A stretch of 64,000 nucleotides of DNA, from positions 5,922-69,921 of the forward strand of contig JAIPGM010000008.1 in the NCBI GenBank assembly GCA_021735655.1, read 5' to 3'. Under the pieces are notes generated by a model, which was not told where the DNA came from, searched no databases, and saw only the letters and a list, made by a program, of their open reading frames with translations. The stretch is from Candidatus Omnitrophota bacterium (lineage in GTDB: Bacteria > Omnitrophota > Gorgyraeia > Duberdicusellales > 4484-171). The position numbers were made by a program, and so were the translations under genes. How positions within the stretch are numbered: position 1 is the first letter of the stretch; every line of letters begins with the position of its first letter. Below, one piece after another: positions 1-64,000 of this stretch.

Positions 1-3
1 CAA

Positions 4-213
4 ATGCAGGCTAATTTTTATCGGGGAAGCCGCAAAGACGGATTTATTATATTTACTAATTTTAACGTTAGTTTTCCTCAAGCCAATGCATCTACTGAAG
101 TGGCTGTTTTTTTAAGCGAGTCGGGACCAAATAATACTCAAATCCAAGTCTCGTCGCTTAATTACTCGCTTTCAGATTTTGTGGCTGAGGAGTTGTTTAA
201 GAGTTTGGAATAA
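4..213 (+). CDS. C-terminal fragment of an unknown protein (window edge)
   Basis: ORF runs from the window start; no recognisable motif. Confidence 0.2.
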   Translation: MQANFYRGSRKDGFIIFTNFNVSFPQANASTEVAVFLSESGPNNTQIQVSSLNYSLSDFVAEELFKSLE

Positions 214-248
214 TAAGTAAGTAACCAATCCATAGCTAGGAGTTAAGT

Positions 249-629
249 ATGCAATGGGACGGAATTAATCGCAGACGGTTTGTTAGGGTGCAGTATCCTT
301 TTACTGTGCATATCTATGTGCCTGGCGAACCACCGATTTCTAGCTACACCGAAGATATCAGTACCGGCGGGATAAAGGTTACCATCAAACAGGTAATTGC
401 TAAATCAACTTTGGTTGATTTGGAAATTTACTTGAAGAGTGATCCGGTTCTTTGTAAAGGGGTGGTTTCTTGGGCGAGAGAACGTAAGAGTAAGTTTCTT
501 GAAGATACGATCATCCATGATTTAGGGATCGAGTTTTCTGAAGTTAAAACTGGAGATAAAAGGTCGATTAAGAAACAGGTTGATGATTTGGCTAAGGCTA
601 AGAAGGAAGATAACCAGGCAACTGAATAG
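249..629 (+). CDS. PilZ domain protein (c-di-GMP receptor family)
   Basis: RRRFVRV motif (RxxxR) followed by DISTGG (DxSxGG); single-domain size. Confidence 0.6.
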   Translation: MQWDGINRRRFVRVQYPFTVHIYVPGEPPISSYTEDISTGGIKVTIKQVIAKSTLVDLEIYLKSDPVLCKGVVSWARERKSKFLEDTIIHDLGIEFSEVKTGDKRSIKKQVDDLAKAKKEDNQATE

Positions 630-678
630 AATTAATTTTAATTGTTTTATTTATAAGTAATATCAAGAGAGGTAAGCC

Positions 679-1074
679 ATGCTTAAGAAAACCGTTAAAA
701 TTCTTGTAATTGATGACGAAGAGGATTTTAGTTTTTTTCTAAAAAAGAACTTAGCTCGTCTTGATTATAAAGTTTTAGTGGCTTCGAATGGAAGAAAAGG
801 CTTGCAGTTAGCCAGGCGTCATAAGCCAGACCTAATTTTGCTTGATGTAATGATGCCGGGAATCGATGGCTTTGAAGTTTTAAAAAGCCTAAAAACTGGC
901 AAGGAAACTTTATCCATCCCAGTGATTATGCTTACTGGAAGAGATGATCAAGAGGCTAAACAACTAGCAGCTAGCTTATATAATGAGGATTATATTGTTA
1001 AGCCTGCAAATGTTGAAGAACTGCGTCTGCGGATAGAGAAGGTGTTAGACCAACGCAGGGGGCAAGAGGATTAA
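679..1074 (+). CDS. Single-domain response regulator receiver (CheY-like)
   Basis: ILVIDDE, DLILLDVMMPGIDG (phospho-acceptor Asp), conserved Lys near the C-terminus; RBS agagagg upstream. Confidence 0.8.
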   Translation: MLKKTVKILVIDDEEDFSFFLKKNLARLDYKVLVASNGRKGLQLARRHKPDLILLDVMMPGIDGFEVLKSLKTGKETLSIPVIMLTGRDDQEAKQLAASLYNEDYIVKPANVEELRLRIEKVLDQRRGQED

Positions 1075-1092
1075 AAGAAGGCCTAGTTTTTA

Positions 1093-1836
1093 ATGTCTAG
1101 AAGACCATTTTTTCTGTACGGTAAAAATTCAGTAGCTGAGCGACTCAAAGCCAATCCCCAAAGTATTAAGAAAATATTCCTAAAAAGTAATTTTACTGAA
1201 CCGGCGATTGAGAAGCTGATTAAGCTTCGTAAGATTCCTTCCGAGCGTATAGTCCAACACAGATTAGATAAGATTAAGCCGCAGGCTCTTTTAGGGGGAA
1301 TCATTGCGGAAATTGCCGATTTTGAATATGCCTATCTTGAGGATTTAATAAAAAAACCAAAAGATCAGCGGCCATCATTTATTTTTCTTGATCGAATTTT
1401 TGATCCTCAAAACTTAGGGGCAATTATTCGTACCGCAGCCTGTTTCGGTAATTTTTCTGTGGTTATACCAAAACATAAGGCCTGTGAAGTTACTGAAACT
1501 GTTTTGCATGTTGCTTGCGGTGGAGAAAACTACGTTCCAATTGTTATGGTTTCTAACCTTAGAAATGGTCTTTTGCAGTTGAAGGATGAGGGCTATTGGG
1601 CTGTTGGTGCTGCTGCTGAAGGTGGTGAAAATATTACTAAAGCCAGCTTACCTGATCCGATTTGTTTGGTTCTTGGTTCTGAAGGCAGTGGCATACGCTA
1701 TGGTCTTACCAAGCACCTTGATAAGGTTATAAATATCCCAATGCAGGGAGTGGCTTTATCTTTTAACGTAACTGCTGCTTGTGCAATTCTTTGCTATGAG
1801 GTTCAACGACAGAAAGCGCTTACGGATAAGGGGTAA
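1093..1836 (+). CDS. rlmB: SpoU/TrmH-family 2'-O-ribose RNA methyltransferase, RlmB-like
   Basis: N-terminal substrate-binding FFLYGKNSVAERL, SPOUT-fold motifs LVLGSEGSGI and NVTAACAILCYE. Confidence 0.7.
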   Translation: MSRRPFFLYGKNSVAERLKANPQSIKKIFLKSNFTEPAIEKLIKLRKIPSERIVQHRLDKIKPQALLGGIIAEIADFEYAYLEDLIKKPKDQRPSFIFLDRIFDPQNLGAIIRTAACFGNFSVVIPKHKACEVTETVLHVACGGENYVPIVMVSNLRNGLLQLKDEGYWAVGAAAEGGENITKASLPDPICLVLGSEGSGIRYGLTKHLDKVINIPMQGVALSFNVTAACAILCYEVQRQKALTDKG

Positions 1837-1939
1837 ATATAGTCTTTATCATGGTTTTTGTTTGGAGTTTATGGTATCATTGGAATAGAGAATTAAATTG
1901 TAACCTGGGAAAGGTTAGTTGAATTAAGAGAGGGTCCAG

Positions 1940-2404
1940 ATGGTCAAAAAAATAATACTTTTATTAGTTATTTTTGTTTTTGGGGGTTTTTTATCCTCTG
2001 TAGGTTTCTGCCAATATGTATATTTGGACGCTAAATATGTACAGATTAAAGGACCTGTTGAGTTTAAGGAAATCGGCGTTGCCTTGAGTGAAACTGCTTG
2101 TGAACGGTTAATTGCTATTTTAGATTTAGAGGATGGCCTTGAGTTTGAGCAGGCTTTAAATTCATATGATATATTAAGAATTGATAACTACGCTTCGGCT
2201 ATTCTTCTTGACCTTAATCTTTTTGAGGGCATGGCTAAGGTTACTGTTCTTGAAGGCTTGCAGCATAAATTTTCCGGTTGGATACCTATTAGTTGGCTTG
2301 ACGATAACCAGAGTCGTCCGATTCTATCTGAAAGCTATCAATTTGTTCCCTATGAGTTTACTGAAGATGGTTCGATTCCTCGCTGTCACTGGGGTTATAA
2401 ATAG
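1940..2404 (+). CDS. Secreted/membrane-anchored hypothetical protein
   Basis: N-terminal hydrophobic signal IILLLVIFVFGGFLSSVGFC; no known motif. Confidence 0.4.
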   Translation: MVKKIILLLVIFVFGGFLSSVGFCQYVYLDAKYVQIKGPVEFKEIGVALSETACERLIAILDLEDGLEFEQALNSYDILRIDNYASAILLDLNLFEGMAKVTVLEGLQHKFSGWIPISWLDDNQSRPILSESYQFVPYEFTEDGSIPRCHWGYK

Positions 2405-2523
2405 ATCCGGTCCCTTTTATTTTACCTTCCTTAAAATATCTGATATAATTATTCAATTAGCTATTATTTTTTGAGTTAGTTAAAACTCACTAGAGATAAT
2501 GGTTTATTGAGGGAGGTGAAGTA

Positions 2524-2889
2524 ATGCAAGTTAATTTCAAAACCGAAGAGATTAGTTTTATTGTTGATTTCAATAATTCTCGCACTGCTCAGGAGATTAT
2601 CCAAAAGCTGCCGATAGAATCTGTTGTTTCAACCTGGGGAGATGAAATTTATTTCGATATTGGTTTTAAAGCTTCAGCTGAAGATGCGACTATGGAGCTT
2701 AAGGTTGGGGATGTGGCTTATTGGCCACAAGGTAAATGCCTTTGTGTATTTTTTGGACCGACCCCGGCTAGCAGCGGTTTGGCTCCGGTTCCGGCTTCTC
2801 CGGTTGTCTTGGTTGGTAAGACCAAGGTTTTACCTTTAGAGCTAAAGTCTATACAGTTAGGTGAAAGAATAACTGTAACCCGGGGATAA
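2524..2889 (+). CDS. Small conserved hypothetical protein, possibly cyclophilin-like fold
   Basis: 121 aa, RBS gggaggtg upstream; weak resemblance only. Confidence 0.3.
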   Translation: MQVNFKTEEISFIVDFNNSRTAQEIIQKLPIESVVSTWGDEIYFDIGFKASAEDATMELKVGDVAYWPQGKCLCVFFGPTPASSGLAPVPASPVVLVGKTKVLPLELKSIQLGERITVTRG

Positions 2890-3009
2890 AAGTACTTGTT
2901 TCTTATATAATTACATATTACAATAGGGAAGTGGATTCAGTCTAATGAAAGCATTTTACAAAATCATAGTTTTATTAAAAAATCTAAGTTTCATCAAGGA
3001 GGATGAGCA

Positions 3010-4449
3010 ATGTTTGACGACAGAAGTAGAAAGTATAAGAATCAGTATGTGCCTTTAGATCCAGTCGATATTAATCTTTACAAGCCATTTATTGGTGAAA
3101 AAGCTTTAGATGAGATTAAGTATTTAGCTCAACCGTTACAAAATAAAGTTTGGGCCAATATTAACTCTACTTTTGTTGGTGGCGGCGTAGCTGAAATGCT
3201 TCAAAGCGTGCTTCCTTTTGCCCGGGGCTTAGGTATTGATGCTCGTTGGTTTGTTATTGAGGGGAGCGATGAGTTTTTTACGGTAACTAAGAAGTTTCAC
3301 AATCTCTTACAAGGTATTGATCAGCCAATTAGTCTTGAGGAGATTTTTCACGCTTATCTTGATACGATTGATGAAAATACCCGTAATGTTAGGGTTGTCG
3401 GACATATGGTTACCGTGCATGATCCTCAGCCGGCAGCCTTAGTTATGAACGGTAATGTTTATGGGCATATCTTATGGCGTTGTCATATAGATACCTCTAA
3501 CGCCAGCCGTCGAATTTGGCGCTTTTTACTTCCTTATCTTAATCAGTTCGAGGGAGCAATCTTTACGGCTATGGAGTTTGTTCGTGAAAATCTTCATATT
3601 CCTACTTATGAGATTAGTCCTTCCATTGATCCTTTGCGCATTAAGAATAAACAACGTACCGAAAAGGAAGCTTTGAAGGTTCTAGCTGATCTTTTTAATA
3701 AGCATAATATTGATCCTAAGCGTCCGATTGTTGCTGCTGTTTCACGTTACGATATTCATAAGAACCAAAAAGGGATTATCGAGTCCTTTAGGTTAATGAA
3801 GCAGAAAATAGCTAAAGGAATTAATCCGATTTTAATCATTATGGGTAATAGTGCAACCGATGATCCTGAGGGTAGCCAAGTTTATGAAGATATAAAAGAA
3901 GCGGTTGGAAGCGATAAGGATATTTATCTTCTTTTGAATGTTGAGAATAATGATGAGGTTGTTGGTTCGCTTATGTCGATTGCTAATTGCTTTGTTCATA
4001 TTTCAACCAAGGAAGGTTTTGGTTTAGTGGTGACTGAAGCAATGTGGCAGGGCGTTCCGGTAATTGGTAGCAAAATAGGCGGAATTCCCAAACAGGTTGT
4101 AAACGGTGTAAACGGATTTCTAACCGGACCCCATGAATATGCTCAAGTAGCTCGGGCAATGCAGGTTTTTCTAGAAAATAAAAAAATGCGTGATGCCTTT
4201 GGTCAAAGCGCTCGCAACCATGTAGCTCAGAATTTTCTTCTTCCGCATATGCTTAAGAAAGAATTGACTTTAATGCGCTATCACTTAGAAATTGATAATA
4301 AAATCCCTCCTTTTAGGCTTAACAAATTAACTTACAAAGAGATAAGCCAGGCGCTCTACGGCCGAACGGTTTGGCCTTTTTCAACTAATGATTTAAAGCA
4401 GCGAATTGAAGCAATTTGGGAAGGCCTTGAACCGCGGGATATGGATTAA
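3010..4449 (+). CDS. GT-B glycosyltransferase family 4 with extended N-terminal domain (trehalose/sucrose synthase-like)
   Basis: C-terminal GT4 signature FVHISTKEGFGLVVTEAMWQGVPVIGSKIGGIP; RBS aggagga upstream. Confidence 0.65.
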   Translation: MFDDRSRKYKNQYVPLDPVDINLYKPFIGEKALDEIKYLAQPLQNKVWANINSTFVGGGVAEMLQSVLPFARGLGIDARWFVIEGSDEFFTVTKKFHNLLQGIDQPISLEEIFHAYLDTIDENTRNVRVVGHMVTVHDPQPAALVMNGNVYGHILWRCHIDTSNASRRIWRFLLPYLNQFEGAIFTAMEFVRENLHIPTYEISPSIDPLRIKNKQRTEKEALKVLADLFNKHNIDPKRPIVAAVSRYDIHKNQKGIIESFRLMKQKIAKGINPILIIMGNSATDDPEGSQVYEDIKEAVGSDKDIYLLLNVENNDEVVGSLMSIANCFVHISTKEGFGLVVTEAMWQGVPVIGSKIGGIPKQVVNGVNGFLTGPHEYAQVARAMQVFLENKKMRDAFGQSARNHVAQNFLLPHMLKKELTLMRYHLEIDNKIPPFRLNKLTYKEISQALYGRTVWPFSTNDLKQRIEAIWEGLEPRDMD

Positions 4450-4454
4450 AATCT

Positions 4455-4853
4455 ATGGGAAACGATATTAATGAAAAACGTAAATATCTACGGTTGGATA
4501 CGGTTAATATCGTTAAAGTTACTCTTGATCGTAAGCTAATCAAGAAACCTTCGGAATTTGTTTCAGCCTTTACTAAAAATATCAGCGTTGAAGGCGTGTG
4601 TTTTTTGTCCGATAAGTTTTTCGAAAAGGGTAAACGCTTGCGTATTGATATGAGCCTTCCTGGAGATCCAAAACCTTTGCGCTTGAGAGGCAAAGTTTGC
4701 TGGAGCCGCTTGGTCAAAGATAAAAATAAAACTAATAAAGTTTTTGAAGTAGGGGTTGAACTCTTTACTGTTGGCGAGAGCGATTCAACTAGGTTTATGG
4801 GTTATGTTTGTCGCCATATGACCAGTCGTCTTGGTCGATATCTACATCTTTAA
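4455..4853 (+). CDS. PilZ domain protein
   Basis: KRKYLRLD (RxxxR) and NISVEGVCF (D/NxSxxG) motifs. Confidence 0.55.
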   Translation: MGNDINEKRKYLRLDTVNIVKVTLDRKLIKKPSEFVSAFTKNISVEGVCFLSDKFFEKGKRLRIDMSLPGDPKPLRLRGKVCWSRLVKDKNKTNKVFEVGVELFTVGESDSTRFMGYVCRHMTSRLGRYLHL

Positions 4854-4859
4854 AAAGAA

Positions 4860-5666
4860 GTGATTGTTAAGTTTTTTTTCTATATCTTTGTCGGTTTAGG
4901 GGTGCTTTTTCTCTATATTAAATACATTGAGAAAAAAAGTATCTTTTTCCCCGATAAAAATATTGATTTAACTCCCGAGCGGTTCGGGCTCAGTTTTGAA
5001 GATCTCTATTTTTTAACCAGCGATAAGGTAAGACTAAACGCTTGGTTTATACCGCATCCAGAAGCTGCAAAAACAATAATACTTTTCCACGGTAATGCCG
5101 GCAATAACTCTAATCGCTTAGAGAAGATTGCGCTTCTGCGCAAGCTAAAGATAAATATTTTTATGGTTGATTATCGTGGTTACGGAAATAGTCAAGGTAT
5201 TCCTAAAGAGAAAGGAATCTATCTTGACGCCCAGGCTGCTTATGGTTATTTAGTTAACCAGCGTAAAATTAATCCTGAAGATATTGTGCTTTACGGTGAG
5301 TCTCTAGGCGGGGTAGTAGCGGTTGATTTAGCTTCCACCAAGAAAGTGGCCGGAATCATTCTCGAGGGAACATTTTCTAGCGGCCGGGATATCGGTCAGA
5401 TAATTTATCCTTTTTTACCTAAGACAATATTGCCTAATATTTTTAACTCTTTGAGCAAAATATCGAAAGTTAAAGCTGAGAAACTTTTTATTCACTCTAA
5501 GGATGATCTAATAGTTCCCTTGGAATTAGGAAGGAAGCTTTATCAGGCAGCTTCTGGACCTAAAAAATTCATTACTGTGTCTGGCACCCATAATAGTGTT
5601 TTTATTGATTCGGAAAAAGAATACCTTAGAGCTTTAAGTGATTTTATTAGGGGGTTGGATGAATAA
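4860..5666 (+). CDS. Alpha/beta-fold serine hydrolase, membrane-anchored
   Basis: N-terminal TM helix; nucleophile elbow GESLGG; HGNAGN oxyanion region. Confidence 0.7.
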   Translation: MIVKFFFYIFVGLGVLFLYIKYIEKKSIFFPDKNIDLTPERFGLSFEDLYFLTSDKVRLNAWFIPHPEAAKTIILFHGNAGNNSNRLEKIALLRKLKINIFMVDYRGYGNSQGIPKEKGIYLDAQAAYGYLVNQRKINPEDIVLYGESLGGVVAVDLASTKKVAGIILEGTFSSGRDIGQIIYPFLPKTILPNIFNSLSKISKVKAEKLFIHSKDDLIVPLELGRKLYQAASGPKKFITVSGTHNSVFIDSEKEYLRALSDFIRGLDE

Positions 5667-6066
5667 AAGTAGAGACTTGTTAATTTATATATGTTTGTTC
5701 GGTTTTTTGGGGAGCCTAAGCGGCTGTTTATTTAGAGAAAATGTTACCAAGTTGAAAACTTTAAAAACAGTAGCTAGTAGTCAAAGGGAGATTAGAGCTT
5801 ATCTTACCGAACAAGAAAATCTTTTTGAGAAGCTAGTCAGTGATTTTAAAGATAAGAAACTAAGTCTCGGGAGCTCGCTAGCGGAAATTATTGAAACTTA
5901 TGGGGAACCAATAGTCTCTAAGAAAAATTTTTCTGATCCGGTTGGCCAGCGATTACTTTATCGTTATCCGAAGCGTTATTTTAATTCTGACAAGGTCTAC
6001 CTTCATTTTAATGAAAAGAAAGAACTAATTTTTTGGGAATATAAACCTTTCCAGAAAACCAACTAA
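5638..6066 (+). CDS. Putative lipoprotein
   Basis: Signal peptide ending LSGC (lipobox-like). Confidence 0.35.
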   Translation: MILLGGWMNKSRDLLIYICLFGFLGSLSGCLFRENVTKLKTLKTVASSQREIRAYLTEQENLFEKLVSDFKDKKLSLGSSLAEIIETYGEPIVSKKNFSDPVGQRLLYRYPKRYFNSDKVYLHFNEKKELIFWEYKPFQKTN

Positions 6067-6089
6067 TTAATTTATCCCACTTTAGCTTT

Positions 6090-6713
6090 ATGCGAAAGAA
6101 AATAATCATTAGTTTAATTGTCATCATCACGGTTTTATTGCTCGCTAAGGATCATTTTTTAAAGATGGCCATTGGTCATTATTTTAATAAAAAGCTAGAG
6201 GTAGAATCTTCGATTGGTCAGCTGAAGCTTTCTTTTGATAGTTTGATTATCGAGGATGCTAAACTTTCCAATAAGGATTTCTTTATTCAATTACCGTACT
6301 TTAAGCTTTCATTTAACTTGTTAGAAATATTTAAAGTTAAAAAATTAAAAATTGCAACCCGAGAGGTTTCATTTAACGCTAATAATGAGAGTTTATTTTT
6401 TGAAGGTATTTTTAGTGGCAATTTTATTTTAAGGCTAGATCGAGGATCAATCAAAAAATTTAACGGCGAACTAATTAATGAAACCGGCGGAACGATCAGG
6501 ATTGAAAAGGAAGACTCACTTAAAGCTCTTCGCGGCCACCTAGACCAAGCCTCTTATCAGACCTTAATTGATGGATTTAAGAACTATCACTATAGTCGTG
6601 GTCAGATAACGATGACTAAAAAAGCCGATTCACTTTTAATCGATTTTCAGTTTAGCTCAACTGAGGCTGGTGAAAGGAACCTTGTCGTTGACTTACATGA
6701 TATTTTTCGTTGA
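6090..6713 (+). CDS. Membrane-anchored hypothetical protein
   Basis: N-terminal TM segment IIISLIVIITVLLLA; no recognisable domain. Confidence 0.35.
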   Translation: MRKKIIISLIVIITVLLLAKDHFLKMAIGHYFNKKLEVESSIGQLKLSFDSLIIEDAKLSNKDFFIQLPYFKLSFNLLEIFKVKKLKIATREVSFNANNESLFFEGIFSGNFILRLDRGSIKKFNGELINETGGTIRIEKEDSLKALRGHLDQASYQTLIDGFKNYHYSRGQITMTKKADSLLIDFQFSSTEAGERNLVVDLHDIFR

Positions 6714-6779
6714 CAGGAGGTGTAAAACCCTATATATTGTTGTATAAAATATAGAGTTTTCTAATTTAAGAGGTGTTAA

Positions 6780-6980
6780 GTGTCAGACAAACCTTGTGAG
6801 AAAAAAACCCAGACAATCAAAAGAACCGCAACTAATCTTGTGGTCGGGATAATTTTTATAGTTTTAGGTTTGTTAGCTATTTTTTACTGGTGGCCAGAGT
6901 TGATTAGTTTAGTTAAGGCCGGCAGTGGCTTATTATTGATTACTGTCGGGGCAATCCTGATCATTATCGCAAAAACTTAA
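6780..6980 (+). CDS. Small two-TM membrane protein
   Basis: 66 aa with two hydrophobic segments; RBS aagaggtg. Confidence 0.3.
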   Translation: MSDKPCEKKTQTIKRTATNLVVGIIFIVLGLLAIFYWWPELISLVKAGSGLLLITVGAILIIIAKT

Positions 6981-6988
6981 ATTTTATT

Positions 6989-7582
6989 ATGTTAAAAAAA
7001 ATATTTATTACCGGTTTAACCGCAACTATTGCTTTAGTTATTACGGTTTATGTTGTCGTCGGTTTGTTTTATTTTCTTGATGGATTCTTAGGTAAGCCGA
7101 TCAATGCTTTTGTTCATGATGCGATTGGTTTTACGATTCCTGGTTTAGGGATTGTTTTAGGTGTTTTAATTATCTTTTTTTTGGGATTAGCGATTCATCT
7201 TTTCCGAATGAAATTTTTTCGTTGGCTTTATAAGTGGCTGGTTGATTTATTTTTTAAGATACCTTTAGTGAGTAAGATTTACCTACCGGTTAAGCGGATA
7301 GTTGATTTTTTATTCTTTCCTCCGAGGAAGGATTTTAAAAGTGCGGTTTTAGTTGAATATCCCCGCAAAGGGATTTATTCTTTAGGATTTTTAACTAATG
7401 AAAATACGGTAGACTTTAAAGATCGAGGGAAAAGGAAGCTTTATAATGTTTTTATCCCTTCTTCGCCATCACCGCTTACCGGATTTACTATCATTTTAGA
7501 AGAGAAAGAAGTAAACTTCTTGAATATCAGCGTAGAGGAAGCTTTGCGTCTAGTTGTCTCAGGGGGGTTGCTTAATCCCTAA
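6989..7582 (+). CDS. DUF502-family membrane protein
   Basis: Two N-terminal TM helices then PLVSKIY...VLVEYPRKGIYSLGFLT...PSSPSPLTGF, which resembles the DUF502 pattern. Confidence 0.5.
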   Translation: MLKKIFITGLTATIALVITVYVVVGLFYFLDGFLGKPINAFVHDAIGFTIPGLGIVLGVLIIFFLGLAIHLFRMKFFRWLYKWLVDLFFKIPLVSKIYLPVKRIVDFLFFPPRKDFKSAVLVEYPRKGIYSLGFLTNENTVDFKDRGKRKLYNVFIPSSPSPLTGFTIILEEKEVNFLNISVEEALRLVVSGGLLNP

Positions 7583-8223
7583 TGATCAAAAAGAGTCTTT
7601 TTATCTTCGATGTTGACGGAACTTTGGTTGATTCTTATTGCGCTATTGCCAGAAGTTTGAATCTTACCCGGGGAGAGTTCGGGCTGTCTTCAGTCAGTAT
7701 AACTAAAATTAAAAGAAGTGTTGGTGGGGGAGATGAGATTTTCATCAATAAGTTTTTTTCAAAAAATAAAGCCCAAAAAGCGTTAAGGATTTTTCGAAAA
7801 CATCATAAAACAGATTTAGTTAAATTTGCCCAATTGATGCCTGACACCAAAAGAGTACTTTCTCAGTTAAGAAAAAATAAAAAGCAGCTTGCGGTAGCTT
7901 CAAATCGTCCTTATCGTTTTACTCGGATTTTGCTTGATCAACTTAAAATTGCTAAATATTTTGACGGGGTCTGGTGCGCTGATCAAGTAAAGGCGCTTAA
8001 ACCGAACCCGAAAATATTAAATACGGTTTTGGAAAAATTTTCTCGTAAAGCAAAAGAAGCAGTTTATATCGGTGATATGGATATTGATCTAGAAACAGCC
8101 AAGAGAGCTAAAATTGATGCTGTTTTTGTTCGTGGCGGTTCAAGTACTTTAAGTCAAGTAAAGGGCTATCGGAAAAAGAAGGTTATCTCGGGACTAAAGA
8201 AAATCTTAGAGCTTTATAATTAA
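7582..8223 (+). CDS. HAD-superfamily hydrolase (phosphoglycolate phosphatase-like)
   Basis: Motif I IFDVDGTLVDS, motif II ASNR, motif IV GDMDIDLETAKRA. Confidence 0.7.
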   Translation: MIKKSLFIFDVDGTLVDSYCAIARSLNLTRGEFGLSSVSITKIKRSVGGGDEIFINKFFSKNKAQKALRIFRKHHKTDLVKFAQLMPDTKRVLSQLRKNKKQLAVASNRPYRFTRILLDQLKIAKYFDGVWCADQVKALKPNPKILNTVLEKFSRKAKEAVYIGDMDIDLETAKRAKIDAVFVRGGSSTLSQVKGYRKKKVISGLKKILELYN

Positions 8224-8236
8224 TTTAAGTAATTCT

Positions 8237-11200
8237 ATGTCTAAACAGTACTTACTTGATCCTGACGGAAGTTTTCACATAAAAGACTATAATCAGGCTT
8301 ATCCTTTTTCTAACTTTCTGCCGGGCATCTCTGGAGCCTGGGGTATTCCGTTATGGGTTTTTTATGTAAATCGGGGTCAGGGAGTAGTTAGTTTTGGGAT
8401 TAAGAATAAAGATCATTCTATCGCCGAATTTTTTCCGGCCAACAAAGCTTATTCTTTTGTCTCTTCCTTGGGGTTTCGTACTTTTATTAAATCTGGTTCT
8501 TCTTTCTATGAGCCGTTTGGAGTTCATTCAGCCCAAGGCAAGGCCCAGGATATGGTAATTAAGAGTGACTCCTTTAGAATTGAAGAGTCTAATCCTAAAT
8601 TAGGCTTAAAAACATCGGTTCGTTATTTTACCCTTAGTAATACCCCGGTTGGCGGATTGGTGCGGGTGTTTACGATAAAAAATAGTTCGAAAAAAAATAT
8701 CAGCTTGGATGTCCTTGATGGGCTAGCTCGAATTATTCCTTTTGGGACAACTCAAGGTTTTTTGAAAGAGATGTCTCGAACCCTTGAGGCCTGGATGCAG
8801 TCAAGCTATCAGCGCAAGCTAGCTATTTTCCGCCTGATCGTTGATCCCCGCGACGTAAGTCACACTAAATACATTGAAGGAGCAAATTTTAACTACTCTT
8901 TTTATGAGACCGCCGGCAAAAAAATCCATCCTAGAATAGTTGTCGATCCGGTTGAAGTATTTAATCATGAGACTTCACTTAATTTACCGGTAAACTTTTT
9001 AAGCAATAATTTTAAGGCTGTATCTGGGAAAGTAATCCGCGGTAAAACTCCCTGTGCTTTTAGTCATTTTAAATGGAAGCTGGCTCCGGGCCAGGAGAGA
9101 GTTCTTTATAGTATTTTTGGTTCAAGCCCTCAGCTAGATCCGATTAGGAAGTTCAGCCTTTCCTTGAGTGCAGCTTTTCTAAAAGCTAAGGAAAAGGAAA
9201 ATGAGCAAATAGTTGAATCGATAAAACAGAAAGCCTTAACTGTATCAAATCTAAAGAGTTTTGACCATTACATTCAAAATAGCTACTTGGATAATGTTTT
9301 GCGTGGCGGCTATCCATATTGTGCAACTAAAAACAGCCAAGATAAGGCTAAGAGTATTTATTATATTTATTCACGAAAACATGGAGACCTAGAGCGTGAT
9401 TATAATAATTTTCAGGTCTTGCCGACTAATTTTTCTGAGGGCGAAGCTAACTATCGGGATATAAATCAAAATCGTCGCAGCGACTTATTCTTTGAGCCGG
9501 CCCTATTAGATAAGAATTTGATTTATTTTCTTAATTTTATTAAGATTGACGGTTACAACCCTTTGCTGGTAAGGGGTGAGAAATTGCGTCTTAGTAAACT
9601 AGGCGCTAAAGATCTGACAGATAAATTTTCAATCAAAAGTATACGGGTATCACATCTTTTACTTCGCGGATTTTATTTGGGCGAGTTATTTTCCTTATTG
9701 GCTGAAGAAAAGATAAATTTAAAAAATAGAGATAAGTTTTTAGAAAGTCTACTCATTAAGGCCGAGCGTAAACCCCAAGGCGCTCACACTGAAGGTTATT
9801 GGATTGATCACTGGCATTATAATTTAGATTTGATCGAGAGCTTTTTGTATTTTTATCCTGATCGGATTAAAAGTTTGTCGTTGAAAAAAGAGTTTTCCTT
9901 TTGGGATGATGAATATCGGATCAGGCCGCGTAATCGGCGCTATGTTGTTCGCTCTGGTAAAGTCTACCAGGGAGAGAGTATTGAAGCGATTAAGGAAAAA
10001 AGAACCTTAGTCAGAAAGAGAAAAGATTATAAATACTTTTTAAGAACAAGCAAAGGGAAGGTTTACAAGACTAATCTAGTAACTAAGTTGCTTAGTATTA
10101 TTTTAAATAAGTCGGCTACGCTTGATTCTCATGGTATTGGTATTGAGATGGAGGCTGATAAGCCGGGTTGGTGTGATTCACTCAACGGCCTTCCGGCTCT
10201 TTTTGGTTCTTCAATCTGTGAAACTTTAGCTCTGAAGCGGGCTGTTGAAATTCTATTAAAAATATCCAAAAGCCTAAGAACTGAAGGTACAAGTCAGGTA
10301 GCCTGTGCTTACGAACTAAGTTCTTTTTTAAAAAAGATTAAGGGTTTGCTTGATCTACCGCAAGGCAAAGCAAACTTTGACTATAAGTTTTGGGATAAGA
10401 GCAACTCAATCAAAGAAGACTTCCGGCAAAAGACCTTTTTTACTGTTAGCGGCCGGGAAGTTAAACTTTCCTTAGTGGTCCTAGAGGCATTTTTAAATAA
10501 ATTGACTAAGAAGCTAGATAGGTCAATTGAGAAGGCTAAAGATAAAAAAACTGGATTAATTAGCACTTATTTTACTTATGAGGTTACCAAGTATAAACCG
10601 TGCAATAAGTATCATGTTTTTCCTTTAGCTTTTAATAAGAATCCTTTGCCTTTGTTTCTTGAGGGGGTAGTGCATCTCTTAAGGGATAAAGGTTTAAAGA
10701 GTATTTATCAGAAAGTAAAGAGTTCTGAACTTTTTGATAAGAACTTAAAGATGTATCGTTTGAATGCATCACTTAAAGATCAATCTTTAGAGGTTGGTAG
10801 AAGCCGGGCTTTTGCTCCGGGTTGGCTTGAGAATGAATCAATTTGGCTACATATGGAATATAAATATTTGCTAGAGTTATTAAAGAATGGGTTATACAAA
10901 GAATTTTTTAATGATTTTAAGAGTTGCGGAGTTTGCTTTTTTGATCCTAAAAAATACGGAAGAAGTACTCTTGAAAACTCTTCGTTTATAGTTTCAAGTA
11001 GTTATCCAGACAAAGATCTTTGGGCTAGAGGTTTCATTGCTCGCCTAAGCGGGGCAACTGCTGAAATACTAAATATTTGGGCTCTGCTTTGTTTGGGTGA
11101 TAGGCCATTTTTTGTTAATCGTGAGAAGAAGCTCTGCTTTTCACCAAGGCCGATTTTAAGGGGTGAGTTTTTTACTACTAAGAAAGAAACAGTTAACCTT

Positions 11201-11443
11201 GCCGGTAAATTAGTGGTTTTCCCTAAGGATACTTTTAGCTTTAAGTTGTTTTCAAACACCTTGGTTACCTATCATAATCCCAACCGAAGAGATACCTTTG
11301 GCTCAAAAGCCAAAGTTAAGAAAATAGTGGTCAGCTTGGCTGGTCGGAAAGTCACTATTCTTTCAGAGGCTGTGCCCTTTTCTTTGAGTGAAGACATTCG
11401 CCGGGGCAAGGCCGACCAGATCGAGGTTCACCTTGAGACTTGA
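8237..11443 (+). CDS. Large (1068 aa) conserved hypothetical protein; possible glycoside hydrolase/phosphorylase-like (alpha/alpha)6 enzyme
   Basis: KPGWCDSLNG resembles the G-D-W-x-D acid motif of GH94/GH65-type phosphorylases; otherwise unrecognised. Neighbours a GT4 gene. Confidence 0.3.
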   Translation: MSKQYLLDPDGSFHIKDYNQAYPFSNFLPGISGAWGIPLWVFYVNRGQGVVSFGIKNKDHSIAEFFPANKAYSFVSSLGFRTFIKSGSSFYEPFGVHSAQGKAQDMVIKSDSFRIEESNPKLGLKTSVRYFTLSNTPVGGLVRVFTIKNSSKKNISLDVLDGLARIIPFGTTQGFLKEMSRTLEAWMQSSYQRKLAIFRLIVDPRDVSHTKYIEGANFNYSFYETAGKKIHPRIVVDPVEVFNHETSLNLPVNFLSNNFKAVSGKVIRGKTPCAFSHFKWKLAPGQERVLYSIFGSSPQLDPIRKFSLSLSAAFLKAKEKENEQIVESIKQKALTVSNLKSFDHYIQNSYLDNVLRGGYPYCATKNSQDKAKSIYYIYSRKHGDLERDYNNFQVLPTNFSEGEANYRDINQNRRSDLFFEPALLDKNLIYFLNFIKIDGYNPLLVRGEKLRLSKLGAKDLTDKFSIKSIRVSHLLLRGFYLGELFSLLAEEKINLKNRDKFLESLLIKAERKPQGAHTEGYWIDHWHYNLDLIESFLYFYPDRIKSLSLKKEFSFWDDEYRIRPRNRRYVVRSGKVYQGESIEAIKEKRTLVRKRKDYKYFLRTSKGKVYKTNLVTKLLSIILNKSATLDSHGIGIEMEADKPGWCDSLNGLPALFGSSICETLALKRAVEILLKISKSLRTEGTSQVACAYELSSFLKKIKGLLDLPQGKANFDYKFWDKSNSIKEDFRQKTFFTVSGREVKLSLVVLEAFLNKLTKKLDRSIEKAKDKKTGLISTYFTYEVTKYKPCNKYHVFPLAFNKNPLPLFLEGVVHLLRDKGLKSIYQKVKSSELFDKNLKMYRLNASLKDQSLEVGRSRAFAPGWLENESIWLHMEYKYLLELLKNGLYKEFFNDFKSCGVCFFDPKKYGRSTLENSSFIVSSSYPDKDLWARGFIARLSGATAEILNIWALLCLGDRPFFVNREKKLCFSPRPILRGEFFTTKKETVNLAGKLVVFPKDTFSFKLFSNTLVTYHNPNRRDTFGSKAKVKKIVVSLAGRKVTILSEAVPFSLSEDIRRGKADQIEVHLET

Positions 11444-11840
11444 AATCATAACTCATTGATAAACAACATCTTATGTTAGGGGCAAATTTTTAAGAAAAGC
11501 CTTGACAATAGGGTTAATATTTGATAAAAGTTTTATAGGTTGTTTATTTGCAATATCTTACATCAGAAGGCTTTAAAAGATACCCTTTGATGTAGGTTAA
11601 TGGTCTTTGACAGGGTGATCAATTGTTGAAGTTTTCTTATCCTTAATATGTGGCTATAACTAAATTAGGTTATACCGTCCGCGGCAGTCTTAAGCCAGGC
11701 GAAAAAGGAGGTGATGCAAAAAACTTAGAGCCGGAGATTGTCAAAAACAGTGGATGATATAACTATAGATTTGCCAATAACAAGGGTTGAAAACCTTGTA
11801 GTATAGATCATTAGATTTTTAAGAAAAAAGGAGGACGTGA

Positions 11841-13223
11841 ATGAGTAGAAAGTTATTAATCGCTATTGCAGTTATGTCAGTGGCCTTAGTCGGCACTAGC
11901 TTTGCTGCTGTAGAGAATATCAAAGTAAGCGGAGATATCAATTCCCAGGCTGTTGCTAGAGATTTGGGTTTAGGCGGCGCTCCGGGATCACCAGATGGTG
12001 CTACTGATACTCTTAGAGCTGATGGCGAACATTTCTTGTTTTCGCAAGTAAGACTTCGCTTTGATGCTGACTTAACCGAAGGCGTGTCTGCAGTAGTAGC
12101 TTTGATTAATGAGAAATTATGGGGCACAGAGGATTCTTCGACTACTGATGATGTCGATTTAGATTTAGCCTATGTAACTCTAAAAGAGTTTATGTATGAA
12201 CCTCTTACTTTAATTGTTGGTCGTCAAAACCTACGTTATGGTAATGGTTTGATAGTTGGCGATCCTGATACTAATCAGGTTGCTGCTAACAGCGTGGCTG
12301 CTTTTGGTGATTTATCAAAGAAGAAGTCATTTGATGCCATAAGAGCTATTTTAGATTTTTCTCCCTACACTATCGATGTAGTATATGCTGCCATTGATGA
12401 AAATACGCTTTACCAAAAAGATGGCGAAAATCTTTACGGTATTAATGTAGCTTACAGTTGGAACTCTTACAATGGTATCACTGAAGCCTATGCTTTTTAT
12501 CGTGATAGCACTAACAATACTGAAGATATTGAAAATGAAGATGATGTATTGACATTGGGAGTTAGATCTCAAGCAGATGTAAATGATAATTTGACTTTAG
12601 GTCTAGAAGTTGCTCATCAGTCTGGTTCTTATCAAACTGGACTTACACAGACATCAAGTGCCACTGATTCCGTAAAAAGAGATGCTTGGGCAGTTCAAGC
12701 TATTAGTGAGTATAGATTCTTAAATGACTACAATTCAAAAGTAGGTTTAATCTATGCTTATTTAACTGGTGAAGGTCCAACAACTGGCGAAGATGGTGAA
12801 CATAACGGTTGGAATCCAATGTATGAAGATCAAGCTATCGGTGAGTTAGCCAATCTCTTTCTTGCTAACACTGGTTTCCAGTATATTTGTGCTACTGGTT
12901 CAATGATGCCTAGAGAAGATTTAACCATCGGTGGATCTTATCTTTATGCTTATGCAACTGCACCTTTGGCCGCTACTTCTGGTTCTCAGAACTTAGCTAC
13001 AATTACTGGTGCAGCAGGTGGTCCTATAGCTGGTAACGTTTACGATATCGAGCGTAACAATAGAGACCTAGCTCATGAAATTGATGTTTATGCTATTTTT
13101 GATTACACCGAAGATGTACAGATTAACATGAACACAGCATTTTTGTTACCAGGTGGAGCATTTGCCTGGCAAAATAATCAGCCTGCTTACTCTTTAAGAA
13201 TTGGCATGAATGTAGACTTCTAA
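11841..13223 (+). CDS. Outer-membrane beta-barrel protein (porin-like)
   Basis: Signal peptide ...SFAAVEN, alternating amphipathic strands, C-terminal aromatic ...NVDF; strong RBS aaaaaggagga. Confidence 0.55.
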   Translation: MSRKLLIAIAVMSVALVGTSFAAVENIKVSGDINSQAVARDLGLGGAPGSPDGATDTLRADGEHFLFSQVRLRFDADLTEGVSAVVALINEKLWGTEDSSTTDDVDLDLAYVTLKEFMYEPLTLIVGRQNLRYGNGLIVGDPDTNQVAANSVAAFGDLSKKKSFDAIRAILDFSPYTIDVVYAAIDENTLYQKDGENLYGINVAYSWNSYNGITEAYAFYRDSTNNTEDIENEDDVLTLGVRSQADVNDNLTLGLEVAHQSGSYQTGLTQTSSATDSVKRDAWAVQAISEYRFLNDYNSKVGLIYAYLTGEGPTTGEDGEHNGWNPMYEDQAIGELANLFLANTGFQYICATGSMMPREDLTIGGSYLYAYATAPLAATSGSQNLATITGAAGGPIAGNVYDIERNNRDLAHEIDVYAIFDYTEDVQINMNTAFLLPGGAFAWQNNQPAYSLRIGMNVDF

Positions 13224-13249
13224 GTTAGAACAAATTAAGTTTGATAATA

Positions 13250-13286
13250 AACCCCACACCTAATTAGGTGTGGGGTTTTTCTTTTT
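13250..13286 (+). terminator. Rho-independent terminator
   Basis: ccccacacc-taattagg-tgtgggg hairpin followed by tttttcttttt. Confidence 0.8.
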
Positions 13287-13352
13287 AGTCAGGTATTCAA
13301 GCGGCCGCCTTATGGTGCTATTTTTTTAGATTGTTTACATTGCAATATTTAT

Positions 13353-15248
13353 ATGTTATTATATTTAGGGAGACTCATGAAGAAGATATTTTTTTTAATA
13401 TTAATTGTTTTTATTGCTTTAGCTACTTATAGTAATTTGGTTTTTGCCCAAGATAGCCAAACTGCTAAAGAACTTGCCACTGAAGGACTGCTTAAAGAAA
13501 GAATCTCTGCCTTGTATGAAAAAGCAGTTTCTTTTTATAATCAAGATAAACTTAAAGAAGCTGACGAGTTATTGATTAATATTCTTAAGGTTGATCCTTT
13601 GCATGAGGGGGCAAGCCTGTATTTATATGAAAAGATTCCTGACCGTATAGCTAGCCGAAAAGCCCAAGAAAAAGATTTAAAAATACAAGAAGAACTTGCC
13701 CGTAAGAGACCGACAAAGGAAAACATTGATGCGTTATATAAAAAGACAGTTACCTTATATAAGAAGAATGATTTAAATAGAGCTAAGGAGTTTTTTGGTA
13801 AGGTTCTTGAGCTTGATCCAAATCATAAGGGGGCGAAACTTTATCTAGATAAAAAGATTCCCGATAGAATCGAAGCCGAAAAACAACAAGAAAAAGATCG
13901 TCTAAAGAATGCGAATAAAGAAAAAGTAGATTCTTTATATAAAAAAGCTAAAGTTTTTTATGATAATGGTCAACTAGATAGGGCTAGCGATATGTGCTAT
14001 CAAATATTTGAGCTTGATCCTGACCATAAAGGGGCAAAGGTTTATTTGCGCGAGAAGATCCCTAATAAAATTGAGCTGGCTAAGCAGATTGAGGAGCGCA
14101 AAGCCACAGAGTCAGAGCAAGAAGCTGAGACAGAAAGAGAAAAGGCTTTAAAGGAAAAGATTAAGTCCCTTTATAAGCAGGGAGTTTCCTCATACAATAA
14201 AGATGAGCTAGGTTCGGCCAAGTATTTTTTTGGCCAGGTCCTTGAGCTTGATCCTGATAATTCAAATGCCAAGAAGTATCTCCAAGAGAAGATTCCAGAT
14301 AAGATTGAATTATCGGCTCTTGAAGCAAAATATCGTTTAGAACTCCAAAAAGAGGAGGAAATTTCAGAAAGAGCTCGCCAAGAACAATTTGTTAAGGAAG
14401 AAGCTAGGATTGAGGAAACGACTAGAATTTATAAAGAGCAAATTGCTGAAGGTAAAGTCCAGACCATTAATGTCCAAGAGAGCGTAGAGGATATCCCAAT
14501 AGACATTCCAATTGGCGATGAAAAAGATTTAACTGAGATTGAAAATGAGGCTAGTCAGGAGCAGTTTATTAAACAGGAAGCGATTGTTGAGGAGAAAACT
14601 AAGATTTATCAAGAGCAAATTGCTAATAGCGAGGTTTCAGTTCAAGAGGTTCAAGAAGAAGAAAAAAAGCCTATTGAAAATAAACCAGTTGCAGTTAATA
14701 GTGCGATCGAAGAAGAAATACCTATTGATAAATATGCATCGGTTGACAGTAGCCAATATGAGTATCTTGTAAGCACCGGCGATAGCTTAGAGATATCTTT
14801 ATATGGTGAACCGGACATGAAACAGGTAACTAAAGTATCTGAGGAAGGGTTGATAACCTACCCTTTTTTGGGCTCAATTAAGGTGAAGGATCTTAACGCC
14901 AGAGAGATTGAGGAAAAGATTGCTGGTTTATTAGGCGAAGAATATTTTGTAGATCCACAGGTAACGGTTGTAATTAAGGTGCATGCTAAGTTTAATATTT
15001 TAGGAGAAGTGAGGCGACCGGGAAGTTATGAAATTAGCGGCCCAACGACCGTAATCGATGCTATCTCTGTAGCTGGAGGATTTACTGACATAGCCAATAA
15101 GAATGGTGTGAAAGTTGTTAGGAAGGATGGAGATCGAAACAAGGTTATTAAGGTTCCGGTACACCGTATTTTAAAAACCGGCGACAGCTCAAAGAATATC
15201 TACTTAAAGAAAGGGGATACGATCGTAGTCCCTGAATCTTTCTTCTAG
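13353..15248 (+). CDS. Polysaccharide export protein (Wza/Poly_export + SLBB) with N-terminal TPR-like repeat array
   Basis: C-terminal Poly_export/SLBB-like block (ITYPFLGSIKVKDLNAREIEEKIAGLL; SLBB GEVRRPGSYEI...TVIDAISVAGG); four ~58-aa repeats LYKK..ELDPDHKGAK.YL.EKIPD.IE N-terminally. Confidence 0.7.
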   Translation: MLLYLGRLMKKIFFLILIVFIALATYSNLVFAQDSQTAKELATEGLLKERISALYEKAVSFYNQDKLKEADELLINILKVDPLHEGASLYLYEKIPDRIASRKAQEKDLKIQEELARKRPTKENIDALYKKTVTLYKKNDLNRAKEFFGKVLELDPNHKGAKLYLDKKIPDRIEAEKQQEKDRLKNANKEKVDSLYKKAKVFYDNGQLDRASDMCYQIFELDPDHKGAKVYLREKIPNKIELAKQIEERKATESEQEAETEREKALKEKIKSLYKQGVSSYNKDELGSAKYFFGQVLELDPDNSNAKKYLQEKIPDKIELSALEAKYRLELQKEEEISERARQEQFVKEEARIEETTRIYKEQIAEGKVQTINVQESVEDIPIDIPIGDEKDLTEIENEASQEQFIKQEAIVEEKTKIYQEQIANSEVSVQEVQEEEKKPIENKPVAVNSAIEEEIPIDKYASVDSSQYEYLVSTGDSLEISLYGEPDMKQVTKVSEEGLITYPFLGSIKVKDLNAREIEEKIAGLLGEEYFVDPQVTVVIKVHAKFNILGEVRRPGSYEISGPTTVIDAISVAGGFTDIANKNGVKVVRKDGDRNKVIKVPVHRILKTGDSSKNIYLKKGDTIVVPESFF

Positions 15249-15276
15249 CCTTCCGATTTTTAAAATACCTTATCAA

Positions 15277-15999
15277 ATGAAAGAAGAAATTAATATTCCT
15301 TCGAAATTCACTACAAGAGTATTCTTTATGCAGCATATTGCTCCTTATAGCTATGTGAGAAAGTTTTCGGTGGATAAGTTAGTTCTAGACGCAGGCACGT
15401 CAACCGGTTATGGAGCCTTTTATTTATCACAAGTAGCTAAGTTATCTGTAGGTATGGATATTAATCCTGAAGCAATTTGCGAAGCACAGAAAAATTATTT
15501 TAGAGATAATTTGAAATATTTAACCGGTAATGTATTAGAGATGCAGTTTCCAAATGAGCATTTTGATATTATTATTTCATCACAGGTGGTTGAACATATC
15601 GAGCTGGACAAGTTAGATACTTATCTTTCGGAAATTTACCGAGTGCTAAAGAAGGATGGGATATTTTTTGTGAACACCTTAAATTTATTGCGAAATCTTA
15701 AAGGTCGGAGCATCGAAGATTATGATAAAAACCCTCATCACGTAAAAGAATTTAGGTCCGAAGAGCTCAGAGAGTTTCTTTTGAGACGCTTTCCTAGGGT
15801 TGAAATTTTAGGCTCCCGTAGAGGCTTACGTCACAATGTTTATCATCTTTTTAAGAAAAGCGGCATATTTAAAAATGCGCCGGACAGTCTTAATCCTCTT
15901 AAAAGATTTTATGAAAACAAAATCAGCGTAGATGATTTTAGGTATTCATCTTCCAATCTAGATAAGTCTATAGATTTACTGGGTGTGTGCAGAAAGTAG
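15277..15999 (+). CDS. Class I SAM-dependent methyltransferase
   Basis: Motif I VLDAGTSTGYGAFYL, motif post-I DINPEA, motif II FDIIISSQVVEHI. Confidence 0.7.
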   Translation: MKEEINIPSKFTTRVFFMQHIAPYSYVRKFSVDKLVLDAGTSTGYGAFYLSQVAKLSVGMDINPEAICEAQKNYFRDNLKYLTGNVLEMQFPNEHFDIIISSQVVEHIELDKLDTYLSEIYRVLKKDGIFFVNTLNLLRNLKGRSIEDYDKNPHHVKEFRSEELREFLLRRFPRVEILGSRRGLRHNVYHLFKKSGIFKNAPDSLNPLKRFYENKISVDDFRYSSSNLDKSIDLLGVCRK

Positions 16000-16023
16000 A
16001 ATTTATAGCGTTATTTGTCTATC

Positions 16024-16057
16024 AGCCCCGTATCTTTAGAGTGCGGGGTTTTTATTT
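16024..16057 (+). terminator. Probable intrinsic terminator
   Basis: gccccg...cgggg hairpin followed by tttttattt. Confidence 0.45.
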
Positions 16058-16124
16058 ACAAATTAGAGGAATTACCTTATAATTAACTTTTAATATTAAG
16101 TCATTAAATAATCAAGGGGGCTAG

Positions 16125-16451
16125 ATGAAAGATCAAAAATTTTCTCAAGAAGAAATTAAAGATGGTGCGCCGTTTGCAGCGCTTTCCTATGTGGGGATTC
16201 TTTGGATTTTAACTTTTATCCTAAAAAAAGATAATGCTTTTGCCAGATTTCATGCCCGTCAGGGAATAGTTATCTCAGTAGGACTTTTAGGCTCGTTGCC
16301 ATTTTTGACAGTTCCGATTCTTGGTCGGATATTTGGGCTGTTATCGTTAATTTTAGTTGTCGCTTCTATCTATGGAGCAGTACTTTCACTTACTGGAAAG
16401 ACCGATAAAATCTACCTGATAAGCGACATAGCCAAAAGGTTGGTGGTTTAA
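16125..16451 (+). CDS. Small membrane protein (DUF4870-like)
   Basis: Two TM helices; SYVGILWIL and ARFHARQGIVIS motifs. Confidence 0.4.
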   Translation: MKDQKFSQEEIKDGAPFAALSYVGILWILTFILKKDNAFARFHARQGIVISVGLLGSLPFLTVPILGRIFGLLSLILVVASIYGAVLSLTGKTDKIYLISDIAKRLVV

Positions 16452-17162
16452 ATGAAAAAGAAAGCTGTCTCTGAAAAAACAGCCCATTTGAATAAAGGAG
16501 CTAAGACAACCTTTGAAGATAATTTTATCAGTTCAGATACTTGGCGTATTTTTAGGATTATGAGTGAGTTTGTTGATGGCTTTGAAGGTCTGTCTCGAAT
16601 TAAACGTGGGGTAACTCTATTTGGTTCCAAGTGTACTCCTAAAAAACATCCTTATTATAAATGCGCAGTTGATACGGCTTATCTTTTAGCAAAAAATAAC
16701 TATAGCATCATTACTGGTGCTGGAGCCGGAATAATGGAGGCAGCTAATAAAGGTGCAGCTAAGGCCGGAGGAGTTTCAGTTGGTCTTAATATTCTTATTC
16801 CTCAGGAGCAGATGCCAAACCCTTACATAAACTATCTGATGGAGTTTAAGTATTTCTTTGTCCGTAAAGTTATGTTCACTAAATATTCTTATGCCTCAGT
16901 AGTTTTTCCCGGAGGTTTCGGAACTTTAGATGAACTTTTTGAAACCTTAAGCTTAATCCAAGCTCGAAGAATTGAGCCCATACCGCTTATTTTAGTTGAT
17001 GAAGATTATTGGGGTGGTATGCTTAGCTGGATAAAAGAGCGTTTGTTAAAAGGCGGCGCAATCGACCGAAGAGATACTAAGTTATTTAAGGTAGTGAATA
17101 CTCCTAAAGAGGTGCTTTCGTCGATAAAAGAGTTTTACCAAGGTAAAAGAGGCTGGAAATAA
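16452..17162 (+). CDS. LOG-family protein (TIGR00730, cytokinin riboside 5'-monophosphate phosphoribohydrolase-like)
   Basis: GAGAGIMEAANKGA and VVFPGGFGTLDELFE signatures. Confidence 0.8.
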   Translation: MKKKAVSEKTAHLNKGAKTTFEDNFISSDTWRIFRIMSEFVDGFEGLSRIKRGVTLFGSKCTPKKHPYYKCAVDTAYLLAKNNYSIITGAGAGIMEAANKGAAKAGGVSVGLNILIPQEQMPNPYINYLMEFKYFFVRKVMFTKYSYASVVFPGGFGTLDELFETLSLIQARRIEPIPLILVDEDYWGGMLSWIKERLLKGGAIDRRDTKLFKVVNTPKEVLSSIKEFYQGKRGWK

Positions 17163-17166
17163 AAAA

Positions 17167-17466
17167 ATGAAGGGATTTGTTCGTATTTGGAACGAAGTTG
17201 ACCTTCAAGACATTGAAAAGAGCCTTATTGTGGTCGGTGATCTTAGTAGCGAGTGTTTTTGTTGCCACAAATTAGGAATTGAGTTAAAGAGCCGCAACTG
17301 TCCCGATTGTGGGGCATTTTTTAAGTATATGGGCTTTCGTCGGAAGGTCCAACCTAACTTCCTCAAACGGATCAAAGAAGAGCAACCAAGGCTAATTCTG
17401 ATTGATTTTGACGACCTTAAGCGGGCTATCGGCAATCGTGATGCTCGCAAACTTCTTGATATCTGA
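17167..17466 (+). CDS. Hypothetical protein with CxxC...CxxC metal-binding motif
   Basis: CFCCHK...CPDCG cysteine pairs; 99 aa. Confidence 0.3.
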   Translation: MKGFVRIWNEVDLQDIEKSLIVVGDLSSECFCCHKLGIELKSRNCPDCGAFFKYMGFRRKVQPNFLKRIKEEQPRLILIDFDDLKRAIGNRDARKLLDI

Positions 17467-17604
17467 AAAAATTTACAGTCACTCCTTAATCTGCTAATTT
17501 TTTAATATTTTTCATTCACAAACCCTAATTTTTGCGCTAAAATACTGTATAGCATAAGTTTAGTATAACTGCGATAACTGCGATAACTGTTAACAGGAGG
17601 AAAA

Positions 17605-17793
17605 ATGAGTGGTGAAATTTTAACTGTTGGCGATGTCTGTGAATATTTGAAGATACCACGTTCAACCCTTTATAAGCTTTCTAAAGATAAGATTATCCCG
17701 GCTTTTAGGGTTGGTCGGCACTGGCGTTTTCAAAAGGAAAAGATTGAAGCCTGGTTGGAGGGGCAAACTAGCGAAAAGGTTAGTCGGCAATAA
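17605..17793 (+). CDS. Excisionase/MerR-family helix-turn-helix DNA-binding protein
   Basis: LTVGDVCEYLKIPRSTLYKL...FRVGRHWRF is typical of the excisionase-family HTH_17; RBS aggagga. Confidence 0.65.
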   Translation: MSGEILTVGDVCEYLKIPRSTLYKLSKDKIIPAFRVGRHWRFQKEKIEAWLEGQTSEKVSRQ

Positions 17794-17794
17794 T

Positions 17795-18391
17795 ATGTGG
17801 TATTGGGTTTTTAAGCATATATTTTGGATTTTATTCACTGTCCTTTTTAGGCTTAAGGTAGAGGGTTTAGATAATTTACCGCAAAAGACAAATTTTATCT
17901 TAGCGGCTAATCATGCTAGTTTTTTAGACCCGCCTTGTATTATGGCTGGTATCCCAATGAGGGTTTATCCGATTGCCGCAAGACATCTTTATAAGGTAGG
18001 ATTAGTTGGCTGGTTTTTAAGAAAAATAAATGCTTTTTCAGCCGGAGGATCATCAAGCCTGGCAGTTAAACTGTTAATGGAAGGCAAGAATGTTGGTTTA
18101 TCTCCAGAAGGAAAAATCAGTCTTAATGGTCAACTTAATGAATTTAGAAGAGGGGTAGCTTTGTTAGCGGCAAAAACCGGTCGGCCGGTTGTTCCTTGCG
18201 CTATTTTTGGTGCTTACGAGGCTCTTCCTTATGAAGCTAAATTTCCTAAATTATTTTCACCAATTAAACTAAAGATAGGCAAACCAGTGTATCTTTTAAA
18301 GGAGTTTGATGATGAGATTGACCCTATCTATCTGCGCGAAGGTACTTTTAAGATTCAAAATACAATAAAGGAGTTACTTAATGAAGAATAA
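17795..18391 (+). CDS. Lysophospholipid acyltransferase (PlsC-like LPLAT)
   Basis: HXXXXD motif AANHASFLDP; PEGKIS motif. The ORF track starts at 17711, but Met at 17795 avoids overlap with the upstream HTH gene. Confidence 0.7.
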   Translation: MWYWVFKHIFWILFTVLFRLKVEGLDNLPQKTNFILAANHASFLDPPCIMAGIPMRVYPIAARHLYKVGLVGWFLRKINAFSAGGSSSLAVKLLMEGKNVGLSPEGKISLNGQLNEFRRGVALLAAKTGRPVVPCAIFGAYEALPYEAKFPKLFSPIKLKIGKPVYLLKEFDDEIDPIYLREGTFKIQNTIKELLNEE

Positions 18392-19967
18392 GGGTTTAGT
18401 AAAAATAATTGTTTCTCGGACCATACCAGCCGATATTCCTAGTATAGTTCGGGCCCTAAGCAAAGTTGAAGAATTCCCTGAATATATAGCGACAATTAAA
18501 CAGGCCTCAATAATAGAAAAATCCCGTAACAAGATGAAAACGAAATGGCTTGTTCAGGTTGACCATGTCCCAATAAGTTGGATAGAGGAAGACACTTTAA
18601 ATCTTATAAAAAATACGATTACTTTTAAAGCCGTCGAAGGGGATTTGCAAGAATTTAAGGGGGAGTGGAAGTTTCAGGCTAAGCCTGAAGGAACCTTGGT
18701 TACTGTGACTGCTTATTTAAGAATCGACATACCAGCGATAAAAGATTTCGTTAATACTTATGTAGAAAAGATGCTAGTTAAGAATTTTACGGCGATATTA
18801 AAAGGTATCGAGAAGCGTTTAATTTCAATAAGATATAAAGGCCAGGGAAAAGATGAGATTAAAAAGATAGCCGGATTTGGAATCATTGGCCATTTGTATA
18901 ATTTTTATCATTTGGAAAAGTGCCTTAAGATGCTCAACCCTGACTTTAAGATGCCTTCACGAGAATTTTTGGGAAATCTGTTTAACGTTACTCCTTCGTT
19001 CAAGCTTTACGATATAGTAGACTTTAAGTCTAAATCCGGAGGTAGCGTTGATGGATGTTTCATTGTTGCCACTTTTATTCCTGATTTAATTGAAAAAGAT
19101 ATCTGGTCGATATTTTCGAAGGTGGTCCGGGCCTGTAAGATTGCTGAGAAACACGGGGTTGGTATAGTTACCTTAGGTGGCTTTACTTCGATTGTTGCCG
19201 AGCGGATTGGTCAGGCAATTAGTGAACAGGTTAACGTTCCGATTACCACTGGAAATACCTTTACTGCCGCAATGACCTTAGAAGGAGTTTATCGGGCGGT
19301 TAGAGCTTTAAATTTAGATATTGGTTCGTTAAAGGTAGCTATCGTTGGCGGGACCGGAGACATTGGAAGTGCTTGTGCTCGAGTTTTAGCTGATCAGGTC
19401 AAACAATTGTCTATAACTGGTAGGACCAAAGCTAATTTAAAACAGCTTAAACAAGAACTTAGCAAAAAGCATAAAGCCAGGATAGTTGCAACTACTAATA
19501 ATAAAAAGGCAGTAAGTGATGCTGATGTAATTATTGCTGCAGCTAGTGCTACCGAGTCAATACTTTCGATAGATTGGTTTAAGCCAGGGGCGATAATTTG
19601 CGATGTCGGCTACCCAAAGAATATTTCTTATGCCCAGACCGAAAGAGATGATATTCTTATTTTTTCTGGAGGTCTAGCTCGGAGCCCTAGTTCAATTAAG
19701 CTTCCGATTGATTTAGGCTTACCGAACTCGGAAGTTATCTATGGTTGTTTTGCTGAGGCGATTATTTTGTCTTTAGAAAAGCGTTATGAAAACTACAGTT
19801 TTGGTCGGGGAAATATTACTCCTGAGAAAATTAAAGAAATAAAAGAGCTAGGAGAAAAACACGGCTTTGAAGTTTCCCGATTCTGGTGGGGTGACAGGCT
19901 GCTCGATCAAGCGGCTATCGACAGAATAAAAGAAAGAGTTAATCTTGGAAAAGAACAACTAATATAA
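18381..19967 (+). CDS. Fusion protein: N-terminal SRPBCC (polyketide cyclase/START-like) domain + C-terminal acyl-ACP reductase (cyanobacterial AAR family)
   Basis: aa 1-150 SRPBCC-like. aa ~165-528 matches recalled AAR blocks: GIIGHL, LGGFTSI, TTGNTFTA, IVGGTGDIGSA, DVGYPKN, putative catalytic Cys in YGCFAEAI, NYSFGRGNIT, HGFE. Confidence 0.7.
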   Translation: MKNKGLVKIIVSRTIPADIPSIVRALSKVEEFPEYIATIKQASIIEKSRNKMKTKWLVQVDHVPISWIEEDTLNLIKNTITFKAVEGDLQEFKGEWKFQAKPEGTLVTVTAYLRIDIPAIKDFVNTYVEKMLVKNFTAILKGIEKRLISIRYKGQGKDEIKKIAGFGIIGHLYNFYHLEKCLKMLNPDFKMPSREFLGNLFNVTPSFKLYDIVDFKSKSGGSVDGCFIVATFIPDLIEKDIWSIFSKVVRACKIAEKHGVGIVTLGGFTSIVAERIGQAISEQVNVPITTGNTFTAAMTLEGVYRAVRALNLDIGSLKVAIVGGTGDIGSACARVLADQVKQLSITGRTKANLKQLKQELSKKHKARIVATTNNKKAVSDADVIIAAASATESILSIDWFKPGAIICDVGYPKNISYAQTERDDILIFSGGLARSPSSIKLPIDLGLPNSEVIYGCFAEAIILSLEKRYENYSFGRGNITPEKIKEIKELGEKHGFEVSRFWWGDRLLDQAAIDRIKERVNLGKEQLI

Positions 19968-19977
19968 GCTAAAGTTT

Positions 19978-20976
19978 ATGAAAGTGCTAGTTACCGGAGC
20001 TGACGGGTTTTTAGGTTCAAATCTGATTAGGCATTTGCTTGTTGCCGGGCATAAGGTTAAGGCCTTGATCCACAGTGATAAGGATTACGATGCTTTAAGC
20101 GGGCTTAAGGTTGATAAGTTAAAAGGCGACGTCCTTAGTCCAAAGTCGATTGATAAGGCAATGGCTGGGATTGATGCTGTATTCCATCTAGCCTCTTTAT
20201 ATAAGTTTTATCCTTGGTGGCAGAAAAAGGCTGGTCAGATCTATAAAGTAAATGTTCAAGGCACAAGAAATGTTTTAAAAGCCGCCAAAAAAAACAATAT
20301 CAAACGTTTTATTTTTACCAGCAGTATTGCTTCTTTAGGTAAACAGCTTGGTAAAAAACCGAGCGACGAAACAACCGTGCTTAATCTAAAAAGTAGAATT
20401 AGTCACTATGCCCGTTCAAAAGTATTAGCTGAAAATGAAGTTTTGAGTTTTGTCAGACAAGGCTTACCGGCAATAATTTTAAATCCAGCAGCTTTAATCG
20501 GTGAACGTGATTTTAAGCCAACCCCAACCGGTCAGATGATTATAGATTTTTTAAATCATAAGCTTCCGGTGACTTTTAATGGGATGATACCGTTGGCTGA
20601 TGTTGATGATGTAGCTAGGGCTCACCTGGTAGCTCTTGATAGGGGTAGAGTCGGTGAGCGTTATATTCTTTGTAATAATCGGGCCTATCCTTTGAAGGAG
20701 TTATTTTATTTAGTTGAGCAAATATCCGGAGTTTCTGCTCCGCGGTTAAAGATACCTTATCCTTTGTTAATGAGTTTTCTTTATTTTGATGAGGTTTTTT
20801 CTTATTTTTTAAAGAAAAGACCGCTTTTATCGAGCTCGGCGGCAAGATTTTTCCGCCGGGCAACGGTATTTGATAATAGTAAGGCAGCCAGGGAGTTGAG
20901 TTATGCGACCACTCCGATTACTACTAGTTTAGAAAAGGCCGTTAACTGGTATAAGGAAAATAGCTATGTCCAATAA
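19978..20976 (+). CDS. NAD-dependent epimerase/dehydratase family (extended SDR) oxidoreductase
   Basis: Rossmann VLVTGADGFLGSNLIRHL; YxxxK in SHYARSK. Confidence 0.75.
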   Translation: MKVLVTGADGFLGSNLIRHLLVAGHKVKALIHSDKDYDALSGLKVDKLKGDVLSPKSIDKAMAGIDAVFHLASLYKFYPWWQKKAGQIYKVNVQGTRNVLKAAKKNNIKRFIFTSSIASLGKQLGKKPSDETTVLNLKSRISHYARSKVLAENEVLSFVRQGLPAIILNPAALIGERDFKPTPTGQMIIDFLNHKLPVTFNGMIPLADVDDVARAHLVALDRGRVGERYILCNNRAYPLKELFYLVEQISGVSAPRLKIPYPLLMSFLYFDEVFSYFLKKRPLLSSSAARFFRRATVFDNSKAARELSYATTPITTSLEKAVNWYKENSYVQ

Positions 20977-21038
20977 TAACAATTATAAGCTATCAAATAT
21001 TTATTGGCTTAGCTTGATCAAGTAGTTAAATAAGCAAT

Positions 21039-23162
21039 ATGTTAGATCTGATTTTTAATCCAGCTAATTATTATTGGAATCCTCATGCGGTTCTCTATCA
21101 TTTAGTAGGAATTCTTACTTTGCTTGAGGGCATTTTTATTTTTAGTCAGAATCGTAAATCCTTAGTAAATTTAGCCTATGGCCTTAGTTGTTTATCAGTT
21201 GCTCTTTGGCTTACCGGAACCGGCATGGCTTTAAACAGTAAACTTGAACTAACTGCTTTAATTTGGACCAGGACTTATTTCTTTTTAGGAGTAATATTTA
21301 ATACTCCTTCGATATACTTTTTTTCAGTTGCTTGGCAGAAATCGCTTTTTCCTCAAGAGGAAAACAAAAAAATAAAAATAGTAATTTTTAACTTTCTTTG
21401 CGGTTTGGGGTTCTATATTTTTTGTCTTAACTCTAATCTTTTTATCCAGGGTTTCTGGAATCATTCCTGGGGGTTTTACCCTAAGGCCGGCAGTCTTTAT
21501 TTTATTTTTGTCGGTTGGGTTTATGCTTTGATGATGCTTATGTTGTTTAATTTCATCCAGGTTTACCGCAAGGGGGGTGATCCGGTTATAAAAAAACAAG
21601 CTAAATTAATGATTATTGCTTTTTCGATTGGCTACCTGGGCACAGCCGAGTTTTTGATGGACTATGGATTTACTCTTTATTTTTTAGCCTTTATTCCGGT
21701 GTTTATCTGTATTACTATTGTCGGTTACAGCGTTATTCGCTATCGGACTATGGATATTGAAACGGTAATCCATAAGACCGCTTTATGGATTTTTTCTTAT
21801 TCGCTTATTGCGGCTCCGATATTTTTTCTCTATAACGGGCTGTCTGAGAAGATTGAGAGTTCTAACTTATTGTTGTTTATTTTTTGGACAGCTAGTTTTT
21901 TGGCGGTTACCGTTTATTTACGGTTAATTCAACCAAAAATTGATCATTTTTTCCAAAGACGTAAAGCTAATTTGGAAGACATTTCTAGTGAATTTACCAA
22001 AAATCTTGTCCATTTAAAGGGTCTTAATCAGCTAATCGAACGCATCAAAGAAACAATCACTAATGCTTTTTATCCGCAGAATATCGATATTTTAATCTAT
22101 GGCCAGGATGATGAAAGATATCAAGATGAGCCATTTTTGCTTTGGTTGGTTAAGAATGACAAAATTGCCTATCGTGATTTTATTGAAATCGATCCGGCTT
22201 ATTCAGCAATTCGTAGCGATGCCAGAAAATATTTCGACTCAGTAGCCGCAGCGGTAGTTGTTCCTTTAGTTTTAAATGAACGTCTTTTGGGGGTAATTAA
22301 TTTAACCAGAAAATCAAACCTAAAACGCTACGCTGCCGTAGATTTTAATTTTTTACGTCTGCTGAAAAACCAGTCGGCAATTGCTATATCTAACTCTTTA
22401 GTTTATGAGAACATTGAAGAGCAGGTTAAAAGGCGGACTGAGGAGTTAGTTGAGGTGCAGAAGCAATTGATTCAGGCTGGAAAATTAGCTACTGTTGGTA
22501 CTTTGGCTGGAGGAGTAGCTCATGAGATAAATAATCCTTTGGCGGCAATTTTAACTAATGCTCAGATGTTGCTTATGTCACCGGATGAGCTCAATGTTGA
22601 GGAGGCCCGTGAATCATTAGAGTTAATCGAAGAGGCGACCAAGCGTTGTCGAACCATCGTCAGAAAATTAATGACCTATGCTCGAAAACCAGTAGAATCA
22701 ACAACAATTTCTAAAATAAACCTTATTGATGTTGTCAATAAGGTGAAAGCCTTCCTTGATTATCAGTTTAAGCAGGAAAATATTCAAATAGTTGTCGTTG
22801 CTGAAACTAGCAACTATCCGGTAGTCGGCAATCAGAATGAGTTAGAGCAGGTGGTAACCAATATAGTTTTAAATGCCAAGGATGCTACGAAGCGGGTTAA
22901 AAAAAGCGGCATTATAGATATATCGTTAATGAGCAATGATGGTTGGATAAGGCTGGATATCAAAGATCAAGGCTCTGGCATTTCAAAAGACCATGCTTTA
23001 AAGATTTTTGACCCCTTTTTTACTACTAAAGACGTAGGAAAGGGGTTAGGTTTGGGTCTTTCAATATCACAGTCGATCATTGAGAAGTATAAGGGTTCGA
23101 TTTTTTTTCATTCTCAGGAAGGTGAGGGCACTATTTTTACCATAAATCTGCCTGAGGCCTGA
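21039..23162 (+). CDS. Sensor histidine kinase (multi-TM N-terminus, GAF-like middle, HisKA + HATPase_c)
   Basis: About 9 N-terminal TM helices; H-box GVAHEINNPLAAI; N-box NAKDA; G-boxes DQGSGI and GLGLGLSIS. Confidence 0.8.
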   Translation: MLDLIFNPANYYWNPHAVLYHLVGILTLLEGIFIFSQNRKSLVNLAYGLSCLSVALWLTGTGMALNSKLELTALIWTRTYFFLGVIFNTPSIYFFSVAWQKSLFPQEENKKIKIVIFNFLCGLGFYIFCLNSNLFIQGFWNHSWGFYPKAGSLYFIFVGWVYALMMLMLFNFIQVYRKGGDPVIKKQAKLMIIAFSIGYLGTAEFLMDYGFTLYFLAFIPVFICITIVGYSVIRYRTMDIETVIHKTALWIFSYSLIAAPIFFLYNGLSEKIESSNLLLFIFWTASFLAVTVYLRLIQPKIDHFFQRRKANLEDISSEFTKNLVHLKGLNQLIERIKETITNAFYPQNIDILIYGQDDERYQDEPFLLWLVKNDKIAYRDFIEIDPAYSAIRSDARKYFDSVAAAVVVPLVLNERLLGVINLTRKSNLKRYAAVDFNFLRLLKNQSAIAISNSLVYENIEEQVKRRTEELVEVQKQLIQAGKLATVGTLAGGVAHEINNPLAAILTNAQMLLMSPDELNVEEARESLELIEEATKRCRTIVRKLMTYARKPVESTTISKINLIDVVNKVKAFLDYQFKQENIQIVVVAETSNYPVVGNQNELEQVVTNIVLNAKDATKRVKKSGIIDISLMSNDGWIRLDIKDQGSGISKDHALKIFDPFFTTKDVGKGLGLGLSISQSIIEKYKGSIFFHSQEGEGTIFTINLPEA

Positions 23163-23223
23163 TAGGCTTGGTCTTTATGCGGTTTTAGTATATAATGTAT
23201 AGATTATAGAAAAAGGTAATAAA

Positions 23224-23670
23224 ATGAATGATTTTTGGGATGTAAATAAAATAAAGAAGGTTTTACCTAAAGACTATCCTTTTCTTTTTATCGATCGGGT
23301 AGTTGAGATTGATTTGGTTGAAAAAAGGATAAAAGGCCTAAAAAATATAACCGTTAATGAGCATTTCTTTTCAAACCACTTTCCTGGTAAACCAATTATA
23401 CCAGGGGCAATTCTGGTTGAGGCAGCCTATCAGGCGAGTATTATTCTTTGTGTTGCTCTTGGTGAGGATAGCCAGTTTAAGATCGATTACTGTTTAGATA
23501 AGGTAGAGGCCAGTTTTTTTAGTAAGGTTAGAGCCGGAGATCAACTTATTTTAGAGGCCAAAGCCGAGAAACTAACAGCTAAAACAGCAGCAGTCAGAGT
23601 GGTTGTTTCAGTAAGTGACAATAAGTGTGCCGAGTTAACTGTTTTTTTAAAGCTAAATAAAGGGGGCTAA
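23224..23670 (+). CDS. FabZ/FabA-like hot-dog 3-hydroxyacyl-ACP dehydratase
   Basis: FFSNHFPGKPIIPGAILVEAAYQ, the FabZ catalytic His region. Confidence 0.7.
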   Translation: MNDFWDVNKIKKVLPKDYPFLFIDRVVEIDLVEKRIKGLKNITVNEHFFSNHFPGKPIIPGAILVEAAYQASIILCVALGEDSQFKIDYCLDKVEASFFSKVRAGDQLILEAKAEKLTAKTAAVRVVVSVSDNKCAELTVFLKLNKGG

Positions 23671-23671
23671 G

Positions 23672-24049
23672 ATGGTTAAAAGAATTTTAATTATTGAAGA
23701 TGAACAGATAATAACTAAAAGTTTACAGCGTTTGCTAAAAAAAGAAGGTTATCAGGTAGAGATTTCTAATAACGGGGCAGATGCTCTTGAGAAAATAAAG
23801 GCTGGAGAGTTTAATTTAATAGTCAGCGACATTAGAATGCCAGATATGGATGGCATTGAGACAATTAAAGCTATTCGAAAGTCTCTCACCGAGCAGGGCA
23901 AGCCTTTGATTCCTGAGATATTAATTACCGGTTATGCTGATGAGTCTAAATATCAGGAAGCTTTGGAGCTAAAAGTTGCCGATTACCTCTATAAACCTTT
24001 TGACATTAAAGATTTCCTAGAGGCAGTTAGGAGAAATATCAATGCTTAA
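23672..24049 (+). CDS. Single-domain response regulator receiver
   Basis: ILIIEDE, LIVSDIRMPDMDG, conserved K in YLYKP. Confidence 0.8.
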   Translation: MVKRILIIEDEQIITKSLQRLLKKEGYQVEISNNGADALEKIKAGEFNLIVSDIRMPDMDGIETIKAIRKSLTEQGKPLIPEILITGYADESKYQEALELKVADYLYKPFDIKDFLEAVRRNINA

Positions 24050-24779
24050 AGGAAAAACTGCAATTATTAGCGGAGCCAGCCGTGGCATTGGCCGGGCTAT
24101 TGCAATGAAATTAGCCACCGAAGGTGCAAATATATCTTTTAGTTATTTAAACAGCAAAGTTGCTGCTGATAAATTAGAAAATGAGATCAATTCGCTGGGT
24201 GTAAAAGCTAAGGGCTATCAATTAGATATAAAGGATTTTGACTCAGTAAGTAAGTGGGTCAGTGATACTAAGGAAAGTTTCGGTGGTTTAGACATCATAG
24301 TTAATAATGCCGGAATTATTATTGATAAAGCTCTGGCCTTGATGGAACACTCAGATTGGAAGAGTGTTTTAGATACTAATTTAGGCGGTTTATTTAACTT
24401 AACCCGGGCAGCAATTATAACTTTAATAAAACAAAGGTCCGGTCAAATTATTAACATTACTTCGGTAACCGGAATGGTCGGGATGGCTCGTCAGACGAAT
24501 TATGCGGCAACTAAGGCCGGAATCATCGGCTTTACCAAGTCTTTGGCCAGAGAAGTTGGTTCTTATAATATAAGAGTTAATGCGATTGCTCCGGGCTTTA
24601 TTGAAACTGATATGCTCAGCGGCCTAAAAGATAAATATCGAGAAGATGTCACTCAACAAATTCCTTTGCGGCGGTTTGGCAAGCCTGAAGAAGTCGCTGG
24701 TTTGGTAAGTTTTTTGGCTAGTGAAAAAGCAGACTATATTACCGGCCAGGTAATAGTTGTTGATGGCGGGATGACTTAA
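24042..24779 (+). CDS. fabG: 3-oxoacyl-ACP reductase (FabG-type SDR)
   Basis: GASRGIGRAIA, NNAG, YAATKAG catalytic YxxxK. Confidence 0.85.
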   Translation: MLKGKTAIISGASRGIGRAIAMKLATEGANISFSYLNSKVAADKLENEINSLGVKAKGYQLDIKDFDSVSKWVSDTKESFGGLDIIVNNAGIIIDKALALMEHSDWKSVLDTNLGGLFNLTRAAIITLIKQRSGQIINITSVTGMVGMARQTNYAATKAGIIGFTKSLAREVGSYNIRVNAIAPGFIETDMLSGLKDKYREDVTQQIPLRRFGKPEEVAGLVSFLASEKADYITGQVIVVDGGMT

Positions 24780-24782
24780 TTT

Positions 24783-26015
24783 ATGGATAAAACTGTTGTT
24801 GTAACTGGAGTCGGCGTACTTTCTCCAAACGGGATTGGCAAAGCTGCTTTTTGGCAGGCCTTAAAAGATGGTAAGTCGGGAATTAAGCCGATTACTATTT
24901 TTAATCCTGGTTTTTTTAAGAGTAAACAAGCCGGAGAGATATCTGATTTTAAGGCTGAGGAGTTTTTAGGGACAAAAGGACTTCAAAATACCGATCGAGC
25001 TACTAAATTAGTTTGTTCAGCCTCAAAGTTGGCCCTGGAGGATTCAGAGTTAAATATCACTGAGCGAAACACCGACAATATTGGAGTAGTTACCGGGACC
25101 ACACTTTCATTATGGAATATTGCTGAATTGAGTCGGGAAATGGTTGAAGACGGCCCGCAATTTGTTACTGCCGGAATTTTTCCCGGAACTACCATAAATA
25201 GCGCATCGAGCCAGATATCAATTCGTCATAAGATTAAAGGTTTTAATACTACGATTTCAACCGGCTATACTGCGAGCCTAGATGCTCTTAAATATGCTAC
25301 AAATTTCATTAAGCTTGGCCGAGCAAAGGCAGTTTTAGTCGCTGGAGTTGAAGGTTTAACTTTTGCCGGGTTTACTGGTTTTTATAAGATTGGTTTTTTA
25401 GCCGGCATAAAGGGGGAGGAAATATCCTGTCCTTTTGATAAAAGAAGGAATGGAATCGTTTTAGCTGAGGCAGCAGTAGTTTTAGTTGTTGAAGATGCTG
25501 AGCACGCTGAGGCCAGAGGAGCTAAGATTTATGCTGAGCTAGCTGCCATTGAGAATTCATTTGATGCTTTTCGGGCTGCTAAATATGAGCCTCAGGCTAG
25601 TGGTTTAAAAAGAACGATGCTTAAAGCTTTAAAGTCAGCTAAGCTGCATGGGGAAGATATTGATTATGTTTCTTCAGCGGCTAATTCAGTTCCTCAGCAG
25701 GATGCTTTAGAGACTATGGCAATAAAGGAAGTTTTTAATATTTATGCTGAGAAGACTCCGGTAAGCGCAATTAAGTCAATGGTTGGTGAGTCGGTGAGTG
25801 CCGGAGGAATCATGCAACTGACAGCCGCTTTAGGTTCCCTTGAAGAAGGGTTTATCCCGCCGACAATAAATTATCGAGAAAAAGATCCTGAATGTGACCT
25901 TGACTACGTAGTTAATCAGGCTAGATCGCAAGAAGTAAACAATATATTAGTGAATAATTTTGGTCCTGGCGGCAATAATGCCACGGTTGTCGTCAAAAAA
26001 TACGGAGGTGTATAG
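24783..26015 (+). CDS. Ketosynthase-like chain-length-factor (KS-beta / ApeC-like), catalytically inactive
   Basis: Thiolase fold, but active-site Cys replaced (ISTGYTASLDA) and both His positions lost (SAANSVPQQD; KSMVGESVSAGG). Confidence 0.7.
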   Translation: MDKTVVVTGVGVLSPNGIGKAAFWQALKDGKSGIKPITIFNPGFFKSKQAGEISDFKAEEFLGTKGLQNTDRATKLVCSASKLALEDSELNITERNTDNIGVVTGTTLSLWNIAELSREMVEDGPQFVTAGIFPGTTINSASSQISIRHKIKGFNTTISTGYTASLDALKYATNFIKLGRAKAVLVAGVEGLTFAGFTGFYKIGFLAGIKGEEISCPFDKRRNGIVLAEAAVVLVVEDAEHAEARGAKIYAELAAIENSFDAFRAAKYEPQASGLKRTMLKALKSAKLHGEDIDYVSSAANSVPQQDALETMAIKEVFNIYAEKTPVSAIKSMVGESVSAGGIMQLTAALGSLEEGFIPPTINYREKDPECDLDYVVNQARSQEVNNILVNNFGPGGNNATVVVKKYGGV

Positions 26016-26266
26016 TGGTACCCGAAGATTTAGGAAAACAAATTAAGGATATAGTCGCAAGAGTTATTGAAATTGAGCTTGATCAGGTTACTCCCGATGC
26101 TGACTTTATTAATGATTTGGGAGTAGATTCTTTGAAGGCAATTGAGATTACCGGAGCCATTGAGAAAGCCTTTCGGGTAGTTGTGCCGGAAGAAAAGATT
26201 CGTGATATTCGCACCCTTAACCAGGCGATCAGTTTAACTCAGCAGCTGCTCCAAGCAAAAGGATAA
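26015..26266 (+). CDS. Acyl carrier protein
   Basis: 83 aa; phosphopantetheine attachment LGVDSLKAIEI. Confidence 0.8.
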   Translation: MVPEDLGKQIKDIVARVIEIELDQVTPDADFINDLGVDSLKAIEITGAIEKAFRVVVPEEKIRDIRTLNQAISLTQQLLQAKG

Positions 26267-26268
26267 GA

Positions 26269-26718
26269 TTGAAAATGACTTGGGATAAAGAAAAAGTAAA
26301 GTCTATTCTGCCGCAAAGAGAACCTTTTTTATTTATTGATGAGGTAATTGAGGTAGATGAAGGTAAAAGAATAGTTGCTAAGAAGTATCTTGATCCTAAA
26401 GCTGATTTTTTCAAGGGGCATTTTCCCGGTAATCCGGTTATGCCTGGGGTTTTAACTATTGAAGCTATGGCTCAGGCGGCAATATTAGTTTATTCAACCG
26501 CAAAACCAGAAATAGCCAAGAAGAGGCCAGATTATTATTTTGGTAGCGTTAAGGCAAAGTTTAAATTGCCAGTTTTTCCTAATGAAACATTAATTTTAGA
26601 GGCCGAAATTATTAAAGTTACTGATTTTGGCGGAGTAGTAGATACAATTGCCAGAGTAAAAGATAAAGTAGTAGCTCAAGCAAGCAGTACTTTTGGGGTG
26701 AAGTTGAGAGATGAATAA
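26269..26718 (+). CDS. FabZ-like 3-hydroxyacyl-ACP dehydratase
   Basis: FFKGHFPGNPVMPGVLTIEAMAQA canonical FabZ motif. Confidence 0.8.
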   Translation: MKMTWDKEKVKSILPQREPFLFIDEVIEVDEGKRIVAKKYLDPKADFFKGHFPGNPVMPGVLTIEAMAQAAILVYSTAKPEIAKKRPDYYFGSVKAKFKLPVFPNETLILEAEIIKVTDFGGVVDTIARVKDKVVAQASSTFGVKLRDE

Positions 26719-27931
26719 CGATAGACGAGTAGTGGTAACTGGTATTGGGGTAATCTCAGCAGTTGGTAATGGCAAAGAGACTTTCTGGAAAGCAATCAAG
26801 GAGGGAAAGTCCGGAATAAGCGAAATTACTTCAATGGATACTTCAGTTTATAAGTGCCACTTAGGTGGTGAGGTGAAGGATTTTAATCCTGAAGAGTTTA
26901 TTCCTAAGCGGAGAATAAAATTTCTTGGGAGATCTTCTCAACTAGCCATAGCTGCATCAAGTCTCGCTTTAAAAGATGCTAAGCTTGACTATAAAAGCAC
27001 TGAAAGAAAGGAAATGGGGGTTATTGTTGGGACAACTACTGGCGAACGACCCTTGGAGGAGCTTTTAGCCTCTTGGGCTAAGGGTGGCTTTAAAGATGTT
27101 GACCGGGCAAAAGTATTTCAAGCCACAGTGAATAATATTTCGGCTAATGTTGGAATAGAGTTTAAGGCTCGAGGGGTAAATTATCTTATTCCTACGGCTT
27201 GCGCTGCCGGAAATTACGCAATCGGTTGTGGATTTGATTTAATTAGAAGTGGGGATTTAAACTTTGCTTTAGTTGGCGGAGCCGATGCTTTTTCTAAATT
27301 TGCTTTTACCGGGTTTCAAAGGATTTATGCTATGAGCCCTGACTTTATGCGTCCTTTTGATAAAAATAGAAGAGGGATGATGCAGGGGGAAGGTTCGGGA
27401 ATGCTTCTCCTAGAGTCTTACAAATCAGCTAAGAAAAGAGGTGCTGATATCTATGCTGAGGTTTTAGGCTATGGCTTATCTTGTGATGCTTATCATGCGA
27501 CAGCACCTGATCCAAAAGGAATAGCTAAAGTTATGGAGAAGGCCTTAGCTGAGACCGGCCTAACCTATAAAGATGTAGATTATATTTGTGCTCATGGAAC
27601 CGGAACCGGTCCAAATGATAAGGCCGAGTGCATAGGTATTAAGGCGGTTTTTAAAGAACGCTCTAAAGAGATTATGGTTAGTTCAATAAAATCTATGCTT
27701 GGTCATGCTATGGGGGCAGCTTCGGCAATTGAAGCAGCTGCTTGTTGCCTAGCGGTCAAAGATGATATCGCGCCGCCAACCATAAACTATGAGACCCCTG
27801 ATCCTGATTGTGACATAGATTGTGTCCCGAATAAAGCCAGAAAGGCAAAGATTAATGTAGCCCTTAATAATGGTTTTGCTTTTGGCGGTAACAATGCCTG
27901 CGTGGTTATTAAAAAAATAGAAGATGCCTAA
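26711..27931 (+). CDS. Beta-ketoacyl-ACP synthase (KAS I/II-type, Cys-His-His)
   Basis: Active Cys TACAAGNYA; His AHGTGTGPND; His KSMLGHAMGAAS; C-terminal GFAFGGNNA. Confidence 0.85.
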   Translation: MNNDRRVVVTGIGVISAVGNGKETFWKAIKEGKSGISEITSMDTSVYKCHLGGEVKDFNPEEFIPKRRIKFLGRSSQLAIAASSLALKDAKLDYKSTERKEMGVIVGTTTGERPLEELLASWAKGGFKDVDRAKVFQATVNNISANVGIEFKARGVNYLIPTACAAGNYAIGCGFDLIRSGDLNFALVGGADAFSKFAFTGFQRIYAMSPDFMRPFDKNRRGMMQGEGSGMLLLESYKSAKKRGADIYAEVLGYGLSCDAYHATAPDPKGIAKVMEKALAETGLTYKDVDYICAHGTGTGPNDKAECIGIKAVFKERSKEIMVSSIKSMLGHAMGAASAIEAAACCLAVKDDIAPPTINYETPDPDCDIDCVPNKARKAKINVALNNGFAFGGNNACVVIKKIEDA

Positions 27932-29405
27932 TAAATATGACGTTATAGTTATTGGCGCTGGGATCGGCGGATTAACTGCTGCTGCCATACTAGCCAGAAA
28001 TGGCAAAAAGGTGTTGGTTTTGGAGAAGAATCCTATAGCCGGAGGTTATGCGGTTAATTTTAAGAGGGGTGAGTTTGAGTTTGATGCTTCTTTACATTTG
28101 CTAAACGGGTTTTTTCCTGGAAAACCAACTTATCACTTTTTGCAATTAGCCGGAATTGATAATAAAGTAACTTTTTTAAAACCCGAATATCTTTATCGTT
28201 CAGTTTTTCCGGATTACGATATCAGAGTGCCACAATGTGACCCTAAAGCCTATATTAATATTTTAGCTAAATATTTTCCTAAAGATAAGCCCAAGCTTGA
28301 AGAATTATTTAGTTTGATGTATCGTATATTTTGTCGAATTCAAGATATCGAAGGTGACAAAATATCACCGGCTGAGTTAACTGGTTATATCGGTAAGACC
28401 CATCAAGATGTTTTAGATGAATTCAAAATTAGTAATCAGCTGGCCGCTTTAATATCACAAGTTTGGCCTTTTATTGGTACCCCGCCGTCTCAGCTTCCTT
28501 TTTTAGTTTTTTTGTCATCTTTCAGTGATTTTATTTACAATGGTGGATATTATCCGAAAGGCGGCGGCCAAGCAATTTCAGATGCTTTGGTTGATGTAAT
28601 TTGTGAGAACCAAGGAGAAGTTATTTTCAAAGAAAAGGTTAGCAAAATTCTTATCGAAGGTAATTCAGCGTATGGTTTAGTGGACCAATTCGGTAATGAG
28701 TTTTTTGCCAAAGAAATAATTTCAAACATTGATGCTAATTTTCTTTTCGGTGAGTTGATTGAAAATAAATATTTGCCTAGTGATTTTTTAGATAAAGTTT
28801 CTCGTTTTAAGCCATCAATTTCGGCTTTCCAGGTTTACTTAGGTTTAGATATCGAAGCAGGCAAACTCGCTATAAACGACTATACTATATTTTCTAATCC
28901 TGACTATGACTTATCTAAACAATATCAAGAATCTTTGGTTAATAATGTTGAGGTGGTTCCTATAGAAATAAGTTTTCATAACTCTCTGTTTGATTCTGGC
29001 TTTCCTAAATCAAGCACTTTGAGTATAGTTTCTTTGGCCGGCTATGATTTTTGGCAAAATCTATCAAAACAAGAATATGCGGTAAAAAAGAAAAAATTGG
29101 CCGATATTTTAATTAAGCGAGCTGAAGACTTTATTCCTGGTTTATCGGGAAGGATTAAATTGATTAATATAGCTACGCCAATTACTATGGAGCGTTATAC
29201 CGGGAATTCAGCTGGTGCTATTTATGGTTGGAGCCAAACTATGGATCAATATGGTTCAAAGAGGATGCGGCAGAATACACCAATTGATAATCTTTTTCTT
29301 GTTGGAGCCTGGACTAGACCAGCAGGAGGAGTTTCTGGGGCAATGCAATCCGGAGCAATGGTATCGAAAAAAATCCTAATTAATGCAGCTAATGTCAAAA
29401 AATAA
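27924..29405 (+). CDS. FAD/NAD(P)-dependent oxidoreductase, phytoene-desaturase (CrtI)-like family
   Basis: N-terminal dinucleotide fold VIVIGAGIGGLTAAAILARNGKKVLVLEKNPIAGG; length and C-terminal pattern typical of the CrtI/amine-oxidase superfamily. Confidence 0.7.
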   Translation: MPNKYDVIVIGAGIGGLTAAAILARNGKKVLVLEKNPIAGGYAVNFKRGEFEFDASLHLLNGFFPGKPTYHFLQLAGIDNKVTFLKPEYLYRSVFPDYDIRVPQCDPKAYINILAKYFPKDKPKLEELFSLMYRIFCRIQDIEGDKISPAELTGYIGKTHQDVLDEFKISNQLAALISQVWPFIGTPPSQLPFLVFLSSFSDFIYNGGYYPKGGGQAISDALVDVICENQGEVIFKEKVSKILIEGNSAYGLVDQFGNEFFAKEIISNIDANFLFGELIENKYLPSDFLDKVSRFKPSISAFQVYLGLDIEAGKLAINDYTIFSNPDYDLSKQYQESLVNNVEVVPIEISFHNSLFDSGFPKSSTLSIVSLAGYDFWQNLSKQEYAVKKKKLADILIKRAEDFIPGLSGRIKLINIATPITMERYTGNSAGAIYGWSQTMDQYGSKRMRQNTPIDNLFLVGAWTRPAGGVSGAMQSGAMVSKKILINAANVKK

Positions 29406-30702
29406 AAGAATTGTTGTTACTGGATTGGGTCCTTTGTCAGCCATTGGTATGGGCAAGGAGGCTTTATGGAAGTCTGTTTTAGCAGAAAAGACGGGATTGA
29501 CTTTAGAAAAATACAGTATCAATGGTCAGGAATTGGGTGACTATTATGCCCATCGGATCAAAGATTTTGATATTAACGATTTTAATATTGATAAAAATAT
29601 TTTGGAAGATATTAAGGCTTGGAAAGAGCAAGCTAATCCCATCGATCTTTTTTATCTTTTGGCTGTAGTTAAGTTAGCTCTGAGTGATTCCAAAATAAAC
29701 TATACTAATAGAGCTGAAACAGAAAGATTAGGGTTGATAGTAACGCATGAGAATCCTGGCCTAGACCAATTCTATGAAGAAGTCATAAACGAGTCTTATG
29801 ATTTTCTAGTAAAGGGTAATAATAGTGTAATTTCTCGGAAGGATTATTTTCAAGAATTTTATCGAAAATTCGCCAAACGCGGTTACGAACTCCAGACTTT
29901 TATGCCGCTTTTTCATTTAGCTAAAGTTTTTAATATCCATAATTACTCTATATTCTTATGCAATGCTTGTGCTTCGGGTTTATTTGCCGTCGAGGCAGCC
30001 GCTGATATTATTAAAAGTGGTAAATGTAACACAGTTGTGGTTGCCGGGTCAGATTGTACCAGTATTTTTAAATATCTTTGGTTCAAAGGATTAGATATGT
30101 ATGCTGAAGATGGTAAGATAAAGCCCTTTGCTAAAAATAGGAATGGTTTTGTTACTGGCGATGGTGGAGCTGGCATCGTATTAGAAGATTTATATAGCGC
30201 GTTAGAAAGAGGCGCTCATATTTATGCTGAATATTTAGGAGGAGGATTTCATTTAGAGGGTTGGAAAGTTGCTATGCCGGAGATAAACGGTGATTCATAC
30301 AAAAAAGCTATCATGCAATCTTTGCAAAGAAGTGATGTTCCAAAAGAGGCAATCGATTTACTTGTACCTCATGGCGTGGGAACTACGGCTGCCGATTATT
30401 ATGAGGCAAAGGCTATTACGAGTATATTTGGTAAAAATTGTAAAAAACCTTTAATGGCAGCTTTGAAGCCTTATATCGGCCATAATTTGGGAAGCACAGC
30501 CCTATTGGAATTAGCAATTTCAATATTAGCTTTAGAGAATAATTATTTACCAAAAACACTCAATCTTACCGAAGTTGATCCAAAATTAGGAGTTAATTTA
30601 GTGACTACTTCTAAAGCTTATGATATGCGAACATTGATGAAGACAGCTTGTGGATTTGCCGGTTACAATGGTTCAGTTATTCTAAAAAAATATACTAAAT
30701 GA
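29383..30702 (+). CDS. Second beta-ketoacyl synthase-like protein with divergent N-terminal region
   Basis: Cys in NACASGLFA; His in PHGVGTTAAD and YIGHNLGSTA. First ~110 aa unlike FabF; start overlaps the upstream gene. Confidence 0.7.
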   Translation: MQLMSKNKRIVVTGLGPLSAIGMGKEALWKSVLAEKTGLTLEKYSINGQELGDYYAHRIKDFDINDFNIDKNILEDIKAWKEQANPIDLFYLLAVVKLALSDSKINYTNRAETERLGLIVTHENPGLDQFYEEVINESYDFLVKGNNSVISRKDYFQEFYRKFAKRGYELQTFMPLFHLAKVFNIHNYSIFLCNACASGLFAVEAAADIIKSGKCNTVVVAGSDCTSIFKYLWFKGLDMYAEDGKIKPFAKNRNGFVTGDGGAGIVLEDLYSALERGAHIYAEYLGGGFHLEGWKVAMPEINGDSYKKAIMQSLQRSDVPKEAIDLLVPHGVGTTAADYYEAKAITSIFGKNCKKPLMAALKPYIGHNLGSTALLELAISILALENNYLPKTLNLTEVDPKLGVNLVTTSKAYDMRTLMKTACGFAGYNGSVILKKYTK

Positions 30703-32891
30703 TAGTTTTTAATCTTTTTACAATTTCAGGCTTACTAACTGGAATTACTTGCTCTTTCTTGGCGGTTATTTTACTTATTTTTGGTCGGGTAAAAGAAGTT
30801 AAGCTGACTCGTTTATGGATGATTTTCAACACTGTTGTTGCTCTTTGGGATTTTAGTTTATTTTTTATTGGTCAAGCGACAAATAGTTTAGTTGCTTTTG
30901 ATCGGTGGAGGCTAGCTCATGTACCGGGCTTACTTATAGCCCCGCTTTTTTTACATGTTATTTATGTGTTTTGTGGTATTCAGCGACGTAAGTTTTTGGT
31001 TTTTTCCTATTTAGCCGCATTAACCTATATAGTTTTAGACTCTTTTAATTTATTAAGCTATACGACCCAATTAATTTTTGGGGCGTTTTACTATATTAAA
31101 CCGATTGGTCCGCAATACACTGCATTTGCTACTCTTTGGCTTTATATCATTGCACACTCTTTGTTTGTTTTGTTTCGTTTCTATAGAACTGCTTCTGGCC
31201 ATAAGAAAAACCAAGCTTTATATTTTTTAATTGTAATGCTAGTTGGATTTAGCGGGGGATCAACCCATTTTATTACCGCAATCGCTTTTTCTAAAGGTAT
31301 TCAAATATATCCTTTTGGGCAATTAGGTGTAGCTTTGTATTGTATAGTAGCTACTTACGCTATCCTTAAATACCGCCTTATGGATGTTAGAATATTTGTT
31401 TCCCGGGCCGCGGCTTTTCTCATTAGTTATCCTTTCTTTTTGAGTATTCCTTTTATTTTTGCTTATAGGACGCAAGTAGAGCTTCATTCTTTGATGGGTG
31501 CTAATTGGTGGCTTGTGCCGGCTGGTTTAATTATCTTTTTTTCCAGTTTATCACCGATAGCCTATAGCCAATTAAAAATTAGGATGGAGGAAAAGCTTCT
31601 GGCGGATCAGAAGCGTTACCAAAAATTACTACTTCAGGCAGCAAGTGGTATGGCTACTGAGCATAATTTGAATAAACTTTCAAAACTCATTGTTTATATT
31701 GTTAAGCGGGCGGTAAAGGTAGAATTTGCGACTATTTTTATCGATGATAAAAATGATGGGGTTTACCGGATGAAAGCTTTTCGGGATACACAACGGGAAG
31801 CGCCATTTGCAAATGTGACCTTTCTTTATGAGCACTCTTTTATTAGATATCTAGCTAAGCATAGCGAACCTTGCATTTATGAAGAGTTACCAGAAGAGAT
31901 TAGGGCTTCTTTGGGGGCATTTTCTAGCGCAGCTTTAGTTATACCTTCAGCTGTTCAAGATGAGCTTTTAGGTTTTGTTATTCTAGGGGCAAAGCTTAAT
32001 AAACAACCCTATAGTGATGACGATGTAAATGTTTTTAAGATTCTTTCGCATCAAGCAGCCTTGGCTATTGAGAATAGTTTATTTCTAGAGGAAACTAAAC
32101 AGGCACAGGAGAAGATATTTGCTGCCGAGAAGCTAGCTTCAATCGGTGGCATGGCTGACGGAGTGGCCCATCAGATTAAAAATCGTCTTAATCAATTTTC
32201 AGTAGCTAGTGGTGAGTTAAAGTATGAAATAAAAGATTATTTAGCCAAGCATCCGGCGATTACTAAAAATAATAAGGATTTGAAGAAAACCCTTAAATAT
32301 CTTACTGAAATAGCCGACTCTCTCATAAATAATGTAAAGCGTACTGATGGGATAGTTAAGGGAATCCTTAACTTTGCCCGAGTGGAAGAGACCAGCACTT
32401 TTTTCTCTCAGTTTTCTTTAAAAGAGGTAATTGATTTGTCTGCCGAACTATTAAAGATAAAACATGAGATTTTCGAAGCTCCTTTGGATATTAAGCTAGG
32501 TTCTTCAGATACTGTTTATGGTATAAAATCTCAAATTACCGAGGCGGTTTATAACTTATTAGATAATGCTTATGAAGCTACTCAGGAGAAGAGAGCTCTC
32601 ATGACCAAAGAAGGTAGGGATGGTTTTAATCCTCTAATTAAGATTAAGTTAACTCATAAGGCAGGCGTAAATTTGCTTGAAATTTCCGACAATGGTATTG
32701 GGATGAGAGATGAAGATAAAGCGAAAGTGTTTGCACCCTTTTTTACTACCAAATCGTCTTATAAATCAGGAACTGGAATCGGGGTGTATGTTGTTAAGCG
32801 TATGATTGAAGAGAATCATAAGGGCAAGGTTCACTTTAGTTCCACTTACATGGAGGGAACTAAATTTTTTGTAGAATTGCCAAAAAAATGA
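30699..32891 (+). CDS. Sensor histidine kinase (multi-TM, GAF, HisKA, HATPase_c)
   Basis: About 8 TM helices; H-box GVAHQIKNRLNQF; HATPase DNGIGM and GTGIGVYVV. Confidence 0.8.
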   Translation: MIVFNLFTISGLLTGITCSFLAVILLIFGRVKEVKLTRLWMIFNTVVALWDFSLFFIGQATNSLVAFDRWRLAHVPGLLIAPLFLHVIYVFCGIQRRKFLVFSYLAALTYIVLDSFNLLSYTTQLIFGAFYYIKPIGPQYTAFATLWLYIIAHSLFVLFRFYRTASGHKKNQALYFLIVMLVGFSGGSTHFITAIAFSKGIQIYPFGQLGVALYCIVATYAILKYRLMDVRIFVSRAAAFLISYPFFLSIPFIFAYRTQVELHSLMGANWWLVPAGLIIFFSSLSPIAYSQLKIRMEEKLLADQKRYQKLLLQAASGMATEHNLNKLSKLIVYIVKRAVKVEFATIFIDDKNDGVYRMKAFRDTQREAPFANVTFLYEHSFIRYLAKHSEPCIYEELPEEIRASLGAFSSAALVIPSAVQDELLGFVILGAKLNKQPYSDDDVNVFKILSHQAALAIENSLFLEETKQAQEKIFAAEKLASIGGMADGVAHQIKNRLNQFSVASGELKYEIKDYLAKHPAITKNNKDLKKTLKYLTEIADSLINNVKRTDGIVKGILNFARVEETSTFFSQFSLKEVIDLSAELLKIKHEIFEAPLDIKLGSSDTVYGIKSQITEAVYNLLDNAYEATQEKRALMTKEGRDGFNPLIKIKLTHKAGVNLLEISDNGIGMRDEDKAKVFAPFFTTKSSYKSGTGIGVYVVKRMIEENHKGKVHFSSTYMEGTKFFVELPKK

Positions 32892-33028
32892 TAAGATAAA
32901 TGGTATATCCCTCGCGCCTAAATATTCGAAAAATTTCTACGATATTTTTCGAAGGCGCTTCGGGATCAATTCTAATGAGACTGTAATTTTTCTCAATCAA
33001 TGAGAAAAATTACATAGTCGAATTATCA

Positions 33029-33406
33029 TTGAGGAGGTACAATATGAATAAAGTTTTAATAGTTGATGATGAAGTCGAAATTACCGAGTTTCTATGCAAT
33101 TTTTTGAATCGTTTTGATATAGTTAATGAAAGAGCTTCTGATGCCAAAACTGCTTTAGATAAGTTTAACAAATTAAAGCCTAACTGGGTTTTATTGGACA
33201 TAAAGATGCCGGGCATGGATGGGTTTGAGTTGTTGGCAGAGTTTAAAAAAATAAACTCAAACATAAAGGCAATGATGATTACTGGAAAAGATGACAAGGA
33301 ATCGCAAGATCGCGCTAAAAAGTTAGGAGCCCTAGATTACATTTTTAAGCCTTTGGATTTAGATGAATTACATCAGAAAATTAAAACTCATATTCTTAAA
33401 AAATAA
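33029..33406 (+). CDS. Single-domain response regulator receiver
   Basis: VLIVDDE, VLLDIKMPGMDG, K in IFKP. ORF track starts at 33029; a Met a few codons in (MNKVLIV) is equally possible. Confidence 0.8.
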   Translation: MRRYNMNKVLIVDDEVEITEFLCNFLNRFDIVNERASDAKTALDKFNKLKPNWVLLDIKMPGMDGFELLAEFKKINSNIKAMMITGKDDKESQDRAKKLGALDYIFKPLDLDELHQKIKTHILKK

Positions 33407-33417
33407 TTTAGAATAAG

Positions 33418-34605
33418 ATGCCGAAAAAAAAGAAACCTGACTATGGAAAAGGCTTAGAACAAGCTGCTAAGCAGATGATTCTAATCCGCCGGGTGGATAC
33501 TCTGATTAAGCTCATTTTACGAAGCATTATCAAAAATATAAAAGTTGAGCATGCTGGCCTTCTTTTGTATGATAAGTCAAAAGATGCTTATATAGTTACT
33601 GTTTCTAGGGGGAAGGGCGGAATAAAGATACCGGCCGGCCTTACTAAGATAAGCAAAGGTAATGCATTGGTCAGATACTTTACTGATAAAAAACTAAGAA
33701 TTTTTGGTGAGCAACCCCTTATTTTGGAAAAAATAAGTGCTTATCTTAATTCTGAAAGGCCTAAAGGTACTAAAAATTTAAGAATTTTTTTAAGGGACGT
33801 AATCTTTCAGCTCTCACTTTATAATGCTAGAGCTTGCATTGCCGGGTTTTTTAGAGAAGAGTTAATATTTATTCTTTTTTTAGGTCGAAAGATTAATCTC
33901 AAACGATTTAATCAAGACGAGTTAGGATTTTTATCAGTTTTAAGTTCAGATGCAGTAATGGCTATTCAGAATGCCTGGTACTTTCAGGATTTAGATAAAC
34001 AGCTTCACAAAAACAAGAATTTATTTTTACAGACTGTTATGGCTTTAGCCACAGCGATTGAAGCTAAGGATAAATATACTTCCGGTCATACCGAGCGGGT
34101 ATCGCACTACTCTTTGCTTATAGCTCAAGAGATAAAAGCAGTGCGCAGTAATGCCCAAAAAGATTGGGATAGATTTTCAGAGGATTTGAGAATAGCCTCA
34201 TTACTTCACGATATTGGTAAAATTGGCCTTCGCGAAGGAGTACTCAATAAGGAAGGTATTTTAACTGACGAGGAAAGAAGCGAGATGCAACGGCATCCTT
34301 TAGTTGGGTCGTCAATATTGAATCAAGTTGATGAATTTCAAGATCCTATTTTGGGGGTGAAGTATCATCATGAGCGATACGATGGCAAGGGCTATCCTGA
34401 GGGTTTAAAGGGAAACAAAATACCTTTGATAGCTCAGATAATTGCCGTTGCTGATACTTATGACGCTATGACTTCCGATCGTCCTTACAGAAGAGGGATG
34501 TCTAAGAAGCAGGCTATACAGGAGATTCGCAAGAACAAGGCTAAGCAATTTTCTCCTTTGGTGGTCGATGCTTTTTTAAAACTTTACAAAGAGGGAAAGA
34601 TATAG
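33418..34605 (+). CDS. GAF-domain + HD-GYP c-di-GMP phosphodiesterase
   Basis: HD motif LLHDIGKIGL; HHERYDGKGYPEGL (GYP); N-terminal GAF-like region. Confidence 0.8.
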   Translation: MPKKKKPDYGKGLEQAAKQMILIRRVDTLIKLILRSIIKNIKVEHAGLLLYDKSKDAYIVTVSRGKGGIKIPAGLTKISKGNALVRYFTDKKLRIFGEQPLILEKISAYLNSERPKGTKNLRIFLRDVIFQLSLYNARACIAGFFREELIFILFLGRKINLKRFNQDELGFLSVLSSDAVMAIQNAWYFQDLDKQLHKNKNLFLQTVMALATAIEAKDKYTSGHTERVSHYSLLIAQEIKAVRSNAQKDWDRFSEDLRIASLLHDIGKIGLREGVLNKEGILTDEERSEMQRHPLVGSSILNQVDEFQDPILGVKYHHERYDGKGYPEGLKGNKIPLIAQIIAVADTYDAMTSDRPYRRGMSKKQAIQEIRKNKAKQFSPLVVDAFLKLYKEGKI

Positions 34606-34619
34606 TTTCGTTGTATAGA

Positions 34620-36188
34620 TTAGTTTTTATTCATCCCGCTTATTAAAGTGGGATATTTTTTTCGGAGAGGTCGCATAGCCCGGTCGAGTGCGCGTGTTTG
34701 GAGTACACGTAGGCCCTTTGGGTCTCCAGGGTTCGAATCCCTGCCTCTCCGCCATTTTTGAGAGCGGGCAATTTTGGCAACTATACTGAACGGCTCGGAC
34801 CAATAAAATGAAAGGTTTTTGTCTTTCAAAGTATGGTTCGAGCCGTTTGTTTTTAAAAAATCCCTTTTTTGCGACAGGTTTCCTTGCCAAGCGACAGAAC
34901 CGGCTAAATTGCAAGAGGTAATGAAGTTTTTAGAGAGTTCGAGCCAGCCGCCGCTTTGTTTCTCTATCTCGCCAAGCCTTTCCTGTAAATCTTTCTTTTC
35001 ATTGAGCAATTTAGCCTTCTTATGCTGATATTCTTCCTGCGATATATCACGCTCAACATATAAATCAATAAGCCTTTCTATTTTGCCGTCAATTGAGCTA
35101 AGTTTATCTTGTAATTGGCGAGATAGAGAAAAAGAGGCTTTGCGATTAATCTCGGCTAATTCATCAAGGCGGTTAAAAATAACATCTTTACCATTATCAG
35201 GGATAAACACCTGCATTAAGGCTTTATTAACTTGCTCAAGCAAAGCCTCTTCTCGAAGAAACTTTTGCGAACAACGCCTGATTTTCTTGGTACAACGATA
35301 ATAAATATGGCCTTTTTGCATTTCAGCGGTAATTGAGCCACCGCACTCACTGCATTTAATAAAGCCTCGAAAGGCAAATTTAACTTGGTTACGCTGTTGC
35401 GGCCGAGTTTTTCGGGATAATACCTCTTGGCACCTATCAAAAAGTTTCTTCGAGATGAGCGGCGGATGGCTGCCTTCATACATTTCGCCTTTAAACCTGA
35501 TAACCCCATAGTAAAAAGGATTTTGCAACAGCCTTGCAAGTTTACTCTTATGGACAGGCTTGCCCTTTCTGCCGATTAAACCCCAGGTTTTAACCTCCTG
35601 CATAAGCTCATAAAGTGAAAAGTTACCCGTGGCGTAAACTTCAAAAATTTTCTTAATATATGGAGAACGTTCAGCATCAGGAATAATAACTCTGGTTTTA
35701 CGGTCATTAACATAACCTAAAGGAGCATAAATAGGCCATACGCCACGGCGTAGCTTTTCACGCATACCACGCCTAATATTCTCGGAAAGATTATCTATAT
35801 AATACTTAGATTGTCCAAAAGCGATAGAGAGCATAAACTTACCTTGAGCAGTGTTATCAAAGCGGTAAGTAGGAAAACGTAAGTCTTTTATAACCCCTAA
35901 ATCAACCAAATAGATAATCTTACCACCATCAAGAGAGTTTCGGGCAAGCCTGTCCGGATGCCATGCCAAAATACCATCGGCATTACCACTTTCTAACTGC
36001 TGCAAAACAAACTCGAAGATAGGCCGTCCGGGACACTTGGCTGATTTGGCTTCCGAAAATTCATCAACCACAAAGAGGGATTCTTTCTTGGCATATTCGC
36101 GCAACTCGTTTATTTGGGACTCAATACTAAGGACCTGCCTATCTTCGGCATCAGTAGATTTCCTGGCATATAAAAGATATTTTGGCAT
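34620..36188 (-). CDS. Large serine recombinase (integrase); annotated 3' end reads antisense through tRNA-Ser
   Basis: N-terminal YARKSTDAEDRQ..SIESQ with catalytic Ser; recombinase domain; zinc beta-ribbon CSECGG...YYRC; coiled coil. Last ~45 codons are antisense of the tRNA (GRDSNPG = T-loop antisense), so the true C-terminus is uncertain. Confidence 0.8.
   Translation of the reverse strand: MPKYLLYARKSTDAEDRQVLSIESQINELREYAKKESLFVVDEFSEAKSAKCPGRPIFEFVLQQLESGNADGILAWHPDRLARNSLDGGKIIYLVDLGVIKDLRFPTYRFDNTAQGKFMLSIAFGQSKYYIDNLSENIRRGMREKLRRGVWPIYAPLGYVNDRKTRVIIPDAERSPYIKKIFEVYATGNFSLYELMQEVKTWGLIGRKGKPVHKSKLARLLQNPFYYGVIRFKGEMYEGSHPPLISKKLFDRCQEVLSRKTRPQQRNQVKFAFRGFIKCSECGGSITAEMQKGHIYYRCTKKIRRCSQKFLREEALLEQVNKALMQVFIPDNGKDVIFNRLDELAEINRKASFSLSRQLQDKLSSIDGKIERLIDLYVERDISQEEYQHKKAKLLNEKKDLQERLGEIEKQSGGWLELSKNFITSCNLAGSVAWQGNLSQKRDFLKTNGSNHTLKDKNLSFYWSEPFSIVAKIARSQKWRRGRDSNPGDPKGLRVLQTRALDRAMRPLRKKYPTLISGMNKN
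34664..34754 (+). tRNA. tRNA-Ser (anticodon GGA), type II with long variable arm, CCA encoded
   Basis: Acceptor GGAGAGG/CCTCTCC; anticodon stem CGTGT/ACACG with loop TTGGAGT; variable arm TAGGCCCTTTGGGTCTCC; T-arm CAGGG-TTCGAAT-CCCTG; ends GCCA. Confidence 0.85.
34749..34780. repeat. Left copy of a perfect 32-bp inverted repeat bracketing the recombinase gene (ccgccatttttgagagcgggcaattttggcaa)
   Basis: Exact reverse complement occurs at 36323..36354; the left copy overlaps the last 6 nt of tRNA-Ser. Confidence 0.85.
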
Positions 36189-36322
36189 GGCTTAAACCTC
36201 CCTCTAAGGTTCTGTCGCTTGGCAAAGATGATTTCAGAGATTCTAAGCAAATCTCAGAAATTAGATTAGCGACACCGCAGGTGGAGCAAAGGAAACCTGG
36301 AAGCAAAAAAGTTGATTTTTTG

Positions 36323-36354
36323 TTGCCAAAATTGCCCGCTCTCAAAAATGGCGG
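36323..36354. repeat. Right copy of the 32-bp inverted repeat
   Basis: ttgccaaaattgcccgctctcaaaaatggcgg is the reverse complement of 34749..34780. Confidence 0.85.
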
Positions 36355-36534
36355 TGTATAGGGGACGCAGTCCGAACCTTTTATGCAGCCGAAGGTGGTA
36401 TTTAATGCCTATGAATTCGGCTGCTGTCTCCCTTATCGGCCCACGTGGGCCGATAAGGCATCCCTGCGGCCTCTCCCTCGCAAAAATCTATATATTTTTA
36501 ATGCGGCGGCGGAAAATTTTTTTATTTTTTGTAA
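36353..36534. repeat. Copy 1 of a ~190-bp inverted-repeat element with internal hairpins (candidate MITE/att/ncRNA)
   Basis: About 90% identical to the reverse complement of 43038..43231. Contains hairpin cagccgaa...ttcggctg and the perfect palindrome ccttatcggcccacgtgggccgataagg. Confidence 0.75.
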
Positions 36535-36945
36535 ATAAGGAGTTTTTGCTCGGGTTCGGCCGCACCCCTTGCCACCTTTGTTAACATTGCGTATTTAATT
36601 ATATGATATGGTGTTGATTAAGGCAAGTCATTTCCATCTTGGCAGGGTTTTCCTTATTCTGGTAGCCAGTGGCAAGGGGGCAGCCTCATCGTGGTGAAAG
36701 CCTGGCGTGGTTGGCGGTCTGTTCCGCCCCGCCTATACGGCGTGGCTTGGTGGTTATTGGAAAGTCTTCCTCAAACGCCTGCCTTCCGGCAGGCTTAGGC
36801 TTTCAGCCTAAAAATAAGAAAAGCCTGCTCTTCAGGCAGGCGCTTTCGTCAGTCTTTTATTCCGCAGTAGCGGAATAAAAAATATACGACACAATCAATA
36901 AAAGATTTAAAAAAGTAAAATAAAAATAGGTAGGCTTAATTCGAA

Positions 36946-37158
36946 TTATGCTAATCCGTAATAATATATCTCTTGGCAAGGCTCTATCTCTTCCGTCTCT
37001 TCCTTTATTCTAGCATAAGGAAGGGAATTCTCATCTATTGGGGCATATTTACCTTCTTTAGTAAGGCAAAGAAACTCAATTAATTCCTTCTCTTTTTCAT
37101 CTTTTTTAGCATATCTTTCCTTATTTCTCATAATCTCACCGCCCGAATTATACCACAT
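36946..37158 (-). CDS. Small hypothetical protein (70 aa)
   Basis: ORF only; acidic/lysine-rich; low confidence it is real. Confidence 0.25.
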   Translation of the reverse strand: MWYNSGGEIMRNKERYAKKDEKEKELIEFLCLTKEGKYAPIDENSLPYARIKEETEEIEPCQEIYYYGLA

Positions 37159-37181
37159 CTTATAGACTTATTCAAGTAAAC

Positions 37182-38384
37182 TTACTCAAGTACCTTTTTG
37201 CCGATTTTTACCTCTAAATCATTCCTTATCCCACTCATATTTATTTCATAACCACAACTACATTTAAGTTTATTATCTTTCGGAAATGGGATACAACCTT
37301 TCTTCTTATAATCTTCATCAATCTTGGGATTGTGTGTGAACTTAGCATATATTTTATGCACTTTACCACATTTAGGACACTTAGTATTTATTTCAACAAC
37401 ATCAGGTAATTTAGGCAAACTAGGTATTTTTAGTGGGGCGCTCATTGCGACAGCTTGTTTAAGCAACTTATCATCTTGAGTAGCAAAAATTTTATATGTA
37501 GAACTCGTAGTAAACAACAATCTGCAAACCGTCTGAATTCTGCAGACAATATCTTTTAACACAGGATCATCATCTACTCTAGTTATCTTTAGCTTTATGC
37601 TTTCAAGATCGTCTATCTTTATTGATCTACCATGTGAACGCCATTTACCATGATTTATTAACTCATCTACTATTTCTTTTGCTCTCTGCGCCTTCATTTC
37701 TTCTGTTACTTGAATCTTGTTGGTTTCTGTTTCTTTCCAATTTCTGAATTTATATTTTTTAAGCCACTCAACCACTAAATCTTCAGCAAACTTAAGTGAG
37801 TGATAGACTCCTTTTAACTCACCAGGGCTTATTTGAGCTACCATAATGGCATCAAAAGGATTAAGTTTCCCTTTATTTTCGGCTTCCTTCTGTTTCTCAT
37901 TTACCCACTCAATATAATCAAAAGCCGACATAGCACTTCTGCCGATTTTCATTTGGGCATCTATTGGCCCTAAACTACCTGTTTTAGTCATAAGAATTTC
38001 ATCTCCGGACAAAACCATTATAGTACCAGCGCTCTTTGCTTCACCTGAAACAACAAAAGACACCCCGTCAAAATGAGACCGTAAGTAATTTACTATTTCC
38101 TCAGCAGCCTCACCACTCCCACCAGGTGTTTCTAAATAAATATCAATCTTAGACGAATTTTCCTTATTTCGTAATACATCAGCTATCATATAATAATCTT
38201 CTTGAGAAAGAGCTATATCAGGAATTGGTTTACCGATAGCGCTTGCAAATACTAATAAAAAGGAATCTCGCTTTTTATTATATTTAGATATTAAAGCCAT
38301 CAATTCTTTCTCTAATTCTTGCGCGCTTAACCTTTTGTTTATATATTCGGTCATTAAACTCATGAAATATCTCCTTAAAAACAA
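37182..38384 (-). CDS. ClpP/SppA-like (S49/SDH-type) serine protease fused to C-terminal tandem zinc ribbons
   Basis: ETPGGSGEAAEEI and SGEAKSAGTIMVLSGDEILM (ClpP/SppA serine region); C-terminal CPKCGKVH...CSCGYE. Confidence 0.55.
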   Translation of the reverse strand: MFLRRYFMSLMTEYINKRLSAQELEKELMALISKYNKKRDSFLLVFASAIGKPIPDIALSQEDYYMIADVLRNKENSSKIDIYLETPGGSGEAAEEIVNYLRSHFDGVSFVVSGEAKSAGTIMVLSGDEILMTKTGSLGPIDAQMKIGRSAMSAFDYIEWVNEKQKEAENKGKLNPFDAIMVAQISPGELKGVYHSLKFAEDLVVEWLKKYKFRNWKETETNKIQVTEEMKAQRAKEIVDELINHGKWRSHGRSIKIDDLESIKLKITRVDDDPVLKDIVCRIQTVCRLLFTTSSTYKIFATQDDKLLKQAVAMSAPLKIPSLPKLPDVVEINTKCPKCGKVHKIYAKFTHNPKIDEDYKKKGCIPFPKDNKLKCSCGYEINMSGIRNDLEVKIGKKVLE

Positions 38385-38654
38385 TTATGTTTTTATACCT
38401 TTCAAATTCCCATTGGAGACTTATTTTATCGCAACTTTACTTTTTTTCAACATAAGATTTATACTAAAAATGAGCCCCCACTCTTACAGGTGGGGAACTC
38501 CCACAAGCTTAGATATATATCTTTGTTATAAAAAAGTCTCTACTCATCAGACAGGCGTCTTCGTCAACCTTATATTCCGCAGCAGCGGAATATTCCTATA
38601 TATACCCCGCCCATTAATGACGGTATTAATTATGCTTTGCATTCATATTTGTAA

Positions 38655-39440
38655 TTATTCAAATTCAAGTCTCACAGAAGCTTTATCACATTTTTTATCA
38701 CATTTATAACAATTACAATTAGAAGTGTACCACTCAATATTTTTTCGTTCTCCAGGTTTTAATGGCTCACTTCCGATAGCGTATGTATAATCAGTATTAA
38801 CTACTTTACCATATTCATTTTTATAGGTAATATGAAATTTAACATTTGTTACTGGTATTTGCGAACCATTATAAATTGTAGCCTTGCCTTCTACGCTATT
38901 TGAGTAACTTGAACCAAACGACCAATCTTCAATTATAACTTTCTGTTTCGCTTCTTCAAGTAACTCATGTTTTTCCATATCAGACTTTGAATCATCAGAT
39001 ATATTGTTAAGTTTGGCGTCCGCTACAAACCCATAACTGTCAGAAATCTGCCACTCTGAAAATTTTTTTCTGACGATAAAAATAGGCTTCCGTTCGAGCT
39101 TCATTCCAAAGGCGTTAATTGTCGAGCCATAAACTTGAATCCAATATTTATCCTTTTCTTTTTTTAATGTTTTTAATTTCCATTTCTCAATTTTAAAATA
39201 AGAATATTTTCCCACTAAAAATAGATTTATAGAATAACTCGTATCAAAATATTTTGAAATTTGTTCTAAATCTTGTTCATTTAAATATTTTAAAGCAAGA
39301 TTGACAGTCTTTTCTCCATTATTACTAAAGAGACTATCAATTCCTATTTTTATTGTTTCCCTATTAAAATACCCTAATAATATAACAGCTAGTAAGAGAA
39401 TAAAAATAACGATATGTTTAGCGCTTACATTAATTGTCAT
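38655..39440 (-). CDS. Membrane-anchored hypothetical protein with Cys-rich C-terminus
   Basis: N-terminal TM IVIFILLLAVILLGY; C-terminal NCNCYKCDKKCDK. Confidence 0.35.
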   Translation of the reverse strand: MTINVSAKHIVIFILLLAVILLGYFNRETIKIGIDSLFSNNGEKTVNLALKYLNEQDLEQISKYFDTSYSINLFLVGKYSYFKIEKWKLKTLKKEKDKYWIQVYGSTINAFGMKLERKPIFIVRKKFSEWQISDSYGFVADAKLNNISDDSKSDMEKHELLEEAKQKVIIEDWSFGSSYSNSVEGKATIYNGSQIPVTNVKFHITYKNEYGKVVNTDYTYAIGSEPLKPGERKNIEWYTSNCNCYKCDKKCDKASVRLEFE

Positions 39441-39502
39441 TAAATCACTCCTACATTTCTACATTTAATTATAATCTATTTAACTTTCTAATAACTAACT
39501 TT

Positions 39503-39706
39503 CTATTTTTTATAATTCCAGTCCGTCATTTTATCACTTATGTATTGCTTTAGCTTTTGGTCAAAAATAATCATCATTTTAGCTTTTGAGTTTTCAGCTA
39601 AATCGGCGATTTCTTGAAAAATATTATCAATATCTGAGTTTACTTCTTCAATAATATTCTTGATCTTTTCGCTGTTGTAGCCTAGATTCATAAGGAATGA
39701 GTGCAA
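39503..39706 (-). CDS. Small hypothetical protein (67 aa)
   Basis: ORF only. Confidence 0.25.
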   Translation of the reverse strand: MHSFLMNLGYNSEKIKNIIEEVNSDIDNIFQEIADLAENSKAKMMIIFDQKLKQYISDKMTDWNYKK

Positions 39707-39850
39707 TAAATTCTCTGTTTCGCTTTTGACAAAATCAGGCCTTTCATCTAACCAGCCTTATTCAAATATATTAAACCATCTTTCCGAAATATCCATTTGC
39801 TCTCTCATATTATCATCTTTTCATGCTAACATTTTATATTGCCTTACAGG

Positions 39851-40048
39851 TTATTCCAAACAGTTTTTTAGTTTGTTTACGCCTACCTGCGCTTTACAGA
39901 AAGGACATATTATGCAATTTTTGTCGCTATTGAACAGCTTCTTTAAATTCTCTCGGGCAATCATTTCTTCACAATAAGGGCATTTAAGAAATTCGGAATC
40001 CATGAAACCAAAAAACCCGCCAATGAATTTAGGGTCAATAAAACTCAT
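39851..40048 (-). CDS. Small zinc-ribbon protein
   Basis: CPYCEE...CIICPFCK; 4-bp overlap (ATGA) with the upstream gene suggests translational coupling. Confidence 0.4.
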   Translation of the reverse strand: MSFIDPKFIGGFFGFMDSEFLKCPYCEEMIARENLKKLFNSDKNCIICPFCKAQVGVNKLKNCLE

Positions 40049-40608
40049 TGAGTATGGATGCTCTTTTTATTCTTTATCCAGTCAGATGGAATTTTCCCAT
40101 AGAGCCTATATATTTCAAGAATTAATCCTTGAACTGTTTCTAAAACACAATATACCGCCCGTGATTCGGGCCATCCCATAATAGGTTTAGTGTCATCTGA
40201 TACGTTCAAATGAACAAGGGCATTTCGTATATTTCTAGCTTCTTTGAAGTCGTTCATTAGATTTCTACTTATATTTTTACCATTACAAATTTTTGGAATC
40301 CACCTTTGCAATTTTTTTCCCAATGAAACAAATCTTTCTTTTCTTTCTCCTGTAAGGAATTCCTGCTTTTGTTTTGGCAAAACTTCATTATTTGATACGT
40401 ATTCTTGAGCAAATTCATTTATAATAGCTTCCAATGCTGTAAAAGCAAAAAGAATAGAAGCAGCCGAAAATCTTCTATATTTTAACCTGCCATCTTCTGG
40501 TTTAATTTCTTCCGTTCCAAGTGCAGGCATCCCTTGAAATTCTTCATTCATTCTTTCTGCAAAATATTTAGCGTCATTTAAAAATAATTCGTGCCAATAG
40601 TTCCACAT
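40045..40608 (-). CDS. Hypothetical protein with HEPN-like Rx4H motif (candidate toxin/abortive-infection effector)
   Basis: ARNIRNALVHLN fits the Rx4-6H HEPN signature; predicted alpha-helical; coupled to the downstream zinc-ribbon gene. Confidence 0.35.
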   Translation of the reverse strand: MWNYWHELFLNDAKYFAERMNEEFQGMPALGTEEIKPEDGRLKYRRFSAASILFAFTALEAIINEFAQEYVSNNEVLPKQKQEFLTGERKERFVSLGKKLQRWIPKICNGKNISRNLMNDFKEARNIRNALVHLNVSDDTKPIMGWPESRAVYCVLETVQGLILEIYRLYGKIPSDWIKNKKSIHTQ

Positions 40609-40781
40609 TATTTTAGTCGATACGGGTCATTACAAATTTAGTAAAAATAACGCTAAAGCGTAGTATTAAACCTAGAATCCACCCAGAAATTCCATTTCAT
40701 TTAAAAACCATATTATTTGTTAAGTTTTATTACGCAATTTTGATAATTAGCTAACCATCTATTCAATCAGTTTACGCCAAA

Positions 40782-41882
40782 TCACAAATAAGTGCTAATT
40801 AACTTTGACAATTCACCCCTATCTATTAACTTTATATTATTAGAACTCGCCAACTTTATAGCCGAACGAGTAAACTCATTCGTTGTAATTACCATACCTT
40901 TATCTGCTTTGTAATGCTTAATTGCCGCAACAACTTCCTGCACTCCTCTATTAGTTACTTTATTATTATATCGTTTTGCCTGCACTACGATTTTTTCTCC
41001 GAATTTTTCAACAACTAAATCTGCCCCTTGATCGCCAGACAACTTTGTATTTTCTACCTTATATCCCATTTTTTTAAAAAGTATATTTAGAAAATTTTCA
41101 AATTCATATCCTGTAGCTGAATCTAAATCGTATATCGTTAAAGGTTGATGCTGGCTATTGTTCAGTTGTTTTTCAAAATGTTCAAGCTTTAGCTTTTGCC
41201 TTAATTCATCTATTCGCTGCCTCAACACTTCTTTATCAACAGGATAATGTTTCTCCTGTAATAGACGTTGAAAAGAATCCATATAAAGCAAGTAGTTTTC
41301 ACCACATAACTCCAGAAAACGCTTTAAAAAAGATTCTATTCCATCAGGATTATTATGCATCATCTTAGCTTTGAAATTCATATAATTCTGTTTATCTAAT
41401 TCACTATCTATTAAACCCCTTAATTCTTCAATATCAAAATTAAAACCTTTTTCAGCCATCAAATCTCTCAAGGTATTAAGTTCTTCACCGGGTATATTAA
41501 GGCTGCAAGAAGTATAGTTGTGTTTTGCTGAAAAGTTTTTTATATATTTGTAACTTTCACTGGAAAGCAACCTTTCTCCCTCTTTCTTAAATTCTTGTAA
41601 TGCAAATTGTCTATTTATACGCCATACAATCCATGACACCAATGAAACAAATAATAGTAGAAAGAAAGGTATTGGAAATGTTCCGACCAGAGCTATAACT
41701 AAAATTCCAACCAAAATTGCAATTGCTGTTACCTTTCCTATATTATCATCCAAAACATTCAAAACGTCCTTCCAGTTTGAACCTGGCAAATCACACAACT
41801 TGATTCGTACAAAGATAGCACTGGCAATAATTCCGGAAAAAATTCCTATATATGCTAAAATATTTTGAGAAATTGAATCCAT
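40782..41882 (-). CDS. Membrane-anchored Mrr-cat (PD-(D/E)xK) restriction-endonuclease-like protein
   Basis: 3 N-terminal TM helices; C-terminal Mrr_cat GYEFENFLNILFKKMGY...GDQGADLVVEKFGEKIVVQAKRY. Confidence 0.65.
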   Translation of the reverse strand: MDSISQNILAYIGIFSGIIASAIFVRIKLCDLPGSNWKDVLNVLDDNIGKVTAIAILVGILVIALVGTFPIPFFLLLFVSLVSWIVWRINRQFALQEFKKEGERLLSSESYKYIKNFSAKHNYTSCSLNIPGEELNTLRDLMAEKGFNFDIEELRGLIDSELDKQNYMNFKAKMMHNNPDGIESFLKRFLELCGENYLLYMDSFQRLLQEKHYPVDKEVLRQRIDELRQKLKLEHFEKQLNNSQHQPLTIYDLDSATGYEFENFLNILFKKMGYKVENTKLSGDQGADLVVEKFGEKIVVQAKRYNNKVTNRGVQEVVAAIKHYKADKGMVITTNEFTRSAIKLASSNNIKLIDRGELSKLISTYL

Positions 41883-41990
41883 ATTTTTATCCTAAATAAT
41901 ATTCAAAATCACCTGCATTCTATCAATTTAAGCGAATTTTTGCAAGATTTCTAGTTTATCGAGCAGCTTAAACCAATCCGCCTAAAAATA

Positions 41991-42030
41991 CAAAAAACCT
42001 TCGCCATTTCTAACGAAGGTTTTCTTTCTT
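41991..42030. terminator. Bidirectional intrinsic terminator
   Basis: ccttcgcc-atttctaa-cgaagg hairpin with T-tracts on both strands; sits between two minus-strand genes. Confidence 0.6.
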
Positions 42031-42166
42031 TTAGCGTCCTGGATTTAGTCCTTCCAACACGGGACTTTTGCCTGATTGTCATTTTCAATATAGCTCTGGT
42101 TTCTGATTGTGTCAAGGGAAAAAGTCGTTGCTATTCGCTACCCGCCTATCTTATTATCCATTTTAT

Positions 42167-42652
42167 CTAATTATTATTCGATATTTCAGATTGTGGGAAA
42201 GTTACTGGAATAGAAAATTTCACTCTATGGATTGATCCTGTATTTTGCTCTGAAGAACCAGTAGCTTTGCCACCAGCTTTGACTGTGTAAATTTTGGCAG
42301 TTGCATTGATTTCTGCAGAAGAATTCTGATTTTCATTAATCGTTAAAGCTACATCAAATTCTATTGCTTCCATATAGCGAAGCTTATAATCTTGTTGCTT
42401 CCTCTCTTTTAAGGTATTTCCGACAAAGCCATAAACAGGATTTATCTCTCCGCCCGTTTCTTTAGTTTTTTCTTGTGCGTTTTTGATCCCGTGAAATATT
42501 TGCGATAAGGTTTCGGAAATAAAATCTTGTAATTTCATGTTTACTCCTTTTCGTTTTTGTTTTTTGTTTCGAATGGCAATAATAAAACTTCCTAAAAAAA
42601 TAATGAAAGCACCGATTGAAATACTTATAATGATGTTACTTTTTTCCACCAT
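42167..42652 (-). CDS. Membrane-anchored hypothetical protein
   Basis: N-terminal TM IIISISIGAFIIFLGSFIIAI; no known motif. Confidence 0.3.
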   Translation of the reverse strand: MVEKSNIIISISIGAFIIFLGSFIIAIRNKKQKRKGVNMKLQDFISETLSQIFHGIKNAQEKTKETGGEINPVYGFVGNTLKERKQQDYKLRYMEAIEFDVALTINENQNSSAEINATAKIYTVKAGGKATGSSEQNTGSIHRVKFSIPVTFPQSEISNNN

Positions 42653-42699
42653 ATTTTTTATTTATAAATTTATTTTTTCAACTAGCATTAATGAATTCA

Positions 42700-42906
42700 T
42701 TAATAAACCAATTCGTTCACCTTAACGTTAAGAACCTTAGCAATTTTCAAAAGAGTTTTAATTGTGGGGTTATCATTTTTTCCCACTTCTATTTTCGCAA
42801 GGGTAGTATGAGTGACATCAGCAAGCTTAGATAACTTATCTTGAGATAGCCCCTGTATTTTTCGTAACTTCTTTATTCTTTTCCCAATTTTTGCTGCACT
42901 TGACAT
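42700..42906 (-). CDS. XRE-family helix-turn-helix transcriptional regulator
   Basis: LRKIQGLSQDKLSKLADVTHTTLAKIEVGKN matches the HTH_3/Cro-C1 pattern. Confidence 0.7.
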   Translation of the reverse strand: MSSAAKIGKRIKKLRKIQGLSQDKLSKLADVTHTTLAKIEVGKNDNPTIKTLLKIAKVLNVKVNELVY

Positions 42907-43037
42907 TTGGTATTATATTGTTACAATTATATTCTATGGATAATACTACCTAAAACTTACTTATATTTTAGCAATTTTGACATCTTTTGCAAGATTTTTG
43001 CATGATAATGCTTTATATAGACAACACCGCGGAAAAA

Positions 43038-43231
43038 TTGAAAATTCGTTTACAAAAAATAAAAAAATTTTCCGCCGCCGCATTAAAAATATATAGATTT
43101 TTGCGAGGGAGAGGCCGCAGGGATGCCTTATCGGCCCACGTGGGCCGATAAGGAAGACAGCAGCCGAATTCATAGGCGTTAGCGAGCACCTTCGGCTGTG
43201 TAAAAGGTTCGGACTGCGTCCCCTATACACC
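43038..43231. repeat. Copy 2 (inverted) of the ~190-bp repeat element
   Basis: Reverse complement of 36353..36534. Differences in the loop of the first hairpin are clustered (ggtatttaat vs gctcgctaac) while the stems are conserved. Confidence 0.75.
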
Positions 43232-43290
43232 GTTTTTACATCTACCACCTACCTATTCCAAAACTAACTCAATAGTGATATAATCTAACT

Positions 43291-43839
43291 ATGAGAAGAG
43301 GATTTACCTTAATCGAACTAATCGTAGTCATTGCTATTATTGCTATCTTAGCAGCAATCATTGCCCCTAATGCTTTTAAGGCTATTGAGAAGGCGAAGGT
43401 CGCTAGAGCAATTTCGGATTTCAAAACAATAAAAACAGCCTCAATATCTCTTTACGCTGATACCGGAAAATGGCCTGATACGAATTGGGGTGATACCCGA
43501 ATTAAAGATAGCGGTTTATTTATTGATAACGGAGCAAGTTGGGATGGTCCATATTTAGAGAAAAATCCTGAACCGCATCCTTGGGGAGGAAGGTATATAT
43601 TTGAAAGTGAAGATGACTGGGCTAAAAGTCCCACAGAGCCTGCTAATGGAATTGATGAATCGCTTATTGATTTTGAAGATTACTGTATTTCTGGATCTGC
43701 AACAGGCTGTCCTGTTCCAGATAGCGCAGCAAAGAGAATTGATGAAGCAGTAGACGACGGGAATACTTCCTGGGGCGAATTTCGCCACGGTGGCGATACC
43801 TTGTGGCTTTTAGTCTGGGATGCTTTTGAGCAACCATAG
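43291..43839 (+). CDS. Type IV pilin-like protein (prepilin N-terminal cleavage/methylation domain)
   Basis: MRRGFTLIELIVVIAIIAILAAIIAPNAF class III signal with Gly-Phe cleavage site and Glu5; C-terminal WLLVWDAF. Confidence 0.75.
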   Translation: MRRGFTLIELIVVIAIIAILAAIIAPNAFKAIEKAKVARAISDFKTIKTASISLYADTGKWPDTNWGDTRIKDSGLFIDNGASWDGPYLEKNPEPHPWGGRYIFESEDDWAKSPTEPANGIDESLIDFEDYCISGSATGCPVPDSAAKRIDEAVDDGNTSWGEFRHGGDTLWLLVWDAFEQP

Positions 43840-44009
43840 TTTTTATTGAAGATTATTTGAATAGCGCTAATTAATTCTATCTATAAATCAATTCAGCTGA
43901 CCACTAATCCCCACCAACCCATTTTTCCCTTGTGCCCAAATTGTGCCTGTTTCGATTCAAGTCCTTGCAATTACTTGCCTTTGAACCTTTAGTTTGTTAA
44001 ACTATTTAC

Positions 44010-45392
44010 ATGCGAAAAGTATTATTCCTACTTGCTTTATTGTTAGTATTTTCCCAGCTAGCCTATTCTGAAATCATTACTTTAAAAAATGGTAAGACCA
44101 TTGATGCTCCTATCTTAGAGAGGGCAGAGGAGTATATTAAGGTTAACATTGGAGGTGTTGGGGTTAAGTATTATATGGATGAAATAGACAGCGTCGGAAA
44201 GGATAAAAGTTTATTTAAAAATAATTATTCAAAAAAAACACCTTCTGAAATTTATAATGAAAACGCAAGTGCTGTAGTAATGGTCGGCGCTAAAGGTTTT
44301 TTTGACACAGGGTTTAGTATTGGCGTCGGTTCAGTAATTAGTCAGGATGGCTTAGTTGTTACAAATTATCATGTATTAGGTGATTCTAATGATGTATCGA
44401 TCGCCTTTGATAATGGTTCAATTTCTAAAGCAATATCTGTGGCAACTTTTGACCCAATACGTGATTTCTGCATTTTAAAAGTTAAAGGCAGTGATTTGCA
44501 GGGTGTTGAACTTGGAGATAGCGATAATCTTAAGAAGGGTGAAGCCTTAACCGTCATAACTATTGACAGTAATGATAAGCATAAAATAATGACAGGAAAG
44601 TATCTTTATCAACTAGTTGACTTAGGTAGTCGTTATTTAATGGCCGAAATTCCAACTGGCGAAGAAGGAAATAGCGGTTCACCAGTTTTTAATGAATGCG
44701 GAAAGGTTATCGGAATTTACACAAGAGGAGATCCGGAATCAAATTTAGCAAGTATTATACCTATAAATGACATAAAAGAATATTTAAATGTGGATAAAAA
44801 TTTAACTATGCATGAATTTAAGAACCTTTCGGATCAAGCTGTAGTCCTATCAACTAAAGGAAAAGTTTTTATGTTGAGAGGGGAATACCAAAAGGCCTTG
44901 GATTATTTTTATCAGGCCTTAAGTATAAATCCAGAGTGTTCATTGGCAAGTTTGGTTCTTGCTCAAGTTTACATTAAAATGCATGAATTTTATAAAGCAG
45001 CTAATGAAATAAACAAAATTATACAAAGGTTTCCTGATGAAGTGCACCATTATATGACAATTGCTGAAATTTATAGAAAAAATTTTATGTGGGATGATTT
45101 TTTGATAGCCGTTAACAAAGCTATAGAAGTTGATCCTAGGTATAGTGATGCATATGCAGAGCTTAGTCTGTATTATTATATAGTGGGAAAGAGTATTGAT
45201 AGGGCAATTGTTGAGGCTAAAAAGTGTATAAGTTTTAAACCAAGCAATTGCACCGCTCTTACTATTTTAATAGAAATTTATGGGCAAAAAAATGATTGCG
45301 TTTTAGTAAAAAAATACCGAAAACAAATGGAAGATTACGGGTGTGAGATTACTAAAGAAGAAACTATTCAGGCGATTCAGAGCTGTCGATAG
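44010..45392 (+). CDS. Secreted trypsin-like (S1/DegP-type) serine protease with C-terminal TPR repeats
   Basis: Signal peptide; His VTNYHVLGD; Ser GNSGSPVF; C-terminal TPR-like helices (ALDYFYQALSINP...). Confidence 0.65.
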   Translation: MRKVLFLLALLLVFSQLAYSEIITLKNGKTIDAPILERAEEYIKVNIGGVGVKYYMDEIDSVGKDKSLFKNNYSKKTPSEIYNENASAVVMVGAKGFFDTGFSIGVGSVISQDGLVVTNYHVLGDSNDVSIAFDNGSISKAISVATFDPIRDFCILKVKGSDLQGVELGDSDNLKKGEALTVITIDSNDKHKIMTGKYLYQLVDLGSRYLMAEIPTGEEGNSGSPVFNECGKVIGIYTRGDPESNLASIIPINDIKEYLNVDKNLTMHEFKNLSDQAVVLSTKGKVFMLRGEYQKALDYFYQALSINPECSLASLVLAQVYIKMHEFYKAANEINKIIQRFPDEVHHYMTIAEIYRKNFMWDDFLIAVNKAIEVDPRYSDAYAELSLYYYIVGKSIDRAIVEAKKCISFKPSNCTALTILIEIYGQKNDCVLVKKYRKQMEDYGCEITKEETIQAIQSCR

Positions 45393-45608
45393 GTATTTAT
45401 TATGTGTGCCCCAATCGTGCCCATCTAAAGCGAAACCACAGGATAATAGACGAAAGCAGAAGATAACAGGTAGAATCATTTTTTTCCTAAAACTCACCGT
45501 CAACACTGCATAATCATTGATAAATAAAGAGTATTTAAATTACATCTAATAGAATCCCTGCTTTTTTGTTTTATATCTACCATCTACCCTATTCCAAAAT
45601 TATTCCAA

Positions 45609-46268
45609 GTGTGGTACAATCTAACCGTTGCAATAGAATTAGAATATAATTTAAAAATGTTTAAGAGTATTGTTAAAGAGTTAAGGCATCATGCTCCGTT
45701 TACTTTTTTAGGAGCTTTCTTGGGAATCGTTTTTATGTTTTTATTTCGTAATATTTCTCAGGAAGCTTCACATGATCTTTTTTATGTTTTTCACCCCCTA
45801 CATGTATTATTAAGTGCTTTAGCTACAGCTTCAATGTATAAATTACATACTTGCCCCAAAGGTAAAGGCCCTTGCAATTTACCACTTTTGCTTGTAGTTG
45901 GTTATTTCGGTGCCATTGGCGTTGCCACTTTCAGTGATTCATTAATGCCTTATTTTGGGGAATTTTTACTGAAAATGCCTTATCGAGAAATGCATATAGG
46001 TTTTGTTGAGAAATGGTGGTTAGTGTCAGCGGTAGCAATAGTCGGTGTTATTATCGCTTGTTTTAATCCTTCGACAAAGTTTCCTCATGCGGCCCATGTA
46101 TTGATTAGTACTTGGGCATCTTTGTTCCATATTATGATGGCTTCTGGCGGGAGTATTAGCTGGGTGGTGTATATTGGGATATTTTTGTTTTTATTCCTTG
46201 CGGTGTGGCTTCCGTGTTGCATTAGTGATATCGTTTTCCCGCTTTTATTTGTAAAAAGAAAAACATAG
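45609..46268 (+). CDS. Polytopic membrane protein, unknown function
   Basis: About 6 hydrophobic helices; the real start is possibly the internal Met (MFKSIV) near 45657. Confidence 0.35.
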   Translation: MWYNLTVAIELEYNLKMFKSIVKELRHHAPFTFLGAFLGIVFMFLFRNISQEASHDLFYVFHPLHVLLSALATASMYKLHTCPKGKGPCNLPLLLVVGYFGAIGVATFSDSLMPYFGEFLLKMPYREMHIGFVEKWWLVSAVAIVGVIIACFNPSTKFPHAAHVLISTWASLFHIMMASGGSISWVVYIGIFLFLFLAVWLPCCISDIVFPLLFVKRKT

Positions 46269-46424
46269 CTCTTTCCCGTAAATAATTTCTATAATTAGTC
46301 AAGAAAAATCTTATAAATTTTGTAAATTTATAATTAAAAAAGTTTGCAAAGTTAGATTAATATTGTTAAAATATTCGATCTTACGGAATTTATAAATTAT
46401 TTTTTTAAAAAAAAGGGGGCCACG

Positions 46425-46937
46425 ATGAAAGATAGCTATCCATATTTCAGGGATCCGCGAGCTTTGGAAGAAATCAGAAAACATAAATGGATTGAAAGCC
46501 AAAAACAGAATCAGGAAGTCAGCTTTGCCACAGCTGCCTTAGATTGGATTAACAACTATGGTGCTCAGTGGAAAGAAATTCATGCTGACGAGAGTAAGGA
46601 TAATCGTATTTTTATTGAACAGAGGAAGTATCGCCGGTTCAGGTTAACTCAGCTTATTAAATTGGTGAAAGATAATATTACTTTTTTAGCCGAAGGCATT
46701 AATATTAGTTTTTTTGGTTTGACTTGCCGGGCTAGAAAATTCTTACCGGTAGGTAGTGTGATGGATGTTTATGTGCCGATTGAGCAGAAAAGCGGAGAAA
46801 AGATTATCTGCAGAGGCACAGTAGAGAGGGCTATCCAAGTTAAATTGGAAAATTATGAGGTATTTTTAAAGTTTGGTCCAGATTGTCAGAGGCAGATAGA
46901 AAATTGCGAATATTTTAGGGGCCAAGCGGCGGCATAA
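46425..46937 (+). CDS. PilZ-like domain protein
   Basis: RKYRRFRL (RxxxR) and GINISFFGL (NxSxxG). Confidence 0.4.
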   Translation: MKDSYPYFRDPRALEEIRKHKWIESQKQNQEVSFATAALDWINNYGAQWKEIHADESKDNRIFIEQRKYRRFRLTQLIKLVKDNITFLAEGINISFFGLTCRARKFLPVGSVMDVYVPIEQKSGEKIICRGTVERAIQVKLENYEVFLKFGPDCQRQIENCEYFRGQAAA

Positions 46938-47005
46938 TAAAAAAAAGAAATTTCTTTTTTTTATTTTATTCGAAGCGGCATTTTACTTGTAAAGTAAACC
47001 CTGTC

Positions 47006-48568
47006 GTGTTAAAATTTACCATCATGAAAGGCATTCTTTATTGTCGAGATATTTCTTCAAATAAATCAAAATCGCTCTTCTTTCCCCACAAAACCACCAC
47101 TAAATTACAAGATGTCTATGCTTCTGACTGTCCTTTGGTCATTTTTGACGAAAAATTTATCAAAAAAAGTAAAAAGTTAGATAATTCGCGCCTTAAAAGT
47201 AAGGTTTGTTTTGTGCATTTTACCCAAGAGCATAAGGATAATTTAAAAATAGTTAAACAGCTTGGTTTTTTTGATTACTTTAGTGATCAAGATTCAAAGA
47301 GTTTTGTTTCTTTCAAGTTTCTAAGGGCCGAGAAGCTAATTAAACTTAATCGAAAGGTGTATAGCCTAGAGAAACAAGTTAATAAAAAAGATGCTGAAAT
47401 CGAAAACATCACTTTGATCGATCCGATAACCGGGTGTTATAACTGGCGGTATCTTTCAAACCGGATAACTCAGGAAATTAATCGAGCTCGTCGACATTTC
47501 TACAGCATTTCTTTTATTGCTGTCGATATTGATCATTTTACCAGGATCAATGAACTCTATGGCGTAAAAGTAGCCGATACGATTATTAAGGAATTTGTCG
47601 GTATTTTAGGCAAAGCATTGCGGACTGAGGACATTCTGGCCCGCTGGCGAGAGGATGAGTTTTTTATTATTGCGCCTCACTTAGAAGCCAAAGATAGCTA
47701 TATGGTTGCTAAAAGAATAGGCGAGAAAATTAGCACACATAAGTTTAAATATCATAAAGTTGCGATATGTCTAAAGGCTAGTTTAGGCGTTACCACTTCT
47801 CCTGAAGATCATATCTTTAGTGTTCGCGATATTGTTAATACTTTGAATGGTTGTTTAGCTTCGGCTAAACGGAAGGGGGGCAACACGATTGTTTTATATT
47901 CTCAGGCAGATACTACCTTGGCGCCGGAAAAGCACAAGAAGGCTAATACGTCTGAATTACAGGGTAAAATAGACAAGATGAACAAGGTGATGAATCGAGA
48001 TTTGCTTGATACTATTTATGGGTTTGCTAGGACAATCGAGGCAAAAGATTCTTACACCGGAAAACATGTAGAATATACTGCTGGTTTGGCCGAAGAAGTT
48101 GCAAAAGCCTTACGGTTATCAACCAAAGAAGTGGAAGATGTTAGGCATGCTGCGGTTTTGCATGATTTAGGAAAGATTGCTATCGATAAAAGCATTCTTT
48201 CTAAAGCAGGTAGCCTTAGTCCCGAAGAAAGGGAGTCGATTAGGACTCATCCGGCTATTGCTGCAGAGATTTTACGCGAGATACATGGTCTCAGAGGGGC
48301 TATCCCGGCGATTCTTTATCATCATGAGCGTTATGATGGAAAGGGCTATCCTTTGGGGTTAAAGGGCGATGATATACCTTTAAATGCTCGGATAGTTGCC
48401 GTTGCTGATGTCTATCAGGCGCTTATCTCTGATCGGCCGTATCGTAAAGCTTATGTTAAGAAAAAGGCTTTAGAGATTATTAAATCAGAGGCTGGCAAAC
48501 AGTTTGATCCTAAAATAGTAAGAATGTTTTTACGAATTATCAAGAGGATCGATGCGCAAGAAAGATGA
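47006..48568 (+). CDS. Degenerate GGDEF domain + HD-GYP phosphodiesterase
   Basis: GGDEF fold (DPITGCYNWRYL...FIAVDIDHF...) with signature replaced by RWREDEFFII; C-terminal HD-GYP VLHDLGKIAI and HHERYDGKGYPLGL. Confidence 0.75.
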   Translation: MLKFTIMKGILYCRDISSNKSKSLFFPHKTTTKLQDVYASDCPLVIFDEKFIKKSKKLDNSRLKSKVCFVHFTQEHKDNLKIVKQLGFFDYFSDQDSKSFVSFKFLRAEKLIKLNRKVYSLEKQVNKKDAEIENITLIDPITGCYNWRYLSNRITQEINRARRHFYSISFIAVDIDHFTRINELYGVKVADTIIKEFVGILGKALRTEDILARWREDEFFIIAPHLEAKDSYMVAKRIGEKISTHKFKYHKVAICLKASLGVTTSPEDHIFSVRDIVNTLNGCLASAKRKGGNTIVLYSQADTTLAPEKHKKANTSELQGKIDKMNKVMNRDLLDTIYGFARTIEAKDSYTGKHVEYTAGLAEEVAKALRLSTKEVEDVRHAAVLHDLGKIAIDKSILSKAGSLSPEERESIRTHPAIAAEILREIHGLRGAIPAILYHHERYDGKGYPLGLKGDDIPLNARIVAVADVYQALISDRPYRKAYVKKKALEIIKSEAGKQFDPKIVRMFLRIIKRIDAQER

Positions 48569-49010
48569 AGCCTACATGTATGAAGCTCTCAAACAGGCTC
48601 ACTATGCATTTGATGAAGATGAGGTGCCGGTGGGGGCAGTTATTGTTTGTAACGATAGAATAATCGCTAGAAGCTACAACCAGGTCGAAAAATTAAAAGA
48701 TCCTACCGCTCATGCTGAGATGATTGCTATTACTCAAGCGGCAAGTTTTTTAAAATCAAAGTGGCTTAAAAAATGTTCTTTGTATGTTACGATAGAGCCG
48801 TGTTCGATGTGTGCCGGAGCCTTAGTCTTAAGTCGCATCGATAAGGTTGTTTTTGGCGCAAAAGATCCAAAGACTGGAGCTTTCGGGTCAAAGCTAGATG
48901 TAAATGCCTTAAGTCTTAATCATAAGTTAAAAGTTAAAAATGGTATTTTGGAGAATGAATGTGCCATGATTTTACAGGATTTTTTTAAAATTAAGAGGGA
49001 GACAAAATGA
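48552..49010 (+). CDS. tadA: tRNA-specific adenosine deaminase
   Basis: HAEMIAI and PCSMCAGAL zinc-binding CDA motifs; about 150 aa. Confidence 0.85.
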   Translation: MRKKDEAYMYEALKQAHYAFDEDEVPVGAVIVCNDRIIARSYNQVEKLKDPTAHAEMIAITQAASFLKSKWLKKCSLYVTIEPCSMCAGALVLSRIDKVVFGAKDPKTGAFGSKLDVNALSLNHKLKVKNGILENECAMILQDFFKIKRETK

Positions 49011-49666
49011 GTATGAAGAGCCTTAGGGTAATTTTTATTACTATCGTAGTTTTTGTTTTTTCTTTAGAATATGCTCAAGCTCGTAACCGTCAGGGTGGCG
49101 GTAGCTCATCAGGCTCAGGTTATACTCCAAGAACTCGCACCAAGGTGAGTTCTCAGTCGTCACAAAAGAATAGCAATAAAGATAAGAGCAAAAGTGTTAA
49201 TAAAGAAGAGGGGAGTGAATCTTTGAAGTGGGGAAAGTCAGATGATTCGATAAAGGTAAAGTCAAATCCTCAGCAGAAGGAAAATATACTAAAGCTTAAA
49301 GAAGATGCAAAAGCGATTAAAGATAAATCAAATATAACCCAAGATCAGAAGGATAAAATAAAGTCTGATTTTTCAGCTATTATGGATGGCGCACAAAAAC
49401 CCAGCGAGGAATCAGTTAATAATCTGGTTGGTGATCTTACCAGGGCAGCAGAAGACGGTAAGCTAGGCCCAAAGGAGGCTATGAAAATTTCTGAAAGTGT
49501 TTCTGGGGTTTTAGAGAGTGCAAATATATCTGAAGAAGAAGTTTGGGCGCTTAAAAAAGATGTTGAGGCTGTTGCTGAGGCCTCTAACCTTAATCAGCAA
49601 GACACAGACTTAATAATAGCTGACGTTGAGGCTATCATTGATACAGCTAGAGCTAATAGTAAGTAG
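49007..49666 (+). CDS. Secreted low-complexity protein
   Basis: Signal peptide; Ser/Gly/Lys-rich N-terminus; acidic helical C-terminus. Confidence 0.35.
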   Translation: MSMKSLRVIFITIVVFVFSLEYAQARNRQGGGSSSGSGYTPRTRTKVSSQSSQKNSNKDKSKSVNKEEGSESLKWGKSDDSIKVKSNPQQKENILKLKEDAKAIKDKSNITQDQKDKIKSDFSAIMDGAQKPSEESVNNLVGDLTRAAEDGKLGPKEAMKISESVSGVLESANISEEEVWALKKDVEAVAEASNLNQQDTDLIIADVEAIIDTARANSK

Positions 49667-49685
49667 TAAGTGTATGAGGTACCCT

Positions 49686-50255
49686 ATGAAAAAATCATTT
49701 ACCCTAATCGAACTAATTGTAGTTATTGCAATCATTGCCATTCTTGCCGCAATCATCGCCCCAAATGCTTTTAAAGCTGTTGAGAAGGCGAAGATTTCTG
49801 AAGCAATAGCCGATGTTAAAACTTACAAAACTGCCATTGGTACCTTATATGCTGATACCGGACATTGGGTAGTAGAAGGCGCTGTTCCTCCCCTAGGTGA
49901 CATTATCTATCCAGATTCTGCTAATAATGATTTAATAACTAATCTTAATGGTTATTTTGGTTGGGATGGACCTTATGTTCAAAAGATTAAAGCCAAAAAT
50001 CCCTGGAAGGGTTGGTATGTTTTTCAATCTAATGATGTCGCAAGAGGTTTACAATCAGAAATTTGGCTTGATTTTGAAGATGCTTGTTATCCGCTAGAGG
50101 GTAGTGTCAGCCTTGATTGCCCTATACCGGATAAAGCCAAAAATAAAATAGATGCTACCATTGACGATGGAGATCCCTCGGACGGAAATGTACAAGAAGG
50201 ACTAGGAGGGTCAGCCGGTGATTTTTCTTGGTTTTTAGTTTGGGATGCATACTAA
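49686..50255 (+). CDS. Type IV pilin-like protein
   Basis: MKKSFTLIELIVVIAIIAILAAIIAPNAFKAVEKAK; C-terminal WFLVWDAY. Start trimmed from the track ORF (49626) to the Met preceded by an RBS. Confidence 0.75.
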   Translation: MKKSFTLIELIVVIAIIAILAAIIAPNAFKAVEKAKISEAIADVKTYKTAIGTLYADTGHWVVEGAVPPLGDIIYPDSANNDLITNLNGYFGWDGPYVQKIKAKNPWKGWYVFQSNDVARGLQSEIWLDFEDACYPLEGSVSLDCPIPDKAKNKIDATIDDGDPSDGNVQEGLGGSAGDFSWFLVWDAY

Positions 50256-50337
50256 GTTGTAACTACCTAACGGTTAATCTACTTTCTAACCTCTTTGCGA
50301 AATTTATCAAAAATGCTATGATTAAAAATCATTAATA

Positions 50338-50380
50338 GAGGGGGGTGCCGAGCTCGGTTTAAGGCGGCGGTTTGCTAAAC
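50338..50380 (+). pseudogene. Truncated tRNA-Ser(GCU) 5' half (acceptor through anticodon loop), copy 1
   Basis: gagggggtgccgagctcggtttaaggcggcggtttgctaaacc matches positions 1-42 of the intact tRNA at 52829 with 2 mismatches, then diverges. Confidence 0.7.
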
Positions 50381-50674
50381 CTTTTCGACTCTTTTTCAAT
50401 AAACTTAATCCTTTTTCAATTTATCCTCTAAAATATTAACTTTTCATACTTATTGCTGTTTGTAGGAATTTTGTATGCTTATATCTGTTTGACTATTTTT
50501 TGGACACCGACCCCCATCCCTTCCAATTTGGTCGCAGATATAGTTATAAGGACTGTTTTTGGTGCCTGAATTAGATTTTGGGAAGCCCGTTCTGAAACCG
50601 TTTTTACAAAGAGGCATTTTTGCTGTTATAGTGGTCCTTTTTAGGTGTTATACTTTAATGATAGGTTTAATTGT

Positions 50675-51376
50675 ATGAAGAAAAATATTTTTTCCTTAAT
50701 AATTTACCTTTGTTTGTCTTTGGCTTCGGTAACGGTTTATGCTGGTCCTTTTGAGAAATTGACTAGTAGTGGAAGACCATCCGTTAACTCAGGCCAAAAT
50801 AAGTCAACTCAAGCATCACATCCACCTGCCAGAAGTAATCGTTTACTTGAAAGGAGTTCAACAAAAGCACAAAGTCCAAAAACAGCAATTAAGGTAAAAG
50901 GAGGCTTGGGGGGTTCTAGTTTTAGGCATACAGTTCAGGAAGGGCTTAATAAAGTATCTAAAGTGCATCCGGAATTGCTCGATGCGAAGGGTGTTGTCAT
51001 ACTTCGTGAGAAACTAGAGCCTGGCGAAGCTATGCGGGCCTATACTGCGGAGAATTTAATAGCTGTGTCACCCCGAACCGCTTCGGAAGATAATAAGTAC
51101 CTTTTTGCTGCAGCTTTGGGGCATGAGTTAGATCACGTATTAAATCCTCAAAAAGGTGAGGTTTTAGATCAACAGGGACGCATAAAACTGAAAGTGGCGG
51201 TAGCTATGGAAAAACGAGCTATCGGCAAGGAAATAGATATTCTTTCTGCGTACTTAGAAGTAGCCAGTAAAAAAGACCGTGAGATAATGCAACTGCGGAT
51301 AAATTTCCTGAAAGCTGCGGATGGGACGCATAATAAGGAAAGGTATGAAAGGCTTGGCATTCCTTTTGTCGATTAG
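50675..51376 (+). CDS. Secreted hypothetical protein
   Basis: Signal peptide MKKNIFSLIIYLCLSLASVTVYA; no motif. Start trimmed to the internal Met. Confidence 0.35.
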   Translation: MKKNIFSLIIYLCLSLASVTVYAGPFEKLTSSGRPSVNSGQNKSTQASHPPARSNRLLERSSTKAQSPKTAIKVKGGLGGSSFRHTVQEGLNKVSKVHPELLDAKGVVILREKLEPGEAMRAYTAENLIAVSPRTASEDNKYLFAAALGHELDHVLNPQKGEVLDQQGRIKLKVAVAMEKRAIGKEIDILSAYLEVASKKDREIMQLRINFLKAADGTHNKERYERLGIPFVD

Positions 51377-51523
51377 CGGTAATGTAAAATAAGTCTGACT
51401 TTATTTTTTTCTGACCCTCATCCCAATTGACACATTTTTCTTATTCGACCAATTCCTATCAAAGTAGTATCTATTTTCTTTTCAAAACTTACCAAAAATG
51501 CTATAATTAAAAATCATTAATAG

Positions 51524-51568
51524 ATGAGGGGTGGCCGAGCTCGGTTTAAGGCGGCGGTTTGCTAAACC
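51524..51568 (+). pseudogene. Truncated tRNA-Ser(GCU) 5' half, copy 2
   Basis: gatgaggggtggccgagctcggtttaaggcggcggtttgctaaacc is identical to the intact gene over about 40 nt. Confidence 0.7.
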
Positions 51569-51831
51569 TCCATAGTCCTTTTTCAATAACCCAATAAATT
51601 CAATCCTTTTTTAATTTATCTTCTAAAGTATTAACTTTTTATACTTACCGCTGTTTGTAGGAATCTTGCATGTTTGTATCTGTTTGGCTATTTTTTGGAC
51701 ATTTTCTGGTCACCGACCCTTACTCTTTCTGACTTGGTTATGGGTATAGTTATAAGGGCTATTTTCGGCACTTGAAGTAAATTTTGGAAAAATCTATTTT
51801 TAGTGGTAAAATATTCCAAAGGAGGTATTTT

Positions 51832-52416
51832 ATGAAAAAATCATTTACTTTAATCGAGTTAATCGTAGTAATCGCTATAATTGCTATCTTAGCAGCAATC
51901 ATCGCTCCCAATGCATTTAAGGCTATTGATAAAGCAAAAGTTTCAGCTAGCCTGGCTTATGCAAAGAACATAAAAACAGCAATTTTGTCTTTGTATTCCG
52001 ATACTGGGCATTTTTCGGGATGGGTGGCCGGCATGACGGCTGGTCAATATAATTATGTGAAACTTGACGATGATTATAACCCTAGTTGGCAGCCTAGCAA
52101 TTTATTGAGTGATGAATCTGGTTGGACTGGTTGGGATGGTCCCTATATGGAGCAACTGACAGGTCGACATCGATGGGGCGGAACTATCATGCTTCTCTAT
52201 TATCCTATTCCAGCATCTTGGGCTAATGGTCTTGGTCTTTATCGTTGGTTTCCGTGCTATGGGAATTCAGCTAATAATTGTGGAGTATCTGAGACGAATT
52301 TAAAGAAAATAGATGCTACCGTAGATGATGGTGTACCTACCACTGGTAACCATAGAGTCTATTATGACGCCACGTATTCACAATGGTATTCGCTAGAAAC
52401 GTTAATTAACTTCTAA
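51832..52416 (+). CDS. Type IV pilin-like protein
   Basis: MKKSFTLIELIVVIAIIAILAAIIAPNAFKAIDKAK; RBS aaaggagg. Start trimmed from 51784. Confidence 0.75.
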   Translation: MKKSFTLIELIVVIAIIAILAAIIAPNAFKAIDKAKVSASLAYAKNIKTAILSLYSDTGHFSGWVAGMTAGQYNYVKLDDDYNPSWQPSNLLSDESGWTGWDGPYMEQLTGRHRWGGTIMLLYYPIPASWANGLGLYRWFPCYGNSANNCGVSETNLKKIDATVDDGVPTTGNHRVYYDATYSQWYSLETLINF

Positions 52417-52776
52417 TGATAGGTTCAGTCGATAGCGGTAAAGAGGAAAATATAGGTTTTTGTTTAATAACTAGGGGAGATTGTTAACATGAGAATATTT
52501 TTATTATTAGCTATAGTTGCGATAATGGCTTGTTCTTCGCAAGATAAGAGGTCACCGGTGGATCAATTAGAACCAGAGCTCATTGACCCTGCGGCTGGGC
52601 TTGACAATATGTAACCTTAGAATAACATTAAAGGTATGATGTCTTTAATGAACCAACGGTTTCTTTATACCTTCTTTTTAACTATAGTATTAAAGATATT
52701 TTAGGAAAACTTTTTAGCCTAATTGACACATTCTTTTCTATTTGACCAAGTCTTATCAAAGTATGATCCATCTTCT

Positions 52777-52811
52777 AAATTCTTTCCAAAATTAACCAAA
52801 AATGTTATAAT
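52777..52811 (+). promoter_or_regulatory. Candidate promoter of tRNA-Ser(GCU) with extended -10 (tgttataat)
   Basis: TGn-TATAAT at 52803..52811. The same ccaaaaatgctataattaaaaatcattaataga block precedes both truncated tRNA copies. Confidence 0.4.
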
Positions 52812-52828
52812 TGAAAATCATTAATAGA

Positions 52829-52924
52829 GGAGGGGTGGCCGAGCTCGGTTTAAGGCGGCGGTTTGCTAAACCGTTGTACAGGTGAAAACCCGTACCTGGG
52901 GTTCAAATCCCCACCCCTCCGCCA
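52829..52924 (+). tRNA. tRNA-Ser (anticodon GCU), type II
   Basis: Acceptor GGAGGGG/CCCCTCC; 3-bp D-stem; anticodon stem GCGGT/ACCGT with loop TTGCTAA; long variable arm gtac...gtac; T-arm TGGGG-TTCAAAT-CCCCA; GCCA end. Confidence 0.8.
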
Positions 52925-52940
52925 GTTTTATAATAAATAA

Positions 52941-53897
52941 ATGGAAATACTACTTAATAGCCTAATTTTTATAGTCGGTCTTGCTATATTAATAATCAGC
53001 TCTGACTGGCTTATCCAGGGTTCAATTAAATTATCTAGCCTTCTAAGATTAACCCCTTTATTTGTAGGATTAGTTCTAGTCGCTTTTGGTACATCTACTC
53101 CTGAAGCTGGAGTTGGAATAGTCGCCGCCATAAGAAATTATAAAGAGATAGCCTTGGGCAATGTTATCGGAAGCAATATTTGCAATATTGGGTTGATTTT
53201 GGGTCTATGTGCTTTCGTTAGGCCGTTAAAGATAAATAAGTCTATTCTTAGAAGAGAGTTTCCCTTTATGCTTCTTGCTACGGTTTCACTTTTTTTAATG
53301 AGTCGGGATTTATTAATTAGCCGGCTTGACGGATTAATATTTATATTTGGCTTTATTGCTTTTTTAGTTTTTTCATATAAAGGAGCAAGGCAGTCTTTTA
53401 TCGGCGATGAGATAAATAATTTTAAATTTAAAGGTTTGTTTAAGAGATACAATTCACCTATTGCAATCACCGTTTTATCGCTAATTTCAATTTTAGGCAT
53501 AGCTATTGGAGCAAAGCTTATGGTTGATAAAGGAGTGGTCTTAGCAAATATTTTTGGGGTGAAGCCTTGGTTGATTGCAATTACTGTTTTTGCCGTTGGC
53601 ACTTCGCTTCCTGAATTAGCGGCATCATTGACTGCGGCTTTGAAGAAAGCGCCTTCAATTAGTGTTGGCAATATCGTCGGAAGCAATATTTTTAACATTT
53701 TACTGATTTTAGGGGTGGTTTCTTTAATCAGACCGATACAGCTAGAGGCTTCAATGCTAAAGTTTGAATTTCCGGTTTTGCTTATTTTTAGCTTTACCCT
53801 TCTTATCATGATGAAAACTAGGCACCAAATAAGCCGTTGGGAAGGGCTGTCGTTATTTTTAGGCTATATTGGTTTTATTTTTTTATTGATTCACTAA
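52941..53897 (+). CDS. CaCA-family Na+/Ca2+ exchanger-type membrane transporter (YrbG-like)
   Basis: Two alpha-repeats GNVIGSNICNIGLILG and GNIVGSNIFNILLILG. Confidence 0.75.
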   Translation: MEILLNSLIFIVGLAILIISSDWLIQGSIKLSSLLRLTPLFVGLVLVAFGTSTPEAGVGIVAAIRNYKEIALGNVIGSNICNIGLILGLCAFVRPLKINKSILRREFPFMLLATVSLFLMSRDLLISRLDGLIFIFGFIAFLVFSYKGARQSFIGDEINNFKFKGLFKRYNSPIAITVLSLISILGIAIGAKLMVDKGVVLANIFGVKPWLIAITVFAVGTSLPELAASLTAALKKAPSISVGNIVGSNIFNILLILGVVSLIRPIQLEASMLKFEFPVLLIFSFTLLIMMKTRHQISRWEGLSLFLGYIGFIFLLIH

Positions 53898-53924
53898 TTT
53901 ATAATAACCAAAAGGAGGTAGCGG

Positions 53925-54485
53925 ATGTTAGGAGGTATATTGATATTTTTAGGAGTTTTAGTGTTTTTGGTCGTTATCTGGGTTATCGGTTCTTATAACG
54001 GCGTAATAACTTTAAGAAATAGTGTGGATAATGCTTGGGCTCAAATCGATGTCCAGCTTACCCGGAGACATGATCTTATACCTAATTTGGTAAAAACGGC
54101 TAAAGGTTACCTAACTCATGAAAAAGAAACCCTTGAGAATGTAATAAAGGCCCGTACTCAGGCAACTCAGGCTACCGCAGTTAAAGACAAACAGGCGGCC
54201 GAGAACTTTTTAACCAGCACCCTGCGCTCTTTATTTGCTGTTGTTGAGCGATATCCTGATCTTAAGGCTAATCAGAGCATGCTCAAGCTTCATGAAGAGA
54301 TAACTTCAACTGAAAACCGGATTGCTTTTGCCCGGCAGTTTTACAATGATGAGACAATGAGGCACAATACCTTAATTCAGCAATTTCCGGTTAATTTAAT
54401 TGCCAGTAGTTTTAACTTTAGCAATAAAGAGTTATTCGAAATCGAGGATACGTCTCACAAGGAAGTTCCCGAAGTAAATCTTTAA
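53925..54485 (+). CDS. LemA-family protein
   Basis: N-terminal TM then NGVITLRNSVDNAWAQIDVQLTRRHDLIPNLV, a typical LemA pattern. Confidence 0.8.
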   Translation: MLGGILIFLGVLVFLVVIWVIGSYNGVITLRNSVDNAWAQIDVQLTRRHDLIPNLVKTAKGYLTHEKETLENVIKARTQATQATAVKDKQAAENFLTSTLRSLFAVVERYPDLKANQSMLKLHEEITSTENRIAFARQFYNDETMRHNTLIQQFPVNLIASSFNFSNKELFEIEDTSHKEVPEVNL

Positions 54486-54500
54486 TTTTCTTACCTAAAA

Positions 54501-56138
54501 ATGGCCTATTCATTTATCCAGATCGAGAGGGAGAAATCCCGTTTTATCTTCGTTCTGATTGCCATCCTGATAGCTATCTACTTTTTTACCTCTTGGACAG
54601 TATGGTTTTTTGTTAAAAACTACTACCGCTATCGGTTTTATAGCGAAGCCCAAACTGGTCTATATATCCCTACTTTGATTGAAACCGGCATTGTTTTTTT
54701 AATTGCTCTTTCAGCGGCATTATTGCATTTTTACATTTCAACCGCTGATATGCTGGTTAGATCATTTGAGGTTTTAGGAGCAAAGCCTTTGGATTTAAAC
54801 TATTCCAAGCATCGGATGCTCAGAAATATAATTGATGAGGTTTCGATAGCTATGGGTGGGGTTAGTATCAACGGTTGTGTGGTTAATAGTGCCAGTTGCA
54901 ATGCTTTTACGATTAGTAATTTTAGCGGTTTTGCCTACATCGGTGTAACTGAAGGTTTACTTTCTAAGTTAAATCGCAGCCAGTTAGAAGCTGTAATTGG
55001 CCATGAGGCAGCTCACATCGTGAGAGGAGATACCCAGATAGTTACGACTGCCTGTTCAGTTTTCGGGATTTATGAAGGCTTAATGGTTGGGATAAGAGAG
55101 AGTGTTTTAAGAGTAAGGAGCTCAGCAGCCCTGCTTGGAGTTTTTATTTATTTGATTTTATCTATTGTCCATATTCTTAATAAGATAATCGTGTCTTCTA
55201 TTTCTAAACAGAAAGAATTTCGAGCTGATGCGGTTGCGGTTAAACTTACCCGTGATCCATTAGCTTTGGCTCAGAGTCTATATATTATTTCAAAGCGTTG
55301 GCATGGTGAGAATACAAAGGTCGTTGGACTGTCCTCGTTGTTTATTGTTAGTCCAGTTGGCTCAAGCCTTAGTGGTTTTTCAACTCATCCTCCGATAGAG
55401 GAAAGAATCGGTATATTGTTGAATATGGCTCATGCTGACAAATCTGCTCTTGAGAGCATGGTTAACAATCTAAAACCAGAAATTAAGGCTGCCCGTAGGG
55501 ATTTTAAGCAGATGGCTAAGAAAAGTAAACTTTTAAAAAATCATGAAAGCTGGTTTGCCTTTAAGGATCAGAGTTGGCAAGGTCCTTTTTTATTTGTAGA
55601 GCTTGCGTCTCTTGGGTGGCTTAAACCGGATCATTTAATTCGTCGCCACGGTGCAATCCAAGCAAAACCAGCCTATGAGGATAGTAGATTAATGCCTTTA
55701 TTTAGGCCGCACGAGGATCAGCTACACAGCCGTTTTTCTTGTCCTTACTGCTATCACGGATTAGATGCAACTAAATATGAAGGGGCAGATGTCTATAAGT
55801 GCTATCTTTGTAAGGGTAGGCTTCTTACAAGAGATGAATTAAATAAGGTATTAATTAGAGAAGATCGGGATTTTTCTCAAGATATTATTTCGCAGGCCGA
55901 GCTAGCCTTAGCTGAGAAAAAAGAGCGTTTTAAGCGTATTCGAGAAATAAAAACTCCTTTGGTAATAAATTGTCCGAATTGTTTTCGAAAAATGCGCCGT
56001 AAACTTTTTAGTCATTATGCTCCGGTTGAGGTGGATGAGTGTGGTTGGTGCGCTAGCATATGGCTTGACTATGATGAGCTTGAGATAATTCAGTCTATCT
56101 ATGATCGACTTCCCAATAAAGACCAGATAATATATTAG
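54501..56138 (+). CDS. M48-like (HEXXH) zinc metallopeptidase, membrane-bound, with C-terminal zinc-ribbon domains
   Basis: TM helices; VIGHEAAHIVRGD; C-terminal CPYCYH...CYLCKG and CPNCFRK...CGWCAS. Confidence 0.55.
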   Translation: MAYSFIQIEREKSRFIFVLIAILIAIYFFTSWTVWFFVKNYYRYRFYSEAQTGLYIPTLIETGIVFLIALSAALLHFYISTADMLVRSFEVLGAKPLDLNYSKHRMLRNIIDEVSIAMGGVSINGCVVNSASCNAFTISNFSGFAYIGVTEGLLSKLNRSQLEAVIGHEAAHIVRGDTQIVTTACSVFGIYEGLMVGIRESVLRVRSSAALLGVFIYLILSIVHILNKIIVSSISKQKEFRADAVAVKLTRDPLALAQSLYIISKRWHGENTKVVGLSSLFIVSPVGSSLSGFSTHPPIEERIGILLNMAHADKSALESMVNNLKPEIKAARRDFKQMAKKSKLLKNHESWFAFKDQSWQGPFLFVELASLGWLKPDHLIRRHGAIQAKPAYEDSRLMPLFRPHEDQLHSRFSCPYCYHGLDATKYEGADVYKCYLCKGRLLTRDELNKVLIREDRDFSQDIISQAELALAEKKERFKRIREIKTPLVINCPNCFRKMRRKLFSHYAPVEVDECGWCASIWLDYDELEIIQSIYDRLPNKDQIIY

Positions 56139-56224
56139 TTATTTTAAATGTTAAGTTCAGTTGACTTAAAGATAATATCAAGGTATACTAATTTCGCTTT
56201 TTTAAACTAACCTTTAATACAATC

Positions 56225-57952
56225 ATGGAGTATTTAGCTTTTGCTTTAAAATATCGGCCGCAAAACTTTGAACAAGTTATCGGCCAAGAGCACATTGTTG
56301 TTTCTTTGCGAAACGCAATCCTAAAAGATCGAGTTTCTCACGCCTATATTTTTAGCGGTCCCCGAGGAATCGGTAAAACTTCTCTAGCCCGAATTTTTGC
56401 AAAATCTTTAAACTGTGCCGAAGGCCCAACAGCTAAGCCTTGTGGAAAGTGCCCAAGTTGTTTAGCGATTACTAAGGGTAAGTCTTTAGATATCATCGAA
56501 ATAGATGGGGCCTCAAACCGAGGCATAGACGAGATAAGAACCTTAAGAGAGAATGTAAAGCTTTCTCCGGCCGGATCAAGATATAAGATTTATATTATCG
56601 ATGAAGTTCACATGCTTACCCAAGAGGCTTTTAATGCTCTTTTAAAGACCTTGGAGGAGCCGCCGCCACATGTAAAATTTATCTTTGCAACTACCCATCC
56701 ACATAAAATATTACCAACGATTCTTTCGCGTTGTCAAAAGTTCCAGTTTAACCTTATTGCTTTAGAGAATATTGTTGCTAAGTTAAGAATAATTGCTAAA
56801 AGCGAGAAGATCAAAATTGAGGATAGTCTTTTATATACGATTGGCCGGGCCGCTGCCGGAAGTATAAGAGATGCTGAGAGCTTGTTTGATCAGCTGGCAC
56901 CGGTAGTGCTTGAGAAAGGCTCGCTCAAAGATGTTTTTTCCTTTTTAGGAATAATTGATGAGGAAAGTTTAAATAAAGCACTTAAGGCACTTTTAGATAA
57001 AGATATTGAGAGTTGTTTAGAGTTTATCGATCGATTAGCTAAAGATGGGAAAGATTTAGGAATATTTTTAAATGCTTTCATTGAACATTTACGCAATTTA
57101 CTTTTAGCTAAGGTAAGTTCGAGGACTTTTCAGGATTTAAGTGATGTTTCTCCCCAGAGTAAGGATTTTATTATTGAGCTTGCAAAGACAATTACAACTT
57201 TTGAAGTTTTAAGGGCGATTGATCTACTTATTGAAGCAAAGGATATTTCAAAGCGTCTTAACACGGTGAGAATTCCTTTGGAGTTAGCCTTAATAAGGTA
57301 TTCGCATCAAGAAGAGTCAGAAGAGGTCCAGCCTCAAGCTCCTAAAAAAATCAATAAGCCTGATTTGCCTAAGAGCAATGAGCCTCCGAACTCGACGATA
57401 GAAGGCTTAGATAGTATAGATTTTGAGGATGACGATGAACCGGTAAAGAGTAACAGCCAGGATGACAAGAAAGAAGACATAATGGATATCGATCAAGACG
57501 ATGCCCCACAGGATAATACTTTATTGCAGCCAATGTTGACTAAATGGCAGCAGATGATTGCTTATATGCAGAAAAAAAGAGCAGCCATTGCTTCGCATCT
57601 TACTTTTGCTCAGCCGATATCTTCTAAGGGTCGTTGCGTAACAATTGCTTTTTCACCGGCTGACTATTTTCATAAAGAGATCGTTGAAAGCGCTAAGAAT
57701 GTAAAGTTTATCGAAGCGGCAATTGCACATTTTATTAGTCAATCTCCGGGGGTAAAATTTATTCTTCGAGATCTTCCAGATAGACCGAAGATTAAATCGG
57801 CTCCCGATTTAGCTGAAAGCGAAAATAGTAAACAAAACACTGATGGTAGCGAAAAAGCGAAACCTTCCCAAGCAGTTTCCGGGGATGATGATGCTTTTTT
57901 AAACAATCTTTTAGATACTTTTGACGGAAAATTTCACAGTGAGGATCAATGA
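56225..57952 (+). CDS. dnaX: DNA polymerase III subunit gamma/tau
   Basis: Walker A GPRGIGKTS; zinc module CAEGPTAKPCGKCPSC; SRC sensor motif TILSRCQKF. Confidence 0.9.
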   Translation: MEYLAFALKYRPQNFEQVIGQEHIVVSLRNAILKDRVSHAYIFSGPRGIGKTSLARIFAKSLNCAEGPTAKPCGKCPSCLAITKGKSLDIIEIDGASNRGIDEIRTLRENVKLSPAGSRYKIYIIDEVHMLTQEAFNALLKTLEEPPPHVKFIFATTHPHKILPTILSRCQKFQFNLIALENIVAKLRIIAKSEKIKIEDSLLYTIGRAAAGSIRDAESLFDQLAPVVLEKGSLKDVFSFLGIIDEESLNKALKALLDKDIESCLEFIDRLAKDGKDLGIFLNAFIEHLRNLLLAKVSSRTFQDLSDVSPQSKDFIIELAKTITTFEVLRAIDLLIEAKDISKRLNTVRIPLELALIRYSHQEESEEVQPQAPKKINKPDLPKSNEPPNSTIEGLDSIDFEDDDEPVKSNSQDDKKEDIMDIDQDDAPQDNTLLQPMLTKWQQMIAYMQKKRAAIASHLTFAQPISSKGRCVTIAFSPADYFHKEIVESAKNVKFIEAAIAHFISQSPGVKFILRDLPDRPKIKSAPDLAESENSKQNTDGSEKAKPSQAVSGDDDAFLNNLLDTFDGKFHSEDQ

Positions 57953-58548
57953 GTTTTAGTAGAATTTTTAATGAGTTAGTAAAGAGCTTTTCGCGTTTTC
58001 CCGGAGTTGGCCGCCGGAGCGCTGAAAGAATAGTTTTCCATGTTTTAAAGATGAAGCCTAATGACATTAAAGAGTTAACCGAAAAAATGGAGGAGATTCA
58101 CAATCATATAAAGCCTTGTAATATGTGTAATAACTTTTCGACCAAAGATATCTGTTCAATTTGTGCCGATTCCAAACGTGAACGAGATGTTATTTGTGTG
58201 GTTGAAGAACCAAAAGATATTATGGCTATCGAGAAGACCTCGCATTACAAGGGACTTTATTACGTTCTTTTAGGTTCTTTGTCACCACTTGAGGGGATTG
58301 GTGCCGAGGATTTAAATCTACAAAAGTTAATTAATAGAGTAGAAAAAGGAGAAGTGAGGGAAGTTATTATTTCGACTGACCCTGATAATGAGGGTGAGTT
58401 AACTGCCCAATTTTTGATTCAGAAATTGTCTCCTTATAAGGTTAAAATTTACCGTATTTCAATCGGTGTTCCTTTGGGGACTCAGATTGAGTATATCGAT
58501 TCAGCTACTTTAGGCAAAGCTCTCTTAGAGCGAAGAGCCCTTACCTAA
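57949..58548 (+). CDS. recR: Recombination protein RecR
   Basis: HhH N-terminus; C4 zinc finger CNMCNNFSTKDICSICAD; Toprim ICVVEEPKD. Confidence 0.9.
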   Translation: MSFSRIFNELVKSFSRFPGVGRRSAERIVFHVLKMKPNDIKELTEKMEEIHNHIKPCNMCNNFSTKDICSICADSKRERDVICVVEEPKDIMAIEKTSHYKGLYYVLLGSLSPLEGIGAEDLNLQKLINRVEKGEVREVIISTDPDNEGELTAQFLIQKLSPYKVKIYRISIGVPLGTQIEYIDSATLGKALLERRALT

Positions 58549-58550
58549 TT

Positions 58551-59660
58551 TTATTCTAACGGCAGAGGATTATATTCACATTCAATACTTGAGAAAAAGT
58601 ATAAGGATAGGCTTTTGAAGAAAACCGCTACCGGTAAACCTATACTTAGCAGGATAATAAAAGTTAAGGCTAAAAAGGGGATGCCGACTATTATTGCATA
58701 ACCAATAAAGATAAAGCTCATTTTTAACAATAAATAAGGTATTCCAAATAATATTGCCGCAACAAGCAATAGAGGTATTAGACAAATTAAGGCCACAGCT
58801 ATGGCAATTATCGCACAAGTGATGCCTAGACCGATGAGTATTAAAATATAAAACCAGAATTCTTTTTGGTTATTTTTAAATATATTTAAGAATTTATTCC
58901 AGGCCGGTCTAAACAGACAGTTTTCTATAGCCATAATCGGTACAATAAATTGATTAATGGCTAGATAAATTAATATTAAAGAGATAATTCCGGCTATACC
59001 GATTAGCCCCGGGATTAAAAAGGTTCCGATGACTTTTCCGAAAGACCAGACGCTGTCGCTATCGGCAAGCCCGATAGTTTTGCCAGCGGCAAATATCCAG
59101 ATAACCAGTAAACCAAAAAAGACGATGCTTATTAATAGTAACAATAAAATAAATTCAAATAAGGAGTCGCCTTCTTTTTTATACTTTTTAAAAGGGCCAG
59201 CAATTGAGGCGTCATTTTTGACAATTGAGTCGAACCAGATAAATTTAAAACGTGCACTCAACCAGGCGAAAAGTATAATAAACGGTATTAGTATCAGGAA
59301 TATCATGACTAAAGTAGCCGGCTTCGGAAAGGACGATAAGGATGGTTTGTCTGCTTGGTTGTAGTGTTTTGGGTAAGAATTTTCATTATCGAAATCAAAA
59401 AATTCGTCTGCATTTTCAAAGTTTTCGAAGTCCTCAGCTCTTACTTCATAATCGTTAGCTATTAGTTCATCTTGGGCAGCTTGGGCTTTTTTTGAACGAT
59501 GGCTATTGTTGCCGCCATTGCTACCATGGCCTAAGGCACCAGCTAGAAAGGCTATAAGTAAAAGACAGAGCCATTTTTTTAAAGAAAAAGGCTGAAAAAG
59601 TATAAGTTTTGTACGATTAATACTTAAGTCAATCAGTTTACCGATACTAGCTGTGCGCAT
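58551..59660 (-). CDS. Polytopic membrane protein, unknown function
   Basis: Multiple hydrophobic helices; acidic loop DYEVRAEDFENFENADEFFDFDNE. Confidence 0.35.
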   Translation of the reverse strand: MRTASIGKLIDLSINRTKLILFQPFSLKKWLCLLLIAFLAGALGHGSNGGNNSHRSKKAQAAQDELIANDYEVRAEDFENFENADEFFDFDNENSYPKHYNQADKPSLSSFPKPATLVMIFLILIPFIILFAWLSARFKFIWFDSIVKNDASIAGPFKKYKKEGDSLFEFILLLLLISIVFFGLLVIWIFAAGKTIGLADSDSVWSFGKVIGTFLIPGLIGIAGIISLILIYLAINQFIVPIMAIENCLFRPAWNKFLNIFKNNQKEFWFYILILIGLGITCAIIAIAVALICLIPLLLVAAILFGIPYLLLKMSFIFIGYAIIVGIPFLALTFIILLSIGLPVAVFFKSLSLYFFSSIECEYNPLPLE

Positions 59661-59837
59661 TTTAACCCAGCCTTAATTGGACGATTTTTTTCTCGATCAT
59701 CTTTTTATGCTTTTGCTCTTCGTTTTCCAGAAATAAGCATAATTCCTTTAAGGCTGGATGTTCCCGGCCCATCTTGCGGTAGATTTCAATAGAGGCGGTT
59801 TCTTTTTTTAAAGCAAGATCTAAAGCTTCGATTAGTG

Positions 59838-60371
59838 TCACAGGTACCTCCTTTTTTGGAATTTGCTCATCGTTCTTATGTCTTCGATCGTATAAAAAGA
59901 TTTAGGGTTAAAGCGCATTATAATTTCAATTACTTTAGCTATGTCTTGCCGTTTGATAACGGTATAAATAATATTTACTTTTCCGGTAGCCCCTTGTCCG
60001 TCAACAGTGGTAACACCAAAGTTTTGATTTCTTAAAAATTCGATTAACTGTTTTGCATCCTTTCGGGTGATAATCCTGATTATCTGTGAGCCCAAGGCCA
60101 TTTTTTCTTCTAAAAGCATTCCTACCCAGGTCCCGGTAGCAAAGCCTCCGGCATAAGCAACGTAGCAGATAGGGTTAGAGAGGTTAAGAAATATTTGACG
60201 GATGACTAATAGCCAGATGATGACTTGTATAAAACCTAAAACCGGGGCGATGTTACGCTGGCCGCGGGAAAAGAGCAGGATCCGCATGGTATCTAAAGAC
60301 ACATCAACGATTCGGGCCAGGAAAATCAACAGCGGTAAAATTACCCATTGAAACATCAAAGGATTATCCAT
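59838..60371 (-). CDS. DUF2179/YitT-like membrane protein
   Basis: Four TM helices followed by a soluble domain (GVTTVDGQGATGK...), as in YitT/DUF2179 proteins. Confidence 0.45.
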   Translation of the reverse strand: MDNPLMFQWVILPLLIFLARIVDVSLDTMRILLFSRGQRNIAPVLGFIQVIIWLLVIRQIFLNLSNPICYVAYAGGFATGTWVGMLLEEKMALGSQIIRIITRKDAKQLIEFLRNQNFGVTTVDGQGATGKVNIIYTVIKRQDIAKVIEIIMRFNPKSFYTIEDIRTMSKFQKRRYL

Positions 60372-60615
60372 TAAAATATTATAGCATATTTCCCGAGTTT
60401 TACATCTCTGAATGAGCGTAAGCAGTTATTGACGCTTTTAGCGAAATAGGTTATAATTTATCCTCAAAAGAGAGTTCTTTAAAATCAGGCAATATCGGCG
60501 CACCTAAATATTTGTAAAATTTCTAAGAAAATTTTACAAAAGTGTGCCGATATAAGTAAATCTAAAGTTTTTATCATACACTTACTGTATTTCTAAAAAC
60601 CTAAGATTTACTAAT

Positions 60616-61018
60616 TCCCCGGTAGCTCAGTTGGTAGAGCGCATGGCTGTCAATGAGGCCGCAACTTTTAGAGCCGAAGGCGAATAAAAGCTGCATGGCC
60701 GAATTGGTTCCGCCGAGTTATGGTGAATTTCTTTCATAAATTCACCATATATTTAGCGAGGCGGAACTAAGTATGGCAGCTCTCATGAGAAATCATGAGA
60801 TGATAAGCGGGCTAATTCAGGGAACCCTAAGTCTCGTAAGAGATATGGCAATCCTGAGCTAAATGTGCAAGATGAAAATCTTGCGCTAAATGTGCAGAGA
60901 CTATATACCCGCCTCCTAAAGCCAAAAGCCATGGAGATGAGATAGTCCAGTCCTTAAGGAAACTTAAGGGGTAACTGTAACCATGATGTCCGAGGTTCGA
61001 GCCCTCGCCGGGGAGCCA
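60616..61018 (+). tRNA. tRNA-Asn (anticodon GUU) interrupted by a 327-nt group I intron in the anticodon loop
   Basis: Exon 1 60616..60650 (TCCCCGGTAGCTCAGTTGGTAGAGCGCATGGCTGT); exon 2 60978..61018 (TAACCATGATGTCCGAGGTTCGAGCCCTCGCCGGGGAGCCA). Joined sequence closely matches E. coli tRNA-Asn as recalled. Intron has P/Q/R/S-like blocks (aattcagggaaccctaag; aatcctgagctaaatg; cagagactata; gagatagtccag) and terminal G. Confidence 0.75.
60651..60977 (+). ncRNA. Group I intron (self-splicing ribozyme candidate) within tRNA-Asn
   Basis: Conserved R (cAGAGACUAuA) and S (GAUAGUCCag) elements able to form P7; 5' splice site after U; 3' terminal G; P9-like hairpin ccttaagg-aaac-ttaagg; no ORF inside. 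Confidence 0.7.
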
Positions 61019-62680
61019 GTTAGACGTCTGACAGCGGATTTCTTCGCTGTCGGATTCGCATAGATCAAATAGCCCTGTGTCGGGTTGACGCCCATACAGG
61101 GCTATTTGTATTTTGGTGGGGCTTAAAACGGCTTTGTGCAGGACGAGCCTTACCATATCCTTCTGCCGATAAGGTTTTATCTTATCGAAAAGGTCGGAGA
61201 ATCGGCTCAAAGCCAATGTTACAAGCTCCTGACTTATCGATTCCCGCTCGATTTCCTTGATCATGGCCTCAAGCGAGGCTATGCCGGTTTCTATCTCTTT
61301 CCGGCGCTGGCCAAGCTCTGCAAGTTTCTCTTTCAGGAATATACTGCTGTCATCCGTGGCCATGGCAGTCCATTTATTCATTATTCCATCGGCAAAGGCC
61401 TTGACCTCGGCCAGTTCTTTTTGAAGGTGCGTTCTCCGGTATTTAAGCTGTGGTAGTTCCTTCATGAGCTTTTCATTGGTATGTTCTATCAGTTTTTGCA
61501 TAAGGCCGGAATCGGATGAGAGATATTTTATTCTCTCGATTATGATACGCTCTATCTCATCGGCCGGGAGTTTAAATCTGCAGGCTTTATCTTTGCATAC
61601 ATAGAAAAAGTATTTATTGCCACGTCTGCCTGTTCCGCAGGTTCCTTCCATCTGACCACCGCATTTACCGCACCACAAAAGCCCGCCATTAAGGATATAA
61701 GCGTGTTTTATTGTCTTTGTGCCGTTGTGTTTCGTTTTGGTGTTTTGTTTGATGAGCTTCTGGACCTTGTAGAAGGTCTCCTCATCGATTAAAGGCTCCC
61801 AGACCGCCTTGACGGTCCTGTAACGCTCTTTTTCCTGTAGCTTAGACTGATCCTGCAACCTTTTCTTTTTATTGATCTCTTTAAGCCCGATATAAGCGCA
61901 ATTGACGAGTAGTTGTTTTATAGATGATCTGCCGAATTTCTCGGGAGTGCGGAATTTGCCTCTGCGAGAGGTGTACCCTTTGGTGCGATAGCCATTATCA
62001 TTAAGGGCCCGGGCAGTTCCCATAAGCGATCCGCACTCAAGGTATTTCTTAAAGGCAAACCGCACGAGGGCCTTTTCTTTTTCGTTTACTATTGGATAAC
62101 CTTTGCGTTTTGGATCGAGGTCATATCCCAGCAAATGCCCGCCGTTCCAGAGTCCACGCTCGGCCCGGGCAAGACACGCTTCTTTATTGCGCTCGGAGGT
62201 TTGTGTCCGCTCGAATTCTGCGAGAGCCATCATTATTGTTATGAATAACTTGCCTTGAGAGGACGTGGTATCGTAGTTCTGTTTTAAGCATACGAATTCG
62301 ACATCGTATTTGGTGAGGATCTCGAAGAAGTTCAAGAAATCCCTGACTGAGCGACTTATCCGATCAAGTGCGGTACATATAACGGTATTTACCTTGCCTG
62401 ACTTGATATCTTCAAGAAGCTGGGTGAATTCGATGCTCCGGAAGGAATCTTTGCCAGATACGCCTTTCAGGATATACCGGCCGGTTTCGACCCATCGTTC
62501 CCCGCAGGCAGTGGTCTTATATTCGATATGGGCCTGCAGGCGCTGTAGCTGATTGGTAAGCGAGCCCTCGGGATTTCGGGCCTGCTTGTCGGTGCTTACC
62601 CTTATCACAAATCCGCAATTCTTTATTATCTTATCTTCCATAACAACACAACCCCTATAACAATACTTGGCACAAGTCAA
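60827..62680 (-). CDS. Large serine recombinase (integrase); 3' end reads antisense through tRNA-Asn exon 2 and intron
   Basis: N-terminal FVIRVSTDKQ with catalytic Ser; zinc ribbon CGKCGG...YVCKDKAC; coiled coil. Last ~90 codons overlap the att-like IR and tRNA, so the true C-terminus is probably shorter. Confidence 0.8.
   Translation of the reverse strand: MTCAKYCYRGCVVMEDKIIKNCGFVIRVSTDKQARNPEGSLTNQLQRLQAHIEYKTTACGERWVETGRYILKGVSGKDSFRSIEFTQLLEDIKSGKVNTVICTALDRISRSVRDFLNFFEILTKYDVEFVCLKQNYDTTSSQGKLFITIMMALAEFERTQTSERNKEACLARAERGLWNGGHLLGYDLDPKRKGYPIVNEKEKALVRFAFKKYLECGSLMGTARALNDNGYRTKGYTSRRGKFRTPEKFGRSSIKQLLVNCAYIGLKEINKKKRLQDQSKLQEKERYRTVKAVWEPLIDEETFYKVQKLIKQNTKTKHNGTKTIKHAYILNGGLLWCGKCGGQMEGTCGTGRRGNKYFFYVCKDKACRFKLPADEIERIIIERIKYLSSDSGLMQKLIEHTNEKLMKELPQLKYRRTHLQKELAEVKAFADGIMNKWTAMATDDSSIFLKEKLAELGQRRKEIETGIASLEAMIKEIERESISQELVTLALSRFSDLFDKIKPYRQKDMVRLVLHKAVLSPTKIQIALYGRQPDTGLFDLCESDSEEIRCQTSNWLPGEGSNLGHHGYSYPLSFLKDWTISSPWLLALGGGYIVSAHLAQDFHLAHLAQDCHISYET
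61061..61101. repeat. 12-bp perfect inverted repeat with 17-bp spacer (candidate recombinase att core)
   Basis: aaatagccctgt-N17-acagggctattt, 43 bp downstream of the tRNA-Asn 3' end. Confidence 0.5.
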
Positions 62681-62892
62681 GCTGAATCAAGGCCTTGTAA
62701 GGGCGATTCATCGTTTGGCTTAGTTCTATCAAGCAGGGATTCAACCCGCTTTTTCCGCTCCGGGCGTTCCTTCAAGAGACCCTGATCCTTCAAGTACTCA
62801 TATAGCCCATCGGAGAGGATGTCGATAAACGCATCTTCCCACCGGGCCTTGTCTTTAATAGGTATATAGGATATCTCGATTTTCTTTTTCAT
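62677..62892 (-). CDS. Small protein immediately upstream of (overlapping) the recombinase gene; possible directionality factor
   Basis: 71 aa, 4-bp overlap with the recombinase start; no motif recognised. Confidence 0.3.
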   Translation of the reverse strand: MKKKIEISYIPIKDKARWEDAFIDILSDGLYEYLKDQGLLKERPERKKRVESLLDRTKPNDESPLQGLDSA

Positions 62893-62899
62893 TTCTGCC

Positions 62900-63480
62900 T
62901 CTATTTATGTATCCCGATTATTTTTAAGATTTGTCACAAAAAAAGTGTGACAATTCGCCGAAAAAATCGGGATATATAAGTGAGCGATGTTCTCAATGTA
63001 TGTATATGCCGTTTTTTCATGATTTGTCGCGCGACATTTCGGCCTAAAAAGGCATATACATGTAATGAGCGCCCAGTATGTGTATATCCCGTTTTATCTG
63101 GATTTGTCGCACTAAAAAATAAAAATCCGGTGCGACATTTTCGCCCAAAAGGGGATATACATACGCTAGTAGTTCTTTGTCAAAGATGTTCTCTACCGCA
63201 TGTATATGCTCTTTTTCTGAAAAATGTCACAGACGGTGTGACACTTTCTTGGAAAAAGGCATATACATACTGTGGGGGCCGATTGCTCTTTCGGGTGCCA
63301 CAAGCATATATACAGATTTTATTGGCATTGTGTGACACCCTTATTAGCTACATACGAAGACTTTTGCAAAGGTGCCGACTTTTTTTCATTTTTTTAAGTT
63401 TTTTTCGGCACTTTTCGGATTTTCATCGTATGTAGCTAGTAGAGGATTATAAGCGAGCGGAATATTTTTAAAAAAAGACC
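62900..63480. repeat. Array of five nested palindromic units (outer IR GTATATGCC/GGCATATAC-type, inner IR TGTCRCA...TGYGACA)
   Basis: Each ~70-90 bp unit has an outer IR (e.g. atgtatatgccgtttttt...aaaaaggcatatacat) around an inner IR (tgtcgcgcgaca; tgtcacaaaaaaagtgtgaca; tgtcgcac...gtgcgaca; tgtcacagacggtgtgaca). Confidence 0.7.
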
Positions 63481-63540
63481 GCACACTTTGAAAGAAAAAT
63501 CTGTATATACGCAGTAGGTAAATATAGCGAAGGGTAAAAA

Positions 63541-63771
63541 ATGAAGAATAAATATTTTGAGGCAGGCAATATCTATCTTGCGATCTATCTTGTGTTCCGG
63601 GGATTTACCATGCGTGGGCTATTGGGTTCCGGAAGGTCGAAAAGGGTTTTATTCGAGGATACGCCCGAGGTTCGAGCAACCTCGGATAATTTCTTTAAGG
63701 ATTCGGATACGCAGAGGCTTTTTAACTGCTACCGCAGAGTAAAGGATTTTATATTTCAAAACGGAGTGTAA
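63541..63771 (+). CDS. Hypothetical protein (76 aa)
   Basis: ORF with plausible RBS; no motif. Confidence 0.3.
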   Translation: MKNKYFEAGNIYLAIYLVFRGFTMRGLLGSGRSKRVLFEDTPEVRATSDNFFKDSDTQRLFNCYRRVKDFIFQNGV

Positions 63772-63773
63772 AA

Positions 63774-64000
63774 ATGAGAGAGAAGAGAAGAATAGCGAGA
63801 GAATATAACGCCGAAGATACCCCTGCCCAGGTCAAGCCTATCATCGAAAAGATTATCGATAATTGCCAGGTGAATTATCGCAAGGCGCATCCCACCCAGG
63901 GTGAAATACTTACACGATACTGCGAAAAAGAAATAACAGACTATTATCGTGATCAGCAAGGCAACTCCTTTATAGTGCTCCCTATCGATAATCATCTGGA
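63774..64000 (+). CDS. Hypothetical protein, N-terminal fragment (runs off window)
   Basis: ATG at 63774, open to the window end; basic N-terminus MREKRRIAREY. Confidence 0.3.
   Translation, partial: MREKRRIAREYNAEDTPAQVKPIIEKIIDNCQVNYRKAHPTQGEILTRYCEKEITDYYRDQQGNSFIVLPIDNHL

Follow-up and report, generated by a model that had tools for sequence, protein, structure and literature searches.

A serine recombinase element at a tRNA-Ser gene in Omnitrophota probably carries a mosaic of conflict-type cassettes, among them a widespread protease and small-protein gene pair

The locus considered here raises the question of whether a run of minus-strand genes with conflict-type domains (Mrr_cat, HEPN, XRE, and a ClpP-fold protease) constitutes one system or an assortment of smaller ones gathered by a mobile element. 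It lies at positions 36946 to 42906 of the window, i.e., the whole stretch of 64,000 nucleotides of DNA from a Candidatus Omnitrophota bacterium that was analyzed. An earlier note had read the genes there as lying all on the minus strand and within a recombinase-associated element, and we recovered all nine open reading frames (ORFs), on that strand and where it placed them. Our reading, to which we assign a probability of about two in three, is that an integrative element of ~8.5 kb (about 34752 to 43232), inserted by a large serine recombinase at the extreme 3' end of a tRNA-Ser(GGA) gene, carries the region as cargo, and that this cargo is pieced together from at least four cassettes, each transcribed separately, and does not form a single system. 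The features on which the delineation of the element depends are the following.

34620 to 36188, minus strand: large serine recombinase (Resolvase, Recombinase, and Zn_ribbon_recom domains; phrog_95 integrase, 4.8e-82)
34664 to 34754, plus strand: tRNA-Ser(GGA) (ARAGORN; Rfam tRNA, 47 bits; sequence), whose 3' end (CCG) is the putative host side of the left junction (attL)
34749 to 34781, plus strand: segment 'a', 33 nt, at the 3' end of the recombinase gene (repeat search), with a perfect inverted repeat at 36322 to 36354
36322 to 36535, minus strand: internal inverted copy of 'a' (36322 to 36354) joined to the left repeat arm X_L (36352 to 36535) (repeat search, sequences)
43049 to 43232, plus strand: right repeat arm X_R, whose outer end, ...CCTATACACCG|TTTTTACATC, is the putative right junction (attR)

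The recombinase and the tRNA gene flank the cargo, in agreement with the association that had been noted. Profile searches recovered in the recombinase all three domains of the large serine recombinases, and an exact look-up of its 522-aa sequence returned no record. The last ~45 codons of its ORF are antisense to tRNA-Ser(GGA); conservation extends through segment 'a', such that the native C terminus reaches at least through 34749 to 34781, and a homologue (contig L083) aligns to residues 415 to 481. Three junctions end in ...CCG, namely tRNA|a (34752), X|a (internal and inverted), and X|host (43232), and it is from this shared CCG that the att sites are tentatively assigned. A host pilin promoter directly follows the X|host junction, and the GC skew is negative between 35 and 43 kb only, turning positive again at 43 to 44 kb. 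A second recombinase in the window likewise adjoins a tRNA 3' end. Thus delineated, the element would provide a clear Omnitrophota case of a serine recombinase whose target is the final bases of tRNA genes.

The cargo is bracketed by a 184-nt inverted repeat, the arms of which are 96% identical, with their inner 105 nt identical and a perfect 28-nt palindrome in each. On the minus strand, the stretch from 36322 to 36535 resembles an intact attP-type junction (...CCTATACACCG|CCATTTTTGAGAGC), and our model of the element leaves this inverted attP-like copy unaccounted for. One could suppose that the repeats make the 6.5-kb cargo invertible by site-specific or homologous recombination, or that the internal copy is an assembly artifact of mixed integrated and excised forms; the near identity of the arms, their palindromes, the adjoining recombinase gene, and an independent Logan assembly (contig L001) that breaks exactly 30 nt inside both arms would all suit such an explanation. 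We nonetheless regard it as rather improbable, in that inversion would alter no internal operon and the TTGATTTTTT|GTTGCCAAAA junction at 36321/36322 is a unique sequence, which graph mis-traversal should not produce. The repeat was also considered as a known RNA and discarded as such: it has no Rfam match, is unlike the tmRNA 3' ends of related genomes, and yields nothing with ARAGORN.

Within the element as we delineate it, the cargo would comprise at least these four cassettes: an XRE regulator with a 161-aa membrane protein; a membrane-anchored Mrr-type nuclease; a translationally coupled HEPN protein and 65-aa zinc-ribbon protein, after which two further proteins (261 and 67 aa), which may or may not belong with the pair, lie in the same terminator-bounded unit; and a self-contained gene pair in which a serine protease of SDH/ClpP fold, with a zinc ribbon at its C terminus, precedes an acidic protein of ~60 aa. 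The features, from low to high coordinates, are as follows.

36536 to 36945, no strand: noncoding G+C-rich stretch with a subthreshold RAGATH-32 match and a two-hairpin terminator element, conserved only in close Omnitrophota relatives
36742 to 36817, plus strand: the RAGATH-32 (RF02922) match, below threshold (32.6 bits versus a gathering threshold of 41.8)
36819 to 36877, minus strand: two-hairpin terminator element (consensus match)
36946 to 37131, minus strand: small acidic protein, the conserved partner of the protease, 61 aa from M10 (homologue alignment; ORF open to 37158)
37182 to 38363, minus strand: 393-aa serine protease of SDH type and ClpP fold, with a four-Cys zinc ribbon at its C terminus (PF01972, invariant residues)
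38423 to 38598, minus strand: second copy of the two-hairpin terminator element (38540 to 38598) and then a promoter-like site (38450 to 38423) before the protease gene (consensus match)
38655 to 39440, minus strand: 261-aa protein with an N-terminal membrane anchor (one hydrophobic segment) and a C-terminal CxCxxCxxxC cluster
39503 to 39706, minus strand: 67-aa ORF (ORF call; 62 aa in the Logan record)
39851 to 40048, minus strand: 65-aa zinc-ribbon protein (CxxC ... CxxCxxC), its start overlapping the HEPN gene stop (ATGA)
40045 to 40608, minus strand: HEPN-fold protein, 187 aa, with E60/N64 and R128-x4-H133 (homologue alignment, fold assignment)
40782 to 41882, minus strand: membrane-anchored protein with a C-terminal Mrr_cat PD-(D/E)xK nuclease domain (2.9e-35, residues 253 to 362)
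41992 to 42025, minus strand: terminator-like hairpin (15 pairs and a T run), downstream of the XRE/161-aa pair and upstream of the Mrr gene
42167 to 42652, minus strand: 161-aa protein with an N-terminal membrane anchor (one hydrophobic segment), 47 nt downstream of the XRE gene
42700 to 42906, minus strand: XRE-family HTH regulator, 68 aa, first gene of the set (HTH_3, 5.7e-16)

Three lines of evidence point to the independence of these cassettes. First, the terminator-like sites at 42025 to 41992 and 38598 to 38540 and the promoter-like site at 38450 to 38423 separate the units, with the proviso that all such calls are consensus matches and that terminator-like sites are no more frequent here than in shuffled sequence. 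Second, across ~100 homologous protease loci, the remaining genes of the island never reappear. Third, for the protease cassette, DNA homology to other genomes spans only the interval from the protease start codon to the stop of the small ORF. The span from 37182 to 41882, earlier treated as one unit, finds no support as such, and the set does not end with the XRE repressor and a bidirectional terminator: the XRE gene stands at the 5' end and the terminator hairpins at 36823 to 36877. A single multigene abortive-infection or toxin-antitoxin system, uniting the protease, HEPN pair, Mrr nuclease, and membrane proteins under XRE control, might be suspected from the single strand, the short gaps, the lone XRE gene at the head, and the fact that no gene matches a named system. 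We hold this to be very unlikely given the sites between the units and the ~100 loci just mentioned, the different neighbors of an 86%-identical protease (L012), and the near-orphan status of the HEPN protein (see below). Near 36830 and 38550, the repeated CTGATGAG ... CGAAA was examined as a hammerhead ribozyme and rejected, being the loop of a terminator-type hairpin with no Rfam ribozyme match even at E<5; a literature search on RAGATH-32 returned nothing relevant.

We then consider what the cassettes might do, the biochemical activities and defensive role being predicted from domain content and gene neighborhood only. A PADLOC scan upheld the view that the island matches no named defense system, recovering only domain-level or single-gene candidates (PDC-S02, mREase_IV, and HTH control proteins). 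The cassettes may be independent conflict modules, either antiphage or addictive, in which the Mrr nuclease would cut DNA, the HEPN protein would be an RNase toxin that its zinc-ribbon partner restrains or acts with, and the protease, through a catalytic Ser111 with Asp135 and a His, would act on, or be controlled by, the small protein, its own zinc ribbon possibly serving as a sensing or nucleic-acid-binding part. The protease cassette is not modeled in PADLOC and could therefore serve another purpose.

The Mrr family PF04471 is matched at 121 bits over profile positions 1 to 115 of 115, the motif GDQGADL ... QAK can be read in the sequence, and hydrophobic segments at about residues 6 to 32 and 46 to 90 agree with the membrane anchorage originally proposed. 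The two membrane-anchored proteins of 261 and 161 aa, already described as unknowns, had no match when compared with Pfam, PHROGs, NCBIfam, PADLOC, the PDB, and viral contigs. Translational coupling of the HEPN-like and zinc-ribbon genes is likewise corroborated by their ATGA overlap. As regards the HEPN assignment, R128 and H133 of the Rx4-6H motif are invariant in 29 sequences and the 187-aa protein has the helical-bundle fold, while the Pfam HEPN families all fall below their cutoffs (RiboL-PSP, 18.9 bits versus 28.4); RiboL-PSP does match 2 of 13 relatives, at best with 6.7e-6. Of the two calls that had been staked on profile searches, then, that of Mrr passes and that of HEPN fails at the Pfam cutoffs, though motif and fold are present. 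The protein has just 12 weak matches among 1.8 billion representatives; a word-index homologue search returned itself alone, a PDB profile search with the family gave no match, and a single-sequence AlphaFold model had a pLDDT of 42. No zinc-ribbon partner was seen beside a HEPN relative in the one such context examined, no MNT nucleotidyltransferase was found beside the HEPN gene, and the 65-aa partner has no nucleotidyltransferase match in profile searches.

The protease matches PF01972 (SDH_protease) at 51.9 bits against a cutoff of 31.3 over core residues 50 to 164, with weaker matches to ClpP and NfeD, and scores 64.8 against the 250 of the stricter NCBIfam equivalog NF047768; a PDB profile search led to ClpP and the NfeD protease PH1510. 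Across 33 sequences, S111 (in GEAKSAG), D135, and H238/H244 do not vary, nor do four tail cysteines (C329/C332/C368/C370; CPKC ... CxC), which therefore form one zinc ribbon; of the proposed fusion of a ClpP-fold protease to two ribbons, the protease stands and the second ribbon does not. A 400-aa version with a TTG start had no record in an exact-sequence look-up. The thought that this is a phage head-maturation (prohead) protease in a decayed prophage draws on weak, partial matches over the ClpP core only (phrog_1684, 1.9e-9; NF045542, 39 bits versus a cutoff of 120), and we give it next to no credence: the best phage family is phrog_11747 (3.5e-53; function not assigned); profile searches of the island recovered no capsid, portal, or terminase gene; and the phage and prophage copies occupy accessory positions, with integrases, regulators, or lysis genes as neighbors or the terminase downstream, and do not lie between portal and capsid. 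The clustering with prohead proteases beside capsid genes that had been named as a possible refutation is thus not observed.

What accompanies the protease is instead the small ORF, which most likely starts at M10, judging from the homologue alignment. It follows the protease in 87 of the 89 homologous loci with room for it, 13 to 87 nt after the protease stop, such that this ORF, rather than the HEPN/zinc-ribbon pair with which it had been grouped as one module, is its conserved partner. The small-protein family (69 unique sequences of 56 to 64 aa) shows the motif LxFLxxTKxGKYAxIDxSSLPYxR...YYY, with a basic N-terminal part and a helix-like LxFLxxTKxGKY segment. Searches recovered 4164 protease homologues, which share about 65 to 70% identity from end to end across Omnitrophota, anammox bacteria, Ignavibacteriales, and Deltaproteobacteria; genomes of Spirochaetaceae and Bacilli, as well as a Leptospira plasmid, also carry the cassette. 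Scanning viral contigs with the protease sequence by itself found nothing, but an alignment-based scan detected 14 contigs that carry the cassette, the small ORF included, adjoining an integrase or upstream of a terminase.

In a survey of ~30 contexts, picked for long flanks and without statistical control, the cassette neighbors restriction and BREX genes (MmeI-type methylase and PLD-SNF2, BrxC and PglX-like methylase, Type ISP, and Type III-like methylase and ResIII) as well as mobility and toxin-antitoxin genes (tyrosine and serine integrases, TraH, ParE-like, and RelB); clustering of the neighbor ORFs yielded no third conserved gene. The 184-nt repeat is no general partner either, being absent from ~90 other loci, though a relative of it follows the cassette in one other lineage (L009, L010, L042, and L043, with an IS21 element intervening in L042) and a degenerate copy does so in L002. 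The cassette travels independently and has been transferred widely, lodging in integrative elements, plasmids, and prophage accessory regions and beside restriction-modification (RM) and BREX loci.

We tentatively propose, at somewhat less than even odds, that the gene pair (36946 to 38363) is an undescribed and very widespread two-gene conflict system, either antiphage or a restriction/BREX accessory, whose two genes pass together between phyla, plasmids, and prophages, with the small protein as cognate inhibitor, substrate, or trigger. It could instead serve its carrier elements, e.g., as a protease regulating induction or transfer by cleavage of a small repressor-like protein (as ImmA cleaves ImmR), or as a plain addiction module. 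The proximity to integrases and TraH, an ImmA-like metalloprotease adjoining the cassette in one prophage, and the basic and helix-like parts of the small protein lend themselves to this alternative. We consider it fairly unlikely: in L009 the cassette sits by itself among tRNAs and housekeeping genes (mutL, tRNA-Pro, cassette, tRNA-Arg) and has no mobility gene close by, and in L006 it lies tightly behind an RM/BREX methylase gene (2-nt gap), settings that need no element-specific regulator and therefore count against it.

The island itself is of an ordinary kind, being defense- or addiction-type cargo on an integrative element. It matters because it draws attention to the protease and small-protein cassette, which ranks with the most conserved and most widely transferred gene pairs met in this analysis and often lies directly beside RM or BREX genes. 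The cassette is present on Leptospira plasmids, in prophages, and across many uncultured lineages. It has no PADLOC model, and in searchable papers we found no published function for the protease subfamily and nothing relevant on the SDH protease family in defense. Should the cassette be a defense or addiction system, a ClpP-fold protease class would join the known effectors, and its two genes would make a unit small enough to test with ease.

Among known systems, the protease resembles the SDH-family ClpP-fold proteinases (PF01972; NF047768) in its core above the Pfam cutoff, in GEAKSAG with the invariant Ser, and in the invariant Asp and His, but adds a helical middle part of ~130 residues and the C-terminal zinc ribbon, and its subfamily is paired with the ~60-aa protein. 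Type 1 BREX loci end in a gene for the Lon-like protease BrxL, and in L055 to L057 the cassette directly follows BrxC and a PglX-like methylase, in the position of BrxL; the analogy is positional only, since the fold is ClpP/SDH rather than Lon, there is no ATPase domain, and the cassette mostly occurs without BREX genes. The nuclease shares Mrr_cat with Mrr-type (Type IV) restriction nucleases, PDC-S02 (2e-17), and the ZorD C terminus (1.2e-25), but carries, in place of an N-terminal DNA-binding domain, about three segments that span the membrane and a linker of ~150 residues; unlike Zorya, the island lacks an SNF2 helicase and ZorABC genes, the ZorD match covering the C-terminal nuclease part only and no other Zor model being matched. 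Compared with HEPN toxins (HEPN-MNT, the AbiA C-terminal HEPN, and RiboL-PSP), the partner here is a 65-aa zinc ribbon rather than an MNT nucleotidyltransferase, and some relatives of the island protein have PF27216 (YopA_C) as the C-terminal domain of longer proteins. Finally, like other large-serine-recombinase elements (phage-integrase type, SCCmec Ccr, and XisF), this element has a three-domain recombinase at one end and ends without long direct repeats, whereas its target would be the last bases of a tRNA gene, with the recombinase ORF running antisense through the tRNA, and it holds a second, inverted attP-like copy.

The gene set at 36946-42906 was found to consist of nine ORFs, all on the minus strand, and its content is, with small corrections, that claimed in an earlier note made from the sequence alone. 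The window belongs to a Candidatus Omnitrophica metagenome-assembled genome. The principal genes, together with the recombinase associated with them, are listed below.

Genes of the island and the associated recombinase
34620-36188, minus strand: large serine recombinase, with all three defining domains present in profile searches
36946-37131, minus strand: small ORF following the protease gene
37182-38363, minus strand: protease of 393 aa from ATG, matching SDH_protease (PF01972) with 51.9 bits against a cut-off of 31.3
38655-39440, minus strand: membrane-anchored 261-aa protein with a single N-terminal hydrophobic segment
39851-40048, minus strand: 65-aa zinc ribbon, sharing an ATGA overlap with the next gene listed
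40045-40608, minus strand: HEPN protein
40782-41882, minus strand: Mrr-type nuclease with a complete Mrr_cat domain (2.9e-35 in a profile search)
42167-42652, minus strand: 161-aa protein with a single N-terminal hydrophobic segment
42700-42906, minus strand: XRE-type HTH protein (5.7e-16 in a profile search)

The ClpP and NfeD profiles also match the protease, more weakly than SDH_protease does, and its 393-aa ATG-start form is already recorded in public assemblies. The earlier Mrr call withstood the profile check, and hydrophobic segments at approximately residues 6 to 32 and 46 to 90 lie N-terminal to the Mrr_cat domain. The 261- and 161-aa proteins matched no family in profile searches; the former ends in a CxCxxCxxxC cluster (residues 242 to 251) that could be a small metal-binding knuckle. 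A PADLOC scan of the island recognized no defense system and returned only matches to the nuclease domain (ZorD C terminus, PDC-S02, and mREase_IV) and to HTH control proteins, in keeping with the earlier statement that no named system is present.

Searches with the protease recovered a family of 4,164 matches, with 65 to 70% full-length identity across Omnitrophota, anammox bacteria, Ignavibacteriales, and Deltaproteobacteria, further copies in genomes of Spirochaetaceae and Bacilli, and a plasmid-borne copy in Leptospira interrogans (54% identity). With 33 members aligned, S111 (in GEAKSAG), D135, H238, and H244 were invariant, along with four cysteines (CPKC at 329 to 332 and CxC at 368 to 370), which make up one zinc ribbon rather than the two proposed earlier. 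Of approximately 100 loci sampled for context, 89 have room for the small ORF after the protease; a homolog is present there in 87, and one of the two exceptions (L018) carries it as a diverged copy. The small proteins (69 unique sequences of 56 to 64 aa) share the consensus ...LxFLxxTKeGKYAxIDesSLpYsR..E..E....EeyYY.., and their start lies 13 to 87 nt (median, 23 nt) beyond the protease stop. DNA similarity between the window and related genomes likewise extends from the protease start codon to the small-ORF stop, and the remaining seven island proteins are absent from all of the approximately 100 protease loci. The earlier proposal that the protease forms a module with the HEPN/zinc-ribbon pair is wrong, because the partner of the protease is the small downstream ORF and not that pair. 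We found no paper on this protease subfamily. The L. interrogans plasmid (NZ_CP097317, 77 kb; L103) carries the cassette at 67788-69238 as the peptidase WP_060684609 and the 61-aa WP_060684610, adjoining genes for a RelB antitoxin and an Rpn nuclease; its presence in a cultured pathogen offers a possible way in for experiments.

We surveyed the immediate neighbors of this two-gene cassette in approximately 30 contexts with long flanks. Restriction- and BREX-type neighbors comprise an MmeI/Eco57I-type methylase with a PLD-SNF2 protein, separated from the cassette by 2 nt (L006), BrxC with a PglX-like methylase (L055 to L057), a Type ISP enzyme (L077 and L078), a methylase and ResIII with a UvrD-nuclease (L084), and another methylase (L049). 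Mobility-related neighbors are tyrosine integrases (L066 and L018), serine recombinases (L027, L014, and L083), and TraH (L023 to L026), and ParE-like and RelB genes occur in L002 and L103. Several copies lie 150 to 620 nt from a tRNA gene, and in L009 the cassette stands alone, flanked by mutL/tRNA-Pro and tRNA-Arg. In L002 (7601-12361), a related Omnitrophota contig, it occupies an island of approximately 4 kb reaching from tRNA-Ser(GCT) to the tmRNA gene, with a ParE-like pair. In L056 (478-7364), as in L055 and L057, the cassette is immediately 3′ of BrxC and the PglX-like methylase; in type 1 BREX loci, that slot is occupied by the BrxL protease.

The protease and small ORF were also found together on 14 viral contigs; in those tested, the cassette adjoins an integrase or an ImmA-like metalloprotease or sits upstream of the terminase. 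Distant phage homologs without the zinc ribbon likewise occupy accessory positions, and the top PHROG (phrog_11747; 3.5e-53) is a family of unknown function. The protease is not a prohead protease, the alternative raised in the earlier note: the phage and prophage copies examined are in accessory positions, and none groups with prohead proteases beside capsid genes.

The view of the island as cargo of a recombinase-borne element was borne out. The recombinase ORF runs antisense across tRNA-Ser(GGA) (34664-34754), which scored 47 bits against a family threshold of 29 in a more permissive Rfam run, its absence from the whole-window run at gathering thresholds being a filter effect. Negative GC skew is confined to approximately 35 to 43 kb. 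A perfect 33-nt inverted repeat (34749-34781 and 36322-36354) lies on either side of the recombinase gene, and a 184-nt inverted repeat with 96% identity (36352-36535 and 43049-43232) lies on either side of the cargo. An independent Logan assembly (SRR12088349) contains a 6,573-bp contig equivalent to 36506-43078, each end of which falls 30 nt into a repeat arm, as a genuine two-copy repeat would cause. The homologous recombinase of L083 aligns through the 33-nt segment, which therefore belongs to the gene as its native 3′ end. In a common orientation, with a slash at the junction, the tRNA junction reads ...CTCTCCG/CCATTTTTGAGAGC..., the internal, inverted copy reads repeat ...CCTATACACCG/CCATTTTTGAGAGC..., and the third, which leads into the pilin promoter, reads repeat ...CCTATACACCG/TTTTTACATC.... 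On the simplest reading, integration would have occurred by crossover within CCG, the final bases of the tRNA gene, which would put attL at about 34752 and attR at about 43232; the circle junction would then read ...CCTATACACCGCCATTTTTGAGAGC plus the recombinase 3′ end, and the empty site would read ...CCTGCCTCTCCGTTTTTACATCTACC. The inverted attP-like copy inside the element is not accounted for by this model. Elsewhere in the window, a second ORF for a large serine recombinase (60827-62680, minus strand) fits the targeting habit of the first: its 3′ part runs antisense through an intron-containing tRNA and abuts the tRNA 3′ end. In Rfam, the group I intron scores 79 bits (60725-60969). The 3′ half of the tRNA ends near 61009, and ARAGORN misses this tRNA.

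Each arm of the 184-nt repeat holds a perfect 28-nt palindrome, CCTTATCGGCCCACGTGGGCCGATAAGG (36431-36458 and 43126-43153), and the repeat folds better than shuffled sequences on either strand (z of approximately −2.9). It had no match in Rfam; it might serve in recombination, form the 3′ region of the recombinase, or act as an RNA. In one other lineage, the L009 group, the cassette is closely followed by a relative whose palindrome stem is altered in sequence with complementarity kept; a degenerate copy lies 3′ of the cassette in L002, and the repeat was not found in approximately 90 other protease loci. An IS21-type insertion with IstA/IstB-like ORFs separates the cassette from repeat-like sequence in L042 (2634-4657), which is otherwise identical to L043. 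A sub-threshold RAGATH-32 RNA match (36742-36817, plus strand; 32.6 bits against 41.8; E = 1.9e-4), oriented opposite to the genes, lies in the G+C-rich spacer that separates the small ORF from the inverted repeat. The spacer (36536-36760) may be a structured RNA, judging from two sequences: long-range pairing of GCTGCCCCCTTGCCAC with GGTGGCAAGGGGTGCGGC persists despite base changes in L012 (2245-2477), a related Omnitrophota contig.

A terminator-type element of approximately 60 nt with two hairpins, TATTCCGC-nnnn-GCGGAATA and then GCCTGC...GCAGGC plus a T run, occurs as direct copies on either side of the cassette (38540-38598 and 36819-36877); it is also present 3′ of the cassette in L002 (11544-11643). 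A promoter-like site precedes the protease gene (38450-38423), and between the XRE/161-aa pair and the Mrr gene lies a terminator-like hairpin (42025-41992); these promoter and terminator calls are consensus matches, which do not by themselves prove transcript ends.

Thus, the earlier interpretation stands as to a recombinase-borne, defense-like cargo with neither a named system nor a prohead protease and falls as to the protease/HEPN partnership. We regard the protease and its small ORF as a promising candidate for a conflict system not yet described, with a probability of roughly 0.4, since the functional statements all rest on domains and neighborhoods.

The HEPN protein is close to an orphan: a word-index search returned only itself, and HMMER against 1.8 billion representatives gave 12 weakly matching relatives (E = 7e-7 to 1e-3). 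The HEPN call is favored by an alignment of 29 relatives, in which N64, R128, and H133 never vary and E60 is almost invariant, and by an alignment-based structure model (pLDDT 84.5, pTM 0.83; modeling from the single sequence gave pLDDT 42 and no usable structure), but its Pfam scores fall short of threshold, as with RiboL-PSP (18.9 bits against 28.4). The single relative with retrievable context has no zinc-ribbon partner, and support for the pairing therefore comes from the window locus alone. This pair differs from the HEPN-MNT system in its partner, and it is because that partner is a 65-aa zinc ribbon that we place the HEPN protein outside that system.

Follow-up and report, generated by a model that had tools for sequence, protein, structure and literature searches.

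Upstream of the intact tRNA-Ser(GCU) gene in the 64-kb stretch of DNA analysed here (the window), the promoter and 5′ part of the same gene occur twice more, each time followed by an open reading frame (ORF). How did these truncated copies arise, and what are the segments between them? The initial annotation had placed two such copies ahead of the intact gene at 52829, and blastn, ARAGORN and Rfam locate them there. In all, the promoter together with tRNA positions 1–41 is present three times, at 50284–50381 (A), 51469–51568 (B) and 52773–52872 (C), and only the third copy runs on into a whole tRNA, the sole tRNA-Ser(GCU) called by either ARAGORN or Rfam. Pairwise blastn comparison gave 78.4% identity over 315 columns for A and B (50292–50584 versus 51477–51790; E=3e-70), 84.5% for B and C (51422–51568 versus 52718–52872; E=1e-44) and 88% for A and C (50284–50384 versus 52773–52875; E=4e-31); no fourth copy was found by blastn within the 64-kb window. 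The repeats span about −55 to tRNA position 41 and all three retain promoter-like sites, which a promoter scan recognized as extended −10 types. Their parts are:

50284–50339, plus strand: promoter block A, −35 TTGCGA and −10 TATGAT with TG (50295–50322), 82–84% identical to blocks B and C
50340–50381, plus strand: displaced tRNA-Ser(GCU) 5′ part A, an attL-type junction by alignment to the intact gene, ending ...GCTAAACC before a T
51469–51524, plus strand: promoter block B, TTTTCA-17-TATAAT (51479–51507), attributed to element 1 (below)
51525–51568, plus strand: displaced tRNA 5′ part B, with G1 changed to T, ending ...GCTAAACC before a T
52773–52828, plus strand: promoter block C, TTTCCA-17-TATAAT (52783–52811), now ahead of the intact tRNA
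52829–52924, plus strand: intact tRNA-Ser(GCU), called by ARAGORN and by Rfam (tRNA, 53.7 bits)

Identity with the tRNA stops after ...GCTAAACC, at position 41. This break point falls 3 nt beyond the anticodon loop, in the 3′ strand of the stem, and not within the loop (positions 1–42) as first annotated. The acceptor strand is damaged in both truncated copies, more so in the outer one: part A shows two 1-nt deletions around the acceptor and positions 8–10 and is not called as a tRNA, and part B has the G1-to-T change. The 35 nt that follow these lesions are identical in A, B and C, and the promoter blocks differ by about 16%.

Perfect conservation of these 35 nt beside intact promoters could mean that the tRNA half and its leader are a selected functional RNA (such as a processed 5′ leader, a regulator made from a tRNA half, or a tRNA that is split or contains an intron) and not a recombination scar; elsewhere in the window another tRNA is in fact split by a group I intron. 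We regard this as highly improbable. No copies of the 3′ half were found by blastn, the leaders matched no Rfam family at the gathering threshold or at E≤10, they fold no better than shuffled sequences (z=+1.4 and +1.0), and the acceptor-strand lesions are present. Moreover, the half once served in a working tRNA, which accounts for its conservation. A split or group-I-intron tRNA was discarded on the same blastn and Rfam results (no extra 3′ half; no Rfam intron in 49500–53100 at E≤10), and a structured-RNA or riboswitch leader was dropped because neither tRNA-half-plus-leader transcript matched an Rfam family or folded better than shuffles.

The repeats could also have misled the assembler. 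The source is a metagenome-assembled genome (MAG), short-read contigs of the same run break at these repeats, and single-cassette strain variants might have been concatenated at the shared 36–44 nt. There is little chance of this, in our judgement: the G1-to-T change in the middle copy would damage a working tRNA, as expected of a displaced copy, and an independently assembled Logan contig (L028) joins 5′ part B to cassette 1. Since the three repeats differ around their identical core, reads are placeable.

The sequences flanking the tRNA halves are also shared, in a particular order. Downstream, A and B have a common segment of about 200–220 nt, 78% identical, that diverges ahead of the cargo start codons; the conserved segment annotated earlier is thus real, but shorter and slightly more similar than the approximately 250 bp and 75% given then. 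Upstream, about 50 nt before the promoter block are common to B and C (51419–51468 and 52716–52772) and missing from A. A downstream arm shared by A and B and an upstream arm shared by B and C are the pattern predicted by two nested attL/attR pairs. As candidates for such sites the repeats have a 35-nt core identical in all copies and both arms, with the displaced halves lesioned in the acceptor strand. The arms are:

50382–50584, plus strand: left (L) arm of element 1, 78% identical to 51569–51790 by blastn, with TGGACACC at 50501–50508, 120 nt past the junction
51419–51468, plus strand: right (P) arm of element 1, half-sites TTGACAC (51427) and TCGACCA (51445), matching 52716–52772 and absent from unit A
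51569–51790, plus strand: L arm of element 2, tandem half-sites TGGACATTTTCTGGTCACC (51696–51714), 128 nt past the junction
52716–52772, plus strand: P arm of element 2, half-sites TTGACAC (52723) and TTGACCA (52742)

TGGACACC occurs once in the 64-kb window, and the same motif is found at the same distance in two other contigs, L033 and L013. Tandem TGGACAC half-sites lie 117–128 nt after the junction in window copies A and B, L033 and L013, and half-sites lie 112–149 nt before it in window copies B and C, L033, L035 and L038; this motif was recognized post hoc, and the P-arm half-sites of the window (TTGACAC, TYGACCA) are approximate matches only. Because TGGACAC falls in differing frames of the integrase genes of L033 and L035, it appears to be conserved as DNA. 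Near the start of the tRNA, an AATCATTRATA box is similar to sequence around the stop codon of the L035 and L038 integrases; as it also occurs at two unrelated sites in the window, it is no more than a lead. Enrichment of k-mers such as TTTTGG in the arms was weak and chosen after the fact, and was set aside.

The reading that we favour, and consider probable from the anatomy of the locus, is that 50382–52872 consists of two miniature elements, both integrase-less and arranged in tandem, that arrived by serial site-specific insertion in a reversed, 5′-replacing orientation. Element 1 is 50382–51568 (1,187 nt) and element 2 is 51569–52872 (1,304 nt). The mechanism, inferred from this anatomy and from relatives, would run as follows. 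A small tyrosine recombinase would exchange strands in the anticodon stem-loop, with the identity block ending at tRNA position 41, and the attP of the element would consist of the right arm, promoter, tRNA positions 1–41 and left arm. On integration the resident promoter and 5′ part would be pushed upstream as a dead half-gene, and the promoter and 5′ part of the element would be joined to the resident 3′ part, so that the tRNA would still function. Two insertions in succession would give the observed order, with the older element 1 farther from the tRNA. Block A would then probably be the resident chromosomal tRNA promoter, a status made less certain by its 82–84% identity to the element-borne promoters and its lack of resemblance to the promoters ahead of the tRNA in relatives. 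Part B would have arrived with element 1 and been pushed aside by the insertion of element 2, and positions 1–41 of the intact tRNA (52829–52872) would come from element 2, the remainder being the resident 3′ part.

A locus built in this way should have unoccupied counterparts in relatives and cargo of its own between the repeats. Cargo and flanking genes are:

48552–49010, plus strand: TadA-like deaminase gene, the conserved left flank, with 64–82% identical genes in L025, L021, L019 and L016 by tblastn
49007–50255, plus strand: 219-aa low-complexity ORF and pilin paralog 1 (49686–50255), lying outside the units, after TadA and before the first repeat
50675–51376, plus strand: cargo 1, a 233-aa ORFan from the ORF list with a HELDH (HExxH-like) string
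51832–52416, plus strand: cargo 2a, a type IV pilin or type II secretion pseudopilin-like protein of 194 aa, with a PF07963 prepilin N-methylation domain and a partial TIGR01710 match
52489–52614, plus strand: cargo 2b, a 41-aa ORF from the ORF list with a lipoprotein-like signal (…IMAC), a weak gene call
52941–53897, plus strand: Na+/Ca2+ exchanger gene (PF01699), the conserved right flank, syntenic in L025, L022, L021 and L019

The gene order GGDEF-HD, TadA, tRNA-Ser(GCU), Na+/Ca2+ exchanger, LemA is kept in L025, L021 and L016, and in these relatives, which are distant (52–82% protein identity), TadA lies about 80–220 nt from tRNA-Ser(GCU), the spacing of an unoccupied site. The locus comparison called for by the initial annotation therefore yields an empty site in three related genomes. 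In relatives the stretch from TadA to the tRNA likewise lacks the block of the 219-aa ORF and pilin 1, and no att relics were found beside either gene. The 219-aa ORF has an N-terminus that looks signal-peptide-like by inspection and no Pfam match; pilin 1 matches N_methyl and is 44% identical to pilin 2 of the second cassette.

Each unit contains cargo ORFs only, without integration or transfer genes, and the cargo genes of the two units are unrelated to each other. Their earlier description as a secreted and a pilin-like protein agrees with a signal-peptide-like N-terminus in the 233-aa ORF, judged by inspection only, and with PF07963 in the other. The 233-aa ORFan belongs to no Pfam or NCBIfam family, returned only itself in whole-database searches and gave a single-sequence AlphaFold model with a pLDDT of 41. 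Pilin 2 has more than 1,300 homologs, and those with names among the 120 listed are proteins of Omnitrophota/Omnitrophica MAGs; paralogs of it lie nearby. The 41-aa ORF has no Pfam or NCBIfam match. Exact-protein look-ups of pilin 2, the 233-aa protein and hits P0002 and P0003 found none of them on record. The leaders also contain minus-strand ORFs of 55 and 43 aa whose frames are not conserved and which were therefore treated as non-coding. The accumulation of pilin genes that had been proposed holds for one of the two cassettes; the other has no pilin, and pilin 1 lies outside the units.

Silent pilin cassettes of the pilS type are promoter-less, 5′-truncated copies that donate sequence to an expression locus. 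Pilin 2, in contrast, is full length, with an N-terminal methylation motif, a ribosome-binding site and upstream promoter-like sites, and antigenic-variation cassettes of this kind were rejected on these grounds.

The same break, ...AAACC followed by divergence, is present in window copies A and B and in L013, L027, L029–L032 and, in a tRNA-Arg gene, L033; the metagenome and viral matches among these were chosen by a pattern that demanded a non-G base after ACC. An integrase gene or remnant stands next to the att site in six of these contigs (L013, L033, L027, L029, L031 and L032). L013, a low-GC MAG, has a repeat-bounded 3.2-kb unit with the C-terminal remnant of an integrase (PF00589, E=1.5e-17) immediately ahead of the tRNA leader. 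L033, an Omnitrophota MAG, has a displaced 5′ part of tRNA-Arg(CCU) with the intact tRNA 2.68 kb downstream, and its integrase remnant, of which 103 aa are kept adjoining an inserted IS, runs into the tRNA. The full-length integrases of the family are 245–249 aa long, lie 12–23 nt upstream of tRNA-Arg(ACG) and tRNA-Met(CAU) on the same strand and are preceded by an HTH_17 (PF12728) gene. The best reading is that both window elements belong to this family, which is found in Omnitrophota and related low-GC MAGs and integrates into tRNA genes in the reversed mode.

The high-GC contigs (62%; L027 from a metagenome and L029–L032 from IMG/VR, viral and 17–44 kb long), which we take for temperate phages, resemble the window in using the same tRNA-Ser(GCU), the same break point and the same reversed logic, with an attP that holds the promoter and positions 1–41. 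An integrase gene or fragment adjoins the promoter and tRNA-Ser(GCU) 5′ part in four of the five: three have an integrase of about 380–435 aa (the open frame in L029 is 435 codons), L027 has a 61-aa fragment, and no integrase was found on the short stretch of L030 examined. They differ from the window elements in their high GC, their integrases and their arm repeats (ATTGTGGTA or GGGATAC). By blastn the window arms have no significant similarity to the arms of these phage contigs or of L013, only the short TGGACAC motif being shared, and the arm motif has no match in the viral contigs. Exact-pattern searches of viral and metagenome collections with the L-arm sequence returned no match, and no second copy of this element type was found.

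These comparisons bear on whether a site-specific recombinase is needed at all. Slippage or unequal crossing-over can yield tandem direct repeats, and duplication of the promoter–tRNA segment followed by gene replacement would fit the GC content of the units, which equals that of the host, and the nearby pilin 2 paralogs. Yet duplication cannot make the first junction between tRNA positions 1–41 and the L arm, the cargo is unrelated between the units, and an identical break occurs in unrelated lineages beside integrase genes, in elements that have the arm motif in common. We therefore consider duplication very unlikely. Serial site-specific insertion of elements equipped with a promoter and 5′ part, as the initial annotation had suggested, is supported by the empty sites, the recurring break point with its integrases and the arm motif. 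Promoter capture, the alternative named there, is no rival, as it follows from the geometry of insertion.

What distinguishes the window is that no integrase-like sequence was found anywhere within its 64 kb. Neither element was seen in an excised form or at a polymorphic site. The units could be dead remnants of two ordinary integrase-carrying elements that lost their integrases independently, fossils that were never mobile when small; although the less likely reading, this has a real chance of being right. Integrase decay is common in the family, as in L013 (C-terminal half only) and L033 (103 aa beside an IS), and the window has no integrase. However, both units lose homology just upstream of the TTGACAC half-site (51419 and 52716), have arms of equal extent and are of nearly equal size, and such shared end points would be rare for two independent deletions. 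In addition, the arms differ by 16–22%, suggesting long separate histories since the loss. As both elements lack an integrase and their homology ends at the same boundary, they probably derive from one integrase-less ancestor. Under the favoured reading of miniature elements they would be non-autonomous cassettes with a variable cargo slot of about 0.8–0.9 kb, and the integrase would have to be supplied in trans.

Units without integrase or transfer genes and with att-type repeats on both sides recall CIMEs, elements defined by loss of integration and transfer genes and retention of attL and attR (PMC6323972). CIMEs, however, are defined by an ICE that mobilizes them in cis, and no ICE was found at this locus (no ICE-type genes among the locus ORFs scanned against Pfam); the putative sites of the window also have small lesions outside the core in the displaced halves.

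In nearly all integrations into tRNA genes it is the 3′ end that is replaced, and the reversed mode has passed for a curiosity. Integration at the 5′-distal region of tRNA genes is known, described as ‘considerably less frequent’ (PMC6563490), in a paper that cites Zhao & Williams (2002, J Bacteriol 184:859) for the reversed target orientation. Like those integrators, the window elements replace the 5′ part of the tRNA gene, which requires an element to supply the promoter, and leave a 5′ fragment as the displaced piece; in the relatives found here the integrase adjoins the att site, another likeness. Unlike them, the window elements are 1.2–1.3 kb long, lack an integrase, carry one or two genes and stand in tandem, in Omnitrophota, and the integrase family concerned is small (about 245 aa), with a 3′ end that overlaps the arm sites. 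Accretion of integrative elements into tandem arrays at tRNA genes is also known (PMC7192596). There, as would be the case here, a regenerated att core is used successively and adjacent elements are separated by tRNA-fragment repeats; known arrays, in contrast, have 3′ fragments and integrase-bearing elements of at least 2 kb. The cited mapping tools require precisely these features, so arrays like this one would be missed, and any island finder with such requirements (integrase, 2 kb or more, 3′ fragment) would overlook them as well.

The displaced tRNA promoters point into the cargo of the next element, with no predicted terminator between, and probably contribute to its expression. Since they face the arriving cargo, the arrangement suggests that new surface genes could be expressed at once. 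The locus might even be a working gene-cassette platform anchored on a tRNA, an analogue of an integron whose recombinase is encoded elsewhere in the genome, an idea that we hold only tentatively and think doubtful. In such a platform the anticodon arm of tRNA-Ser(GCU) would receive single-gene cassettes through the action of a small tyrosine recombinase, the displaced tRNA promoter would switch on each arriving cassette, and the cassette would supply a new promoter and 5′ half, which would maintain the essential tRNA and later drive the next cassette. Omnitrophota could then collect and express surface or secreted proteins such as pilins. The likeness to integron arrays lies in small single-gene units inserted in one orientation at one site, with the promoter outside the cassette and the integrase, as it would be, in trans. 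The differences are that the window has no IntI, attI or attC hairpin, that its site is the anticodon arm of a tRNA and that each unit brings a new promoter in place of one shared Pc. An integron proper was rejected: the window has no integrase and no strong inverted repeats, and its leaders fold no better than shuffles.

More broadly, the small-integrase family seems to integrate routinely in the reversed mode, into at least four tRNA species, in hosts that are MAGs of Omnitrophota and similar low-GC uncultured bacteria, with taxonomy confirmed for some contigs only. In this family the 3′ end of the integrase gene contains the arm sites and presumably also the tRNA promoter. To it the window adds integrase-less derivatives of 1.2–1.3 kb with conserved arms and a variable cargo slot. 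Fragments of tRNA 5′ parts that end at position 41 can be searched for across genomes, and repeats of such tRNA halves account for assemblies of these organisms breaking at tRNA genes.

The region 49800–53400 was read and its three units were aligned to one another. The unit alignment revealed three plus-strand occurrences of a promoter-like region joined to the first 44 bases of tRNA-Ser(GCU) (copies A, B and C), and only copy C forms a complete tRNA according to ARAGORN and Rfam. The likeness among the copies is far above chance (A versus B, E = 3e-70; B versus C, E = 1e-44; A versus C, E = 4e-31), which bears out the initial annotation's description of partial tRNA copies ahead of the intact gene; no fourth copy of the block occurs within the 64-kb window.

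Features of the tRNA-Ser(GCU) locus (window positions)
50284–50381, +, copy A: promoter-like block and tRNA 5′ part
50382–50584, +, L arm after A, 78% identical to that after B
50675–51376, +, unit 1 cargo: 233-aa ORF with a signal peptide-like N-terminus
51419–51468, +, P arm before B, common to B and C
51469–51568, +, copy B: promoter-like block and tRNA 5′ part
51569–51790, +, L arm after B, 78% identical to that after A
51832–52416, +, unit 2 cargo: prepilin-type protein (family match, homologs)
52716–52772, +, P arm before C, common to B and C
52773–52872, +, copy C: promoter-like block and tRNA 5′ part, running on into the complete tRNA
52829–52924, +, intact tRNA-Ser(GCU) (ARAGORN; Rfam tRNA, 53.7 bits)

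The tRNA identity of copies A and B ends after ...GCTAAACC. The Rfam alignment puts this break at tRNA position 41, in the anticodon stem (3′ strand) and three bases beyond the loop, inside which the initial annotation had placed it. In the acceptor strand, copy A carries two single-base deletions and copy B a G1-to-T change; the 35 bases after these lesions are identical in A, B and C. The promoter blocks diverge by about 16%, and a promoter-like site with an extended −10 is retained in all three.

Each unit consists, in order, of L arm, cargo, P arm, promoter and tRNA 1–41. The L arm (200–220 nt) follows A and B, and the P arm precedes B and C and is absent upstream of A in the three-unit alignment, the very pattern predicted from two successive unit insertions. 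The GC content of the units equals that of the host. Were the half-tRNA and its leader a functional RNA, some backing might be sought in Rfam, in folding or in the presence of a 3′ half; none of these supports it, and the L arm matches no known RNA family in Rfam and folds no better than shuffled sequence.

The tRNA 5′ half was scanned against one genome per species, yielding 25 loci, mainly in Omnitrophota MAGs; no close relative was found. Four relatives (L025, L021, L016 and L019) have the window's gene order of GGDEF-HD protein, TadA and tRNA-Ser(GCU), with a Na/Ca exchanger next in L025, L021 and L019 and LemA also in order in L025 and L021. The TadA-to-tRNA gap is about 80–220 nt in L025, L021 and L016, and 1.9 kb of unrelated sequence in L019, against 3.8 kb in the window, where a 219-aa ORF and pilin 1 also lie between TadA and copy A. 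These short or unrelated intervals indicate that the cassettes are lineage-specific insertions into a variable TadA–tRNA interval, in a comparison that covers the whole interval rather than single cassettes and draws on distant relatives (52–82% protein identity).

The same break point recurs beside integrases elsewhere. Contig L013, 3.2 kb long and from a different low-GC MAG, starts with the tRNA-Ser(GCU) 5′ part, ending at the identical ACC, and its far end is the sequence that precedes that tRNA; it is a repeat-bounded unit. It encodes a PEP-CTERM lectin-like protein, an HNH protein and a 274-aa ORF with a signal peptide-like N-terminus, and directly ahead of the tRNA leader lies a tyrosine recombinase of which only the C-terminal half is left (PF00589, E = 1.5e-17). 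Sister-MAG contigs L017 and L003 end and begin in the L013 repeat. A metagenome and viral scan that required a base other than G after the half-tRNA returned one metagenome contig (L027, Ga0209811_10024340) and four IMG/VR viral contigs (L029–L032), all high-GC (62%), with the promoter and tRNA-Ser(GCU) 1–41 between repeated arm motifs (ATTGTGGTA or GGGATAC). Four of these contigs have an integrase, as a gene or a fragment, next to this block: L027, L029 and L032 carry it upstream on the same strand, and L031 downstream on the other strand. On the short stretch of L030 examined, none was found. These sites look like attP of temperate phages, of the reversed type.

Homologs of the L013 integrase fragment led to an Omnitrophota MAG (L033), where a displaced tRNA-Arg(CCU) 5′ part (2590–2637) and the intact tRNA (5274–5350) enclose a 2.68-kb unit and the break again follows ...CCTAAACC. 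Within L033 5001–5350, the frame of an integrase remnant enters the tRNA, where the anticodon loop supplies its TAA stop codon; immediately upstream of the remnant lies an IS (rve transposase, 3838–4898). Full-length integrases of 245–249 aa, with an HTH_17 (PF12728) gene in front, stop 12–23 nt upstream of tRNA-Arg(ACG) and tRNA-Met(CAU) on the same strand (L035, L038–L041). Elements of this integrase family therefore sit on the upstream side of the tRNA, which has to receive its promoter and 5′ part from them. Tandem duplication with no recombinase leaves this recurrence of the break beside integrases unexplained, as it does the unrelated cargo, and it cannot make the first junction between half-tRNA and L arm.

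Further analysis revealed a shared arm motif. The 20-mer ATGGACACTATTTGGACACC occurs on both arms of L033, near variants occur on both arms of L013, and L035 and L038 hold the L033-type motif within the integrase 3′ end. The first L-arm half-site, counted downstream from the junction, lies as follows.

First half-site of the L arm
L033: 120 nt after the junction
L013: 117 nt after the junction
Window unit A: 120 nt after the junction (TGGACACC, 50501)
Window unit B: 128 nt after the junction (TGGACATTTTCTGGTCACC, 51696)

TGGACACC occurs once in the 64-kb window. The window P arms carry TTGACAC and then TYGACCA, 141 and 149 nt ahead of the junction; the counterpart distances are 136 (L033), 134 (L038) and 112 nt (L035). 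In frames computed from coordinates, the tandem TGGACAC motif reads WTLYGHQ in L035 (2868–2886) and MDTIWTP in L033 (5179–5197), so that it is conserved as DNA rather than protein. TGGACAC-type sites, a motif spotted post hoc, are putative arm-type integrase-binding sites, and would tie the window units to the small-integrase family.

The locus is most simply explained by two site-specific integrations in series, both in reversed orientation. The initial annotation's proposal of serial insertion is strengthened by the nested arms, the short interval in distant relatives and the recurrent break beside integrases. We suggest that element 1 (50382–51568, 1187 nt) displaced promoter and 5′ part A, taken as resident, although A is not certainly the original chromosomal copy; its own promoter and 5′ part B would have served the tRNA until element 2 (51569–52872, 1304 nt) displaced B, and copy C would serve it now. 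The decay is in keeping with this order, being stronger in A than in B and absent from C. An artefact of assembly is unlikely: B, in the middle, bears a change expected solely of a half that has been displaced, and L028, an independent contig, joins copy B to cassette 1.

The 64-kb window contains no integrase. Independent decay of two normal elements, which would make the units fossils rather than a cassette system, is a serious alternative. In both elements homology stops at one and the same place, directly ahead of the P-arm half-site, and the two share one architecture and are almost equal in size; a single integrase-less ancestor is therefore favoured over two independent decays. Being integrase-less, they are by definition comparable to cis-mobilizable elements (PMC6323972), any mobility at present being hypothetical.

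The two units differ in cargo, and every cargo gene is on the tRNA strand. The 233-aa ORF of unit 1 has no family match, and two whole-database searches gave only the self-match; its HELDH string has the HExxH pattern of zinc metallopeptidases, with no family or structural backing. Unit 2 also encodes a lipoprotein-like 41-aa ORF. Promoter capture, the other reading first offered, would follow from unit geometry, because each displaced promoter points at the next cargo; no terminator-like site was seen between them in either unit, and cargo expression is putative. Three pilin paralogs, 43–47% identical, lie within 9 kb (43291–43839, 49686–50255 and 51832–52416); in L025, unlike the window, both pilin homologs are upstream of the GGDEF-HD gene.

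Integration at the 5′-distal tRNA part is on record; PMC6563490, with reference to Zhao & Williams 2002, calls it 'considerably less frequent' than integration at the 3′ part. Arrays of elements in tandem at tRNA genes have been described, and the standard mapping tools require each element to have an integrase and to measure at least 2 kb (PMC7192596). What appears new is a small-integrase family using the reversed mode routinely on several tRNA species, arm sites inside the integrase 3′ end, and integrase-less 1.2–1.3-kb derivatives stacked at a single tRNA. The tRNA promoter presumably also lies within the integrase 3′ end, since just 12–23 nt part the integrase stop from the tRNA.

Contigs from different assemblies (L003, L013, L014, L036, L037, L001 and L028) begin or end inside a tRNA 5′ part, which fits with assemblies of these organisms breaking at repeated tRNA 5′ halves. 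In L004 (WFRI01000002.1, 1–450), two intact, inverted tRNA-Ser(GCU) genes with identical upstream sequence lie at a contig end, probably an assembly artefact. Elsewhere in the window, a 522-aa ORF (34620–36188, −) overlaps tRNA-Ser(GGA) (34664–34754, +) at the ORF's end; the mechanical ORF list has probably misplaced either its start or its end. At 60617–61020 (+), where ARAGORN made no call, a group I intron (Rfam RF00028, 79.2 bits, 60725–60969) splits a tRNA in the anticodon region, whose GTC suggests Asp.

Follow-up and report, generated by a model that had tools for sequence, protein, structure and literature searches.

The 64-kb window analysed here (64,000 nucleotides of DNA) comes from a Candidatus Omnitrophota genome and contains a split tRNA-Asn(GUU) gene at positions 60616-61018 of the plus strand. 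Judged by its sequence, the insert is very probably a functional group I intron that lacks a homing endonuclease, belongs to a mobile lineage, and carries a repeat, most likely as a passenger, in the loop of its P1 helix (L1). Coordinates are those of the window, and features lie on the plus strand unless stated otherwise. Exon 1 (60616-60650, 35 nt) contains tRNA nucleotides 1-35 and ends in GGCUGU, which includes anticodon positions G34 and U35. The intron (60651-60977, 327 nt) begins with CAAUGAG and ends with AACUG, and its extent is supported by the Rfam model, covariation, and an intronless allele. Exon 2 (60978-61018, 41 nt) starts with UAACC, extends from U36 to A76, and encodes the CCA end. 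The ligated exons form a 76-nt tRNA-Asn(GUU) with a perfect cloverleaf according to ARAGORN. The U1-A72 pair and G73 are presumably consistent with tRNA-Asn identity. An independent Logan assembly (L001) contains a sequence identical to the window copy, with the identical contig present in SRR12088349. A sigma-70-type promoter is predicted for the tRNA-Asn transcript at 60429-60457 (TTGACG, 17 nt, TATAAT; 11 of 12 consensus matches), and identical hexamers are also found upstream of tRNA-Asn in the relatives L016 and L003.

The splice junction is fixed by the closest relative, L003. Its tRNA-Asn gene is uninterrupted and has the same sequence as the predicted ligated exons (exon 1 corresponds to L003 13739-13773 and exon 2 to L003 13774-13810). 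This intact gene scores 69.2 bits on the Rfam tRNA model and is called tRNA-Asn by ARAGORN. The insertion point is exactly 35/36, as no other deletion recreates what is seen in the 22 intact orthologues. A shift of register is impossible, given that the intron and exon 2 begin with different bases and that exon 1 and the intron end with different bases. An earlier note on this DNA had described a tRNA-Asn(GUU) split at 35/36 by a 327-nt insert with an exon U before it and a G as its last base. Its coordinates proved correct, and U60650 and G60977 have counterparts in all 20 interrupted genes of the family.

A default ARAGORN scan of the window detected no tRNA at the tRNA-Asn locus. When introns were allowed (option -i), the unspliced sequence was called tRNA-Thr(tgt) with intron (34,327), which would place the splice sites two nucleotides upstream, at 33/34, and give tRNA-Thr(UGU) as the product. 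This call was rejected on the basis of the terminal guanosine and the intact orthologues, and it is almost certainly wrong. The 33/34 register would put C, not G, at the intron end, all 22 uninterrupted orthologues read CUGUUAA (Asn GUU), and the U·G wobble of P1 sits on U35. The same Thr(UGU) 33/34 miscall is shared with published introns and is documented for the Asn 35/36 class (PMC13011429). For annotation, this is another essential tRNA gene missed by standard tools, and about half of the sampled Omnitrophota species would seem to be without tRNA-Asn through the same miss.

The Rfam model RF00028 (Intron_gpI) matched 60725-60969 on the plus strand over its full length with 79.2 bits (E = 1.9e-18), well above its gathering score of 50. 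The core blocks aattcagggaaccc (60814-60827), aatcctgagctaaatg (60850-60865), cagagactata (60895-60905), and gagatagtccag (60939-60950) were all found; together with the Rfam score, they bear out the earlier proposal, which had quoted these four blocks, that the insert is a group I intron. When the 403-nt precursor was folded without constraints, the MFE structure contained P1, P2, P4-P6, P7, P8, and P9. P2 is a hairpin at 60782-60799 (CUCAUGA-GAAA-UCAUGAG) in which 6 of 6 pairs covary. The 5' strand of P3 (GCGGG, 60807-60811) pairs with CCCGC at 60908-60912, with 100% of alignment cells paired and double changes at 2 of 5 pairs. The P4-P5-P5a element (CAGGGA...UCCUG, 60818-60858) has an invariant P4 and a paired P5. 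Direct reading of the sequence places the 11-nt tetraloop-receptor motif CCUAAG...UAUGG in P5, where it may act as a docking receptor. P6 (GCAAGAU-GAAA-AUCUUGC, 60867-60884) was found in both the MFE fold and the Rfam alignment. P7, presumed to be the guanosine-binding helix, is formed as a pseudoknot between GACUAU (60898-60903) and AUAGUC (60942-60947), with 93% of cells paired and one A-U to U-A double change. P8 (CUCC...GGAG, 60913-60936) carries a receptor-like CCUAAAG...CAUGG motif and shows double changes at 5 of 7 pairs, and the P9 hairpin (CCUUAAG-GAAA-CUUAAGG, 60952-60969) has 100% of cells paired and double changes at 5 of 6 pairs. The terminal guanosine (omega-G) is G60977, after which the 3' splice site lies, and a G occupies this position in all 20 interrupted genes.

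The named structure, with its P3/P7 pseudoknot counted in, was compared across ten homologues; 96.1% of cells are paired, and double changes occur at 20 of 41 pairs. None of 500 shuffles matched the observed values, and slid controls paired in 31-50%. The MFE fold and this covariation support folding into P1-P9 with the splice sites proposed earlier. A search for P10 gave no supported pairing, the candidate being a 4-nt AUGG/CCAU match without covariation in relatives. P7.1 and P7.2 are absent from the window intron, in which just UAUA separates the 5' strand of P7 (ending GACUAU) from the 3' strand of P3 (CCCGC). An insert of about 45 nt is present at this place in the relatives L026, L035, L041, L011, and L019.

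The 5' strand of P1 (GCUGU/CA, 60646-60652, with the slash marking the 5' splice site after U60650) pairs with 60780-60774 in the MFE fold. The P1 3' strand with the internal guide sequence (U-G-GCAGC-U, 60774-60781) is identified by the same fold and by the Rfam alignment, in which it is the 3' strand of the first helix. At the 5' splice site, U60650, which is U35 of the tRNA, forms a wobble pair with G60776. A search for a guide close to the 5' splice site found no fitting candidate there; the sole match is GCAGC at 60776-60780, and the guide (60776-60781) lies 125 nt downstream. The distance arises because an inserted two-hairpin repeat module occupies the P1 loop. All 20 family members have GCAGC at this place without variation, and covariation in P1 is impossible since the exon side is invariant too.

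These features suggest how the intron would be removed. Transcription would begin from the TTGACG-17-TATAAT promoter. In silico, the end of exon 1 (G60646-U60650) and the guide (G60776-C60780) would form P1, and the U35·G60776 wobble would define the 5' splice site. The intervening 125 nt are predicted to fold locally into two hairpins, and P1 would thus close a three-way junction. The insert could slow or impair P1 formation. Folding of the P3-P9 core would include the P3/P7 pseudoknot, and P2 and P9 would probably dock with their GAAA loops in the receptors of P8 and P5, in the manner of Azoarcus-type introns. By analogy with the family, a free guanosine bound in P7 would attack after U60650. 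G60977 would then replace this guanosine, and the 3' OH of U35 would attack after G60977. Ligation of U35 to U36 would restore the anticodon GUU, as expected from homologous introns that splice in vitro (PMC13011429).

Loss of splicing, for example through the 125-nt insertion in P1, would make the locus a decaying pseudogene and would call for an intact tRNA-Asn elsewhere in the genome. A foreign repeat does lie within L1, the window copy has no homing endonuclease, and the view of the genome is confined to 64 kb. Such decay is nevertheless very improbable in light of the sequence itself, in which all core helices are intact (79 bits on Rfam), U-1, omega-G, and the guide are preserved, and the exons are 100% identical to the gene of a functional relative. 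P1 forms in the MFE fold despite the insert, and an L1 with the module has been retained with an intact core in five other species. In the Omnitrophota relatives, a single tRNA-Asn is found at a conserved recR-linked locus. Within the 64-kb window, no uninterrupted second tRNA-Asn was found, and the interrupted locus probably serves the cell as its tRNA-Asn(GUU) gene.

A functional intron of a wider family is the favored reading, and comparison of related tRNA-Asn loci, which the earlier note had recommended, showed how the family is distributed. Among 41 related Omnitrophota species loci, 19 are interrupted at the identical site and 22 are intact. The pattern of presence and absence is patchy and unrelated to RecR identity, which points to gain and loss. 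All 20 interrupted genes agree in the precise insertion point, in U-1 and omega-G, and in the GCAGC guide, and the variable region is L1. This loop is either short, or occupied by an HNH homing-endonuclease ORF, or filled by a two-hairpin module of about 120 nt, as in the window copy. HNH-like ORFs were found in L1 of seven relatives; the window copy is without an endonuclease. In Pfam, the matches of the L1 ORFs to HNH were sub-threshold (16.7-18.6 bits against a cut-off of 21.4), and NCBIfam gave no match. The HNH assignment was made because these ORFs contain CxxC...HH...CxxCH motifs and are homologous to a published intron endonuclease, that of a Patescibacteria Asn intron (54% identity, E = 8e-48). 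The endonuclease-bearing Omnitrophota copies are therefore probably mobile, and the window intron is a member of this mobile lineage. Within it, L1 is an interchangeable cargo position, and introns with and without P7.1/P7.2 share one insertion site.

The tRNA-Asn host had been called unusual, a view that is now outdated. Williams (2020; bioRxiv 10.1101/2020.01.27.920355) catalogued the tRNA-Asn 35/36 group I class as Asn.4Ug, and Nakagawa et al. (2026; PMC13011429) demonstrated in vitro self-splicing for Patescibacteria Asn and Asp introns, those at tRNA-Asn 35/36 included, and reported Nitrospirota examples too. The host is thus not novel, since Asn 35/36 introns have already been published. 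In the accessible part of the 2026 complete-genome survey, Omnitrophota is not among the phyla with 35/36 introns, and its sole entry is an fMet intron (PMC13011429). The Omnitrophota Asn introns may accordingly be new to the published surveys, with regard to the portions available, and an earlier listing is possible. The 35/36 tRNA-Asn intron lineage now reaches another phylum of small-celled, small-genome bacteria. Three features apparently go beyond published work, namely the repeat module in L1, the new phylum at 35/36, and the loss of a recombinase stop codon described below. The module and the recombinase overlap are leads for separate study, and none of the findings on this locus overturns current understanding.

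The window intron shares its host tRNA, insertion point, U-1, and omega-G with the published Asn.4Ug class. The guide (u/gGCAGCu) is followed by a P2 with a GAAA loop, as in the published Nitrospirota and Patescibacteria Asn introns, and the core strings AAUUCAGGGAA, AAUCCUGAGC, GUGCAGAGACUA, and GAGAUAGUCC are shared with these published sequences. The L1 endonuclease ORF of Omnitrophota relatives overlaps the guide sequence and P2, likewise as in Patescibacteria. Most published 35/36 introns are classed as IA1 through a P7.1/P7.2 insert. In contrast, the window copy lacks this insert, which some Omnitrophota relatives possess. Its L1 also differs, with a dispersed-repeat module where the published Asn introns have a short loop or an endonuclease gene.

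In sequence motifs and identity, the window intron also resembles the IC3 introns of Azoarcus tRNA-Ile and cyanobacterial tRNA-Leu(UAA), which makes IC3 a candidate subgroup. The shared features are a compact core, GAAA-capped P2 and P9, and receptor motifs in P5 (CCUAAG...UAUGG) and, in related form, in P8; P2.1, P5abc, and P7.1/P7.2 are absent in both. The IC3 introns differ in residing in other tRNAs and at other anticodon-loop positions (34/35 or 36/37 versus 35/36) and in having a short L1. Core identity is 58% to a cyanobacterial tRNA-Leu IC3 intron (nhmmer E = 1.8e-10) and 55-60% to published Asn introns (60% to Nitrospirota Asn). As these values are similar, common descent with the Asn introns rests mainly on the site, the guide, and the endonuclease of the relatives.

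The module in L1 is composed of two hairpin domains. It had gone unrecognised in the earlier note. Domain A (60651-60706; model R1, 80.5 bits) is a long hairpin of the form CAAU-GA-GGCC...GGCC-GA-AUUG with the tip GCC-GAA-GGC, and compensatory changes occur at 10 of 22 pairs among copies. Domain B (60706-60768; model R2, 90.1 bits) has the form GGUUCCGCC-GAG...AUAUUUAG-CGAG-GCGGAACU around an 11-bp stem, with compensatory changes at 13 of 25 pairs. A search of 60560-61080 against Rfam (E ≤ 10) matched the module to no family and returned only chance-level snoRNA and miRNA hits. When models R1 and R2 were run over 1.08 Mb, they detected more than 20 further copies, among them those at window positions 32900-33028 and 60492-60553. 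The latter is an inverted domain-B-type hairpin on the minus strand within the tRNA leader (R2, 34.2 bits, E = 6.7e-07). Six additional copies came from metagenomes, where a pattern scan gave 18 matches, of which 12 were chance matches in coding DNA. The module is apparently a copy of an undescribed dispersed repeat.

Copies of the module are mostly intergenic, are found in either orientation and in mosaic combinations, and are mostly located in tRNA leaders, with Asn, Met, Pro, and Ser/Leu-type tRNAs adjoining. The typical order is promoter, module, and boxA-like motif. In the window, a boxA-like leader motif (GTTCTTTAAAAT, 60474-60485) was found, and in L016, L003, L086, and L096 the leader repeats are separated from the tRNA by a conserved GTTCTTTTAAAAT-type motif. 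The leader motif agrees with the E. coli rrn boxA ugcucuuuaacaa (PMC2724277) at 9 of 12 positions, a resemblance only. Copies were also found in unrelated spacers, such as the dnaX/recR gap in L018 and the interval between two protein genes at window positions 32900-33028. Some copies are flanked by a duplicated 16-nt tRNA 5' fragment, and the aligned flanks of module copies revealed no consistent target-site duplication. The L016 copy was considered as a separate small-RNA gene transcribed from a promoter of its own. This idea was rejected, as the same promoter precedes the window tRNA-Asn, and copies of the L016 type are thus part of the tRNA leader.

In its many intergenic copies, both orientations, mosaics, and short hairpin unit, the module is similar to REP/BIME- or MITE-type repeats. 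It differs in unit length (55-65 nt), in the conserved motifs within the units, and in its preference for tRNA leaders, and neither the terminal inverted repeats and target-site duplication of a MITE nor an associated transposase such as the RAYT of REP elements are established for it. In the Nostoc tRNA-Leu intron (PMC4476775), P6b offers a parallel, being a peripheral loop that takes up repeats and shows length polymorphism with the core untouched. The window insert, by comparison, occupies L1 and comes between splice site and guide. A comparable L1 insert is found in just five other family members, whose cores are intact. L028 and L029 have near-identical cores, and the module is present in one and absent in the other, indicating that it is dispensable for the ribozyme. 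In the window copy, the L1 repeat is most likely a tolerated passenger.

A more tentative view, less probable than that of a passenger, is that the first 38% of the intron belongs to an undescribed family of structured two-hairpin RNA modules in tRNA primary transcripts of Omnitrophota, which moved into the P1 loop in several lineages and may be functional. As a domain of the tRNA precursor, in the leader or the intron, such a module would modulate folding, splicing, or precursor fate. Compensatory changes preserve the pairing of both hairpins, and each of them contains tandem G·A motifs, which are also seen in other peripheral extensions of family members. The placement of most copies in transcribed non-coding DNA beside tRNA genes, in the interval between promoter and boxA-like motif, is consistent with such a role. 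The window has an A-type copy in its intron and none in the leader, and in L016 and L003 copies lie in the leader of an intronless gene. However, many tRNA-Asn loci have no detectable copy, the occurrence in both orientations and in unrelated spacers is a typical REP/MITE-like pattern, and the ribozyme can dispense with the module. If the module were functional (protein-binding, processing, or antitermination-linked), the intron would be an alternative carrier of a regulatory domain of the precursor tRNA. The tRNA-Asn anticodon loop would then unite three mobile systems, namely an endonuclease-driven intron, a repeat module, and a serine-recombinase island.

The tolerated-passenger reading of the module is retained here, and the recombinase is a distinct matter. 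The insert had been described as having no ORF, which holds for the sense strand. On the minus strand, a large serine recombinase ORF (60827-62680, with the recombinase gene placed at 60827-62641; Pfam Resolvase 6.7e-31, Recombinase 2.2e-20, Zn_ribbon_recom 7e-07) crosses exon 2 and continues through 151 nt of the intron. No displaced tRNA-Asn fragment, as might mark the far end of a recombinase element, was found in the available flanks of ten loci. The final 13 normal codons of the recombinase are antisense to tRNA exon 2. Its stop codon, complementary to U35-U36-A37, was lost through insertion of the intron, which created a 50-codon extension of the ORF (60827-60979).

The tRNA-Asn(GUU) gene at 60616-61018 (+) begins with the first 35 nt of the tRNA (UCCCCGG UA GCUC AGUUGGUA GAGC G CAUGG CU GU), and the remainder (UAA CCAUG AUGUC CGAGG UUCGAGC CCUCG CCGGGGA G CCA) follows after 327 nt. 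With 60650 joined to 60978, the sequence is 76 nt long, and ARAGORN folds it into a perfect tRNA-Asn(GUU) cloverleaf. Among the collected genomes, the closest relative, L003 (RecR 84% identical), has an uninterrupted tRNA gene. The 72 nt of this gene equal the predicted ligated exons, with 69.2 bits on the Rfam tRNA model and a tRNA-Asn(GUU) call from ARAGORN. The cloverleaf and the intact gene bear out the earlier note, which had proposed a tRNA-Asn split at 35/36 by a 327-nt insert, and the observation is confirmed far beyond chance. The proposed placement of the intron after an exon U and with a final G also held, both being obtained solely in the U35|U36 register. When the entire 403-nt precursor is folded without constraints, the minimum-free-energy structure pairs G60646-A60652 with U60774-C60780 and puts the U60650·G60776 wobble at the 5' splice site. 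Therefore, the junction is fixed at U35|U36 by the U/G register, the P1 wobble, and the intact L003 gene. Since the flanking bases differ at both junctions, no alternative 327-nt deletion yields the ligated-exon sequence. A default ARAGORN run on the window missed the gene; with introns allowed, it shifted the intron upstream by two bases and called tRNA-Thr(UGU), an assignment ruled out by the same three results. An identical tRNA-Thr miscall is documented for the 35/36 tRNA-Asn intron class by Nakagawa et al. (PMC13011429).

The insert at 60651-60977 is a genuine group I intron, as the first stage had correctly read it. The Rfam group I intron model aligns in full to 60725-60969 (79.2 bits; E = 1.9e-18; gathering score 50), and the Rfam scan gave no other family above threshold at the locus. 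The four core blocks quoted from the sequence were found at 60814-60827, 60850-60865, 60895-60905, and 60939-60950. Ten homologous introns were aligned from the guide sequence through the terminal G, and RNAalifold recovered P2, P3, P4, P5, P8, and P9 with compensatory double changes in 19 of 37 pairs. A second count on a hand-named structure, consisting of these helices and the P7 pseudoknot, found 96.1% of cells paired, double changes in 20 of 41 pairs, and a covariation score of 0.487 (shuffles, 0.178). The observed pairing and covariation values were not reached in any of 500 shuffles, and a control with partners slid by 1-3 columns was just 31-50% paired. The ten introns show no variation in P4 or in most of P7. 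GAAA loops cap P2, P6, and P9 of the window's intron, and the receptor motif CCUAAG...UAUGG is located in P5, with a close variant in P8. GAAA loops on P2 and P9 with receptor motifs in P5 and P8 form the Azoarcus-type arrangement, and the corresponding tertiary contacts probably form here. P10 was looked for in this intron, and no supported pairing was found. Judging from the chemistry of its homologues, splicing of this intron very probably follows the standard two-step course initiated by guanosine.

recR lies 2 kb upstream of the tRNA gene, and the best RecR matches (at most 84% identity) are Candidatus Omnitrophota MAGs, part of which bear a 'Planctomycetia' label in automated records. 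Comparison of related loci, as the earlier note had proposed, covered tRNA-Asn downstream of recR in 41 species-representative Omnitrophota loci; 19 were interrupted and 22 were intact. The 19 introns are 221-704 nt long, all at 35/36 and all with a terminal G. Ordered by RecR identity, the relatives are intact at 84%, intron-bearing at 81%, intact at 79% and 78%, and intron-bearing at 76% and 74%. Intron presence is thus independent of RecR identity, indicating that the intron was repeatedly gained or lost. The window's locus recurs with identical sequence in an independent Logan assembly, so the arrangement is not an artefact of a single data set's assembly.

The suggestion that a tRNA-Asn host is unusual was not borne out. 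Williams (bioRxiv 10.1101/2020.01.27.920355) raised the number of bacterial tRNA intron types from the classical four to 21, with Asn.4Ug among them, and Nakagawa et al. (PMC13011429) describe 15 Patescibacteria tRNA-Asn 35/36 introns with precise self-splicing in vitro. The host is therefore not novel. The latter study counts 28 introns at 35/36 among 4,934 complete genomes (19 Patescibacteria, 3 Cyanobacteriota, 3 Nitrospirota, and 1 each in Bacillota_A, Bipolaricaulota, and Pseudomonadota). Among the rows listed in its table, the sole Omnitrophota entry is an fMet 33/34 intron; it places endonuclease-bearing IA introns at 35/36 in Patescibacteria only and adds that draft genomes might yield more. 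A full-text literature search for Omnitrophota with group I intron returned nothing relevant. The window's intron belongs to this published class and is not a new kind; the Omnitrophota occurrence, the roughly 46% frequency, and the endonuclease-bearing copies are incremental additions. The Nitrospirota and Patescibacteria introns printed in Table S5 (PMC13011429) have guide, P2-GAAA, and core strings in common with it. Nitrospirota introns are 55-60% identical to the window's core and a cyanobacterial tRNA-Leu IC3 intron 58%, so core similarity alone cannot separate the Nitrospirota Asn and cyanobacterial Leu lineages. The Nitrospirota copies, classed IA1, have a P7.1/P7.2 insert, whereas the window's intron does not. 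Among Omnitrophota loci, a ~45-nt insert of this type lies between P7 and P3' in L026/L027, L035, L041, L011, and L019, and is absent from the window, L028, L029, L014, L010, L017, L024, L065, L066, and L069. Within this single family, all inserted at one site, members with P7.1/P7.2, an IA hallmark, thus stand beside IC3-like members lacking it.

The guide GCAGC followed by P2 is common to all members, and its distance from the 5' splice site varies. The intervening P1 loop (L1) is 5-10 nt in six introns, holds a 61-nt structured insert in one, and in seven contains an ORF, 90-158 codons long, with an RBS. The seven ORFs (L011, L019, L024, L058, L066, L069, and L071, from seven Omnitrophota species) are of the HNH homing endonuclease type; they bear CxxC...EFHH...CANCH motifs, their Pfam HNH match is weak (16.7-18.6 bits, below the 21.4 cut-off), and their 3' ends overlap the guide and P2. 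The L058 ORF looks truncated. The L066 ORF shares 54% identity (E = 8e-48) with the ORF translated from the Patescibacteria tRNA-Asn intron of Table S5 (PMC13011429). Six further introns, the window's among them, have a 93-125-nt L1 insert beginning CAAUGAG.

In the window, the 125 nt from splice site to guide fold into two long hairpins, A (60651-60706) and B (60706-60768), with conserved internal motifs CAAUGAG...CGAAUUG and AUAUUUAG-CGAG. Similar sequences also occur outside introns. Compensatory changes affect 10 of 22 pairs in A and 13 of 25 in B, and a search of 1.08 Mb of Omnitrophota DNA with the covariance models R1 (A) and R2 (B) brought up over 20 additional copies, mostly intergenic, in both orientations and in mosaic A/B combinations. 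Rfam holds no family matching this module. One copy (32900-33028), whose B domain is reversed with respect to A, takes up an intergenic spacer of the window, and another (60492-60553, (-)) lies in the tRNA-Asn leader. Three are upstream of the intact tRNA-Asn in L003 (13465-13694), one of them fused to a duplicated 16-nt tRNA 5' fragment, and others occur in L031 (2276-2400 and 10530-10644), L029 (6200-6295), L041 (825-938), and L016 (761-821). In L018, a full module of ~125 nt (9852-10000) occupies exactly the space from the stop codon of dnaX to the start codon of recR; in the window these genes overlap by 4 nt (57949-57952). The cores of L028 and L029 are almost the same, with the module in just one of the two introns, which indicates recent gain or loss in L1. 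It is concluded that the window's L1 contains a copy of a dispersed, structured repeat. Most simply, this repeat is a tolerated passenger at a site where relatives carry an endonuclease gene; less probably, it serves a function in tRNA precursors. In a metagenome pattern scan, five of six true copies adjoined tRNA genes (Asn 2, Met 2, Pro 1), and the usual order in aligned flanks is promoter, module, GTTCTTTTAAAAT motif, and tRNA. The same TTGACG-17-TATAAT promoter also precedes the window's tRNA-Asn, which means that the leader copies do not form genes of their own. Expansion of P6b by repeats in Nostoc tRNA-Leu introns (PMC4476775) is a known parallel.

The GTTCTTTTAAAAT motif, conserved in leaders as GTTCTTT(T)AAAAT, sits between promoter or repeats and tRNA genes (window 60474-60485; also after leader repeats in L016, L003, L086, and L096). 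It matches the E. coli rrn boxA, ugcucuuuaacaa (PMC2724277), at 9 of 12 positions, a resemblance only to the rrn/nut boxA antitermination element. Several leader copies are preceded by a duplicated 12-25-nt 5' fragment of the adjacent tRNA, in the order fragment, module, full tRNA. The fragment is of tRNA-Asn in three loci and tRNA-Met in one (L003 13639-13654 and 13737-13752; L086 ~88-100; L096 ~581-595 (-); L090 ~30-73 and ~200-225). The fragments may stem from tandem duplication long ago, guided by CAAU microhomology, or may be what is left of site-specific integration. In L088, a 52% GC contig, a copy (143-202 (-)) follows ...GGGCCGACUGU, as if intron-borne behind a G34-U35 anticodon; Rfam and ARAGORN reported no tRNA or intron there, and the contig ends ~140 nt downstream.

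A large serine recombinase ORF (60827..62680, (-); Resolvase, Recombinase, and Zn-ribbon domains), with the gene placed at 60827-62641, overlaps tRNA exon 2 and the intron. Its stretch has 45-49% GC versus 37% for the window, which suggests an integrated element; a search of the available flanks of ten loci did not find its far end. Homologues adjoin tRNA-Asn in the same place and orientation in at least 10 other loci, among them L053, L018, L058, L041, and L066. The ORF runs into the tRNA from the CCA side, in antisense, and in intact-tRNA loci its stop is TAA, the complement of anticodon-loop U35-U36-A37. The intron turns TAA into TAC, and the ORF continues into the antisense intron, by 50 codons in the window and by 17, 28, and 2 at other loci; the overlap with the intron is therefore a by-product. 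Elsewhere in the window, ARAGORN called a tRNA-Ser(GGA) at 34664-34754 that the Rfam tRNA model did not report at the gathering threshold, and a second, tRNA-Ser(GCU) at 52829-52924, was found by both.
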